Positions 1-64,000 of a stretch of 64,000 nt of DNA are shown here, in pieces. Source of the DNA: Callorhinchus milii (taxonomy: Eukaryota); the NCBI RefSeq assembly GCF_018977255.1, contig NW_024704742.1, positions 19,842,001 through 19,906,000 on the forward strand. The letters run 5' to 3'. The translations under genes were made by a program, and so were the position numbers. The notes under the pieces were generated by a model, which saw only the letters and a list, made by a program, of their open reading frames with translations, did no database searches and had not been told where the DNA came from. Numbering within the stretch: position 1 is the stretch's first letter; every line of letters begins with the position of its first letter.

Positions 1-270
1 CATCGGTGGCCGGGCATTCAGCCTCTCTGCCCCCACGCTCTGGAACTCCATCCCATGGTCCCTTCACCTCGCTTCCTCCCTTGCCTCCTTCAAGGCCGGT
101 CTCAAGAACCTTCTCTTCGATCGTGCCTTTGGTCTCCCTCCCACCACTCTGCCTTCCCTCTCCCCTACACCCCCCCTCCCCCATGCTCGGGCCCCGACAT
201 CTGACTATTCAGCGTTTGGAACGTCCTCCCAATGTGAAAGGAGCTCTATCAATGTAATTTTGTTGTTGAT
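1..270 (+). mobile_element. L2-clade LINE 3' end fragment
   Basis: End of ORF2 (IGGRAFSLSA...WNS-like), a C-rich 3' UTR, the conserved stem-loop tail and TTG repeats. Confidence 0.85.
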
Positions 271-314
271 GTTTGCAATGTTTACACTCATCAGTCTTGT
301 GCAATAAAAAACTA

Positions 315-824
315 CAGTAAACTCTGGATAGCAAGACACTTGGCTTAACTAGTCACCACCACTCAAATTGCCAAGCTGTCAATATCCTGGTAATTTCCCA
401 TGCAAAATAGGACCCGCTTTACCTGTTACTCCTCTTAACATGTAACTTGTCACATTCTAGAAATTCTTGTAAGTACTTACCATGTAAAATTGATGAGCTA
501 AACACCCGTATAAGATGGATTCTTGCATCGCAGAGGCTTTCTGCCCTATCCTTTGAGTGATGTGGAGATTAGGCGCACATGATCAGATGCAACGCAGAGG
601 TCTGGAGTCTATTGCCCTGCCTCCCAGCCTATCCTGTTACATGATAGGATGGGAGGCCATGGCAAAGCTCTCCATTAGATCAGATGCCTCTGCTGAACAC
701 CAGTCTTAGCACCCCCTTGTGGCCCAGGAGAATCTATGCCTAACTAACCATTCCAGATAACTGCTTGCTAAGCTCTTTTAATAATAATAATCCCTTGAAG
801 TGACGAGTTATCAGGAGTTTACTG
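315..824. mobile_element. pogo/Tigger-like (Tc1/mariner) non-autonomous element
   Basis: TA|CAGTAAACTC...GAGTTTACTG|TA, with ~27-bp imperfect terminal inverted repeats and a TA target duplication. Confidence 0.7.
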
Positions 825-1729
825 TATTTTGTTCATTCATTGTCTTGGAAAGGAATAGAGAATAGGAAGCAGAAGTGGGAAAGGTAAAGAGGGAAGGGGA
901 GTGGGAAAGATATGGATAGTTATGGATTTATGTTGATGTTCGAAGCTCATGTATGTTTTTGCGTAGGATTGGTGAGAAAAAATATTGTTTTCATGTTGTA
1001 ATTCATAAACTGTAGAAATATGTTTGTCTTATATTTAGAAACATTGACCTGTCTGGCGTGGAGGGCGCTGTATAAATCCAAATTGTTGTTGTTGTATTTG
1101 CATTGAGGTACATCAGTCTTCAGATTAGGGCCAGCAGAAAACCAAGACACAGAACTTGTATATGAACTCCCTTCAGACTTCCATGCAGAAGATCTTGGGA
1201 CTATTGTATGCTACTATGCACATGTACCAATCATCTTGGTTTGTACCAATTTGGTATCTTAACAACTACTGTGTGATCTCAAAATCTGCAGTGAAGTATT
1301 TTCACACACCTCATTTCTACATCAATGACATCCAATGAAATGCAAATGTCCTGGGTGTTCATTCTTTAGACAATTTAATTGTTTATATTCTAAATATTCT
1401 GCCATTTTTGGTTTTTATTAAATACGGCTCCCTCTCATTTTTGGTATAAATTCACTGCTGGAGTTAATTATCGTTTTTCAAAGTATTAGATGAAGCTGAT
1501 GTGAGTGGTGCAGAAAAAGCAACTGCCATGAAAATAACTGCTTCATAGTTGAGCAAATGTTAATGTACATTAACAACGCCTTTAGCCTATAATTAAAACT
1601 TGATGTGGTCTCCCACACAACATCACAGCATTCTAATTGTGGGAGTTTCCTGTTTATGTGCTTGAATCCAATGTCTTGTAAAAGTTTCTGACATCAGAAT
1701 GATGATGAGCATTCTGTTCATTTGGTAGG

Positions 1730-2260
1730 GGTGGGAGCGCGTGGGGAAGAGGAGGAGAGGGGCAAGCGGGGTCTGAACTGGCTTGGAACATTGGAATCAA
1801 GTTAATCCTCTGTGGCGGTCTCGGTAGGCGGTCGGGTGTGCAGTACTCCAAAGCACTGCCGATGGCAGATCAACCAGCCTGGCTGATCAGTGTGACTCAG
1901 ATACTGTCTAATCATTAAGGACAGGGATTCTTCCGATTCAGTTTTGTTAACCCTGCAAGCCAAAGCCACAATGGATAGGGTGGGCGTAGCAGGACAAGCA
2001 GTGGGAAACTTGCAAAAGAATGCCTTCAGGGGTAAGCTGGTTAAAACCCAAGCCCTGGCTCTAGTACTTACCGGAATTGGGTAAGCAGGGTGCATCCCTC
2101 CTGCAAGAGAGTCTGCATTCCTCCTGCAAGAGAGTCTGCATTCCACACATGGGAATTTCCATGTGTAGGTGGCATACATGGAACTCTCAGTCTGGTTTCA
2201 ATTCTCTTAAGCGTGATCCTGAGTTTCTACATGTGCCAGTCGCCCACTGAAGAAAGAAAA
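1730..2260 (+). repeat. Unclassified interspersed repeat family, copy 1
   Basis: Shares the core GTTAACCCTGCAAGCCAAAGCC and flanking blocks with copies near 4.4, 19.7, 20.6, 33.1 and 42.1 kb. Confidence 0.7.
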
Positions 2261-2304
2261 TTCTCTCCAGTTGGCCTCAGCAGCTGGGTGTCTGAGATAC
2301 CAAG

Positions 2305-2995
2305 CTCAGGTGTCAGTCTGACACACTCTTCACCTCCTGAGTCGAAAGATTGTGGGTTCAAGCTTCTTCATTGGTACTTTGAGGTCATGATCGAATGCAG
2401 TGTTTCTCAAATGCAATGTGATTTTGTGCAGCCACATCAGTCCCCCTGTCCATTGTGGGGATAGAGTGTGTGTGAGCAATATCAACAACAACTTGCATTT
2501 ATATAGTGCCCTTCATGCGGGGTAGTGTCCCGGAGAGCTTTCTCTGTCTCTCCCTGCTTGCTGGCTGGCTTGAGTAACATAGATTATGAAAAGACGCACT
2601 GCGGCCACTTGTAAGTATTGGTGTCCCACATTGAGGCCACCAAAAAAATGTGTTTGGGAACCACTGGTCCAGGGCTGGCTGATACTCCAATGCAGTGCTG
2701 GGGTACCCTGCATTATTGGAGGTGCAGTCCTTCAGATAGGGTGTCACACCGAGATCCTGTCTGCTTATTCAGGTGGATGTTAAAGATCTTATAGCACTAT
2801 CCTGCTCAATATTTTTTCAACTAAGTTATTCGTTTCATGGATGTATGTGACTTTGCAGTGTAAATTGGCTGCTGCATTTTGCCTACAAAATCGTCAGTCA
2901 CCACCCAACAGTATATCATGTGAAACACTTCTAGGTGTCTTCCCAATGTGAAAGGTGCCATATCATATCAAATGCAAGGATTATGGTTGTTGTTG
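2305..2995 (+). mobile_element. Old Deu-domain-type SINE interrupted by an inverted L2 tail (~2483-2535) and a hAT-like end (to 2666)
   Basis: tRNA-like B box (GTGGGTTCAAG), a SINE body with AATTGGCTGCTGCATTT, and an L2-like tail. The internal TTTGGGAACCACTG is the reverse of the hAT/Charlie-type terminus CAGTGGTTCCCAAA. Confidence 0.55.
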
Positions 2996-3149
2996 AGATT
3001 AGTAGTTGAGAATTGCAAAAATGGAGGCAGTCTGCCACCTATTGGTGAAATAAAATGACTTTTGAAAAATTAAAATAGTTTTTTGTTTTTGATTTGTTTT
3101 TGGAGTGCTTTGAATGGTGAACAGCAGATTCTTTTTTCATGACCTCTGA

Positions 3150-3782
3150 AATGTTTTAGCAAAGGTGGCAGAAAGTTTAAAGAAAGCTAACAGCATGCTG
3201 GGTTTTATATGTAGGACCATAATACAAAAGTTTTATAAATCATTGGTTAGGTCACAACTGGAATACTGTGCCAAGACTTGGGCACCACGTTCTGGGAAAG
3301 AAGTCAAGCCTAGAACGGATGTAGAAGAGATTTGTGAGAATGATTCTGAGGGTGAACGGCTACAAATATGAGAAGAGGTTGGAGAAGATGTGTCTTTTCA
3401 TTGAACCAGAGAAGGTTGAAAGAGAACTTCACAGAAATACTAAGTTATGAGAGGTATTGACAGATTACATAGGGGGAGGTTATTTCTATTGATAGGGGAA
3501 TCAGTGACGAGCCACAAGAGAGGCGAAAGAAGAACTTAGAAGGATTTTTTTTTACCTGTAGAGTTGTTGGGATGTTGAATTTCCTGCGAGTAGCGTGGTG
3601 GAGGCAGAGTCCATTGAAACTTTTAAAAGGGAAGTAGACAGACATATAAAGAAGAGGGGCTTGAAGGGGTATGGGGATGAGGCAGGGAGGTGGGATTAAA
3701 TTGATCTCTCTGCTCTTTGACCCGATACGGATTCGATAGGCCAAATGGTCCCTTTCTGCGCTGTAGATTTCTATGTTTATAT
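3150..3782 (+). mobile_element. CR1 LINE 3' fragment, decayed
   Basis: ORF 3165..3371 (KKANSMLGFI...YKSLVRSQLEYC) is CR1 ORF2 C-terminal. The 3' tail GGCCAAATGGTCC...TTTCTATG is CR1-like. Confidence 0.85.
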
Positions 3783-4384
3783 GAAGGCATATTATTCAGA
3801 ACACATTAGTTTTTAAAATATCATGGAAAAAAGCACATCGGTTTAACTGTTGGTTCCCCAGAATGTGGGGTAAGCTTAGTGTGGCACTTTGGTCCTATCT
3901 ACATATTTAAATAACCGTGTAGTAAACTGCATAATTCCTCTATATTAAATCAATAATCCATTGGAATTGATAATATTCTTTTGACATTTTGAAAAAAAGG
4001 AAACAATCAAATCATTTTGCTAAGTACATTCAATATTAAATTTATGTATATAAAATTTGTGTTCTTTGTTTAGATGAATGTCATTTAAAATATATTTTTT
4101 AGATTGCTTCAGAATCTTTCAACCTGTATGAATGAGGTGGGTATGAATCAGCTGAGAGTGAGGTTGTAGAGTATTTATAATGTAAGCCACTAGGAGGAGA
4201 TACAAGTCAGAAAATGTATGCCGGTATCTTTGCAAAGTAATACAGATGATATATAAGGGAACTTACGTATTTTTTCTCTATTTCATTCAGCTAGCTTTGA
4301 TTTCTACACAGAAATGCTGATGCTGGCTGCTGACTGTGATGAGTTTCTGTACTTGTCTTTTCCACCTGACTCATCAGCAGGACC

Positions 4385-4500
4385 TGGAAGGGCAGACCAG
4401 TCACTTGGGGCAGGGAGTCATCCTACTCAGCTCCTGTTAACCCTGCAAGCCAAAGCCCTGACAGGTAGCATGGTCCGAGCTGGACAAGCAGCAGGTCTTC
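4385..4500 (+). repeat. Unclassified interspersed repeat family, fragment
   Basis: CAGTCACTTGGGGCAGGGAGTCATCCTACTCAGCTCCTGTTAACCCTGCAAGCCAAAGCC matches the family core. Confidence 0.7.
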
Positions 4501-5754
4501 CGCATAGCTAAGAAAGAGTAAATTCTTTCCTCAACACTGTTTAGTTTAGGGCAACCCTGTTATTAAATGCTTCTCTGGAGCAAAGATCCACTTTTAATAA
4601 TGGAACCCTGTGCAGTATAGGCACGGGGTGACTGTCTTGCTTTGCATTAAAAAATAGTCAACTTGCATGTTAGGTCGTCGCTGATGTCACCTAATGCATA
4701 TTGCACACTTTGTGCAGGATCGTAATTACTGCAAAGGAAGTGAGATTTAGAGTTGCCCTGCTTTCTGCAAAGAGTATATGTACAATGTGCAGGACTTGAT
4801 GTTGGCGGTGACGTGATGGCCTGGAAGTCAGCCATTTTGTTATGCTGCCTTTTAATGTGCTGTCTGAGATGTTGGATCCACACTACAACAGGATTGTACT
4901 GTACAGTTTTCTAAAATGTATAAACATTTTTTATTCATAATATGTGGCACGCTTGTGTTGCAGGATACTTGAATCAATTCAAATCAGCCCTGAAATACCA
5001 TGCAACTCTTGGTGCTCAGATATTCCCATTTTACATGGATTCCATTTACTGTACATGTGCACTGTTGGTTCGTTCACTTACTCAGCTGGCTGGCTCTCAC
5101 GCTACATTGATAGACTCCTGGGAAATCATCATTAAAGTCACTTCCTGCCCACATACAGAGAATTGACCTGACTACATTGACAGCAACCGTATCATCTGGA
5201 ATTCAGCTATTTACAAGCCAGCCAGTTGTAAACCTTCCTAGTGAAATTGGCTATTGTGCTTTGTTATAGATTTTATGGCTGTCGATCACAGTATTACAGA
5301 AATAGTAATACGTGCATTTGACATGGCACTTTCACATAGGAGGGTATCTGAACGTGCTTCACAAGGTATACTGTAAGGTGTACATTATTATTATATATTC
5401 TGTAGGCAGCAGCCAGTTTATAGACGCCAATGTCCTACAAACATCTGGGAAGTGAATGACCAATTTTATCTGGGGAATTGTTAGACAAAATGCTAGAAGA
5501 AATTTCCTTTTCTCGAATGGTTCCATGGAACATTTAATATCCAATAGAACAGGCAGATGGGACCTCTGGTTAATGTCTCATCTGAAGGTTGGCATATCTG
5601 ACAATGCACTCCGTTGGCATGTGAGCCGAGCCCTAGACTATGAGCTCAACATCTTGACATTGATCTTCAATCTACAATCTTTTGACTCTGAGACAAGAAT
5701 ACTACCAATTGAGTCAGGCTGACACCAAATCAATGGGGCTCTACTCTATTTGTG

Positions 5755-6030
5755 TTGTCCTCCTCGTCCCCCGAGTCCTCCGCTCCACCCTCGGCGGCCT
5801 TGCCTTCAGCCACTATGCCCCGAGGCTCTGGAACTGCCTTCCTCACTCCCTTCGTCTCACTCCCTCCCTTCCCATTTTCAGGACTCTGCTGAAGACCTTT
5901 CTTTTCGACCGTGCCTTTGGTCACCTTCCTCCCCCTCCCCCTGGCTCGGTCCCGAGATCCGTTACTCTAAAGCACTCTGAGACGCCGTCCAGCGTGGAGG
6001 GTGCTATATAAATCCAAGTTGTTGTTGTCT
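5755..6030 (+). mobile_element. L2-clade LINE 3' fragment
   Basis: STLGGLAFSHYAPRLWNCLP...FRTLLKTFLF followed by a tail ending TTGTTGTTG. Confidence 0.85.
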
Positions 6031-7339
6031 TTGGAGGAAAAAGCAACAAACAAATATCTTACTGATCTTATAGTTCACTGATTTTGGTGCTGGAAATTAT
6101 TTAATTGTATAATTTGACAAGGAATGAATTGGTGCATTGCTGGTTTTTAATTGTCCTATTGTTTCCCCATTATATCAGCAGAGAATAATATTTCATAATC
6201 TGTTACCTAAGCAAGTGTTTTTGAATTCAGTTTCACCTTGTTTATATTCCATTTCGTCCACAAAATATACAATCAATTCACTTTACAGTATATTTTGTGA
6301 AGTGCTTTGAGATGTCCCGAAGATTTGATAAGGCGCTATATCAAATGCATGGATTATTATTGCTGTAGATGCTTTGACTTCTAATGGGCTTGCTATCATG
6401 ACCTAGTAATGTGGATGTTATGTTATCCTGCCTCACCACATCTTGATTTGGCTTTGAAACTATTGTATTTCATCATGTTGAATTCGTCATTTCGCTGTCT
6501 ATCTGTATAAAATCCACCTGATTTTTTTTAATAGATTTAATGAGAGTTCCTCAAAGACCTTACTTTCAAAGACTCAAATAGATTGTGGCTTTGTGGATAA
6601 ATACACCACCTCGTGTGATTGGATTCCTAGTGTGTGCTGGTTAGCTGATCTCAGTTGGTGCAGCAGCAGGGTTGCTGCATTTGGAAAAATCAAGGAATAA
6701 TGACTGTTTTAACTCATTATCCCTAGGGAGAGGCCTTCAGTTTCTAGAGTATGAAAACAGATTTTCATTTTGTCACGTGTTGAGCCAAATGGATTGCATT
6801 ATTGTAAATGGTAAAGGACAGTGACATATCTGTGAAATAGTTCTGCAGTTAGATTGAGGCTGCACATCCTCTTGCAGCTGGTAACAGACGTATTTGTCTT
6901 GCTTTTAATAGCACACTTCAGTGTTTCAGTGATGTCAACAATTATGACTGTTGGAACAATTGATCCTTTGGTTCAGTCCAGATGTTTAAGATGTTATTTT
7001 CTTAAGGAGATTTCATGTCAGGTGTTCGAAAAACCAAAGAAAAATAATCTTGCATTCATACTAGCTGTGGGATTGCTACAGATTGGCAGAAGACCAAATG
7101 GAAACCGTTGCTGTTGATACCACTACTTGCAATCCATACAGTACTATGGGTTTTACTGTCCGATTATGTCTGGAAAAAACATGATGAGGTGCTATATATC
7201 GAAGTAAGGATTGTTATAAGGCTTCACTACCATCTGAAATCTCGAGAGCTTTTTTTTTTGAAATGTCAGGAGCTTTATAGCACCATTCATACAGGGTAGT
7301 ATTTCACAGCACTGAACATTACATAGTTTTGTCAATCAG

Positions 7340-9670
7340 ATACTTCCGCTCCCTCATGGCACAGGTGCGAGTTGCCGAACGCAACTGGCTCAATTCTAAC
7401 TTTATGGTCCATTAGCAGATCTGGCTGCCGATCAAAATCTACCGCTCCGCCCTCTCCTCCGCTAAATTGTCTTTCTACTCTAAGGTAATCTTGGAGGCCA
7501 AGGACTACCCCAGGCTCCGCTTCTCCACCACCAACTGGCTCCTCGGCCAATCATGTAACTCTAACTACGAGGAGATGCTGGACTTACTTGAAACCAAAAC
7601 CGAGGGGATATGCTCAACCGACTCTGTCCAGTTGCACCTCCCATCTCCCTGTCACCCTCTGACTCCTACCTATCCTTCCCTCCACAACTTCAAACTTGCC
7701 TCCCCCTCCTCTCTCACTACCATTATGACCCATATGAAACCCACCACCTGCTCCCTTGACCCCACCCATACACCTCTCCTTACCTCCCAGCTCCACCTTC
7801 GTGCCCCCTCCCGCCCCTCCCACCCCCTCCCACCACTGTCAACCCCTCACGTGCCCCTCTACTCACAGACATCATCAACCTCTCCCTGTCCACTGGCACC
7901 GTTCCCACCCCCTTAAAAACAGTCGTCATCACCCCCATCCTCAAAATGCCTTCCCTGGACCCATCCCTGCTCTGCAATTACCGCCCCATCTTCAACTTTT
8001 CTTTCCAAGGTCCTAGAACGAGTCATTGCTTCGCTCCTTCCTCTCCCACCACTTCCTTATACAAACCCTTCCAATTGGGTTTCCGTGCTGCCCACAGCAC
8101 AGAAACAGCCTTGGTCAAAGTGACAAATGACATTTTGTCCATTTATGACCAGGTCTCCTCATCCTTCTTGACCTCTCAGCTGCATTTGACACTGTTGACC
8201 ACTCTATCCTCTTCCACCGCCTCTCACCTCAACCATCATGTTCCTGTCCTTTACTGGTTCAGATCCTACCTTTCATACCGTGTCCACTTTATCTTCACAA
8301 ATAGCTTCTCTTCCAGCCCGCACACCATCTCGTGCGGTGTTCCTCAGGGCTCTGTCCTTGGTGCTCTCTTCAACATGTACATACTACCTCTTGGTGACAT
8401 CATCTGCAAACATGGGGTCAGTTTCCACATGTATGCAGATGACACCAACTCTTATCTCTTTGCCTCCACCCTCGACTCCAGGACCACAGCTGTCCTGAGA
8501 GCATTTGTAGAGTCCTGAGGCTCAGTGGTTAGAGCACTCGCTTTGCAAGCGAAAGACCTGAGTTCAATTCCAGGCAGGACGAAACCTTGGGCAAGTTTCC
8601 TTACTCCACACAGAGCCTAATAATAATCCCTCCAAAACCAAAAACAATAATAAATTGGTCATATTCAATCTACGACTGTTTGTGGGACATTGCTGTGCGC
8701 AATTGGCTGCCGCGTTCGCCTACAAATATACAGTCAATTCACTTTACAGTGTGTTCTGTGAAGCGTTTTGGGACGTCCTCCCGATGTGAAAAGCGCTATA
8801 TCAAATGCAAGGATTATTATTATTATTATGTCTGTCAGACAACAAGCCCTGGATGAGCGCTAACTTTCTCCAGTTGAACGTCAACAAGACCCATACACTT
8901 CTGATTGGCTCCCATCAGTGCCTCCACACCTCAGGCACTGGCAACATCACCATCCATGGATGCCTAGTCCACCTTACTGAGCCAGTCCGGAACCTTGTCG
9001 GTCTTGTTTGACCCCCACATCCATGCCATGACTCGCTCTGCCTTCCCCCACCTCCGCAACATTGCCCGACTCCGCCACTGCCTCTCCCCTTGGGCCGCCG
9101 AAACACTCATCCACGCATTTATTACATCTGGACTTGACTATGCCAACTTCCTGCTTGTCAGCTTCCCGACTCTTCCCTCCACACGCTGCAGATCATCCAG
9201 AACTCTGCAGCTCGTGTCCTCTCCCACACCAGGTTCCGCGACCCTATCACTCCCATCCTCGCCTGGCTCGCCATCCCCCAGAGGATAGAGTTCAAAATCT
9301 TTGTCCTCACTTTCAAAGCCCTCCACGGCCTTGCTCCTTCCTACCTCTGTGACCTGCTAATCCCATATCAACCCGTCCTGTCCCTTCTCTGTCCAGCTCC
9401 ACATCCCCTGCCCCACCCAGCCCTCCTCACCAACCAAGGTCGGCCTCTCTACCCCCGCTGTGGAAGTTTATGGTACAGTCCCTTCACCTTGCTCCCTCCC
9501 TTGCCTCCTTCGAGGAACTTATCGGGACTCACCTCCAACCTCCAACTCACCTCCTTCGGCCACCCTCCTATCCCTTACCCTCCCTGCCCTCAACCCCTCC
9601 TGATCCCAACCCTCCTGCTGTCCAGCACCTTGGGACGTCCTAAAGGTGCTATACAAATGTAATTTGTTGT
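7340..9670 (+). mobile_element. L2-clade LINE ORF2 (reverse transcriptase) remnant, interrupted by a SINE at 8507-8828
   Basis: Frameshifted RT motifs NYRPI, GFRAAHSTETALVKVTNDI, GVPQGSVLG, HMYADDT, FLQLNVNKT and HAFITSGLDYAN, plus the 3' tail. Confidence 0.92.
8507..8828 (+). mobile_element. Young tRNA-derived SINE, full length (tRNA-Ala(TGC)-like head, Deu-type core, L2-like tail)
   Basis: A box GCTCAGTGG, anticodon-like arm TCGC-TTTGCAA-GCGA, B box GAGTTCAATTCC, core GCTGTGCGCAATTGGCTGCCGCGTT and an (ATT)n tail. Confidence 0.9.
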
Positions 9671-12600
9671 ACTTTAATATCATGCAGAAACCTAACACAA
9701 TTCCTAAGAGTATCCAAGCTAAACAGAGTTTAAAATATGTATTTGTTCCAAATACGTATTACAAATTTCCTCCCCCTCTTCTGTGACCATTACCACATCA
9801 TCTTGGTCCCAGACACACCCTTCCTCTCCCTGATCTGCCTGTTTTGTTGCATGTTCTTCCCCCGCCCTCCACCCCTTTTGTTCTGCAGTATTAACACCTC
9901 TATTCGCTGCTTTGTTGCAATCGCCGCTTTTGTTCTGTCGCACAAGGGGGGGTGAGGGGGCGGCCTGAGAGAGGTGAGAGGCATTGGATCACGTGGTGAG
10001 TAAGGGGGCGAGGAATGTTGATCACGTGGCGAGCAAAGGGGATCAGTCACCCCATGTGCCCTTACTGGCCTTGAAGTAGCATGTGCGTGTGGATCAATCG
10101 CAGGACATAAGTCCTGACCCATCACTGAATGTACACTTGCATGCTACAATGCCGAAGGACCGCATGCGCATAACAGTGAACAAGTAAGGAAGGCAAGGTT
10201 TTGACCAGTCAACATGGCATCAGGCAACATAGATACCCCAACTAAATACAAATTAAGTTTATATTCTATTAAGACAGTTCTGTTTTGAAACTTGTTTGGT
10301 TGTGCCATTCGTTGTACATGTTTTCTGTACATGAGGTACTGTGCAGTACTGTATATGGAAAGAATGGGCTACGATAGATTTAACATGCATAGGTTAAACA
10401 TGATATAGAAATCTTGTCTCAGTGTCGCCAGCCAGCTCAGCACTTGTGTATGTGTTAGTCATATAAAATCCGACTTGTATATAACTTTACATAAGTCATA
10501 TATGATATGACTTATGCAAGTTTGCCATAACTCATACTTTGCGTATGTTGTATTAAATATTCTGGTCCCAACTGATATGACTTATGTGAGTTTACTGCAT
10601 TTTTATTACTTATTTTAACATCATGCGACAGTAATTTTGAACCAGACATTTAGTACACATCATTTCACAGAGTATCACGTTAAAATGCAACAAGCTAAAA
10701 AAAGGATTTTTTATTCATCTGATTATAACCCAGATGTAGCTGGAGGCAGGTTGTTAAGTGAACATCAATGGTAATATATTGCTCAGTTAAACTTAACTGA
10801 GTAACTGCGTTAGGCTTGGGACTCATCTGTGTACTCTGAAATAATAAGCTTATGTTTTAGACCAGGCGGTTGTCATGTCATGTGCTTCTCTTAGCCTGAG
10901 TTTCAGATAACAGTTTTGAACCTGAATAAAAAGAGCTCTGTTTCCATAACAGTTCTTTTCATGTTCAGAACAGCTGCCCACAGCTTTCCGTTATGTTGGA
11001 ACTGCAGGACTCTTTATTTTTATATTTCAGTAAAGGAACTGCACTTTATTTTCATTCTCTTTCTTGACTTGTTATCGCTGGATGAAGCTCAAAAACAATA
11101 CAGGTGATTTGTATGATGGGCGTGTGGATACAGCAAGGAATAAATATGACTTTTAGTTCCTTGTGTTTTTCTTTACTAAATTACTTTCCTCCATTGTCAG
11201 TGTTGATTTGTAAGAACAAAGTTTAAAAAATATATCCTTTTGTAACAACACTATGATTTAGTTGCCAAGTGAATACAAAACTGTTTTCCTAATTTCAATA
11301 GTTTTGTACATTTGGTCCCTTAAGTTAAAAATAATTATTGAAGATCATACTTTTGTACATTTCAAAATAGTTCTTTTATAAACAATTGAGATTTAATAGA
11401 ACATCTATAAATTATGAACATAAAGAATAATGTTGTAGTTTGCAGACAAAACTACTTAGTGCCAATAGGGAAAAAATCAAAACTATTGAGGGTATAATTT
11501 TTTGAAAATTTTTTATATTCTTACCTACAAATATCTTAATTGTTTTGCCACTGAACAAATGTTATCCTGTGTTATGTTTTTGTCTCACTGTTGTACTCCA
11601 GATTGTTTAAGATTTGCTGAATTAATATAGGGGTAGTCTATCTAGCATGTGTTCAAGTAGGAATATTTAGTGTGCAAAGGGCAAGAGACGAAGGGCTATG
11701 AGATGCCTGAAACAAATGTAGTTACCAAACAAACAAACATTTCATGAGAGAAGGTAAAATGTAAGTACTTGTTTCACTCCTTTGTTCTGATTGGAGAATT
11801 CATTGAGGGGGAGGAAGATTAGGATCACAAATGTACAGTTTATTTTCTTTTTAAAGCTGGGAACGTGAGTGAAACATCTGTCATGATTGTTTTGCTGTGG
11901 CAGGTTAAGAATTAGCAAAAATATGTCCACAGCAAGGGAGTGCTCAAGTGTTAAAGCACTTATTAAACTCCTGCTGTGAGGTTACAGCCCATTAAGATTT
12001 CTTACCTTGTAGCTGATTGTTTGAGTGGAGCGATTAGTCTTCTGTCAGACTGGATAGAAATTGATTAAAATGTTGAATATTGCAGATCAAAACTTACTTG
12101 AAAACATACAAGGAGAGTCTTTTTTGCCCTTTGTACGTAAGCACATGGCATTCCTGGACTCTCTGATTTTAAATTCTCAGTACATGTGCATTAGTGTCTG
12201 AATGGTTTCATCAACTTTTGTTGTCTGTTTCAATCACAAAGGAAGGGCCATTTTCCTTCTTAGAGTGGCTTTGACAGCATTGTAAGTAGTGAAGTGCTTC
12301 CGCCTGTCAGCTCCTCCAGATGGCCCAGTTAAGGTGGTGACCTCAATATATGGAGAATAATGAAAAAGAGCCCATGACATGCCACTCTGCTGCCTTTTAC
12401 AGAAGTGATGGTTGCATAGCTTTTAGTTAGAAGTGTTTATTTCAAGTAATAGTTTATTGAAAAAGATGGGAAATGTATAAGCATCAGAGGAAGGAAGCTC
12501 AATAAATGGAAAAGATTTCATAGGTTTTATCGATAGGGGCATAGAATACAAAACCAAAGAGGTAATCCTGAATGTATATTAAGATACAATGAAAATTCAA

Positions 12601-13536
12601 CACAGATTTATAATAGCACTTTTCATAAAAGAAAAACCTTAAAGTGCTTGACAAGAAAAGATTAATTAGCAAACAATAATAATCCTTGGATTTAATATAG
12701 CACGTATAAAACCAATTGTCCTAAAACTCTTCACAACGTTTCTGTGAAGTGTGGTTACTGTTTTGCTGTTGTTATTAACAGAGTAGTATTCAGGCAAATA
12801 GGGCAGCTAATTCTTCTCTCCCCCAGCAACATCCCACAAACAACAATGGGATGGGCAGGGGATATAAACCAGGATGTATGGGAGAGAAAAATCTTTGAAA
12901 TGGGTCACTTAACAGCCAGCCAACTGAAACACAAGGCAGACAGGATCTAAATTGACTCTGGTGGAAATAAATAAGAAAATACTGTTCATTACATAGAATG
13001 TTGTTCTGTAAGCAAATGTAGCAGTCAATTTCCATCAGTTTGTCCTGCAAACAAATGAAATGAGTAGTAAAATGATTTAATTTTTGAGGAAGAAATTGTA
13101 CATAATATAGAATGTTGTTATAAAGCATATATAGCTTTATATATATTTGTACCAGCAGTCAGTTTGTCGTACAAGGGATGTTTGTCGCACGTGAGGGATA
13201 CAATTATTTTTAATTTGTGAGGGGGATAAATTTAGATGTACAGCAATAACTGCCCTTTCATCAAATTAAACTTTCATTTATAGTGTAAACTTGATATGTT
13301 TGTTATTTTCAGTAACATTGCTTTGTTTCTTTAAACTCTTCATGTAAGTGGATTTGAAGTTTCAGGTTTACTGACTGCGCTTTTTCATTTCTCATGGTGT
13401 GCTCTTGGGAGAATCTTGAAAATATAGTATTTATTTGTATTTCATTATTTGTGAGCCATCTGAAGTTATGACCCCACTCTTTCTGTAACATTGCAGTGGG
13501 AGGAGGGAGTCAATTTAATTTCAAGACATAACATAA

Positions 13537-14145
13537 CAACAACAACAAAATTACATTTTCACGTTGGGAGGACATCTCAAAGCGCTGAACAGTCAGATGT
13601 CGGGGCCCGAGCATGGGGGAGGGGTGGTGTAGGGGAGAGGGAAGGCAGAGTGGTGGGAGGGAGACCAAAGGCACGATCGAAGAGAAGGTTCTTGAGACCG
13701 GCCTTGAAGGAGGCAAGGGAGGAAGCGAGGTGAAGGGACCATGGGATGGAGTTCCAGAGTGTGGGGCAGAGAGGCTGAATGCCCGGCCACCGATGGTAGA
13801 GCAGGTCGGGCGGGAGACGTGGAGCAGACCGGAGCCTGATGAATGGAGGGAGTGGGCAGGTTGGTAGGGAGTCAGTAGGTCAGAGAGGTAAGAGGGAGCA
13901 AGGCCATGGATGGCCTTAAAGGTGAGGACGAGGATCTTGAACTCGATCCTCTGGGGGATGGGGAGCCAGTGGGGTCGGGCCAGGGTGGGAGTGATGGTGC
14001 ACGAGAGTACATGAGCTGCAGAGTTTTGGATGATCTGCAGCTTGTGAAGGGAAGCGTTGGGAAGGCAGATGAGGAGGGAGTTTTCATAATCAAGCCTTGA
14101 TGTGACGAATGTGTGAGTGAGGGTTTCAGCAGCCTGAGGGGTGAA
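13537..14145 (-). mobile_element. L2-clade LINE 3' fragment
   Basis: ORF 13510..14175 (FVTSRLDYENSLL...LQIIQNSAA...HWLPIPQRIEFKIL). Its 3' end is nearly identical to 1-270 in reverse orientation. Confidence 0.9.
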
Positions 14146-14529
14146 TGAATTAGTAATGAAATGTGCAGCAAGCATAATTATACTTTTGCCATAATTGACC
14201 GAGACTGAATTTTGTTTAATTAATGCGTGTTGACTAAGTAATTCTTGTTGATTAATAATAAATTATTTTCTTAAAATTGTTTCTGCAGGATTTGGAAATC
14301 GTTTATTCTTATCTTCATGGAATGGAAGCACTTTCTAACCTGAGGGAACACCAGTTCAGGTAAAATGAACTGCAAATAGAACTTGATTTTATAATTTAAA
14401 GGGGGAAAAAAAAGTAAGACATCATTAAGTTTAATGGGTTGTAACCAATCCATGGCTGCCCGAACTGGATAGTTCACTGTTGGTAATTATGCAGCAATAT
14501 CCAACTGACAATACCAAAATCAAGTATTT

Positions 14530-15052
14530 CAAATCCTCTCTCTATAGGCTGCAGATCATCCAGAACTCTGCAGCCCATGTCCTTTCCCGCACTAGGCTCC
14601 ATGACCCTATCAACCCCATCCTCGCCCGACTATCACACAGAGGATACAATTCAAGATCCTGGTCCTCACTGTCAAAGTTCTCCATGGTCTTACTCCCTCT
14701 ACCTCTGCAATCTCCTAACCCCCAACATACCGCCCGCTCCCTCCGCTCAGCGGGCTCCGCCCTGCTTCACGTCCCCTACCTCGCCCACCCCACCATTGGC
14801 GGGTGGGCCTTCTGACACTCTGCCCCCACCCTCTGGAACTCCATCCGCACTACCTCCACCTCGTGCCCCCCTCCCTCCTTACCTCCTTCAAGACCCATAT
14901 CAAGACCCTCCTCTTCAATCGTGCTTTTGATCACCCTGCTTCCCCATCTGTCCTCCATCCTCCCCAATTCTAACCCCCAGCTTGGGTCCAAAACTGATTG
15001 TTCAGCACCTTGGGGCGTCCTCCCTACGTGAAAGGTGCTATACAAATTGTAT
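14530..15052 (+). mobile_element. L2-clade LINE 3' fragment
   Basis: LQIIQNSAAHVLSRTR...IGGWAF and the conserved tail. Confidence 0.88.
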
Positions 15053-15932
15053 ATCACGTATCACAACTCTCTTGCTAAATTTAATAGAACCTGTTTGGAA
15101 CTTCTCCTCATTTGTAGTGAAATAACTGGAGCAGCCAAGCGAGGGAAGAGACTGATTCCAGTTTGTGTAGAAAATTGAGAATTTTGCACGAAAATACATT
15201 ATAATCCTGCAATTTTCTTGAGAGTATTTTTAACCACAAGAACTCCCTTGGTATTGCTTCACTTTGTTTTAATCAGAGCCATGAATAATCCCATTTTATT
15301 TTCCTATAAATGTTGAGTTTAAAACCGTTTTTGAAAGATGATTTAAAAAAACTAATGTTTTTGAACTTTTATTTGCCAATGCATTTTACATAACCTTCTG
15401 AAGAACATATTAGTCCCATTATGGGATTGTTAACTAATAGTTTTTTGATGGGGTCTTGTATTATGCTGCTTCTAACATTCCTCATTTGCAAAGTTCCTCT
15501 TTGAGCTGGCAGGCTTCATAAAGAAGTTGAAAAATAAGTGTCCCAACATTTTCTATATAAAACCGTCATTATTAATCCCAACTCAGATTAAACTTTTTAA
15601 ACTGACACCTGTTAAACAGTACATCTTTCAAAAACAATTAAGTAGTTGTATTCAGATATTGTCCAGTGCTGTACTGATGCAAGTCAGTGATTGGTTGTAT
15701 CTGAGGAATCTACCGAGTTGGTAGGTCATACAGTGTCTAATCATTCTGCAAACAAAAAGAAAAACTGATTTCCCAGGATTCCTGCTTATATAGTAAAAAT
15801 CACGTATGCCACACCAGTGGGGACCATAATATTTATTGTGACTTACGTGATTTAATGTGGTTTAAGCAAGATTAATTGGGGGTAATGTAAAAGGGACTTT
15901 ACTCTGCATTTGGCATATGCTGCAGTTTACCT

Positions 15933-16249
15933 GTGGAGTCCTGCAGCTCAGTGGTTAGAGCACTCGCTTTGCAAGCGAGAGACCTGAGTTCAGTTCCAGA
16001 CAGGGCGAAACCTTGGGCAAGTTTCCTTACTCCACACGCCTAATAATAATCCCTCCAAAAAAACAAAACAATAATAAATTGGTCATTTTCAATCCACGAC
16101 TGTTTGTGGGACATTGCTGTGCGCAATTGGCTGCCGCGTTCGCCCACAAATATACAGTCAATTCACTTTACAATATATTCTGTGAAGCGCTTTGGGACGT
16201 CTAGAAGCCGTGAAAAGCGCTATATGAAATGCAAGGATTATTATTATTA
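15933..16249 (+). mobile_element. Young tRNA-derived SINE, full length, with 7-bp target-site duplication TTACCTG
   Basis: Same structure as 8507-8828. TTACCTG occurs at 15927-15933 and 16247-16253. Confidence 0.92.
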
Positions 16250-16470
16250 CCTGGAAGTGCTGAATGATGTTAAAAGGCATCAAAAGTAAACAAAATTGGC
16301 ATGGCATTTTATATTATCTAAAGTGGTGTCTTTTGTTTGTTACTGATGCATAGTGCAGTAATCAAGAATTGTTTATTTAGTATGGGAGTTCTGTAGTATT
16401 TAGCAGGCGAACATGACAAATTAATATTTGCATCAGTGGTATGACTGGAATCTTTCTTTTCCTATTCCAG

Positions 16471-16527
16471 GTTAATGTGCAAAACCGTGAGATATGAAAG
16501 ACATGAAGCAAATGAAGTCCTGTACTA
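16471..16527 (+). CDS. RAPGEF2: RAPGEF2 internal coding exon A (57 bp, phase 2-2), (R)LMCKTVRYERHEANEVLY(Y)
   Basis: Polypyrimidine tract plus ttccAG acceptor and a GTAAGT donor at 16528. The translation matches the recalled RAPGEF2 long-isoform segment RLMCETVRYERHEANEVLYY and joins the next exon in frame. Confidence 0.95.
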
Positions 16528-16909
16528 GTAAGTCAATGAACTATATTTGTTGTGACATTTTGATCATAAACTTATTGACCATTTAACTCAGTTGTGGCCA
16601 ACCCATTGGTGCATGGGTGAAAAAGTGCTGAACATTTGCACTAGTCTAGATAAGTCTGTGTTAAATCAATCTCCTGTATTTTGTTTCCAAGAGTCACTGA
16701 GTAGCGATATTTGTGATGTGGCCATAAATCAGGAAATATTCAATCAAGAAAAATGTACTTGGTCGACTGACTCAAAAGGTTGGCCACTGATTTAATCCAT
16801 CAAGCCTAAGCCAGTGCTTGCTGAACCACTGGAGCTAACTACTTGACCCTCAACATTATTAATGTGCAAATCTAGATTCTGAGTGTTGACAGGCTATTCA
16901 GATGCAGTG

Positions 16910-17295
16910 AATTCAGCTCAGTCTGTAGCTCTTTTCCTGAGGAATAGAAGTTTGTGGGTCGAACCACACTTTGAGGACTTTGAGCTTACAGACTGGTTTC
17001 ACACTTCATTGTAATGTTGGGGAGCATAAATTGTCAGAACTGCTGTCTCTCAGATTAAATGTTAAACTGAAATCCTATCTGCCTGATCAGTTTGTGCTAA
17101 AGATGCCAAAGAATCAATGATACTATTCAAAAAGAGAAGGGAGTTTCTCTAGCTACATTGGTTATTCATCACCTGGCAATTTACCGGACATTGCTATGAG
17201 CAAATTGTCTTCCATGTTTGTAATTAGGGTAAAGCACTTTGAGATTATTTGACTTGAAAGACACTACATCAAATGCAAAGAATATCATTTTAATT
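16910..17295 (+). mobile_element. Old decayed Deu-domain-type SINE
   Basis: Degenerate A and B boxes, a GGACATTGCTATGAGCAAATTG core and an AAATGCAA tail. Confidence 0.55.
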
Positions 17296-19496
17296 ATTAG
17301 CAGCAGTCAGAATGCAAGGTGATGTTTTCTTTGAGGGTGCAGAAGAAATTTCACAGGCTCTGTTGCTGTCATTTGACTTTTTTTATATACATTATGTAAC
17401 TGGCACATTGTATTAACCAGCCTGCCAAAGACTATTTACTTAAAATATTCCCATTTAAGCAAGTACACCTCCGTTGTTTTATTATTTGGAGACTATTCTG
17501 GGTTACCTGCTAATTATTATAATTTAAATATGTATGTTCCAATTGACACTGTTTTGGAACAAAGTGTGGATTTTTTGGAAGAAGGAAAGGCCAAGGAGAA
17601 TTGCTGTTTAAATTTGAAAGTTTATTTTAAACTTAAAAAAATTCCAAACAATTTTTCAGCTTATACCAATAGCTTCCATATAATGTTCTATTTCTTTGTC
17701 AAATTCTATCCATCTCTCTTAAATTGTTATTATTAAGGACACTTTTCTGCACAACGTGGGATGTCCATATAAAGAAATGGTTGGTCAGATGAATGCACAC
17801 ACCCAACACATAGGCAGATGTTGGCAGAGATCTGATGAACTGGAAATCGATCATTTTGTTTTCAGTACCAAATAAAGTGTGAATTCTGGATCATCAGGTT
17901 GCTGTCAATGACATTGTCAGTGAACCTGAACGCAGAGGAAACAACATTGGCAGTGATCTGATGAGCCTAAATTAGTGTTCCAAAAGCTGATGGACACTTG
18001 TTTTCTGTTTGGGTGTCTGTGTCCTGATTAATTAAGGAAGATTGTGTTCTGGATGAATATACAGGATAACCAAGAAGACGTGATACCATTACAATGTCTA
18101 ACAAGTCTTAAAGAAATGATTTTTTTTAGATAGTAGGGTAGCTGCACGACTTTTTGGTCACCCTGTAGTTTCTTCTTAAAGGTTCAGTGAGATTCAGATA
18201 CTTGGGGCATCAACCTGTACCAGATTTAGCATCCTGATCGAATAATTCTTTGGAAAAAATCTTAGTTTCCTGTTACATTGTGTCCCTTTTCCAATTGGGA
18301 CAACAATTAGTAGTAATCTTATTGATGTTTACATTTGCTTATTGTAGACCATCAGCTCCATTGTGTAGATGCATTTGCTCACGATATGATGGAACAGAAC
18401 CCTTCCGACAATCATCTCCAATTGCCTATTTATTAAGTTTTGTCCCAAACTTGCAAAGTAGGTCAGTATGTTTAGATGAATAACTGAAATTAAGTGCATT
18501 CTCGATGGCTATCATCCATTTCAAAGGAAATCAGTAGTTTTGCCTTCATACCTGTTGGATGACTGCATTTAAAAGAAGCTTTGATTTAAAAACTCCAATA
18601 ATGGCATTTGCAAGACCACTAAATGAAGTGATCCTCACACATTTAAAAAACATTCTAGAGTATACAAATTACAACATAGCCTATTCACCTATTGAGCCTT
18701 TGATTGAGCTCCATCAGAGTTAATCACAATTCCTTGCATTTTCCCATAATCTTTTATATTGTTTCTTTTCAATAGTTTTGAATTTCCTTTTAAATAATAG
18801 AGCCACTGTCAATAGACATTACTGCTTAGATCCAGCAGCTGTGATGGGTGACGGTCTATCCTAGCAGCTGGGGTATCGTCTTGCTGCAAGCTTACCCCCT
18901 TGATATCCTGATTACTTAATGTGTTGATCAGGATTGTCTATTTGGGAAATCGGGAAATTTCCCGCGTGCATTTACAGTATACATAGGCAGCAGGTGGCTA
19001 GAGCTAGATGGGGTAGTTGGAGATTGAAAGCTGCCACCAGCCCCAATTGCACCATTCCTGGGTCCCCAAGAATCGACTGATATACACTTCACACACCCAC
19101 ACATCGGCCTTATAGGCACTTACACGCAAGTGCAAATGGGAGCGCTTGCGCCTGACGCAGGCATAGATGCTGCTATTTTCCTCCTTATGCAGATCACTCT
19201 TCACTTTATCTTGGTGGGATCGCTGGGAAGGCTGGAAGAGAGGAAAGTCACCACCAGCAACATGATGGTGAATGGCCTAACAATGTGCCTGGCTGGCTAC
19301 CCACATCCTGCGCCATCAGGGGGGGAGGGGGGCAGAGGTGACCGCGGTGGTGCCAGGGTTTGGATGATACTGATATGTGAGGGAGGGAGAGCTTTATGTG
19401 TTGCTTTATGCTTTTTGGTGCTGGCGCCTCCACGAATTGGCGCTGCCCTTTTCCATGAAAATCCCAAACCCTTTTGGGGAGCCAGTTGATTTATAG

Positions 19497-19960
19497 CAGT
19501 GAGTGGAATGTAGACTCTCTGGAGGGACTTGCCCAGTTTACCTAATTTTGTAGAGTATTTGGTGCAGATTGGCAAGAGCTAGGGCTTGGGAACCTCAAGA
19601 ATTTGTATTGGGGTACTGCGAGAGTTAACCAGCTAAAACCGCACAGCTTGCCAATGAGAATACAGTGTGGCAAGCTCCCTGCCACTTGTCCAGCCAGGAC
19701 CTCTCCACCTGTTTAAAGCGTTGGCTTGCAGGATTAACAGGAGCTGAGTGGGAAGTACCTCTGTTCCCAGTGACTGCTTGGACTGTCATCAGAGTATATG
19801 GTGTATGTGGCTCAGGAACCAAACTGCCGATACTGCAATAGAGGATTACTGGATTCCAAAATTCTGTTGCCACCACATCAACTTGGAGCCAGTTCCGTGG
19901 AGACTCTGCTTACCTTCCTTCTCCCTGCTGCACCCCCACCCCCTCCAAAAGGAGGATATT
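19497..19960 (-). repeat. Unclassified interspersed repeat family, inverted copy
   Basis: TTGGCTTGCAGGATTAACAGGAGCTGAGTGGGAAG and GTGGAATGTAGACTCTC are reverse complements of family blocks. Confidence 0.7.
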
Positions 19961-20229
19961 TCTAGGAGTCAGCAGTTATAGGGCATCAATGTAAAACAGT
20001 TAGAGCAAAGGAAGGAGGATTAGGAAAAATAATGCTTTCACATAGTATTTTTAGGATGGAAAATGTCCTCTGGAAGTAGTGCTTGAGGCAGGATCCATTG
20101 GTATTCAAAAGGGAGCAAGGTAGATGTCTGAAGAATAATAATCTGCTGTGATATGGGGAAAAGCACATTAAAGGACTGAATTGCATGGCTTGTTTCAAAG
20201 AGTGAATGTCACAGCCCTCAAAGACTCCA

Positions 20230-20985
20230 GGAGCATTGGGGCAAGAATTCTTCCCACTCTGCAAAGGCTTAATGAAGTTGGTGGTCCTGGGTGGACAAGC
20301 AGCAGAAAGTTTGATTGCAGTGAAGCTTGATAGTTGGTTATATTCCAGCTGTACCCAATAAACATTCTGGGGTCGGTAAGCCTTGGCATTTGACCTTGAG
20401 CGTCCTTATTGGAAGGGCGTGGGGAGAGGGAAAGAGAGCCGTCTCCACAGTGAAATGCTTGACAATAGAATGTGGGATTCAATTCAATCCTCTGCGGAGT
20501 TCTTGGTGCAGTACAGTACTCTCTTTTTGAGCCATGTATGTATGCAGTGATCCAGGCCACAGCGAATGACAGACCAGACATTCTGGCTCACCTGGTCTTG
20601 CGGGGGCATCCCAGTCACTGGAAATGGGGATTCTTCCCACTCAGCTCTTGTTAACCCTGCAACTCAAAGCCCTAATGGTGGTTCTAACTGGACAAACAGC
20701 GGGAAGTTTGCCAGAATGTACTCTCAATTTTAAGCAATGTAATTTTAGCTCATTAAAGTATCCCAACGCACACTCTGCGGGCCATGAGCCTTGGCTCTTG
20801 CCAGCCTGCACCTAATACTTTTCAGAATTGAACAAACAGAGTGTGTTCCTCCAGGAGAGAATGTGCAAATGTTTCAAGTCTGGAAATTTTCATGGGTAGG
20901 TGGCATGCATATGTGGAACCCTGTCAGGTTTGGGTATTAAGCATGATGGTGAGTTTCCACATAAATCAGACAACCAGCTGCTTAA
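20230..20985 (+). repeat. Unclassified interspersed repeat family, one partial and one near-complete copy in tandem
   Basis: TTCTTCCCACTC occurs twice (~20248 and ~20631), and the downstream blocks are collinear with 1730-2260. Confidence 0.7.
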
Positions 20986-22204
20986 AAAAATAAATTACAG
21001 TGTTTAGCAGTTTTTAGTTCTGCGACCTAGTCTCTACCACCCTTCGTGACAAAACATTGACAACCCTGAAGCTGCATCCTCTTGTTCTGTTACATTGGCG
21101 TGTCTGAAACTATTGCCCCGGTTTTAAGATGTTGACTTGAGAAGAATGTGGTTGAGTGTTTAGGGAGAACAACATCAACAACAAGATTCCATTTATAGAG
21201 CGCCTTTCACGTCAGGAGGACGTCCCAAGGCGCTGAAGTGAAAATCCAGGTGCGTGCTCGTGCCTTGATTTATAGAAATATTTTACCAATTATTTTTGCT
21301 ATTCCTGAAATATCTAATTTCAGCTTAACCTCTTTAAATCATATCTTACTATATTCTTTGGTTTTGCATTGCCTGTTGGTTAGCTAAAGTTAAAAAATAC
21401 AATCTGGAACCCATTACAGAGAGTATGAAAGACCTCTGTGATGTTTGCAGCTGCTATCAGATTGCTGTATTTCCTTCAAATTGAAGGTATTTTATAATTT
21501 TTTGGTAGGCATGAATGGCACTGCTATGTGTTTAGAATATAATTTTAATCTTAAATGCTTTGGGGTTATAGTTAAAAGAAGGAAAAAAACATTTCTCTTA
21601 AAGCAGAGAAGCAATTTTGAATATTTAAAATTTATAGTTGGATGTTCTTGCACACTGGTAGGATGTGGATCTCGATTCACAGTACCCCATATGGTGAGCT
21701 CTTGATCCTTGTCGAGCAGTTGGAGACACTGAATGAACATAAAAGTATTTCTTCAAAGGAAAAAAATGGAAAGTGCATCATTCAATGAAACTCTCACCAC
21801 TCAGCATCTCTCTGGAGCAGAAGTGAGCAGAAAGTCAAACGAATATGTTACATTCCCTTCCTTTTAGGGAATTTGTGTGGCCATTCTCGACAGAGCAAAA
21901 TAGTTTACTTTTAAATTAAAAATATTGTGGTAATTTATTACTCTCTACCCCCTCCTCGCTCCCTCTTTACCCCCTCCTCGCTCCCTCCCTTCCCTCCCCT
22001 CACCCTGACCATTTCCCCCTTGCTCGGGTCCTGACCCAACTGTACAGCGCCTTGGGACGTCCTCCCGAAGTGAAAGGCGCTCAAATGGAATCTTGTTGTT
22101 GTTGTTATTTACTCCGGGACGCTACCCCGCGTGAAGGGTGCTATATAAATGCAAGTTGTTATTTAAATTGCTGAGTTTGTAGGTGTTTGAATAGCTATTT
22201 TTCT

Positions 22205-22590
22205 AAAAGGCAAAATACTGCAGATGCTGGAAATTTGATATAAAAACAGAAGTTGCTGGGAACACAGAACAGGTCAGGCAGCATCTATGGAGAAAGGAAA
22301 ATGAGTTAACGTTTCAGGTCGATAACCTTTTGTCATTACTGAGGGATGTTGGAAGGGAGAAAATTGTACGGACAAGCAGGAAAAGAAAAACCAAGGAAAA
22401 ATGTAGGTGGAGGACAAAAGATGACGAGATCAGAGGTATGAATGTTGCAGGACAAAAGAAGGCAATAGTGGGAGATTATAGAAACAAAAGGTACGTCTGA
22501 GACCCAGAGGATGTGTGAATGGTTATAGAAGAGGGGGAGGAGGTAGCATGGCAAAGAGAAGATGGGAGCTGTGTTTAAGGTCTGATTTAA
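22205..22590 (-). mobile_element. Penelope-like element terminal repeat remnant with degenerate hammerhead core
   Basis: AAAATACTGCAGATGCTGGAAAT...CAGGTCAGGCAGCATC...GAGTTAACGTTTCAGGTCG resembles the Penelope-type repeat common in cartilaginous fish (recalled). Confidence 0.65.
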
Positions 22591-25500
22591 GGCCAACAAG
22601 CTTTTTTTAGTTGTGCTACAATTTATTGGTCAGAAATTATTTGTCCCTTAATGTGTTGGAGGTTGCAGGATATGTAGAGTAAAAAAAAGATGTCCTAACC
22701 TGGAGGTTATGAGTTACTTGAGTTTTTGACCATAAGACAGGAAACCCTACTATTACAATTTTAGGGTCACTTACACAGTGATTTTTGTCTGGAAGCCAGA
22801 TTCCTCGTGGGTAGGTACTACACTGGAATACATGTTGTCTTGTGCTATGTATAAATCAATATCATAAAGTATAAAAAAGCAGAACATCTCAAAGCTGACT
22901 AAATTAATTAGGTTTACTTGTAAGATAACATTCTATCGTAATGTAAATTGGAATTTAATACTGGCAGTACAAAAGAAATGTTTTTGTTTTCCTACTGAAT
23001 TACTATACTCTTATATTTAAGAATCGTAGAGGAAGTTTTTCTTGCTATTGAGTTTCAGTTAAACAATGAAAAGATAAACAACAAATGTTTTGTTTAAAAA
23101 AAAATGCTGTAAAGCCTCTCGTCTGCCAATGGACACTTTTAGTGTTGACATCCTGTTAACGTCACATTTGCGGATGCCAATTTTTTACCGTGGTGTCAAA
23201 ACTGCTTGTGAAGCACTGATGAATCTCAAGTCATCAGTATTTGATGGGTATTCTGCATCACAATTTTTTTCCTCACTGATTTTCTCTTCTCTCCATATTC
23301 CCTAAGGATCTGTGTCTTTCACCTTTTTCTATAATTATGGTTCCAGGGGTATTCGCTATCGTTGTACCTTGCTCCAGTGACTATTATTCTTTTATGAACC
23401 TCGACAAACAGGATATTTAGCTGGGAGTTGGTTGCAGCTCATCTTGATCCTGTCTTTACACTCGTAGCTTGTTGGGGTTGCTGGATATCAGGCACAACAT
23501 GGATGTCTGAATTTTCTGTTACCTGGGGCGCTGAGGCAAAATGTAGCACGCATAAAATCATCCAACAGAAATCATCCAAAAATCTGAAGTCTGGAATTAA
23601 ATTTTTTTCTTAATATTTAGGATTGTACAGAATGTGGAAAATACTTGATTTTAGACCTAAATTCAAAAGCTAATTTTCTAGCTTTGTTAAAAAGGACTGG
23701 CTTCTGCATTAAGTTTGAGTGGAAGAATTTTGCAGAGTTCTACACAGTCTTACATTTTGAGACACAGTAGTCTTACAAACATTTCCCTGTAGAAGTTAGG
23801 CTTGTAAAACTGCATTATGGCATTACTTTGAAGATTTCTTGCCAAAATCTGTGCAGAAATAGAATGATGGCTCCTAGCCTGTTTGTATGTCTTGCTGTGG
23901 AGACATTTTCCTTTGCAGTTTGGCGCATTTTGACCTTGATGTGAATTAGAATATTAAGATTGTGCTCAGTAATAAATTAAGGGCACCTCTATCATTGAGG
24001 TTGGTTAACAATTATAATTCTGCAAATGAACCTTCAAATTATGAATTTCTTGAAGTACTGTTGAAAGTAAGATAATCTAATATCATCCATTTTTTAAAGT
24101 TGAATGGGTTTATAATTGTAAACAGGCGTTGAATTAGCAGAAAAGGGGAGATTTGACTACCGTTTATCACTATAATTGCAGCAAATTTAGAGTTTTTGGT
24201 GGGTTTTGATTTTCAAATGGAGTAATTATGGAGTTTCAGTCCAGTATATTCATTGTAAGCTTTTAGCAGTGAAAATAATGGTCCCCGGCAGCCAATTGTC
24301 TTCCACCATAGGTCTTTCCCTCTCCCCAGCAACTTTAATAACTCTTTTGTGAAATTGTCATTTTCTCCAGGATACTTTGAAAACTGGATGGGGTAGAATG
24401 TTCAATGTGGTGTTTGTGAGTCAAATTCATAATTGATACTGTAAATATATGATTTTGTCACTGCAGAACTGATAAGAAACAAGGTCACAGTTGAGATGTT
24501 ACCCATCTGATTGTGCATTATTCCTCAAGACGTGTATATTAATTGGAAGCTATTTAATACTTATGATTTGAGTATTGTCCCATTGTTATTGTCCTATTTT
24601 TCTTTTGTGACTTTTTCACTATTTTTCACCCATCACTCTTTCTGTAAAAAATAGTGTAATGCTTGCATTTGATATGGTGCCTTATTGTGTCAAAATGTCT
24701 GAGTTGCTCTGTAAAATTAAGTGACTGTATTTATAGTTGAATACGGCAGCCAATTTGCACATATCATGTCCCCCAAACAACCATGAAGTGAATGACCTTT
24801 TTGTTAAACTTTGTTCCTTTTTTGCAAAATGCCATGGGATCTGAACAGGTTAAAATGTTTCCAGGACATTGGTTTAACATCTCATCCAAAGGATGGTATT
24901 TCCAACAATGGAACTCTCAGCACTTCATTGGAGTATCAGTGTAGAATATGAGCTCAAAGTCCAGAGCTTCTCTCAGGGAATATGTAGCAAACTTCCATAG
25001 TTTCTATTCTTGAGGTTCATGATATTCATTTCCTAAGCTCTTTGGATATATGCTACACATGATGTAAAGCAGAATTTATACAGGTACAAACGTTCAGGCA
25101 CAGTATAATTTTCAGGATTAAAATTTCTTCTCCTGGAAAGTTTTAAACCAAGGTTTTCTCCTTAAATTAAAATAGAAGTAAAACATGAGAAAATATCTCA
25201 GTGCTTAAGGTTAAATATATGATACACACACATTACATGTAATATGTATATTTCTTAGTCATTCTGGAATTAATTATGAGACTAAAGAGATGTTATATGG
25301 TCTATGCTTTTCATTTATAAGATCAGTCTACTTATACATTTATTGCTAAAAAGCAACATAGTACCGCATAAACCAAGCAGTATTTAAAACCAATATTAAA
25401 AGCTGGTTCCTACACAGAATTCTTAGTCTACTTGTGTATTATAAATGAACCCAGGTTTGAGAATTTAAAAAAAATCTTAAGATTCGCTTTTTTTTAAAAC

Positions 25501-28213
25501 AAAACATTTGCTTATATAGCCCCTGCGATGTGGACTCAGTTCACTACCCCACCTTAAAAACTGAGTGCCAGGCAGCACATCCTGTGTGCTGTGTACTCTC
25601 TCGAGTGTTTCCAATGGTTTTAACATGCTGGGAGGCCTTCTGTGCCTGCCTGTCCGTTATGTGCTGAAAGTTTAAAGCAAGACCGTGCTATAAATAAACC
25701 CGTGCTGTACGGGATAATATATTGAAGTCCAACTGTATTTCTTGCATTCTATTATGTAGAACATTTTGAAATGATAAACAAACACGAGACAGTTTGGCTG
25801 GATAAAATGAGCATTAAAAATTATTGGATAAATTGTACTATGCACTGAACCATAGTTTAAAATGGCTTCAAGGATCATTACATTGGCACTGAAATGAATA
25901 CTGTTTTAATTATCTATAAATAATAGTTTTTTTATTTTCTAACAGAGCTTGTTAGCAATTGGAATTTGGAGAACAAGTGAGATTAAAGGACAATGATTTA
26001 ATGGCAACACGTAATATAAAGTTACAAAACTTTTAGGAAAATCCATGTTTGAAATTATGATGTATAAACTGAGTTGTAGGAAGATTAAGTGGGAAATTCA
26101 ATTTGGAAAACTGAACTGGATGATGGATGCTTATTTCTTATTTCTATCAGAGAAAAAGAGAAACCTAGGAAGACCTCAACCTTATTGTTTAAATAAAGTC
26201 AAAAACATCCTAATCCCAAGCAGAAATATTTTAAGATTTAAGAAAAAAAACAAGAGCTGGTATTCACACAAATAACAAATTAGTATAAGGAAACTATGTA
26301 TTGGTAAGGCAATATGCAACACAGAGTGTAGTGGTTGCAAGAAGGAACAAAAGAGCTGTAATAGAAGGCATTTAAAGGTCCTTTAAGCAAAATGTTACGT
26401 AGATCATTATAGATGATTAGGTTTATGATAGATGTACTCATTGATTTTTTCAAATCGATTTTCATAAAAGAAGACTACAGACAGATCTTGGTCTAATAAA
26501 TTTGGCTCAGAAATGTACGATATATGTGGTGGTTAGCCAAGTTGATGTTCTGAAAAATCCAAGCCAGAAAGAATGGTTGCATTCGACTACCCTAAAGCAA
26601 TTGAAGGAGAAAATTCATAAGGTTCTGGTTTAAAATTGTAAGAGTTTTAAAGAAAGTGGAGCAATAACTGAGAACTGAAAGAGCTCATGAATCTGGAACA
26701 AATTTAATAAATAGATATTTTGAATTACAATGGTACAGAATTGGGATTATTGCAGAGTACAATTTTATATAATACCATATTGAGTTTGTGGTTAATTAAC
26801 AACCGGGAACACCCATTGATCACTCATCAGAAAACTTTTCAGGCCTTGATGTGAGTCCCCAGAATTTAGAATTTTGGATGTTACAAAGACGAAATTGAAA
26901 CTGAATGGGTAATACTGATAGATTCAGATTATAAATGTGAATTATTTTGCACTAAATTACTACGCAAAATTTTTGCTCTCCTTGTGTTCATCGACTAAGC
27001 AAACAGCAGAATCTTGCGGGACTGCAAGATACAGGCAACAAAATCTGTTTGTGTTCATGTGGATAATTACGACATTTGCGTGCGACTGCGAGGTTATTAG
27101 GAACACGATTTCCCTACAGTGTGGGTCAATTGCACTCCGAGTAACATTGCGTGCAATTTCACAATTGCACACAAGTAATTTTTATCAGATGGAATTATTA
27201 ATCATCCCAGAATCCCTCTGCCTGGCTTCCTCCTCTCCACTTTTAAACCCCATGTCAAGGTCTTCCTTTTTTGATTGTGCTTTCAGTCACCTTTCCTCCA
27301 CACTTCTCAGCTTCCCCTCACCTCACCCATTCACAGTTTGAGCCTCTCAGTCAGATGGGAAGGGCTTTGAACAATTGTGATATGAAAGGTGCTGCATAAA
27401 TTCTTTTTGGTTGTCATTAAACAGTGAATAGTTAGAAAAGGGACAGAGTCACAAAGAGCAGAGAAATATAAAGAATCTTAAAAAGATGGGGGTGGGGGAG
27501 GTGTTGGCAAAATGTTGTCATAACAGCCTTGGAGAATATTCCAATTTGTTAATAGGGCCATGTTAATGTTCCGTGATATTGTTCTAAGATTATATAAGAC
27601 ATTTGCGTTTTCTCTATAATTACTCTTATTTTACTTATTTCCCCACATATAACTATAAAAACTTGGCGCTTGCCTCTTTGTCTTATTTTTGAACAGTGTG
27701 ATGCACCAAAATAAAGTGCCACCAAAATAAAGTTCTGTGGTGTATATTCAGTCTTGAAAAATGACTCCAAATTGTATAATTTGCTAAACTGTTAAGAAAA
27801 ATAATACCTGATTCAATGCTTTCAGAAACACCAAGGCAGTAGAACAAGAAAGCCTTTGTTAGATGTTTATGAAAGCTATCGTTTCAATGTAATTTACGCA
27901 GAGGGTAATCAACAGCTGGAACAGGATACCAGGGAACATGGTAGAGATTAGGACAATTGGCTCATTATAGAAGTGACTGTGTGCTGTCATGGAAAGATGG
28001 TCAAGTCAGTGTTCTGTGAGATCCAATGGGCTGAAGGACCTTCTTTGGAACTCTCTTCTGATTAGTGCAGTTACATAAAGTAAAAATTTTGTCTTACCTG
28101 GATACAGCAATGTACTTAATAAAACTAAATATTTTTAAGAAATGTATGCTCGTTTAACTTATTTTTACTGCGTTTAGCCTTTATTTTTCATTATTTTTCC
28201 TTTGCATTTTCAG

Positions 28214-28297
28214 CCCTGATGACATTGGTACCTGCTGGTATATACTACTGTCTGGATCCGTGTTCATTAAAGAGTCCATGTTTCTACCAAGAAGCAG
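28214..28297 (+). CDS. RAPGEF2: RAPGEF2 internal coding exon B (84 bp, phase 2-2), (Y)PDDIGTCWYILLSGSVFIKESMFLPRS(S)
   Basis: ttttcAG acceptor and CAG|GTATGT donor. It encodes a cNMP-binding-domain-like WYILLSGSV motif and is in frame with both neighbouring exons. Confidence 0.96.
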
Positions 28298-28991
28298 GTA
28301 TGTTTGCGTAAAAAATATTGCATGCTAATGGGACTCACCAGCTCGTTCTAGCTATTTGAAGATTTTATTTTGTTAATAGGTACCATTTTCAAACAATAAA
28401 TTGTAACTTATTTATTACATTGTATATTTAATAACATAAATAAAATAAAAGTTACAGAACCACTGTTTATCTTCCAGGAAAATGTTAAATAATATGAGGA
28501 GTTCATAATTCACAGTTATTTCAATGGAATCATCTGGAATTTTTTGTGGGAGACGGGTAACATTTTAAAATAAAGTTCTGTCTGCCTGTTTAAAGATTTA
28601 GGTCTTTCTTGTCTTGAAACAAATTTCCTCCAATATCTTAAATTCACCCCCCAAATATTTTCCCACCCTGTAGAACATAGGCACAGACAAATTTGGATAT
28701 GGGCACAGACACATATCTCACCTATGGTGACTTAATGCCACCACTCATAGAGCTGTGATTAAATGATTATTCATGATGTGCATCAGAGGGCATACATGGG
28801 GTGGAAACTAGAAGGCTTGTCACCCCAGGTAATTCTTAATATCAGCTGATATTGACTCATGCTAGCATTGGCATAGTTTTGGAACATCCAGCTTGTCCTC
28901 TTGACTAAACAAGATTTAAGGGATAGAAGTCAGGATGAATGAAGATGATGAAATGCCATAACATCTCCAGTTATTCATAGCTGGAGATGAG

Positions 28992-29363
28992 AATAATAAT
29001 AATCCTCGCATTTGATATAGCACCTTATCACGTCTTCGAGACGTTTCAATGCGGTTTACAGAATATACTGCAAAGTGAATTGACTATATTTTTCGGGCGA
29101 AATGCGGCACCCAGCAGAGAGAATTGCGCACAGCAGAGTCCCACAAAGAGTTGTGGATTAAAGTGACCAATTTATTATTATTATTTATTTTGAAGGAATT
29201 ATTACCCCCAGAAAAGCGATCTGCCAATTGACTAACAATGGGGTTCCTAGGTAAACAGAGGCGTATGGAGTAAACTTGCCCAATGTTTTGCCCTGCCGGG
29301 AATCAAACTCAGGTCTCTCGCTTGCGAGGCGAGTGCTCTAACCGTTGAACTACAGGACTCCAC
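28992..29363 (-). mobile_element. Young tRNA-derived SINE, full length, with an extra ~55-bp internal segment
   Basis: Reverse complement of the 15933-16249 element, running from the (AAT)n tail to CAGGACTCCAC. Confidence 0.88.
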
Positions 29364-29531
29364 TACAGAATAAAAATTAACTGGCTGTGCCGTGTACAGC
29401 ATCTGGCATACCATGTGGGTTTGTCAACACAATGGATTTGAAGCTTTATTTCCATAAGATCTTGGCAGAAACATAGTGTAAGAATAGATCTAGTTCTCAC
29501 TATTAGTACTTCCATATTACAATTACTGAAG

Positions 29532-31666
29532 ATAAGAACATAAGAATTAGGAGCAGGAATAGGCCACTCAGCCCCTCGAGTCTGCCCCGCCATTCGATAA
29601 GATCATGGCTGATCTTCTGACCTAACTAATTACCTGCCCTATCCCCATATCCCCTAATCCCTCTATTTTTAAAAAAATTATCAGCCTCAGCCTTGAAAAT
29701 GTTTAAGGACTGAGCATCTACAACCTTCTGGGGTAGTGAATTTCATAAATTTCAAAAATTCAAATTTCATAAATTCACTACCCTCTGAGTGAAGAAATGT
29801 TTCCTCAACTCTGTTCTAAAAGGCTGACCCTTAATTTTAAGACTGTGACCCCTGGTTATAGATTCTCCTACCAGGGGAAACAGTCCCTCAGTGTCTACTT
29901 TATCAGCCCTTTAAGAATCTTATATGTTTCAATAAGATCTCCCCTAATTCTTCTGTACTCTGGAGAATACAGCCCTAGTTTATTCAGCCTATCATCATAG
30001 ATCAGTCCCCTCATCCCAGGAACTAACCGAGTGAATCTACGCTGCACCCCCTCTAGGGCAAGTATGTCCTTTTTCAAATAAGGAGACCAAAACTGCACAC
30101 AATACTCCAGGTGCGGTCTCACCAAGGCCCTATACAGTTGCAGCAAGACTTCCTTACTCTTGTACTCTAAACCTTTTGCAACTAACGCTAACATGCCGTT
30201 TGCCTTCTTAGTTGCTTGCTGTACCTGCAAACTAACTTTTTGAGACTGGTGTACAAGTACACCCAAATCCCTCTGAACACTAACACTATCTAATCTCTCC
30301 CCCTCTAGAAAATAATCTGTTTTTCTATTTTTTCTACCTAAGTGAATAACTTCACACTTCCCCACATTAAATTCCATCTGCCACCTACTCGCCCACTCCC
30401 CTAGCCTATCTATATCCCGTTGCAATCCTTTTGCATCATCCTCAGAGCTTACTCTCCCACTTAGTTTAGTGTCATCCGCGAATTTAGATACGTTACATTC
30501 AATGTCCTCGTCTAGATCATTGATGTAAATTGTAAATAGCTGAGGCCCAAGCACTGATCCTTGTAGCACTCCACTAGTCACATCCTGCCAATTCGAGAAT
30601 GACCCCTTTTTCCCTACTTTCTGTTTTCTACTCTTCAATCCGTGCTAATATGTTCCCATTAATCCTGTGGGCCTTAACCTTGTGCAATAGCCTTTTGTGT
30701 GTTACTTTGTCAAAGGCCTTCTTAAAATCTAAATATACTATATCTACTGGTTCCCCCCTATCTAACCAGCTAGATACATCTTCAAAAAACTAAAAGATTA
30801 GTTAAGCATGACTTCCCTTTTGTAAAGCCATGTTGACTCTGCCTAATCTTGTTATGGTCTTCCAGGAACCCCCAAACCGACATTTTTAATTAAGGACTCA
30901 AGAATTTTTCCTACCACTGATGTCAGACTAACTGGTCTATAGTTCCCCATCTTTTCTCTCCCACCTTTCTTAAATTGTGGTGTTATGATTGCAATCTTCC
31001 AATCAATGGGAACTGTTCCAAAATGCAGAGAATTTTGGAAAATCAAAGACAAGCCAACCACTATCTCAGTAGCCACCTCTTTTAAAACCAGAGGATGTAG
31101 GCCATCAGGTCCAGGGGATTTATCAGTTTTAAGACCTGACAATTTACCTAAAACCATTTCTTTACTAATATTAATTTCCCCAAGTTGCTCGCTAACATTA
31201 TCTTCTTCGGTCCCCTCTATTCTTGGTAGGTTTTAAGTGTCTTCTAAGGTGAAGACAGTAGCAAAGTACTTGTTTAATGACTCTGCCATGTCTTTGTCCC
31301 CTACTATAACTCTGCCTCTATCGGGCCCACATTTACCTTTGACAGCCTCTTCCACTTTATATATTTATAAAAACTCTTGCAGTCTGTCCTTATGTTCATC
31401 GCTAGTTTGCCCTCATATTCCATTTTCTCCCTCTTAATCACTTTTGGGGTTTTCCTTTGTTGATCCCTAAAGTTCTCCCAATCCTTGGGTTTACTACTCA
31501 TCTTAGTTGTTTTATAGGCTTCTTCCTTTAACTTTATACTTTCCCTAACTGCTCTAGTTAGCCATGGTTGGGCCACCTTTCCTGTGGCATTCTTATTCCT
31601 CAAAGGAATACGTGCTCACTGGGAATTTTGCACTTTTAAACTTCTGCCATTGCTGGTCTACTGTCA
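29532..31666 (-). mobile_element. CR1 LINE, 5'-truncated ORF2 (reverse transcriptase) with frameshifts
   Basis: ORFs 31304..31603, 30852..31157 (KSPGPDGLHP, DWKIA, GNYRPVSLTSVVGK) and 29895..30638 (QGSVLGP, KFADDTKL, LVRPHLEYC). The 3' end carries a TTCTTATG repeat. Confidence 0.95.
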
Positions 31667-33064
31667 AAGATGAGCATCACAGATGTTTTCTTGATGTTAT
31701 GGTTTGTCTTCTATAATTGACAACAACTTGCATTGATATGCGGGTTGTGTCTTGGAGTGCTTAACAGCAGTATGGCTTCACGCTAAGCTGGAAAGATAGG
31801 GGAGGTCTAAAGTTGAAACTGTTCAAATGGAATTTTGAGGAAGCTGTAGTGTCCCTGTAATTTAAAAAAGATCCTGAAAAGTAGGAATTATCTCTACAAG
31901 TTGCTTCTTGACAATAAGTTTCTAATTACATTTGGATTTTGGTTGATGAAAACATTCATTACTCCTGGTGAGTGAAATTAAAACTTTACAACTGCTGTTT
32001 TAAAAAGGAAAATACCTCAAAGGAGCTGTTGGAGTTATAAGAGTACTCTTGCAGTTCAAGAATGAGGAAGACCCGGTAAAAGTATTTTTGGTTAGAGATA
32101 ATTAAACAATTCAGTTTACTCGACAGTGGTGATAGCATCTGATGTTTTTTCATTCAGTTACAGTGGTATCGGAAATGTCAGAAATTATTTCAATCAAGTT
32201 CTTGAACAGCACTGTGTTTTGCATCTAGTTCAATATCTCTGCATCTATTTTGTTATGCAGTACCCTTTTTAGAAATATAATAATAATATCCTTTCATTTG
32301 ATAGAGTGCCTTATCACATCTTTCGAGATGTCTCAAAACGCTTCACAGAATGTACTGTAAATTTAATTCATTGCATATTTTGTAGGCAAAATATTAAATA
32401 ATATGAGGAGTTCATAATTCACATTTAGAACACTCCAAAGGAAAACTCAAAAAAGTAAATGTGTATCTTGTTTGATTTAATAGCCAACAGCCATTCCTTG
32501 CATTGGGACATTGCCCAGCTTCTGCAGGAAATGGGTGCAATGTTGCAGTGCTTAAAAAAAATCACATAAAGATGTAGTTATGCTTTCATGCTGAGTGTTT
32601 AATTCTCACCACTTCAGTGCTGGGTCCCTCCAAATAGTTTTCCAGAATAATAATGCTTCTTTAGTATGGTAGACTTTTTAAAAAGAAAAAAAAACTTTTT
32701 ATGAGATGAAGTAGATGAGAAATGAAGGTGATGTTGGCACACCTACATAACTGCACATAATAATCCTTGCATTTGATATAGCACCTTATCGTGCCATTGA
32801 GATGTCTCAACCACTTCACAGGATATACTGTAAAATGGATTGACTGTGTATTTTGTGGGTGAAACTTTATTTGTGAGTACCATGGCATCTGAAATGTGTA
32901 TAATTCAGGGCTGCATGTGGACTGATACATAGAACAACTATGGATTATGAAATCATCAAACGACCTGCATGTGCAATGTAAGAAAGAATTTTCCATCAGC
33001 TGCCAATTTATAGTGAAATGCCATGTCAAATACACAATTAAATCTTTTACATGAAGTGACTCAG

Positions 33065-33440
33065 AGAAGTAGACCAGTCACTGGGGGCCAGGATTCATCC
33101 CATTCAGCTACCTACGAGCCAAAATTAAAGGGTATGGTGGTCCCAGCTGGACGAGCAGCAGGAAGCTTGCACAGTGAACACAGCGGCAGGTGCATGAATT
33201 TAAGAGGTTAAACCACCAATACCCCAATGCACATTCTGGGGTCTTGAAACCTTAGCTCTTGCTAACCTGCAGCTTAACTCTCCAGGTGTAGGTAACTAAG
33301 GTGCATCCCTCTGGGGAATGAGTACAATTTCTATACCAGACAAACTGAAACAACATATGTGGGACTCTTAGTAGTTTGATTTGGAAGACTGTTTAATTAT
33401 GCTGATGTGTTTCCACGTGTATCAGACACCGGCCGACCAA
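33065..33440 (+). repeat. Unclassified interspersed repeat family copy
   Basis: Blocks GACCAGTCACTGGGG...TGGTCCCAGCTGGACGAGCAGCAGGAAGCTTGC...GGTGCATCCCTC are in family order. Confidence 0.65.
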
Positions 33441-35198
33441 AAAGAATAATATTAAATGCAATGCAGATTTTTGAAATTTATGTCCAAATAAGTTTTCGTC
33501 CAAATAAGTTTTCTTCCAAAAAAATTGTGCATTGTGTTTTAAGTCAATAAAACTGGAGCACAGTTGGCCTCTTTGGCACATGCTAACCTAACCAGTGGTG
33601 ATAAATGTCCAAACATCTGATGCACATTAGTGAAGCAGCTGCTGAGCTGATTCTCCACGTGACCCTGAAGCAGTCCACTGTTTACTAACACTTGTAGTCG
33701 GCAGTCATGCTTAGTGTTTATAAAATCATGATAAATGTCTGAGTGTTCATACATGTATGCTTTTTCCTAACTTTTTGTTGTTATGCACAAAGACTTCTAT
33801 TTATAAATGGAAATTACTATGTTTTATGAAAAATAAGGGTTCGAAAGTAAATTGTACATGCAAATTATGGTTTATATTACTCAAATACTTCAAGATGGAA
33901 GCATTGCTTCTGAAACACATTTACCTTAAATGAGTTATGGCTTCCTGAATTTTAATACAAGATTCATGAACCTTAGTTATAAATGATCTGTTTTCTTGCT
34001 TTAAAAATGTTTTTGTTTCCTGGATGATAATTGTTAGCATTAATGATTGGAGACTATGTTGGTTGCTTATAACCAGCATGAAGGTGCTGCTAAATTGCCA
34101 GATTTTTTTTTCACAATATTTTATTGTCAATAGATTGAATTAACAATCATTAGCTGTGCTATAAATTGGGACTGAGCATAGTATGCAAGGCTCTTTGAAA
34201 CATCATGATGAGTTATACATCCTATAGAAAAACAAGTTCAATATTTATGTCTTTCCCATTTACTTATAGAATGTCACTAGTGATTTGTGTTTGCATCAGT
34301 TGAATCAGGTCTCACAAACCCAGTTCTCCATATAGCAAAATGGGATTTTACGGTTTACATCTTTTTTATAGATCTACTGAGTTTTATTAAATTTGAACTA
34401 CTTTGTCAATATTTAGTCATCTGTCCTCACTAGGGGAACTAGATAAATATAATTTCAGCAGATGATAATTTTCATGGCTATGGAGAACTTGAAATGAACC
34501 AGGACTAACCAGTTTTGTGACACATTTGAAAGGCTGGAAAACCTGCCACTTGTGCAACCAACGCAGAGAAGTGAGAATGTTTCATTATAGTTCACTGCAT
34601 GGGTGCACTTTATTAATGTTTTGCTCTAATTTTCCTCGTCTTGGATGGCAGCACAAGGTAATGTTTGGAAAATAGTATTTAACTATTGCAAATTATAGTG
34701 CTAGAAGAAAGGAAAATAGTTTGTGAGCTATAATTGTGGGAAAATGTGCTGCCTTTACAAAAACATTATTGGTCTGAACCCTTCTCTGCCCTATCTTCAA
34801 ACACTGCTGAACCCCTCATTCATGCTTTTGTCACCTTCTGTGACGATTTTTCCAATACATTCCTTCTGGCCTCCCCAGTTCCACTATAAACAAATACAAA
34901 GTGTGTGGTTGAGCTTTCAGCTGCTACGCCCTGAATCTCTGGAACTTCTTGCCTCAACCCCCACTTTTGTTTGTCTTCAAATCCTGCCTGAAGACTTTCC
35001 TCGACTTTGGTCACCTCCCCTCCATTTCCAGCTTGCCATCAAACGGCACACCTGTTAAGAGCTCAACGACATGACCCGCGTGAAGGATGCTATATAAATG
35101 CAAGTTGTTGTTGTTGCTGTTGTTGCGCAATGTACACATCTTTGGTGGTTGTTACAGAAAACCTGTATTCTTTTTAAAAAGAACTTAAATTTTAGTTA

Positions 35199-35518
35199 TA
35201 ATATAATAATAATCCTTGCATTTGATATAGCGCTTTTCACGTCTTCTAGATGTCTCAAGGCGCTTTACAGAATATACTGTAAAGTGAATTGACTGTATAT
35301 ATTTGTGGGCGAAACTCGGCAGCTAATTGCGCACAGCAGTGTCTCACAGCAGTCGTGGATTGAAAATGACCAATTTATTATTGTTTTGTTTTGGAGTGAT
35401 TATTATTAGGCGTGTGAAGTAAGGAAACTTGCCCAAGTTTTCGCCCTCTGCCTGGAATTGAACCCAAGTGTTTCGCTTGCAAGGCAAGTGCTTTAACCAC
35501 TGAGCTCCGGGACTCCAC
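35199..35518 (-). mobile_element. Young tRNA-derived SINE, full length
   Basis: Reverse complement of the 15933-16249 element. Confidence 0.9.
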
Positions 35519-36558
35519 ATTGACCGTTTTGTGATATAGCCCTGAATAATTTTTGTTTTCGTTGATTGTGGCAGGATTTGTCTCAACATTTATGTTGCGT
35601 GAAACATTTGCCAACCACTGAATTGAATTTGTTGCAAACCTTTCTCAATAGGTGCTTGAATGTTTTATCTGACTCTTCCTGTACAAAATAGTTTTATTTA
35701 GTTTCAGAAATACAAATTTAAAAAAAAACTGTTACACAGGACAGCCTGATATCTGTAAGAATTGGTAGCAGCCCCATTTGTGGATATGAAAATAGTTTGG
35801 TTGTCAGGTGATCGGATTAAGTACAATGTATAGTACAGATGGTCGCCAAAAGTTTCCATCAAGGGTTAGACTCACCAGAGTAATGGTCTTTATGAATGTC
35901 TCCATTATTCTATTTAACTGTTGCTGCTGCTCTTGAATGTGGGAGGATTGGTCTCTATTCTGTTTCCGAGCAGTGGTTGAGCTTCTCAACCAGAGAGTCT
36001 TTCCTGCCACTTTAACAGTAAAATTCAAAATGAATGGTTTCAATGCACATATGCAAAATAAAAAGTCCATGCTCAATTCGGAATGCTCAATTTAGCATTC
36101 AAATGCTACTCCTGTGAAGGGTACTATGTAAATGCAAGTTGTTGTTTAATTCCTGATCTCAGCTGTGTTGGAGTTGGGCAAACACTATTTTTTCTGGCAT
36201 GTTGTTGCTTTGGGCATTCTCCTCTTAAGTGAATATTTGACACAGGGAACGGTATTTATTCAATCTGTCACGGTCAATGAGTAGCCATTGGATAACTCAA
36301 AGCTACTTAATTTAAAACCTAAACTTTAACCAGGTTTTTCAATAATTACAGAATATTCATTTATTTCCATTACTGCTGCATATCCCCCAATATCCTCCAA
36401 GTTCAAGCAGCAAAGAAATCACTGCGTCCTTGTGTTCATTTTACCCAGCTGGTTCCCAATCCTACATTGCTGTAATCTAGTTCTCTTTTTATTGATGATA
36501 CGGCATTAACTGTGATTGTTGGGACCCATGTTTTTTTTTTACCTATTCACTATCTAAA

Positions 36559-36583
36559 TGTGTGAGTGTGTGTGTGTGTGTGT
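36559..36583. repeat. (TG)n microsatellite
   Basis: Imperfect TG run. Confidence 0.8.
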
Positions 36584-37551
36584 ATATATGTCTCCTCCTG
36601 TTTCCGACTTTTAAAATTTCAAATCTATCCCCTCTTGTTCTGATCTCATCAGATAGCCTGCTTGCATCTACTTGGGTTTGAAGAGCTTTGTCATGCCACC
36701 AATTTTTTTTCTGATGATGAGTTCAACTCTTCGAATCTCATCCCAGAATCATTCTTATTGTTTTTCTTTGAACCGTTTCAACGGTAATCATAAATTTAGC
36801 AAATGTCACCTATGTATCAGGTGGTTTCTAAAGCAAAAACTTTATTTCAAATTAGCATTTATTCTCCCTGAGGGCCATTAAAAAGATTCCAAAAATTAGG
36901 AAATGTAAGTTATGTTATTACAGTTCCGGTACTATGTAATGTTGCTCTGAAATGTATGTTTTTGTGGGTAAATTGAAATCAAATGTTTTTGGTGTCAACT
37001 GGTGATTGATATTAAATTAAATTGGCAAAGAATGATCTGTTGAAGCACTATCATATATTACCTGGAGATAAAATGGTTAAGTGTAGCTTGTTGTCTTTTT
37101 TACGGAAACATTGGTTGATCTGAGGATATTTAGAACTCTGAATGTTTTAAAATCACAACAATCCTTTAGTAATCAGTGCTTTTATGAATGGCAAAGAATG
37201 ACGAGCAGCTGTCAAATAGCTGAGGTCATGGAAATGGCATGCGGAAGCAGTACACAAACGACATATGCTGTACATATCTACAGCCAGCAGAGGTGCTTAG
37301 GTCACTAAGACAGGAAATGAGCCGTCCGATGGAATTTTGGCTTCAATTCCCTCTCTCCACGTACAGCAGAGGAAGAGAGACTCGAAACCCAGGCTGGGAA
37401 AGAAAATGCTTCTTAGAAAAAGACCTTTTGATAAAATCGTACCATTTGGACTTTAATGAATAGTACAGGTCAGAGAATTGTTTCATGTTTGTCAATGAAG
37501 TTGTTTGTTGTGCCTTTCTGTCTGAAGTTTCAAAATGGACCAGAGCTCAGA

Positions 37552-37610
37552 ATGACTGCCAGAGTAGGTCAAATATTGAGCTTCTCTTCTAGTGGCCGCA
37601 TACCAGTCTG
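37552..37610 (+). CDS. RAPGEF2: Candidate alternative first coding exon of RAPGEF2, MTARVGQILSFSSSGRIPV(C)
   Basis: ATG with A at -3, 19 open codons plus 2 nt, and a strong CTG|GTAAGA donor. Phase 2 matches exon C (TG+T = Cys, then FGKRSAG). It lies in a repeat-free stretch. Confidence 0.55.
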
Positions 37611-39876
37611 GTAAGAATTACTGTTTGTTCAGCAAGCAGGGCGAGTGCTGGTGTGCTTTAGCTGAACGTTACTGTTAGATTTTTGTCAGTTCCTTCTGTA
37701 TACGTGGCTGTCAAACATATATGAGAAGGGTCTGAGATTAATTCAACTATTTTTTTGACAATTGAAACTGTTTGTTGATTCATTGCATTCAAAGTAATGT
37801 TTGTGGAATTATGTTTTTTTAAAGTTTGGTCAGTATTTGTGGCATGGAGTCTGAATACATCTTACCAGTATCTCTATGTTACTTCACTTTTCATAACATT
37901 AATCTAATGTATATAATACTATAGTTCAGTAATGTATTTTCCTGTATATCTATTTATTCACTGTTTTTAAACAACAAGTAAATCATTGCAGTGAAGTGAT
38001 CCACTAGAGTATGTGATACTATTCAGAAACCGCTGAGTACCTGCTGGAATACAATTGAGGTCACAGCACACCTATACCAAAACCTATAAAAGTTTTTGCC
38101 CCTACCAAAAAGAAAGTCTTTTCTATCAATGAAGGGGCAAGGAATTATTCTGCGTATTAGTTGCATAAATTCATGCATAAATTTGAATGCGTTGATCACA
38201 TATGAAATAGAAGCTTTGAATGAACATGTTGTCTATTGTGCATATCTAGGACATTTAACAATTTACAGAGACAATTGCTTTTAGAAGCGGACACTTTTCA
38301 ACTCTTAATTGATGTAACCATTTAAATTCCTAATAAGGAAAATATAATTAAATTAGTTGATCTCATTTCCATGAGAGCATCCAAATCAACGGGCATTGAA
38401 CTGAAATATTAAATTGAAATTATTAAATAGCAAGCAAAAAACATCTTTCTTTGGGTAACCTTAGTACCCATTATAAAAGTCGGCAACGTAAGAATATTTT
38501 GCTGTTGTGTTCGATTCATCTTTGCAGTCCAGGCTGTCTTTCCACTTTCATCTTTATCTTATGCATGTCACCGAGAAGTCATTGTGAACATGTTTTAAAT
38601 TGTTCCATTGAAGATACAATTTTAAAAAAATAGTTTTGCTGAGTATGTGTGTAGAAGGACTTTTTGCATATTCCCTTGATGTAGTTTAGACTTTTATATA
38701 ATGCTAGATATTTTGCCTATCTTTCTAAACTTTGACAAAATAAATTCAGGATTAGGGAAAATGGGCAAAACTGTAAAAAGGATTTACCATCCGATGCCTC
38801 TAGCTTTCTATTCTAAATTCCATCTGCATTGAATCAGGAAGTTTGTGTGAAATTTTAATCTCATCAAGATATCAGTGACTAATTGTAAAAGACTTCTACG
38901 TGCAACCCTGAGAATGCAGGCAACATGAAGTTTATATTGGTGGTGATGAATGCGTTTATATTCCGTAGAGAGGAACAGCATAGCAGTGGGGGTTGGACTG
39001 TTGTGAAATTGGAATGCAGAGGCCCAGGTTGAGGGTAGAATACTTTAAATAAACGTGTAGTTAGCCGGACTGGTAATGAATTTAACGTTATACTTTAATA
39101 CACAAATTGTATGTTTGTGCCTGTATTTAGGCTTTAACTAAGAATTAACTGAAACAATGGTATATGTTTTGAAGGCAAGATTTCTTTAAAAAAAGACAAA
39201 CTGAGCTAACATTCTGTGCCTTAAGAAGAGATTGGAGTATTGACCATACTTTAGCAGAAAATGATTGCTTAAATAGAGTGCTACCCTGATAAACTGACAC
39301 TTTTGTTGACGTATCTTTATGCAGTTTTCTGAAATACATCAGGAGTAATCTTAGAAAAATCTAGTTTGGCATGACTGAAGTGCAGTACAATCAGAGGAAT
39401 ATTTCAGGTATTAGGTGCTTTTTAAAATGCTATGGCTGATCAGCCACAAACGGGAACATTCAATAGATTGCTTTTAAAAATGTTTAATTCTTAGTCATTT
39501 TCCAAAATATGATTATTGTGCCATGACTGTGGCACAGAAAATATTGTGTGGATAGTAAATCCGCAAAACCACCACACATGATTCAAAAACAATTGTCATC
39601 CATGCATGGCATTCCAGCGCATCTCTTAAGCAGAATGTTTTGATGGGCATCCAGGGTTACAAAAGTAGAAATTAATTTTCTTTTCCGAAAATGGGTCATT
39701 CGAATATTTTCTTTATACTTTCTGTTCATTCCCAAAGGGTTAGTATGTAATTAATGAAATACTTGGTGTTCAAAAACATACAATTTGTTGATTTGTATCA
39801 CACTTATCTGGATAAATTACAAAGTGTTTTAACAGTTGCTCTTCCCATTCATAACCACTGCCTTGCAAAGCAATTT

Positions 39877-40050
39877 TGGAGTCCTGTAGCTCAGTGGTTA
39901 GAGCCCTCGCCTTGCAAGCCAGAGACCTGGGTTCAAAACATTGGGCAAGTTTCCTTACTCCACATGCTTAATAATAATCCCTCAAGAAAAAAANTAATAA
40001 ATTGGTCACCTCAATCCATGACTGTTTGTGGGTCACTGCTGTGCGCAATT
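39877..40050 (+). mobile_element. tRNA-derived SINE, 3'-truncated
   Basis: The head GGAGTCCTGTAGCTCAGTGGTTAGAGC runs to GCTGTGCGCAATT and then stops. Confidence 0.85.
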
Positions 40051-42059
40051 GTTATCATAACTTGTCAAAAGCAGATTTTTCCCCGATGCAGAATTAAAAT
40101 AGCAGAAGTGCGGGATCTCAGCTTTGGGGTCCAGATGATCTTTGTAAGCCTTTTTGCTTATGGTTAACGATCTCATCCTTGACTGGATTACATTTGTTGT
40201 ACATTCCCATGGGATGGAAGGGAAAAGTGAGCAAATCTATGAATATGTTTTAAATTGTTCCATTAAAGATACAATATGAATACGTTTTAAATTGTTCCAT
40301 TAAGGATACAGTTTTAAAAAAAATAGTTTTGCTGAGTATGTGTGTAGAAGGACTTTTTGCATATATATTCCCTCAAATTCTAATTTTCGTATTTTGAAGT
40401 ACTGAAACCTTTATTCTGCTTGGAAAAACTGTATGCAAGTGCAAGTTGCTGAATTGAGATTCAAAATTTTGCCAGATTTTCATTTTTGATCTATGATTCA
40501 TAAATTGTAGTAAAATGTCTATTTTTGGAGGAAGGAAGGAGACTAGTGGTCTTACAACAGGGTGTACAGATCTTGTGTTAACCAAGGACAAAATTCTGCT
40601 TTTGGTTAATTTTATACCAATAGAATACTTCTATATAATTGTTAATATAGTGTAAAACTATTAACATTTTAATATTAATTTCATTTTATTTCTGTTTTAA
40701 ATTTATCAGAAATACATTATGAAATTTCTTTGTAGGACAATTTTCATATTTATTTTGCACAACGCAGGTATGGATTATGGGAAACAAATGATAGCCTCTG
40801 ATCTGTGCTATTGATGTTTAAAATGCAGAATATTAGTGTAATGTGTAAGCTCCAGTGAAGGTTCGGTGCACAAAGGAGGTGATGTATTCTGAAAGGACAT
40901 AGAAATTGCTAACGCAGTTTAAAAAAANGTAGTCCGCAGCAGTAAGCATTTTGACTGCAGTGTGATCTGACTTGCTTTGGGCTATAATTAGGTGCGTAAT
41001 TTTTGCAACAAAGTACTTTTGTAAGCACAGCAGCTGACTCCTGCGTGATTGTCAATGGACGTCCTCACAGTGACTGAGACTGGCGTGCCAGAGGACATTT
41101 TGTGTTTTAAACATGCTGTTGAGATATTGACTCATGTCCAAAAAGTACAATATTTGCCACATTAGAAAGAAAGTAGCTGAGAGAAGAGGAAAGTAACTTT
41201 ATAAAATGTCTTGCTTGTTGGGAATTGGAATGTGTTGAGGTAATGCAAAGTCAAAGCTCACTGTGTGCTGTAAGTTGAAAACTTTTATAAGTATGGTTAT
41301 CTAACACACAAAACTAAGATTCCACATTCATGCTTGACCAACGAGATTGTTTGTGCTTGACTAAATTGCTCGACCAAACCACACTTTCTCCCTACAGGCG
41401 GATATTGTGCATTCCATACAGGTAAATTTCTATGGGTTGTGGGGGTGGCAGAGATATGTGAAACTCTGTTTTGAACACAGCTAAGCATGGTGATGTGTTT
41501 CCACACATGTCAGGAACCCGTCTGACCAAAAATAATAGGTTCACTGAATGGTGCAGCCTATACTCCTCGCGATGTCCTGATATAAATGCAATTTATTGCT
41601 GTAGATTTCAGCATTTTGCCGACTCTGGTAGTCATGTCGTCAACATAACATTGTGGTATAAATTAAGCAGTATTACCTCTGAAAACGTTTTGTCACGAGC
41701 TACTAGTTCTGTAGTGAGCAGCACGGTATAACGTGTCTAGCTTGCTGAATCATGGGTATGTAGCTGCAGATTTCTTCAGTCCAGATATGGGTAAGATTTC
41801 ACGTAAGCAAGCAATGCAGAAATTGAAAAAAATCTATCACCAGAAAAAAAAGGCATGCATGACATGCAATTAGATTATTTTTGCTAATATAACAGCCTTG
41901 AGTTCTGTGAAAGGTGCTATAAAAATGAAATTTGTTGTTGGTTTTGCTGTTGCTCTACTTCACAGTAAAAACAAAATCTTGTGAAACACTATGGGATGTC
42001 CTCCTGACGTGAAAGGTGCTTTACCAAATGTAAGGATTATAAACGAGATGGTACTACTA

Positions 42060-42385
42060 CATGCCCATTACTAGGGGCAAGGATTGTTTCCATTCAGCTC
42101 CTATTTAACCCTGCAAGCCAAAGCCATAATGGATAGTAGGCTGGTTCCAGCTGGACAAAATGTGGGAAGCATGCCGGGTGTCAAGCTTTAGCTGGTAGTT
42201 TTAGCTGGTTAAATTCCAGCAGTGCCCAACACACACTCTGGGGTTCTCAAGCCTTGGCTCTGGCCAACTCATGCCTAATATTGTCCAGACAGAGGGAGAT
42301 TTCTATTTCCACGTGGCACATTTGTGTGCAAACCGCCATAGTGACATTTTTCCACATTTGACAGGCACCCAGTTACTAAAGAAGA
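42060..42385 (+). repeat. Unclassified interspersed repeat family copy
   Basis: CATTCAGCTCCTATTTAACCCTGCAAGCCAAAGCCATAATGGATAG matches the family core. Confidence 0.7.
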
Positions 42386-42449
42386 ATGTGAAGAGCCATT
42401 GAATCTAAAAAGAGCATAGAGTTAGTGGCCTCAAATCGACACGCCTATA

Positions 42450-42755
42450 CATTTTGTGCTGCTGCCCAGCCTCTGGGGATGTACATATGTATGCAGATGA
42501 CACTCAACTCTATGATACTACCTCCACCTTAATTCCAGGACACCTGCTGTTCTGACCGATTGCCTGTCAGACATCAAGGCCTGGATGAGAGATAACTTTC
42601 TCCAGTTAAATGTTGACAGGACATAGGCTCTCCTGCTTGGATCCCTTCATCTCCTGCTCACCTTGGGCACTGATGGCATCATTCTTCATGGATGTATACT
42701 CAACATCTTGTTTGACTTCCGACTGTCCTTTAAACCTCACATCCGTAATGTAACC
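42450..42755 (+). mobile_element. L2 RT internal fragment
   Basis: [10 protein letters not shown]...DCLSDIKAWMRDNFLQLN. Confidence 0.8.
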
Positions 42756-43429
42756 TGTTTAGAGGTTATATAAATGTTAAAGAACATTTTTCTAATATAT
42801 TTATAGAATGCAAAAAATCCTATTTGCCTTCATGCTCATGGATTCTCCCAAGAAAAGATTTGCAAAGTTTCTTCTTATCTTCCCAATCGAAAATCAAGCA
42901 CGATCATAAGTGCTATTCGTCAGAGGTTTGAAATTCTGGGAGCCAGATGTTGAAAGAGTTAATTTCAGTTTACAATTGAATTTGCTTTGGCTCAGTTGTG
43001 CTCAGACAGTCAAGGAAAGGTGCACACCGATCACGGTCCAGTATTTGAGAGTCCCTCTGACTTCCCATTTAGTGAGATTAATGAACTCCCATCATCTAGC
43101 AACCACACCATTGGGAGGAGCTACCTAAGGCTGGGGACAGTCTTTACACCTGACCAGTAAACAGGCAAATTGCTGGAATCTGGGCACGCTCCGTTGCCTT
43201 CAGAAGCCACACTCGCTGTCTACATCTCTGTTACCCTGTGTATTACATCAAAAGAACATACCATTTGTCTGTCTCCTGCCCGGTCACCCCGAACAATAAA
43301 AGTTGAAGTGAAAAACATGTAGGTCATGGGGTCAATTTGTCATTATTAAAGTTCAGACCACAATAAGGATTTTCAAAGGCACAATTTTGGCAATGTATCT
43401 AGTGAAAAATATACTAAGCCAATTTACAT

Positions 43430-44863
43430 ATACAGTTTATGCTTATAAAGGGTCTTTTATGTCGGCAGGAGACCCAGAAACGCTTGACTATTCTGGCTGG
43501 ACACCAAAGCTGAGGGTGGTATCTAACGGGTAGGCGGGTGAGGGGGAAAATGACTGTAAGTGCAGTTAAAGGATCATTTTGAGGCTTACCTTGAAAGATG
43601 TGAAGGAGGAGAGTCGAAGGAATCTGGTAATGGATTTTCTGAGAGAGGACGCCAGTGGTGGGGTGGATTGAACGGGGAACTTGGAGTAGGACTGTTGTCG
43701 GTTGAGCGAAGGGTATCGCTAGGTTGGTGAAGGTGATGGAGGTTTTGCAGGTAGGATGAGGCGAGACAATAGAGGGATTTAAAAGCGAGAACACGGATGT
43801 TGAACGTGATCTGCTGGGGGATGAGGAGCCAGGATGGGAGTGACAGGCTCGCAGAGCCAGTCCAGGATTGGACATGGGCTGCAGAGTTCTGAATGTTCTG
43901 TCGCCTGTGCATGGAAGAGTTGGGAAGTCAGTCAAGCAAAGAATAGGCATAATCGAGCCTGGATGTAATACAGCAAAACAACAAAATTACATTTGTATAG
44001 CGCCTTTCACGTCGGGAGAACGTCCCAAGGTGCTGGACTCTCAGTGTTTTGGACCCGAGCTGGGGTTCGGGATCAGGAAGGGTAGAGGGCAGGGGGGGAA
44101 GGAAGGTGACCGAAGGCATACTCGAAGAGGAGGGTCTTGAGACGGGTCTTCAAGGAGGCAAGGGAAGGGGTGAGGCAGGGGGACTGTGGGTTGGAGTTCC
44201 AGAGGGTGGGGGCAGAGTGCAGAAGGTCCGCCTGCCAATGGTGGGATGGGCGAGGCGGGGGATGTGAAGCAGGTCGGAGCCTGTTGAGTGGAGGGAGCGG
44301 GCAGGTTGGTAGGGGGTTAGGTGGTCGCAGAGGTAGGGGGGAGCAAGGCCATAGAGGGCTTTCAAAGTGAGGACCAGGATCTTGAACTGCATCCTCTGTG
44401 TGATGGGAAGTCAGTGGAGTCAGATGAGGATGGAGGTGATAGAGTTGCGGAGCCTGGTGTGGGAGAGGACACGGGCTGCAGAGTTCTGGATGATCTGCCT
44501 ATGGAGGGAAGAGTTGGGGAGGCTGACAAGCAGGGAGTTTGCATAGTCGAGTCTGGATGTTATGAATTTGTGTATGTGGGTCTCGGCAGCCTGCGGTGCG
44601 AGACAGTGGCGGAGCCGAGCAATGTTTCAGAGGTGGGGAAAGGTGGAGCAGGTCATGGAATGGATGTGGGGTATGAAGGACAGTTGAGGGTCCAACAGGA
44701 TGCCGAGGTTCTGTATTAGCTCTGTGAGATGTAGAGTGTATCCATGGCGGGAGATGCTATCAGGTATGGAGGCGCTGACCGGAGCCAAGCAAGAGGGCCT
44801 CAGTCTTGTTGACATTCAGTTGCGGGTTGGCTCTCATCCAGGACTTGATGTCTGACAGGCAAT
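43430..44863 (-). mobile_element. Two adjacent L2 LINE fragments (older 43430-43968, younger 43974-44863)
   Basis: There are two separate 3' tails, with IQNSAA, ITSRLDY, FKILVLTLKALYGLAPPYL and NLGILLDPQLSF motifs. Confidence 0.88.
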
Positions 44864-47831
44864 GTATAATCAAGCCATTGGCACCAAAGCAATTTTAAAC
44901 ATTTTCAAGGAAAGTCTTATTGGTGCCAACTCTTTAAAATCCTCAACATCCATAAATATTAGTTCTTTCCATTGTTCATTAATTTTGAGCAGGTGCTTTG
45001 TGTCTTGATTCTTAGAATAATCCTTAGATAATAATAAAAATCCTTGCATTTGATATATTGCCTTATTGTGTCATTCAGACATCTCCAAGCACTTCACAAG
45101 ATATACAGTAAAGTGGTGAAAAGCTGTAGCTAATTGCTTACAGCAATGCCCCACAAACAGCCAGAGAGTATAATATTCTGATATGCAGTAATAAACTATT
45201 ATGATATAATGCCTTTCACGTCAGGGGGACATCAATGCTTCACAGGATTTACTATAAAGTGTAGTGACTGTATTTATAGGCTACTGCGGGAAGAAACCTG
45301 TCCATAACAATGTTCCACAACCAGTCCATTTGAATGACTGCACCTCAAACAAAGCAATGCTCTTGCAGCTCTACACTGGGCTGTCAGCCTGGGCGATGAG
45401 ATCAAAGTCTTAACATGGGGCTTGAACCCACAATCTCCTGACTCAGAGGCAAGAGTACTGATTCCTGATCACAGTATAAGATGCACGATTCCAAATGGAC
45501 TAAATTGTTGCATGGTTATTTAGGGGACAATTGATTAGATTTGGTAATTTCTACAAATATAACTGTAATGGATATTAGGGAGAAAATATGAATGGAAGAG
45601 ACAAAGCTTAAATTGATCTAAATAGAAGGATTATCACTGCCCACATTGTTGTTTCTTTTTCGTACATATTGTTAAATTTTTTTTGTAAATTATTCTGGGT
45701 CAGTTATTTTTGTGCTGGCAACGGCTGTCAGAATTGACGCCAGCTGTCAGTATACGCTATGTCCTTGATGTGTAATGAAGCTCACATGGATGATCAATGA
45801 TGTTGGAGTCATTGATGCAGGTTTCTTGTTGCTTCGTTGGGAAGAGAGGATGTGGAGGTCCATTTGCAAACTGGCAAATGTAAAATTGTTGAAAATCAAA
45901 GTGTAGTTGTCAACTTGTGCTGACTTTCAGGTTTGTCTGCAAGTATTTTACTTTAATTCTGATGCATACATATTTCTAATGTGTACTAAAGTGAACTTTG
46001 AGCAGGTGAAAGAGAATGAACAGATATGAAGAGTGTCTAAGCGTGAGAGCAATTCTAACAATACTCATGTCATTCCAATCTAAATTTAAAACCAAGTTTC
46101 TGAAGCTAAATTTGATCCTCTGCCTTCTTGTCAATGATGCAGCAAGCTAGTGCATCAGAGGCATTCAAATGTAGATACAAGACGACCCCATTATAAGATG
46201 TCTCACGAGACCTCAAGTTTCCTTATAATGTGGGTCTCCTGTGGGTCCATGGTGACTGGATACACAAAAAAAACACTTAATCAGCCTAGGAGTAACATCA
46301 GCAACAGTCTTGTGACCCAGAAGTGGAACCAGCGACCATTTTGTTTCGGACATGTTAGTTAGGTCGCAAGTCTAATTTTAACGACTCAAGACACAAATGC
46401 TTACCGACCTCAGAATGCAGATTGGGTGTCAGTGCAACTCAGTTGGTAGCATTCTCATTTCTGAATTTGAAGGTTTGGATAAAAACCCCATGTCTGGTAT
46501 CGGTGTAGACTTTGAACTCATAGCTGATCATAAAATATGTTAAAATTAATTTGGAAGCCCATGACCATTTTGATGTCTCTGAAGTTGAATATCTTTTTTG
46601 CAGAATATCGGTTGTGCAGCTTATCAGGATGTTTTCATTTGTTATATTGTTAATGCTGCATTTCCATTTGTAGTTCTTGAATAGAGAAACCTAATGAAAC
46701 CTCTAAGTGCAGTGGACATTCGAAGCACCACAGTGCAGATTAGATGCATGTCTGAGAATTTGAATCTTTTCAACCTCAATTTTTCCTAAGGATGATAAAA
46801 ATGTTTGCTGTTATATGTATGTAAAGCATGAAAGCAATACTCCTCTTTTGCTTTCCACAAATTAATAGTGAGACTTAAACAAAGAAAACACAAAAAAGCT
46901 ATGTTCTTGAGATACTTGCAGGATATGAGCTGTTCAGATCCTATCGGGTTATTTTTAGGGCACCGAAAAGTATTTCTGTTAACCAGAATATTTATTTTGA
47001 CTGCATTGTGTTATGTAGTTAATTATTAAATAATATTGCTAAAATATGATTGCATTTTCAACTTACCTATTTCAGTTCTTGCAACAATCTGAACAGCAAT
47101 ACAAATTTTGATCGCAAAATCCTACTACTTTACACTAACGAAAGGAATGGTTCTTGTCCTAATTAAGGCTTCTGAAATTGAAGTTGAATTTCATTGAAGA
47201 ATTGACGGATGAGAGTACTGGAGCAAAGAACTGGGTCATGGTGAAACGTTTGATTACTTGCTCATCTACTACTTGTTTTAAAACTACTGAACAATAGCAC
47301 TTTGAAATGGGTATTAATTCAGAATTGTACATATGTACCTCCGAATTAAAAAAAAAATCAGTAATTCTATTAGAGTGTCATCTTATGTGGGGTCAGGGGA
47401 GGAAGAGTTGAAGGATAAAGGCAAGATTTACTTTAAACCGAAACCCATAATAATTATAGGTCAGTTGTGTGTGTTGAGCTGCGAAACAGTGATGCTCCTA
47501 AGATGGAATCACTACATCAGTTGTATTTCTTGTTTTTGTTGTATATTCATACGAGTTTCTCTTTCAGATGTAATGAGATAATTCTGGACAAAACATTCCA
47601 CTACTTTACTGCAGCAGTAAGCAGAATTACATAGGAAAATAAACACTGCTGCATTGTACCCTCTCCATACCACTGCAAATTCTATAATCCCCTATGAACA
47701 TAGAACCATTTTGTGGGTAATCAGTCATAGGTTGATCAGACTTCAGCTGTGTTTTCAGTTCCACCAGGAAAGCTCAGTTGGACTTGAATAGATGACCTTT
47801 GAGCTGGAGGGCAACATTGTGTGTGTCAGTA

Positions 47832-48530
47832 CACCGAGGATACAGTTTAAGATCCTGGTCCTCACCTTCAAAGCCCTCCATGGTCTTGCTCCCCTCTATC
47901 TCTCTGCCCTCCTAACCCCCTACCATCCTGTTCGCTCCCCCTACTCAGCGGGCTCTGACCTGCTTCACGTCCCCCGCCTTGCTCGCCCCACTATCGGCGG
48001 GCGGGCCTTACGCCATTATGCACCCACCCTCTGGAACTCCATCCCTCAGTCGCTCCGGCTCGCCACCTTCAAGACCTACCTTAAGACCCTCCCTCTTCAA
48101 CCGTGCTTTTGATCTCCCTGCTTCCTTCCCCACCCCGACCCTCAGCTTGGGTACGTAACTCTGACTGTCCAGCGCCTTGGGACTTCCTCCTGACGTGAAA
48201 GGCGCTATACAAATGTAATTTTGTGGCTGTTGTTGTGTCCGTTTAATGTTTTATTTTCTAACCTTGTTATACAGATTATATAACAGATTTTCAGCCATTC
48301 TGCCCTCGCTCTGTGGATCTGTATCCTGGAGTGCCTTTCACTTGGTCCCTCCCTCCCCCAGTTCAAGGCCTGTCTCAAAGCTTACCTCTTTGACTGTGCT
48401 TTTGGTCATCTTTTCTCTCCCTACCCCCTTGGCTCCCACCCTTAGCTTTGGTGCCTAGTCAGCAGTGTCAAGTGCTTTATGATATCCTCAATGTGAAAGG
48501 CTCTATGTAAATGGAAATTGTATTTGTTGT
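47832..48530 (+). mobile_element. Two L2 3' fragments (47832-48237 and ~48285-48530)
   Basis: RIQFKILVLTFKALHGLAP...YAPTLWNSIP and two tails. Confidence 0.85.
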
Positions 48531-51500
48531 ATTTGAATAAGCAATTCAGAATTGGTATTTCCAGGTGCAGTAAATTGTTAAACTGATTGTAGTGCTTCAG
48601 TGTAATGTTGCATTTTAAAAACAAATTCAATAATTTTTGGTACGTGGCGTCCAGAAACAACGAGGGAGATCACTTTCAGGAAGTTTAAAACAGTTTTTAT
48701 TCTTGCACAGAATCAGACAAGCTATCATCAGTTTGAATCAAAACATTCCACAGAGCTCTTCCTTGTATCCTGGGTGTGGCAGCTCTCCTTGCATACACTC
48801 TCCACTGAGATTAGTTCTTTATTTAATAGGCTTCTGCCTTCAATTACCTCATTAGCCCAAACATTCCTTTCATGCTTTTAAACTGGACCTGCTTTGCCTT
48901 CTCCAAGTGAGGTCCAGCCATCCTCTGCCCTATCACAGTGCAGTAAATCATGTAAGTTCTCTAATTTTTTTAACTATATAAATGCTTTTCATGTTGAAAC
49001 ATCTCAAGTGCTTTCCAAGTAGTTACTTAAGTATACTGACTTTTTTGTAGGTAAATATTCAGGACTCCAAATAGCATTGATAGACTGAGCCTAAGTATGT
49101 TTAACATGGTCAAAAAATCGAGTTAAGGGACACAGATTCAAGCTCATAAAATCAAGACTTACCAGCTTCCTGTAACCTTTTTTAACTGGATGCCTAATTC
49201 CATTTATTTGTCTTCTCATCTTTCTGTCTCTATCCCCACCCAACTCCAAAGCAGTTCAAACCAGTTAATCTATTCCTTTGTGATCCTTCAGACTGGATTT
49301 CTCCAATCCCTTCTCATTGACATTCTCAGCTTATATCTCTAGGAGCTCCAAAACATCCAGAACTACGCTCCCTTTCCCAAACCAGGCTCCATAAAACTAT
49401 CACTCTAATCTTTACCTGACCCTATTTCCCTTTGGATTAAGGCCCTCATTCTAACCTTTGCTCCCGAGCTCCTTCCTGCTTCTGTGCAGTTTGTCAATAC
49501 ACTGTGAATGTTTCTGATCCTCCTCCCAACAGACTGTGTCTGGTCTGGTAAGTTCTGCTCCACGTCCTCTCCCTTTGCGTTACTATTGATGGGTGAGTTT
49601 TCAGCCCCTGTTTCCCTACTCTTTGTTACCCTCTCCCTAAATCCTTCCATCATACACTTTCTCTGTCCGCTTTCTAAATCCCGGTAAAAGCCCAACTCTG
49701 AGTGTACCTTAGATCACCTCCCTCATACCAATTACACCCATCTTCCACCAAGCTCATGCACCCACTCTTTCTCTGAAGTATTTTGAGACCTTTTCTTATG
49801 TCAGAGACTATAAGGGTGCATTTTGTTGTTCAGTCCAGTAGTCCTTCCAATATTAAGAGGTCTTTCCTGTAATACAGTGATCAGAATTGTACTTCCGATG
49901 AGTCAGATCAGTATCCAAATTATTAGATGTTCAGTATCTCTTCATATTACCAAGTACTATTCGCTTTTTGCCACCTCACATTGATGGTTTTGCCGAGCTG
50001 TCCATTCATACTCCCAAATCCCTCTGCGATGTCATGTCCTGTAGATTAATACTTCTATTGTTTGTTCAGCTTATGCTGGAGTCTGTGAAGTGAATAAAAA
50101 GATTCAAGATATTTTAAAAGGTGTTCAGTGGAGCCTAATGTTTAGATAGGTGGGATGAATTTAATGAAATAGATTTTGAAACAATGTATAAACATTGTAG
50201 CACAGATTGGATAAAATGACTTCTTGAGTGATCAAGATATGTTTCTGATAATTTAGTAGTGTATGTTGCAAAATGTACTAGTTGATTATTATCAAATAAA
50301 TACTTTTTATGAATTTACAGCTTTCAGTGATTTCTACATACTGCAACATAGTTACAAAATAGAACAGCACAACTTGACATTAATTCCAAATATTTTCATG
50401 TGACAGGGTGATGCACTTTGGCAATACACTGTTTGTATCTAACACAGACTGATAGGTGACAGTTGTGTTTTTTGTCAGCTGTTTTGTGAGTTCATAAAAG
50501 GTGCAGACTTGTTGAACAAACCCAATGTAATTTGACAGGCTTTAACCAGAGAAGCCAGAAATATGGCAAGTATGCAAAATTAAAAAGTCACATTGGTGCA
50601 GTATGTGGCCTGAGGATAAAAATAATATTGCTGGAGCAAAGTGCAGGGATGTTTAATCTGCATCTGAACCCTGCCTTCCTACTAGGAAGGTGAGAAAGTG
50701 ATTGATGGTGGCCAAACAGCTATGCTTTCTTTAACTGTAGGTTTTAGACAAAGTTATGAATAAAAACAGGAGTTTGTTGTAAAGTTTATATCATCCATAC
50801 ACCAGCACACACTTGCCCCTCTGTTGAAAATGTTTCAATAAATTATAGTTGAAGATGTAAGTAGGTCCATCTCATGACGTTAGTTTGCTAGTTAGTAAAT
50901 TCCTAATGCAAGCAATCATATAATTGTAAGGTGGTAGACAAGAAAGTCAATAAATAATATACAGCCATGCAAAGAAATATTGCATTACCATTTTCCCAGC
51001 CATCTGGTATCACAACAACAACATTTGCATTTAAATAGCGCCCTCCACGCCGGGCGGTATCTCGGAGCGCTTAACAATGGCAGAGTCCAAGCCAAGGGGA
51101 GGGGAAGGTGACCATAGGCGTGGTCAAAGAGGAAGGTCTTCAGGCGTGACCTGAAGATGGGAAAGCAGGGAGCAGAAGATTAATCTACCATTAGATGAAT
51201 GGAATCATTGTTCCTAGTTATTTTATTGTTTATTTTCTGAGTCTCACACCAGTCACATGTTTTGAGATGACAAGCAAGCTGGTGACCCATTTCCTTTGAT
51301 CTATGCCAATGATATGTTGAGCTTCGTGCTGACAGGTGTGTGAGAAGGGGCTGTGGTAACTCCATCCAGTTTACAATACCTCTTCTGGTAAAATGCTCAG
51401 CATATGTTTATGCGTCATGTGAGAGCACAGCTGAGGTTGGAAGCTTTATGTTGAGTTTGGAAAGGAAACAATCTACCACTCCATGTCAAGGGGTGATGAG

Positions 51501-52299
51501 CAGAATATAGCAACTAGCAAAAAATAGTAACTTAAAACAGTTAAATTGTGGGCTTTTCATGACCTGGTTATTTAACTGGCTTTTTGAAAGATTTATACGT
51601 AGACTAGAATTGTAGATGTATTCTATTTTCTTTTAAAAGGAAGCCCTAGGTTATGTAATAATTCAGATCTGCACTTTGATGTTTAAAGACGTACTGACTT
51701 ATTACTTAATCATTGAGCATAGTTTCAGACCAAATGCCAGTTTTCTAAGATAAAACATTCCAGTGACTTTCAGAAATCAATATAGCTTAACTGGAAATAT
51801 TGGCATCTTGAAAGAAATCTGTCCAAAATGTTGTGATTTATCTACAATGGTTTTTTTGCTTGTGTAAGATGGCGCTACCAAAGAAAAATATTTTCCTGTG
51901 TTGTACAATTAAGCTTTCTGATTTTTGTTTTTTCACAAAATTGCTAAACAAATAAACCCCAAAACGTCAAATGAATAACCCCCAAAGTTAGAAGTATCAT
52001 GCATAAATAAGGTCTGAATTTTATTTTTGTACAGAAACAAATAATACAGAAATTTAAAAAGAAATTTCCCATCTTAGTCCCATGTAAATGGATACTCTTT
52101 ATCACTTTTTACTCAAATATTAGCTCTGTACAATGTTACTGTTGTTGCATTATTAGCTCTGTACAATGTTGCAATTGTACACCACCCAGTTTGATATGTT
52201 TGTTACTTGGTGAAAGTTACTTGTGGACTTGAGTCTTGCTTTTGGTGCATTTCATGCATATGAGTGAGAGAAGGAGAATATTTGAATTGGCAGTATTTT

Positions 52300-53110
52300 G
52301 CAAGGAGCAGAGGGTCGAAGGTATTTCATAGTGCAGGTACATAAGTTCTTGAAGGTGACAAGTATGTGGAAAGGGCTATGACAAAAGCTTGTCAAACAAA
52401 AAACAAGGACATAGAGCAATAATAATAATTCTTGAATTTGATATAGTGCTTTTTCACTTTGTCATTATCTCTTCAAGTGTTTCACAGGATGTACTGTAAA
52501 TTGGTGTGACTGTATTTTTGTGGGTGACTGAGCACAAAAGCAATATTGTTGAATTTGGACAGATTATTGGTTAGGCCAGAACTGGAGCACTGCGTTCAGT
52601 TTTGGGCATCTCACATCAGGAAGGATGTTAAGACCTGGAGGGGGTATGGTGGAGATTGACAAGAATAATGTGGGGATGAGAGGCGATAGTTGTGTGAGGA
52701 GACCTTGGAGAAACTTAATCTATTTTTATTGGAGACAAGAAGGTTGAATGGGACCTGATAGAGGTGTACAAAATGATGAGGGGCTTGACGGTAAATAGAA
52801 CAAGCTATTTCCACTGGTTGGGAGGTCAGTGACTAAAGGACATGCGTATAAGATATTCACAAAAAGACCGAAAGGAGAGCTTAGGAGAATTTTTTTCACA
52901 CCAAGTGTTTTTAGGATGTGGAATGCGGTGGTAAAAGCAGAGCTCATTGTGGGTTTCGAGAGGGAGGCAGATAGCCTGTATAAAAGATAAAGGTGTGAAG
53001 AGTGGTGGGGGGGGGTGGTGTGGGATTGCAGACAACTTGCTCTGAAAACTGGTGCAGACTCGATGGGCCAAATGGCCTCCTATTGCGCTGTAGATTTCTA
53101 ATATTCCATG
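52300..53110 (+). mobile_element. CR1 3' fragment interrupted by an inverted SINE tail fragment (~52419-52528)
   Basis: LVRPELEHCVQFWAS-like coding and a GGGCCAAATGGCCTCC tail. Confidence 0.8.
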
Positions 53111-53351
53111 ATATGGCTGGATTTTCAATAGTTGGCTTAATTTCCACCGTACCAAACCTGGTGGACACATGAGCAAGTGACCAGTTTAGCTATTTAAATT
53201 GTTGGCTACATTTAAATAATCTCAATTGCAAATCATATCAACAATTGCACCTTGATGGCAGAACTCTATTTGTGAATTGTAAATTTAAGAATCTTACTCA
53301 CGGTTGTTTTGATTGTTGTTGCTTACATATAATTATACCCTTTTCTTCCAG

Positions 53352-53427
53352 TTTTGGCAAGCGGTCTGCAGGGAGCCTGAGGCGTGGCTGTGAATGTATT
53401 GTACTGGAGCCTTCAGAAATGATTGTG
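53352..53427 (+). CDS. RAPGEF2: RAPGEF2 internal coding exon C (76 bp, phase 2-0), (S)FGKRSAGSLRRGCECIVLEPSEMIV
   Basis: ttcttccAG acceptor and GTG|GTAAGG donor. The peptide is visible inside ORF 53245..53472 and matches recalled RAPGEF2. Confidence 0.96.
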
Positions 53428-53654
53428 GTAAGGTCATCTTTCAATAATTTTGCTGGATATTTTTGTTTCTAGTAGAAAAGACCTTCAATTATAGCAGTTA
53501 AGCTAAGTGTCTTCAGATGCTCATTAAGTGACCTTAGGTGTTCATGTTGAATACTAACTTTGATCTTTTCAGTTAAAATGTTTACGTTCTTATTGCTGTT
53601 ATTGGTGAATTTCATCACACTGGTAAGTGCATTTTATTTCTGTTTCAAGTCTTA

Positions 53655-54460
53655 ATAGGTAGGAGAGGGAGCAAGGCCATGGATGGCCTTGAAAGTGAGG
53701 ACGAGCATCTTGAATTTGATCCTCTGAGGGATAGGGGGGCCAGTGGAGTCGGGCGAGGGTGGGAGTGATGGGGTCACGGAACCTGGTGTACATGAGCTGC
53801 AGATTTGGGATGATTTGCAGCTTGTGAAGGGAAGAGTTAGGAAGGCCGATGAGGACAGAATTTCCATAATCGAGCCTTGATGTGATGAATGACTGGGTGA
53901 GGTTTTCGGCTGCCTGAGGGGTGAGGCAGTGGCGGAGTCTGGCAATGTTGCGGAGGTGGTGGTAGGCAGTGCCGATCATGGCGTGGATGTGAGGAGAAAG
54001 GACAGTTCAAGGTCAAACAAGACACCCAGATTCCTGACTGGCTTAGTGAGGTTGAGTGTGCAGTCTTGGAGGCTGATGTTGCCAGCGCCCGAGGTGTAAA
54101 GGTGCTGGCGTTAGCCAATCAGGAGGGCCTCGGTCTTGCTGACGTTGAGTTAGAGGAAGTTGTCCCTCGTCCAGGACTTGATGTCGGACAGGCAATCGGT
54201 CAGGACGCCAGTAGTCCTGGAGTTGAGGGTGGAGGCAGAGAGATAGAGTTGGGTGTCATCCGCATACATGTGGAAATTTACCCCATGTCTGCAGATGATG
54301 TTACCAAGCGGGAGCATGTAGAGGGTGAAGAGGAGGGGACCGAGGACAGAGCTCTGAGGAATGCCGCACAAGACGGTGCGGGGGCTGGAGGAGAAGCTGT
54401 TTGCTGAGATGAAGTGGAGGCGGTGTGAAAGGTTGGACCTGAACCAGTCAAGGACAGAAC
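53655..54460 (-). mobile_element. L2 RT fragment
   Basis: ORFs 54150..54371 ([20 protein letters not shown]) and 53599..53979 (HLRNIARLR, ITSRLDY). Confidence 0.9.
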
Positions 54461-54859
54461 CTTGACTGAAATAACATTCTGTTCAAAGCCATATCTCTTC
54501 CTGTCCACGGGCACAAGAAGGTGACCGAGCTTCAGGCCTCTGCCAATATCACGGCATGATTCCTAACAGCTTGTGAACTCCTCACAGCCTGTACAATTAT
54601 TTTATATTCTCTGTCCTGATGCTACAATCCTCTATCACACAGTTAGCGGTGAGGCATGTGATGGTTTTCATTCCCTTGGTAAAGCTATCAAAAACCACAA
54701 TCTGTATGGAGTCATTCGAGACCTGATTTGAATCAGCACATGTCATTTCCATTGTCAAATTAATAACAATTTTCGGCAGAAGAAGATAATTGATCAATTT
54801 TGCCTAACCAGGTAATGTCCTACAAGGTTCTTTTGATGTTCAATCTCTCCATGTGAATC

Positions 54860-55100
54860 GCTTTCATCCAGTCTTGACTGCGCTAACTCCCTGCTGTCCA
54901 GACTTCCCAACGTTTCCCTTAACAAGCTGCAGATTATTCGAAACTCTGCAGCTCATGTCCTCTCTTACACCAAGCTCGTGACCCTCTCACCCCCACCCTC
55001 ATCCAGCTTCACTGGCTCCCCATCACCCAGAAGATGGTGTTCAAAATCCTCGCCCACACTTTTAAAGCCCTCCACATTCTTGCTCCTCCCAACCTCTGCT
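54860..55100 (+). mobile_element. L2 fragment
   Basis: Degenerate LQIIRNSAA, LHWLPI and FKIL motifs. Confidence 0.75.
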
Positions 55101-56929
55101 TAAGCTGCTACTAATTTTAACGTCCACTTTTTAGTGAAAAACATGCTCCTTAGATTTGAGTGTATGTCTGTTTCATCCTTCTCCTTTAGCCCTGTCTATT
55201 TAGGAGAGGAAAGTTCCAAGATAGCCCCAGCATTTCTTTGGTGTTCTAGCCCTGCCAATGTTCTGTGAAGAAGCTCATTGCAGTAACACTAAATTATTGA
55301 AGCAAATATAATGTACCACAATGGCTATAATGTATTACACTCTTTGGGTAAGCTGAGCCAATATTCCCACTATTTTTTGTTTTACATCTTATATGCAGTA
55401 CCTTACATTTATTTTTATTGGAATCTACAAGGTCTGGTACATTTCACCAGTTGTTATATTCTGTTTAATTCATCTGCTTAAGCCCTAAGGCACCACATTT
55501 AATATCTTCCCACATTTCAATTCTCCTCCCCTTCTAGCATCCTTTCAGTTACCTCCTTTATAAAGGAATTTCTTGTGTTTGTTGTGGAAGGCCCTTTTGA
55601 AAGTAGTATGAAACTGTCATGTGACTTGAGGCTTGAAAGCTTATGTATGGACAGTGGGATTAAATGACCACCTTGCTCTGAGATACTCGAAGGGCCACAT
55701 GGCCTCCTTTGTGCTGTATATTTCTATGATTCCCACTGTCAATTTGAGATGCCTCTTCCTCAAGTATACTACATTGAGCTCCTGATATTGATCCTGGCTT
55801 ACATCATAACATGACTTGTATCATCAGGCTACCAATATCCTGTCCACTTTCCATGCAAAATGTGAATAAGGGATTCCCCCTACTTTATTTCATCACTATC
55901 TTATACTAACAAAATGACAATGTCTGCCTGAGCTTCAAGAAGGATCTCAATAACTGATTGATGTAGAGACATGATCTATACCTCATCGGAAAGGTCTTGC
56001 ACCTGAGAATGAGGTGGGCATATTTGTTTTCGGGTATCTCCTATCGTTCATGAATTGTTTTCAGTATTGCGTTTTTCGCTCCAGTTACACCTGGTGGCCG
56101 CCGAGTCAAAGTGACGCTGTGCCTTCGTGCGTTACAGAGCACGCATGTAGCCAAGCGGCGGGAACAAAATAAAGAATATAGACGAAACTAAGCCATGGCA
56201 ACAACAACAAAATTGCATTTTTAAAGCAACAACTCTTCCCACTGAGTCCTCCCACAAAAGTCTTCACAGAGGAGTATAGATAAAGATGAAACGTCTGTCT
56301 GTGTGTCAATCTACAATCCATATTGGATTCCATATCTGGAGCACCAAATAAAAAAAAGTTTTTTTAAAAATTGGACAAAATGGCTTTCTTGCTCCTATAC
56401 TCTCAGTGACCTTAAAAAGAGCTTTTATTTTTGCTTTAATGCTGGAGGGTCATTTGATGTAATTTTACTGAAATAGCTATGGCTTACACCATGAAGGTCT
56501 GTTATTTATTTCAATAACTTTTCACATGTATGATGATGAGACAGCTCTACCTCTTATTTTCCACCTTCAGTTCCAGCAGGTTAACTGTTCTCGCTGACTG
56601 CCTGTCCAATGTCAAATCCCAAACAGGTCTTCACTTCCTTCAGTTAACAACACTGAAACCATCTTTTTCAGTTCTCATCGGTGCATTCTTACTCCCTAGC
56701 TACCAAGTCATGCTTAACTGGCGAGTGAGCAATCAAGGTGTCCTGATGGATCCCGAGGTGCGGTTCAGACTCCACATCTGGTGCATTGCTAAACCTACCT
56801 TTATCCATCTGAGGAACATTGCTCCCTATCTCACCTCCTCTGCTGCTTCAACACTCTGAGGATAGATTTCTTCATATTAGGTCCACTGTTCTTTTTGATA
56901 TACTTGGATATAGAAAGCGGCTTTTTAAA

Positions 56930-57215
56930 GTTTATGCAGATGACACAAAACTTAGTAGTAAACGTAGTAAACAGGGAACATGCGTAGAAGTGTGAGATGA
57001 GGAAGAATGAGGAGAGGCAATATACACTAAGTGGTAGTTTTAAAGGGGGTTCAGGAAGAGAGAGCTCTGGGAGTTCACATACACAGTTCTTTGAAGGTGG
57101 CAGGACAGGTTGATAGACCTGTTAAAATGCATATGGGATCCTTGGTTTATAAATAGAGGCATAGAATACAAAAGCAAGGAAGTTCTGTAAAACTTTACAA
57201 ATCACAAGTTAGGAC
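56930..57215 (+). mobile_element. CR1 RT fragment, deleted
   Basis: YADDTKL followed by GFINRGIEYKSKEV-like sequence. Confidence 0.7.
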
Positions 57216-58201
57216 TTATCAACACTGCTACTGTGGGGGAGTGGGCTCTGGTTGGGCATGCGCGGTGCGGGGAGTGTTGGGATCGTGAAAGTGGCGCAAG
57301 CAGAAAATCGACTTTGCCTAGCTCCTGCGGCCTAACCTGAGCTCCTGCGGCCAATTCTTGGTAAGTGCTGTAAACATGCCACCATGGAAGTAGTTGTTCT
57401 TACGTGAGAGAGTGAACTTAATCAAAACCAGTCAGGGCAAAAGTCGTAGGCAGTTAGCTGTGATCTATGGCACTGGTGGAACACAAGTTGGATGCATTCT
57501 CAAAAGGTAGGCTGAATACATGACAGGTTTCGTTTTAAATGTGACAATGCCTTTATTTTGAAGAGATTGCAAAGTATGGTTGTTGAATTTTATCATCCTT
57601 GCCCATAACCAATGCCCTTAACATTACGTCAGTGACCTGAATCACCCAACATGTTTCAGTAATCGGGTCACCTCACTAAGTAGATCACTTTTACCCAGTC
57701 ACTTGAGTGACTGGATCAGTGAGGTTCTAATGTATTATATACAGTGCTGCAAATGACTAAATATTGATGCTGCTGGAAATAATGTTGGTTGTAAATGTCC
57801 CCTATTATGAGTTGGAGAATGCTTGGTATGCACTATCCAAATGAAATATGTACTAACAAAAGAATGTTGTTTTTGCACTTTCTGGCACATGGATTGTGTT
57901 AGGGTTTGTAGTTTGAAAGGTATACAGGAAAAGAGGAAAAAGAGAAGCATAGAGTCAATATTCCTGAAAGGGTATAGAATCTGGAGTCTGAATACAGATG
58001 TGCATATAGTTTCTGTATCGTTTTCTTATGAGAGCTTTACAAAATTTTTCCAGATGAATATCAAATCAGCATCAGAGGGGAGATTCTCTGGAATTGTTAC
58101 TATACTAATCAGGGAAATTCACCACAAGTTCTCTTTTTTAATGTTTTAGAATGTCTCCTCCAAAACCAAATATAAAACATAGTTTTTTTTTATTTTTGCA
58201 G

Positions 58202-58369
58202 GTGGACTACATGGATGAAAATGAGGAATATTTTCAGCGGCAAGCTTCTCACAGACAGTCTCGCAGAAGATTTAAAAAAATTAACCAGAAAGGAGAGCGC
58301 CAAACAATCATTGACACTGTGGATCCCTACCCAGTCGGAAAGCCACCATTACCCAGAGGATACCACACG
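58202..58369 (+). CDS. RAPGEF2: RAPGEF2 internal coding exon D (168 bp, phase 0-0), VDYMDENEEY...KPPLPRGYHT, with GC donor
   Basis: T-rich tract plus tgcAG acceptor, then 56 codons matching recalled RAPGEF2. Similarity ends exactly at ACG|GCAAGT. Confidence 0.95.
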
Positions 58370-61300
58370 GCAAGTCTATTTACTGATAATTTCCTTGGGT
58401 TTAAATATTTTTAGAATGATAGCTTTTTATTTTCCCTCTGAGCTCCAAATTTCATCCATCAGCTGTAGTCAAAAACTATCTGCTTTTTGGCATCTACTAA
58501 TCCCACAGTGAGTTATGTCCAGCATGATTTGCGTTGGATGACCTGGGAATGTCTCTTCTCCTGTCTTCTTGGCTGTTCAGCAAGTATCCAATAGCTTGTC
58601 TATACTGTTGGAGGTGTTTTGAAGTGGCAAATAACATTTTTAGAGAAATGACTGAAGTAATTCCACCTTTCCTTCTACATTTCTGGTACATATAATTTTC
58701 TCTTTGTGATTCCAGTTTGTGAATGTAGTACGTATAGTCGAACTTTGTTATAGTTTTCATTACAATGGAGTTTTGCTTATAAATATGGGCACTAATATTT
58801 ACTAAACAAAAAATCCAAACTGCAATACAACAGTTTCTCATATGCTTAATAAATGGCTAACTTAATTGGCAGGCTTTCTGTGTGCAGGCAGAAGCACTGA
58901 CAATTGCACCCTGTTACATTGCTGATTAGGATTTTATGGACCTCGGCTACCAAATTATCACAAGACTCAACTGTAATGTGTTTTTATATTTACCCATAAA
59001 GAAAAGCGAGTAAATATATGGTAAATGTGAATAAAATTCTAAACTTGGAGGATTGAAAATTGTATTTGAAGTTTTCCACTTACCAGCAATGAGTTTTCAG
59101 GGAATGTTAGTTAGGTCATCAGAGACATATTTGTAACCCTATTTTATTTAACACAGCACTTCATGTTGAATCTGAAATGAAATTGAGGCCTGAAATTTCA
59201 CCCAGTGTTATGTTCTCAGATCATTTTGTCATAAAGTTTAAGAATGTGTGGAATTGTCAAGAAATTCTTCAATTCAGTCTTCAAAAGGAAGCTGTTTTAA
59301 AGGCCTGTCTCCTTCACTGAGCTTTGAATACCCTCTCCATTCTTCAATTTTGAATCACCCTCCCAGTTTAGGATCCCACTCCTTTACGTAGCACTTTGAG
59401 ACATTCTTCCTAACTGTTTGGCTCTATATAAGTGCAAATTGATCGATTTCTCACTCCCCCCGCAATTTCTTACAAAAAAACTGTTTTCCAAATTCACACT
59501 GAATTAAAATATATTCCACAGCTCTGCATGATATAAAATTTAAAACGTAAAGATGTTACAGACTGAAGTGGAATTTTGGACCTCAGAGGGTGTGTGTGTT
59601 TGCACGTGTGTCCACATGCACCTTGGGCAAGAAATAGAAAATTATATTGCATCAGTGGATAAGCCTTAAGCTGATGGATTTAAAAAAAGTTTTTTGACTT
59701 GAAATAAATATTCTGTTTCAAATCATTCCTCTTCATTTTTTTAAAAAAGTTATAGTAATGTCTTTTAGTTGCAAGGTATAGTTAGTAAATTAAGACTAAA
59801 GTTTCTGATATCTTTCTTTTTCTGTAAGCATTGGGTTTAAGTGCTCCTGTTGTTTGATTGATTCTTCTACATTACAATTGGGCTAATTTATCAGGACTCC
59901 ATTACAACAACAAATTGCATTTGTGTTGCGTCTTTCATGTCGGGAGGATGTCCCAAGGTGCTGGGCATTGAAGGAAAGGTTTGCACCCTAACTGGGGGCT
60001 GGAGTTGAGGGGTGGAGGGCAAATCGGGGTGGGCTGGAGGTGCGAAGGTGACCGAAGTTGTGGTTGAAGAGGAAGGTCTTAGGACATTGTATTTATTGTA
60101 ATTGAAAGGGAGCTAAATTCCAGTGATGCAGTGATGTCTTATGATATTTTTTGTTTGATTACTCTGAATATCTTCTTGTTCTGTTTGGAATGCACAGTGA
60201 TTACTATCTGTGCAGTCCAAGCAGAACAAGAAGATATTCTACCTACAGTGTGGCATAGTATTTCCTACTGCGAATGATGGTTAATTACGGACTCATTTCC
60301 TGTGAAAATTTCAAAACTGTTTGTCATTGCGGGAAGGTCTTCCACAGGAAGTTTGATAGCAACCTATTTTATCCAAGCAGGAAAAGTGCTCACGTCAATT
60401 TAGATGTTTTAACTAAGTGAGCAAGGAGAACATTGAAAAACAGCTGGCAGTCGTTCACTGGGAATTAAAAAAAAGGGAGATATGAAATGAGTGACCATCA
60501 CTGGTATTTTGAGGACTTTTAACCATTCTGAAAACTGGGGAGAGACTTGTGGTCCTAAAAACACCTAAACTGTTTTACTTCTATGTATGATTCAATCTAA
60601 TTTAAAGAGCTGGTGCTTATGTTGCTTGGATGATGATTGTGCAACCACAGTGTTCTCTCTTTTTATGCTTCTGACATACATAACTGCCCTTTCAAAGCAA
60701 TAGAACACAGTTAACACAACTGCAGTTTTGCGAATGTAAATTAGGTAACTGAATTTTCAGAAATGCAATGTTGTATATTGAATATTAGGAAGTCTTAAAT
60801 ATTAGATTCTTGTTAATAATTTGAAATCAAGACCCGCACACAGGAAGATGCGATTTTTAAAATAATCCTGAGTTATGGTATAATAAAAATATTGTCAGAC
60901 TTTTATTCTAGAGCAATGTGCTGCATAGTGTATCGGATGATGGTGAAACTAGCTGAACATGCGTGGTGTATATGAACAACAACAACAACAAGATTCCATT
61001 TATAAAGCGCCTTTCACGTCAGGAGGACATCCCAAGGCGCTGTACAGTTGGGTCATGACCCGAGCAGGGAGGAAATGGTCAGGGTGAGGGGAACTGTGCA
61101 TATGAACTGTGCATATGACCAATAAGTGACATTGTCAGTGTTGAAGCACTTTAAAATCAATGAATCTATGTATTTGAGGGCACTATGGGAGTGGTCAAGT
61201 GTCTGTTTAGTCATTGCATATTCTGCTAAGACTACAAAATAAAGATGATTCTTGCTGTGCAAATGTAAAATATGTAATACAGTAATTCAAAAGTTTAAGA

Positions 61301-61508
61301 TTTATGTTGTGCTTAGAAATAATGGATGCTACTATTTAAACTTGTGTATGCTTGGTTAAAATAGCATTTATTGATCTATTTAAAATGATTTGGGGAATGA
61401 GGGCTTCCAAGTTCATCATAAGATTGTAGCAATGGAATGAAAATTGAATCTGGTAATGTTCATTTTTTCCTTTCCTCTTTTATGGCATTCATTTAATTTG
61501 GCTGCCAG

Positions 61509-61526
61509 GTATGCGCTAAAGCAAAG
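61509..61526 (+). CDS. RAPGEF2: Probable RAPGEF2 18-nt microexon, VCAKAK (phase 0-0)
   Basis: Upstream pyrimidine tract, gctgccAG acceptor, GTA TGC GCT AAA GCA AAG, then AAG|GTATTG donor. It aligns with the recalled six-residue human segment ECTKSQ that follows RGYHT (C and K conserved). Confidence 0.72.
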
Positions 61527-61944
61527 GTATTGGGATTGTTGGGTGTAAACTCAACTAACCATGCTAATTGCTTTGTCATAGTTAGATCTGTAACCAACTG
61601 TCAATTAACAGTATTTTCTGGCTGACTATATGTGTCTACAGTTACAGATGTTCTCACGTATTGTGGAATGACAGATATAGCATTATATATTCTAAACGTT
61701 TGTAAAAAAANGACTCAACATTCTGTTCTGTTCATAGCATATGTGGTTCAATTTGTTTTTCTCAGTTCCTTCTGTATTTTTGTTTACGTGACTAGTTGAA
61801 AACAACTAGTTGAGTTTGCGTGTTATGATCTGAATCAATATTTCCTTAAAATATGATTGTTTCCTCCTGATGTAGTAGGATATGAAACTGCAATACTTTT
61901 TTTGTTCAGTAGAGATACCTCTTGAAGTTTAAATGATATTCCTT

Positions 61945-62648
61945 TCTACCCCACATTGGTGCCATGACCCGCACTGCCTTCCCCCACCTCCTCAGCATTG
62001 CCCGGCTCCGCTACTGTCTCACACCGCAGGCCGCCAAAACCCTCATACATGCTTTCATTACATTGAGGCTTGACTATGCAAACTCATTGCTTGTCGGCCT
62101 CCACAACTCCTTCCTCAATAAGCTGAGATCATCCAGAACTCTGCAGCCGGTGTCCTCTCCCACCCTGAGCTCTGCTACCCTATCACCCCCATCCTCGCCT
62201 GATTCCACTGGCTTCCCATTGCACAGAGGATACAGTTCAAGATCTTGGTGCTCACTTCAAAGCCCTCCATGGTCTTGCCCCCCCCACCTCTGCGAGCTCC
62301 TAATCCTCTACCGTCCTGCTTGCTCCCTCCGCTCAGCAGGCTCCAGCCTGCTTCACGTCCCCTGCCTCACTCGGCACACTATTGGCAGTCGGGCCTTCTG
62401 CCACTCTGCCCCTCCCTTTGGAACTCCATCCCCCAATCCCTCCCCCTCACCCCCTCCCTTGCCTCCTTCAAGACCCATCTCAAGACCTTCCTCTTCGACC
62501 ATGCTTTCGATCTCCCTGCTTCCCCCCCCGTCCGTCCTCCACCCTCCCAGATGCTGACCCCAGCTCGGGTCCGAAACTCTGTCTGTCCAGTGCCTTGGGA
62601 CATCCTCTCGATGTGAAAAGCGCTATACAATTTTAATTTTGTTGTTGA
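61945..62648 (+). mobile_element. L2-clade LINE 3' fragment
   Basis: ORFs 61964..62557 and 62245..62616 (HAFITLRLDYANSLL, LWNSIP, FKTHLKTFLF) and the tail. Confidence 0.9.
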
Positions 62649-62804
62649 AACAATATTTTGAGATTGTGTAGAATTTTCATCAGGAGTTTCTGCTTCTCAA
62701 TTCTGTCAGGCTCAATTGTGATTTTGTTTTGGTCACAATTGACTTATTTAACAAAGTTAGTGTCAGCTTTGAACCAGTATAATGATATTGGCTTCTTATA
62801 ATAA

Positions 62805-63000
62805 ATAATAATCCTTGCATTTGATATAGCGCCTTATCACATCTTTGAGACGTCTTAAAGTGCTTGACAAAACGTATTGTAAAGTGACTTGTCTGTATAT
62901 TTTGTGGGCAAAACCAACAGCCAATTGCACATAGGAGTGTTCTACAAACAGTCGTGGATTGAAGTGACCAATTTATTATTTATATTTTTTTTTGAAGGAA
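62805..63000 (-). mobile_element. tRNA-derived SINE, 3' half
   Basis: AATAATCCTTGCATTTGATATAGCGCC...GTCGTGGATTGAAGTGACCAATTTATT. Confidence 0.85.
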
Positions 63001-63649
63001 TTGTGTTTTTCGGTTGTCCAGAAATAGATTTTTAAAATACTTTCTGCTATATGTTGCCAAATTAAGCTATGCATTTATTTAAGCTTTTTTTTAATTGAGT
63101 GACAAAGCATTTATGCATGATTTCCTACCGTGTGCTTGTGCTTCCTTTTTATCCGTTTGAAGGTCATGCTGCAATGTCAATGTGTATTCTCTCTTTTTTA
63201 AAAAATGGGCAAAATCGAGCTTTGGATTACTGTATTTTGATAATGATACTGACCCACAAATGATACATAACCGCATGATATTATCTGTATGCTTTCAGAG
63301 CAATGATTGGAAAATACTGCTTCTAGACAGGTTAGATTCAAGAAGAAAGTAAGTGGATAGATCTGGTTTGAATTCAGCCATGGATTAGATAGAGAGGAAA
63401 TTCATTGCAAGTCAATTATTTTCTCTAGACTGAATAATCCGATTGCTTAATCATAATGGTCTTATTCTGGTGGTTTCATAATTTTTATTTTTGGTGTTTT
63501 AAATTAAAAATCAGTGTAGCAGTGTTTTTTTTCTGCTGAATTGAAACTGGTTTGCAGTTGAATCCCTACCTTTGGGAACACATACAGTTCTGAGATAAAG
63601 AGCATTATCTAGCCAATTGTTTCCAGTTTTCTCCAGGCAATTCCACATG

Positions 63650-64000
63650 GCTTCCCACGCTAACGAATGGAGTGCCTTTTATCAGGTCCTCCCTTGACAA
63701 CACCAACAGCCCGCTTGCTGGACTTCCTAACTCTTCCCTCCACAAGCTACAGTCCATTCAGAACTCTACAGCTTGTGTCCTCTCCCGCAGTGTGAGCCTA
63801 TCACCCCACATCCTTGCCCGGTTCCACTGGCTCCCTATCGCCTGAAGAAAATAATTGACTTGCAATGAATTCCCACCCTATCCAATCCATAGCTTAATTC
63901 AAACCAGATATATGCACTTACACATTTTTAAATCCCTAACCTACCTTTGACCTTCTAAAACCCTACCAACCCGTCTGCTTCCAATGCTCGCCAGGCACTG
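63650..64000 (+). mobile_element. Decayed L2 fragment
   Basis: LHKLQSIQNST and FHWLPI-like remnants. Confidence 0.65.

Follow-up and report, generated by a model that had tools for sequence, protein, structure and literature searches.

The elephant shark (Callorhinchus milii) carries an 18-nt sequence at positions 61509-61526 of the stretch of DNA analyzed here (the window, 64,000 nt in length), which, judged by sequence comparison, is almost certainly orthologous to the alternative 18-nt microexon that bony vertebrates have in RAPGEF2. The candidate is placed in the RAPGEF2 intron between the coding exon that ends in RGYHT and the LPADF exon, and by the same comparison the intron upstream of it is retained since the split of sharks and mammals. 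On the present analysis, we lean towards the view that the shark exon still works as an SRRM3/4-type cassette microexon, spliced into a minority of transcripts, mainly neural ones. The class of exon and its human and zebrafish orthologs are known already; the shark copy is absent from the gene models examined.

The gene in the window is RAPGEF2 of C. milii, as five exons were mapped by tblastn with the C. milii isoform P0122. Three of the five match at 100% identity over the whole match, and the variant HQFRLMCKTV is found both in C. milii and in the mapped exons, while being absent from the four other sharks and rays and the one mammal compared. Introns of approximately 2.1, 11.7, 25.1, and 4.8 kb separate these exons (Table 1). 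The LPADF exon, which is the next one of the gene, is outside the window and hence beyond position 64000. In sharks, LPADF is also reached from three or more alternative first exons (P0139, P0142, P0148, P0166), indicating that there are internal promoters in the intron that follows the microexon and that the microexon can affect the long isoform only. The RGYHT exon of the elephant shark is followed by a GC donor at 58370. This could reflect a change specific to chimaeras, or else an error in the assembly; in other vertebrates, read-through fragments, including P0001 of the whale shark, mostly continue with Val-Ser after RGYHT, i.e., with a GT donor. The surroundings show ordinary repeat content, with a near-palindrome of 74 nt and with interspersed repeats that occur in several copies in the window (60166-60239, 60974-61092, and 61937-62640), and a single N is present at 61711.

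Table 1. Features of the RAPGEF2 locus and of the candidate microexon (positions in the window)
Feature	Position	Strand	Remarks
Four further RAPGEF2 coding exons, long N-terminal isoform	14289-14359, 16471-16527, 28214-28297, 53352-53427		tblastn
RAPGEF2 upstream coding exon	58202-58369	+	168 nt, phase 0, ends RGYHT; tblastn of P0122
Non-canonical GC donor (GCAAGT) of RGYHT exon	58370-58375	+	sequence inspection
AG-free zone	61430-61506	+	77 nt; 17-60 nt at four ordinary acceptors compared
Conserved intronic block, elephant shark and equids	61450-61494	+	tblastn 13/15; includes the pyrimidine tract and a candidate branch point
Candidate distant branch point TAAT	61454-61457	+	around -53; inferred from heuristic pattern match
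Polypyrimidine tract	61459-61481	+	displaced ~27 nt from AG; best 20-nt pyrimidine fraction 0.95
TGC	61503-61505	+	at -6; equid read-through not conserved as TGC
Acceptor AG	61507-61508	+	overlaps donor-like CAG/GTATGC
Candidate microexon	61509-61526	+	18 nt, VCAKAK, begins GT; positional ortholog of ECTKSQ/ECTKPQ/ESSKSQ/ECVKAQ
Candidate microexon donor GTATTG	61527-61532	+	mammalian read-through models go on Val-Leu or Val-Met, compatible with same donor

The preliminary description of this DNA had reported a pyrimidine tract, an AG, 18 nt encoding VCAKAK, and a GTATTG donor, and all of these are present as described. The frame is kept as well, as it had claimed: the insert of 18 nt follows a phase-0 exon of 168 nt, with AG and GT intact and no stop in between. 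The closest AG upstream of the acceptor in the window sequence is found at 61428. Two features were missing from that description, the GC donor at 58370 and the GT start of the candidate exon. Due to this GT start, a GT donor is rebuilt on joining of the candidate to the upstream exon, and the hexamer GTATGC has A at + 3 and G at + 5. A GT start is also seen in two of the four ordinary exons checked. One exon with a GT start, at 16471, rebuilds a donor-like site too, yet it is included in the aligned C. milii model.

The architecture around the candidate is rare, although not unique, within the window. We scanned the 64 kb for an AG-free zone of ≥ 60 nt, a pyrimidine fraction of ≥ 0.9, a TGC, an exon length of ≤ 27 nt that is a multiple of three, a GT donor, and no stop. 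The candidate was the sole match on the plus strand, against one match on the minus strand, which served as control. With looser thresholds, three look-alikes appeared on the minus strand, and architecture alone is therefore no proof of an exon.

More decisive is the comparison with mammals. The models of five equids extend the ECTKSQ exon 26 codons into its upstream intron. The resulting read-through peptide, which was compared as translated gene models rather than as aligned DNA, matches window positions 61450-61494 at 13 of 15 residues (tblastn, E = 1.1e-10), the next-best match in the window being at 0.011. The spacing from this block to the exon is equal within one base in shark and equid, and ~ 45 intronic bases upstream of the candidate still align with horse. 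The 18-mer encoding VCAKAK is four base changes away from the coding sequence of ECTKSQ, all four non-synonymous and falling within six codons; only a fraction of 0.0002 of 20,000 random 18-mers from the window come as close. Taken together, the upstream match and the short codon distance identify the candidate as positional ortholog. The match to human ECTKSQ proposed in the preliminary description is thus borne out by the position of the junction and by the equid block, and its view of the exon as ancient holds, with the element common to cartilaginous fish and mammals.

On the downstream side, carnivore models and the fragments P0003 and P0031 continue past the exon as Val-Leu or Val-Met, compatible with the GTATTG donor, while the downstream read-through peptides of carnivores and equids gave no significant match in the window past that donor. 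These mammals vary the exon boundaries themselves. In carnivore and equid models (P0037, P0097, P0104, and relatives), the microexon is lengthened by 22 codons via a later donor. The equid extension of 26 codons uses an earlier acceptor; the nearest upstream AG of the shark lies at a similar distance (79 nt) and is out of frame. Two metagenome scans for the intronic block yielded no vertebrate copy, the first with 0 matches and the second with chance matches only: four metagenome matches share just a pattern of 21-26 bases without flank and were taken as chance.

Protein models from other vertebrates offer a view of how the exon is used. Among the 120 listed of 660 matches to the upstream exon, the junction reads either RGYHT-LPADF or RGYHT, six residues, and LPADF. 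Inserts of six residues were found 72 times among 455 proteins, all of them from bony vertebrates or unnamed records, with ECTKSQ in 29, ECTKPQ in 26, ESSKSQ in 10, ECVKAQ in 6, and ECTKQQ in 1. The peptide hence varies among bony fishes too. The first Glu and the last Gln are invariant in all 72, and both are changed in VCAKAK of the shark. A Glu at the start means that the exon never begins with GT in those proteins, and the difference between Glu and Val at the first residue is exactly the base that gives the shark exon its GT start. Overall, the shark peptide keeps 2-3 of 6 residues. The flanks keep 34-39 of 40, and the 24-nt microexon of the same gene keeps 8 of 8 (2/6 versus 8/8, Fisher p = 0.015).

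Models of bony vertebrates commonly include the exon, with differences between lineages, and the counts represent a pattern rather than a measurement, as isoforms are non-independent and cluster listings partial. Among models with both anchors, the insert is present in 10/11 for lungfish, 10/12 for eels, 7/9 for bowfin, 9/12 for mammals, 6/13 for cyprinids, and 3/9 for a bird-led cluster. The exon is skipped in 11 of 12 syngnathid models. In Syngnathus acus (P0448), a four-residue insert, ECNK, stands in place of the six. The syngnathid models suggest independent shortening or loss of the exon in this lineage. All rows of sturgeon (three) and Xenopus (two) skip the exon, these rows having been drawn by a query of the skipped form. 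The 15 mormyrid proteins fall outside the anchor pattern of the insert tally; the four of them that were checked comprise one insert (ECPKSQ), two skips, and one other first exon.

In cartilaginous fishes, the picture is uniform. Of 91 near-full-length proteins (the short fragments P0001 and P0004 were left out), 72 have the two anchors adjacent, 18 lack an anchor owing to other first exons or skipped exons, and one has an unrelated insert of 36 residues. None of the 72 isoforms with both anchors, which come from 18 species among the matches listed, includes the 18-nt exon; the same isoforms carry the 24-nt KKKWRSLG microexon in 57 cases and skip it in 15. All 11 RefSeq isoforms of C. milii among the matches listed (X1-X11) skip the 18-nt exon. 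The listed members amount to 15 of 29 for the C. milii cluster and to 15 of 63 for the largest shark cluster. An insert of the shark type was found neither among 69 shorter protein matches nor among the 120 listed of 1103 near-length matches, where the query favours skipped forms. That gene predictors would miss the exon had been anticipated, and indeed 0 of the 15 C. milii models listed include it.

The likely counterparts in human and zebrafish are known to respond to SRRM3/4. In the S3/S4 Data of PMC7935315, an 18-nt exon of RAPGEF2, HsaEX0052261 (chr4:159243774-159243791), is among 314 SRRM4 targets in HEK293 cells, its PSI rising from 73.12 to 100 upon SRRM4 overexpression. For the 18-nt zebrafish exon DreEX0060842, the data of PMC9303857 give 84.34 in wild-type eyes at 5 dpf versus 32.81 in those of srrm3 mutants, with a rise from 23.55 at 24 hpf to the wild-type value. 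The supplements of PMC8187152 contain no RAPGEF2 row. We infer that both events represent the ECTKSQ-type exon, by length and position and not by sequence. For the human event, this follows from its location, 100 kb away from the 24-nt exon and at lower coordinates, together with the downstream location of the other six-residue indel; the single other such indel seen, VYCVTA at residue 1584, is downstream of the 24-nt exon. Human RAPGEF2 is taken here to lie on the plus strand.

The suggestion that the exon is regulated in neurons is thereby strengthened in one respect, as SRRM3/4 boosts the 18-nt RAPGEF2 exon in human and zebrafish if the exons are correctly identified, and the SRRM4 response of microexon orthologs is reported to be conserved from shark to mammals (10.1101/2024.09.17.613571, where RAPGEF is absent from the main text). 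The neural label, however, has to be loosened. According to a published table, HsaEX0052261 has PSI values of 32.5 and 34.4 in normal breast and kidney, and with 73 in the HEK293 control it is not confined to neurons. The shark exon resembles the human and zebrafish exons in gene, length, and preservation of frame. It differs from them in that they are commonly included and annotated, whereas the shark copy is in none of the examined models. It also starts with GT (Val) instead of GA (Glu), and a GC donor precedes it.

The same gene harbors a second, 24-nt microexon, KKKWRSLG (DreEX0060838), which lies outside the window, is unchanged between shark and mammals, and has been annotated in sharks. 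It is like the 18-nt exon in being SRRM4-responsive according to the published data, but it is a different exon. As described in PMC12626420 and PMC13281805, it was the 24-nt microexon of rapgef2 that was deleted in zebrafish, and the published hyperactivity phenotype belongs to it and not to the 18-nt exon. We therefore rejected a zebrafish behavioural phenotype for the latter.

Assignment of the shark candidate to the SRRM3/4 (eMIC)-dependent class of neural microexons can be considered feature by feature. Both share a length of 3-27 nt in multiples of three, a long AG-free zone, a displaced pyrimidine tract, a UGC between tract and AG, and a conserved upstream intron. Unlike the class, the shark exon encodes a poorly conserved peptide, and its inferred human ortholog is substantially included outside neurons. 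The UGC had been offered as the reason for SRRM4 control, and this argument is weak. A TGC lies within 20 nt of 58 of the 232 comparable pyrimidine-preceded YAGs in the window (chance rate 0.25) and of two of the four ordinary acceptors checked. Moreover, the shark TGC at -6 has no such counterpart in horse: the equid segment has no TGC within 60 nt of the acceptor, and no choice of codons permits one closer than -63. Given the chance rate and the absence in horse, we rejected the UGC at -6 as a proof of SRRM4 control in its own right. Among SRRM3/4 microexons, 74-79% reportedly have the element, which is not an absolute requirement (10.1101/2024.09.17.613571). It is weak evidence, and the long AG-free zone, the displaced tract, and the conserved intron, which are described as signs of microexons in PMC12871342, are better.

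How a weakly included microexon would operate here can be outlined as follows. With branch point and pyrimidine tract far back in the AG-free zone and with a modest donor, the exon would be skipped by default. SRRM3/4 would promote early spliceosome assembly and so allow the exon to be spliced in, with the UGC helping without being strictly required. In the long N-terminal isoform, inclusion would insert six residues behind residue 175, ahead of the Pfam cNMP domain, which spans 320-391 (lungfish numbering). In the shark, basal inclusion may be lowered further by the donor-like sequence that overlaps the acceptor and by the weakness of the upstream GC donor. This would explain the absence of the exon from gene models. 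Our U1-pairing estimates are -7.2 kcal/mol for the donor-like overlap, -5.7 for the exon's own donor, and -4.6 for the GC donor; these are crude, ignoring U6 and non-canonical contributions, and employ what we take to be the U1 motif.

A working microexon is supported by the retention of the conserved upstream block, both splice sites, the 18-nt length, and the open frame. Against it stand the gene models, with the exon in 0 of 72 cartilaginous isoforms and the 24-nt microexon in 57 of them, as well as the peptide, with 2-3 of 6 residues kept and the invariant Glu and Gln lost. It also counts against this reading that the VastDB events are tied to the exon by length and position only.

The GT start invites another explanation, which we regard as unlikely: the element could be a recursive splice site (RS-exon). 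The upstream exon, which has the GC donor, would first join position 61509, the rebuilt GT donor would then jump to the LPADF exon, and the 18 nt, spliced out again, would be absent from the mRNA. A single base at the start, GT versus GA (Val versus Glu), would then decide between a zero-length ratchet point, as in the shark, and a coding microexon, as in bony vertebrates. The + 3A and + 5G of GTATGC speak for such a site, as does the Glu, hence never GT, at the start of all 72 six-residue inserts. A conserved acceptor side combined with a relaxed peptide and 0/72 inclusion is the pattern expected from it, and in human minigenes a GC-to-GT change at the exon start created an RS-exon (PMC6224609). 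The RS-exons described by Blazquez et al. 2018 (PMC6224609; Sibley 2015 cited there) share with the shark element an acceptor followed by a donor-like GT hexamer and a second donor shortly downstream.

In contrast to RS-exons, the rebuilt shark donor has no clear advantage in strength over the one downstream, and it is near the upstream exon, merely 3.1 kb from the upstream donor. By the crude U1 estimate, the rebuilt site reaches -4.4 kcal/mol, weaker than the exon's own donor (-5.7) and the rebuilt site of exon 16471 (-5.6), whereas recursion is efficient only if the rebuilt site wins over the downstream donor, and it is normally kept in check by the EJC (PMC6224609). The GT starts at two of four ordinary exons also count against this explanation. 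A literature search returned nothing on RAPGEF2 with recursive splicing. We give little credence to the idea that the cartilaginous-fish element is a recursive site with neural-microexon architecture, toggled to the bony SRRM3/4 coding microexon by one base at the second position (GT versus GA). Its evolutionary corollary is doubtful in the same degree: a microexon born from, or dying into, a ratchet point, with the shark GC donor traded for the rebuilt GT.

It is similarly improbable that the element is a silenced relic, ancestral to jawed vertebrates and disused in cartilaginous fishes, with the upstream block persisting by slow evolution or through another role, such as a protein-binding or regulatory element. 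The lack of inclusion in models of 18 cartilaginous species and the four non-synonymous changes in six codons agree with disuse. Some bony lineages lack the exon in their models too, as the syngnathids do (11/12 skips and one four-residue form). However, the AG, the GT, the length, and the frame are all intact, and ~ 45 intronic bases align with horse, at a depth between shark and mammal where neutral intron is normally not alignable. Mammalian read-through peptides from downstream are without match past the donor, unlike the upstream block, which also argues against a relic. Least credible by far is a chance splice-like sequence unrelated to the ECTKSQ exon: the one to three minus-strand look-alikes under the same criteria and the peptide identity of merely 2/6 would suit it, but the E = 1.1e-10 equid match (13/15) of the adjacent intron, which occurs in the expected intron and with the expected spacing, effectively refutes it, with the codon-distance chance of 0.0002 pointing the same way.

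Our search of the literature on microexons of the elephant shark and other cartilaginous fishes returned nothing on the shark RAPGEF2 18-nt exon. The comparison presented here traces the upstream splicing element of an SRRM3/4-responsive microexon in RAPGEF2 back to the last common ancestor of jawed vertebrates and adds an exon that the examined C. milii models lack. It also exposes a notable mismatch: the acceptor region is strongly conserved, yet the exon behind it is in no shark or ray model examined and has gained, or kept, a GT start. If recursive splicing were true, this locus would constitute a one-base natural experiment on the origin or loss of a neural microexon.
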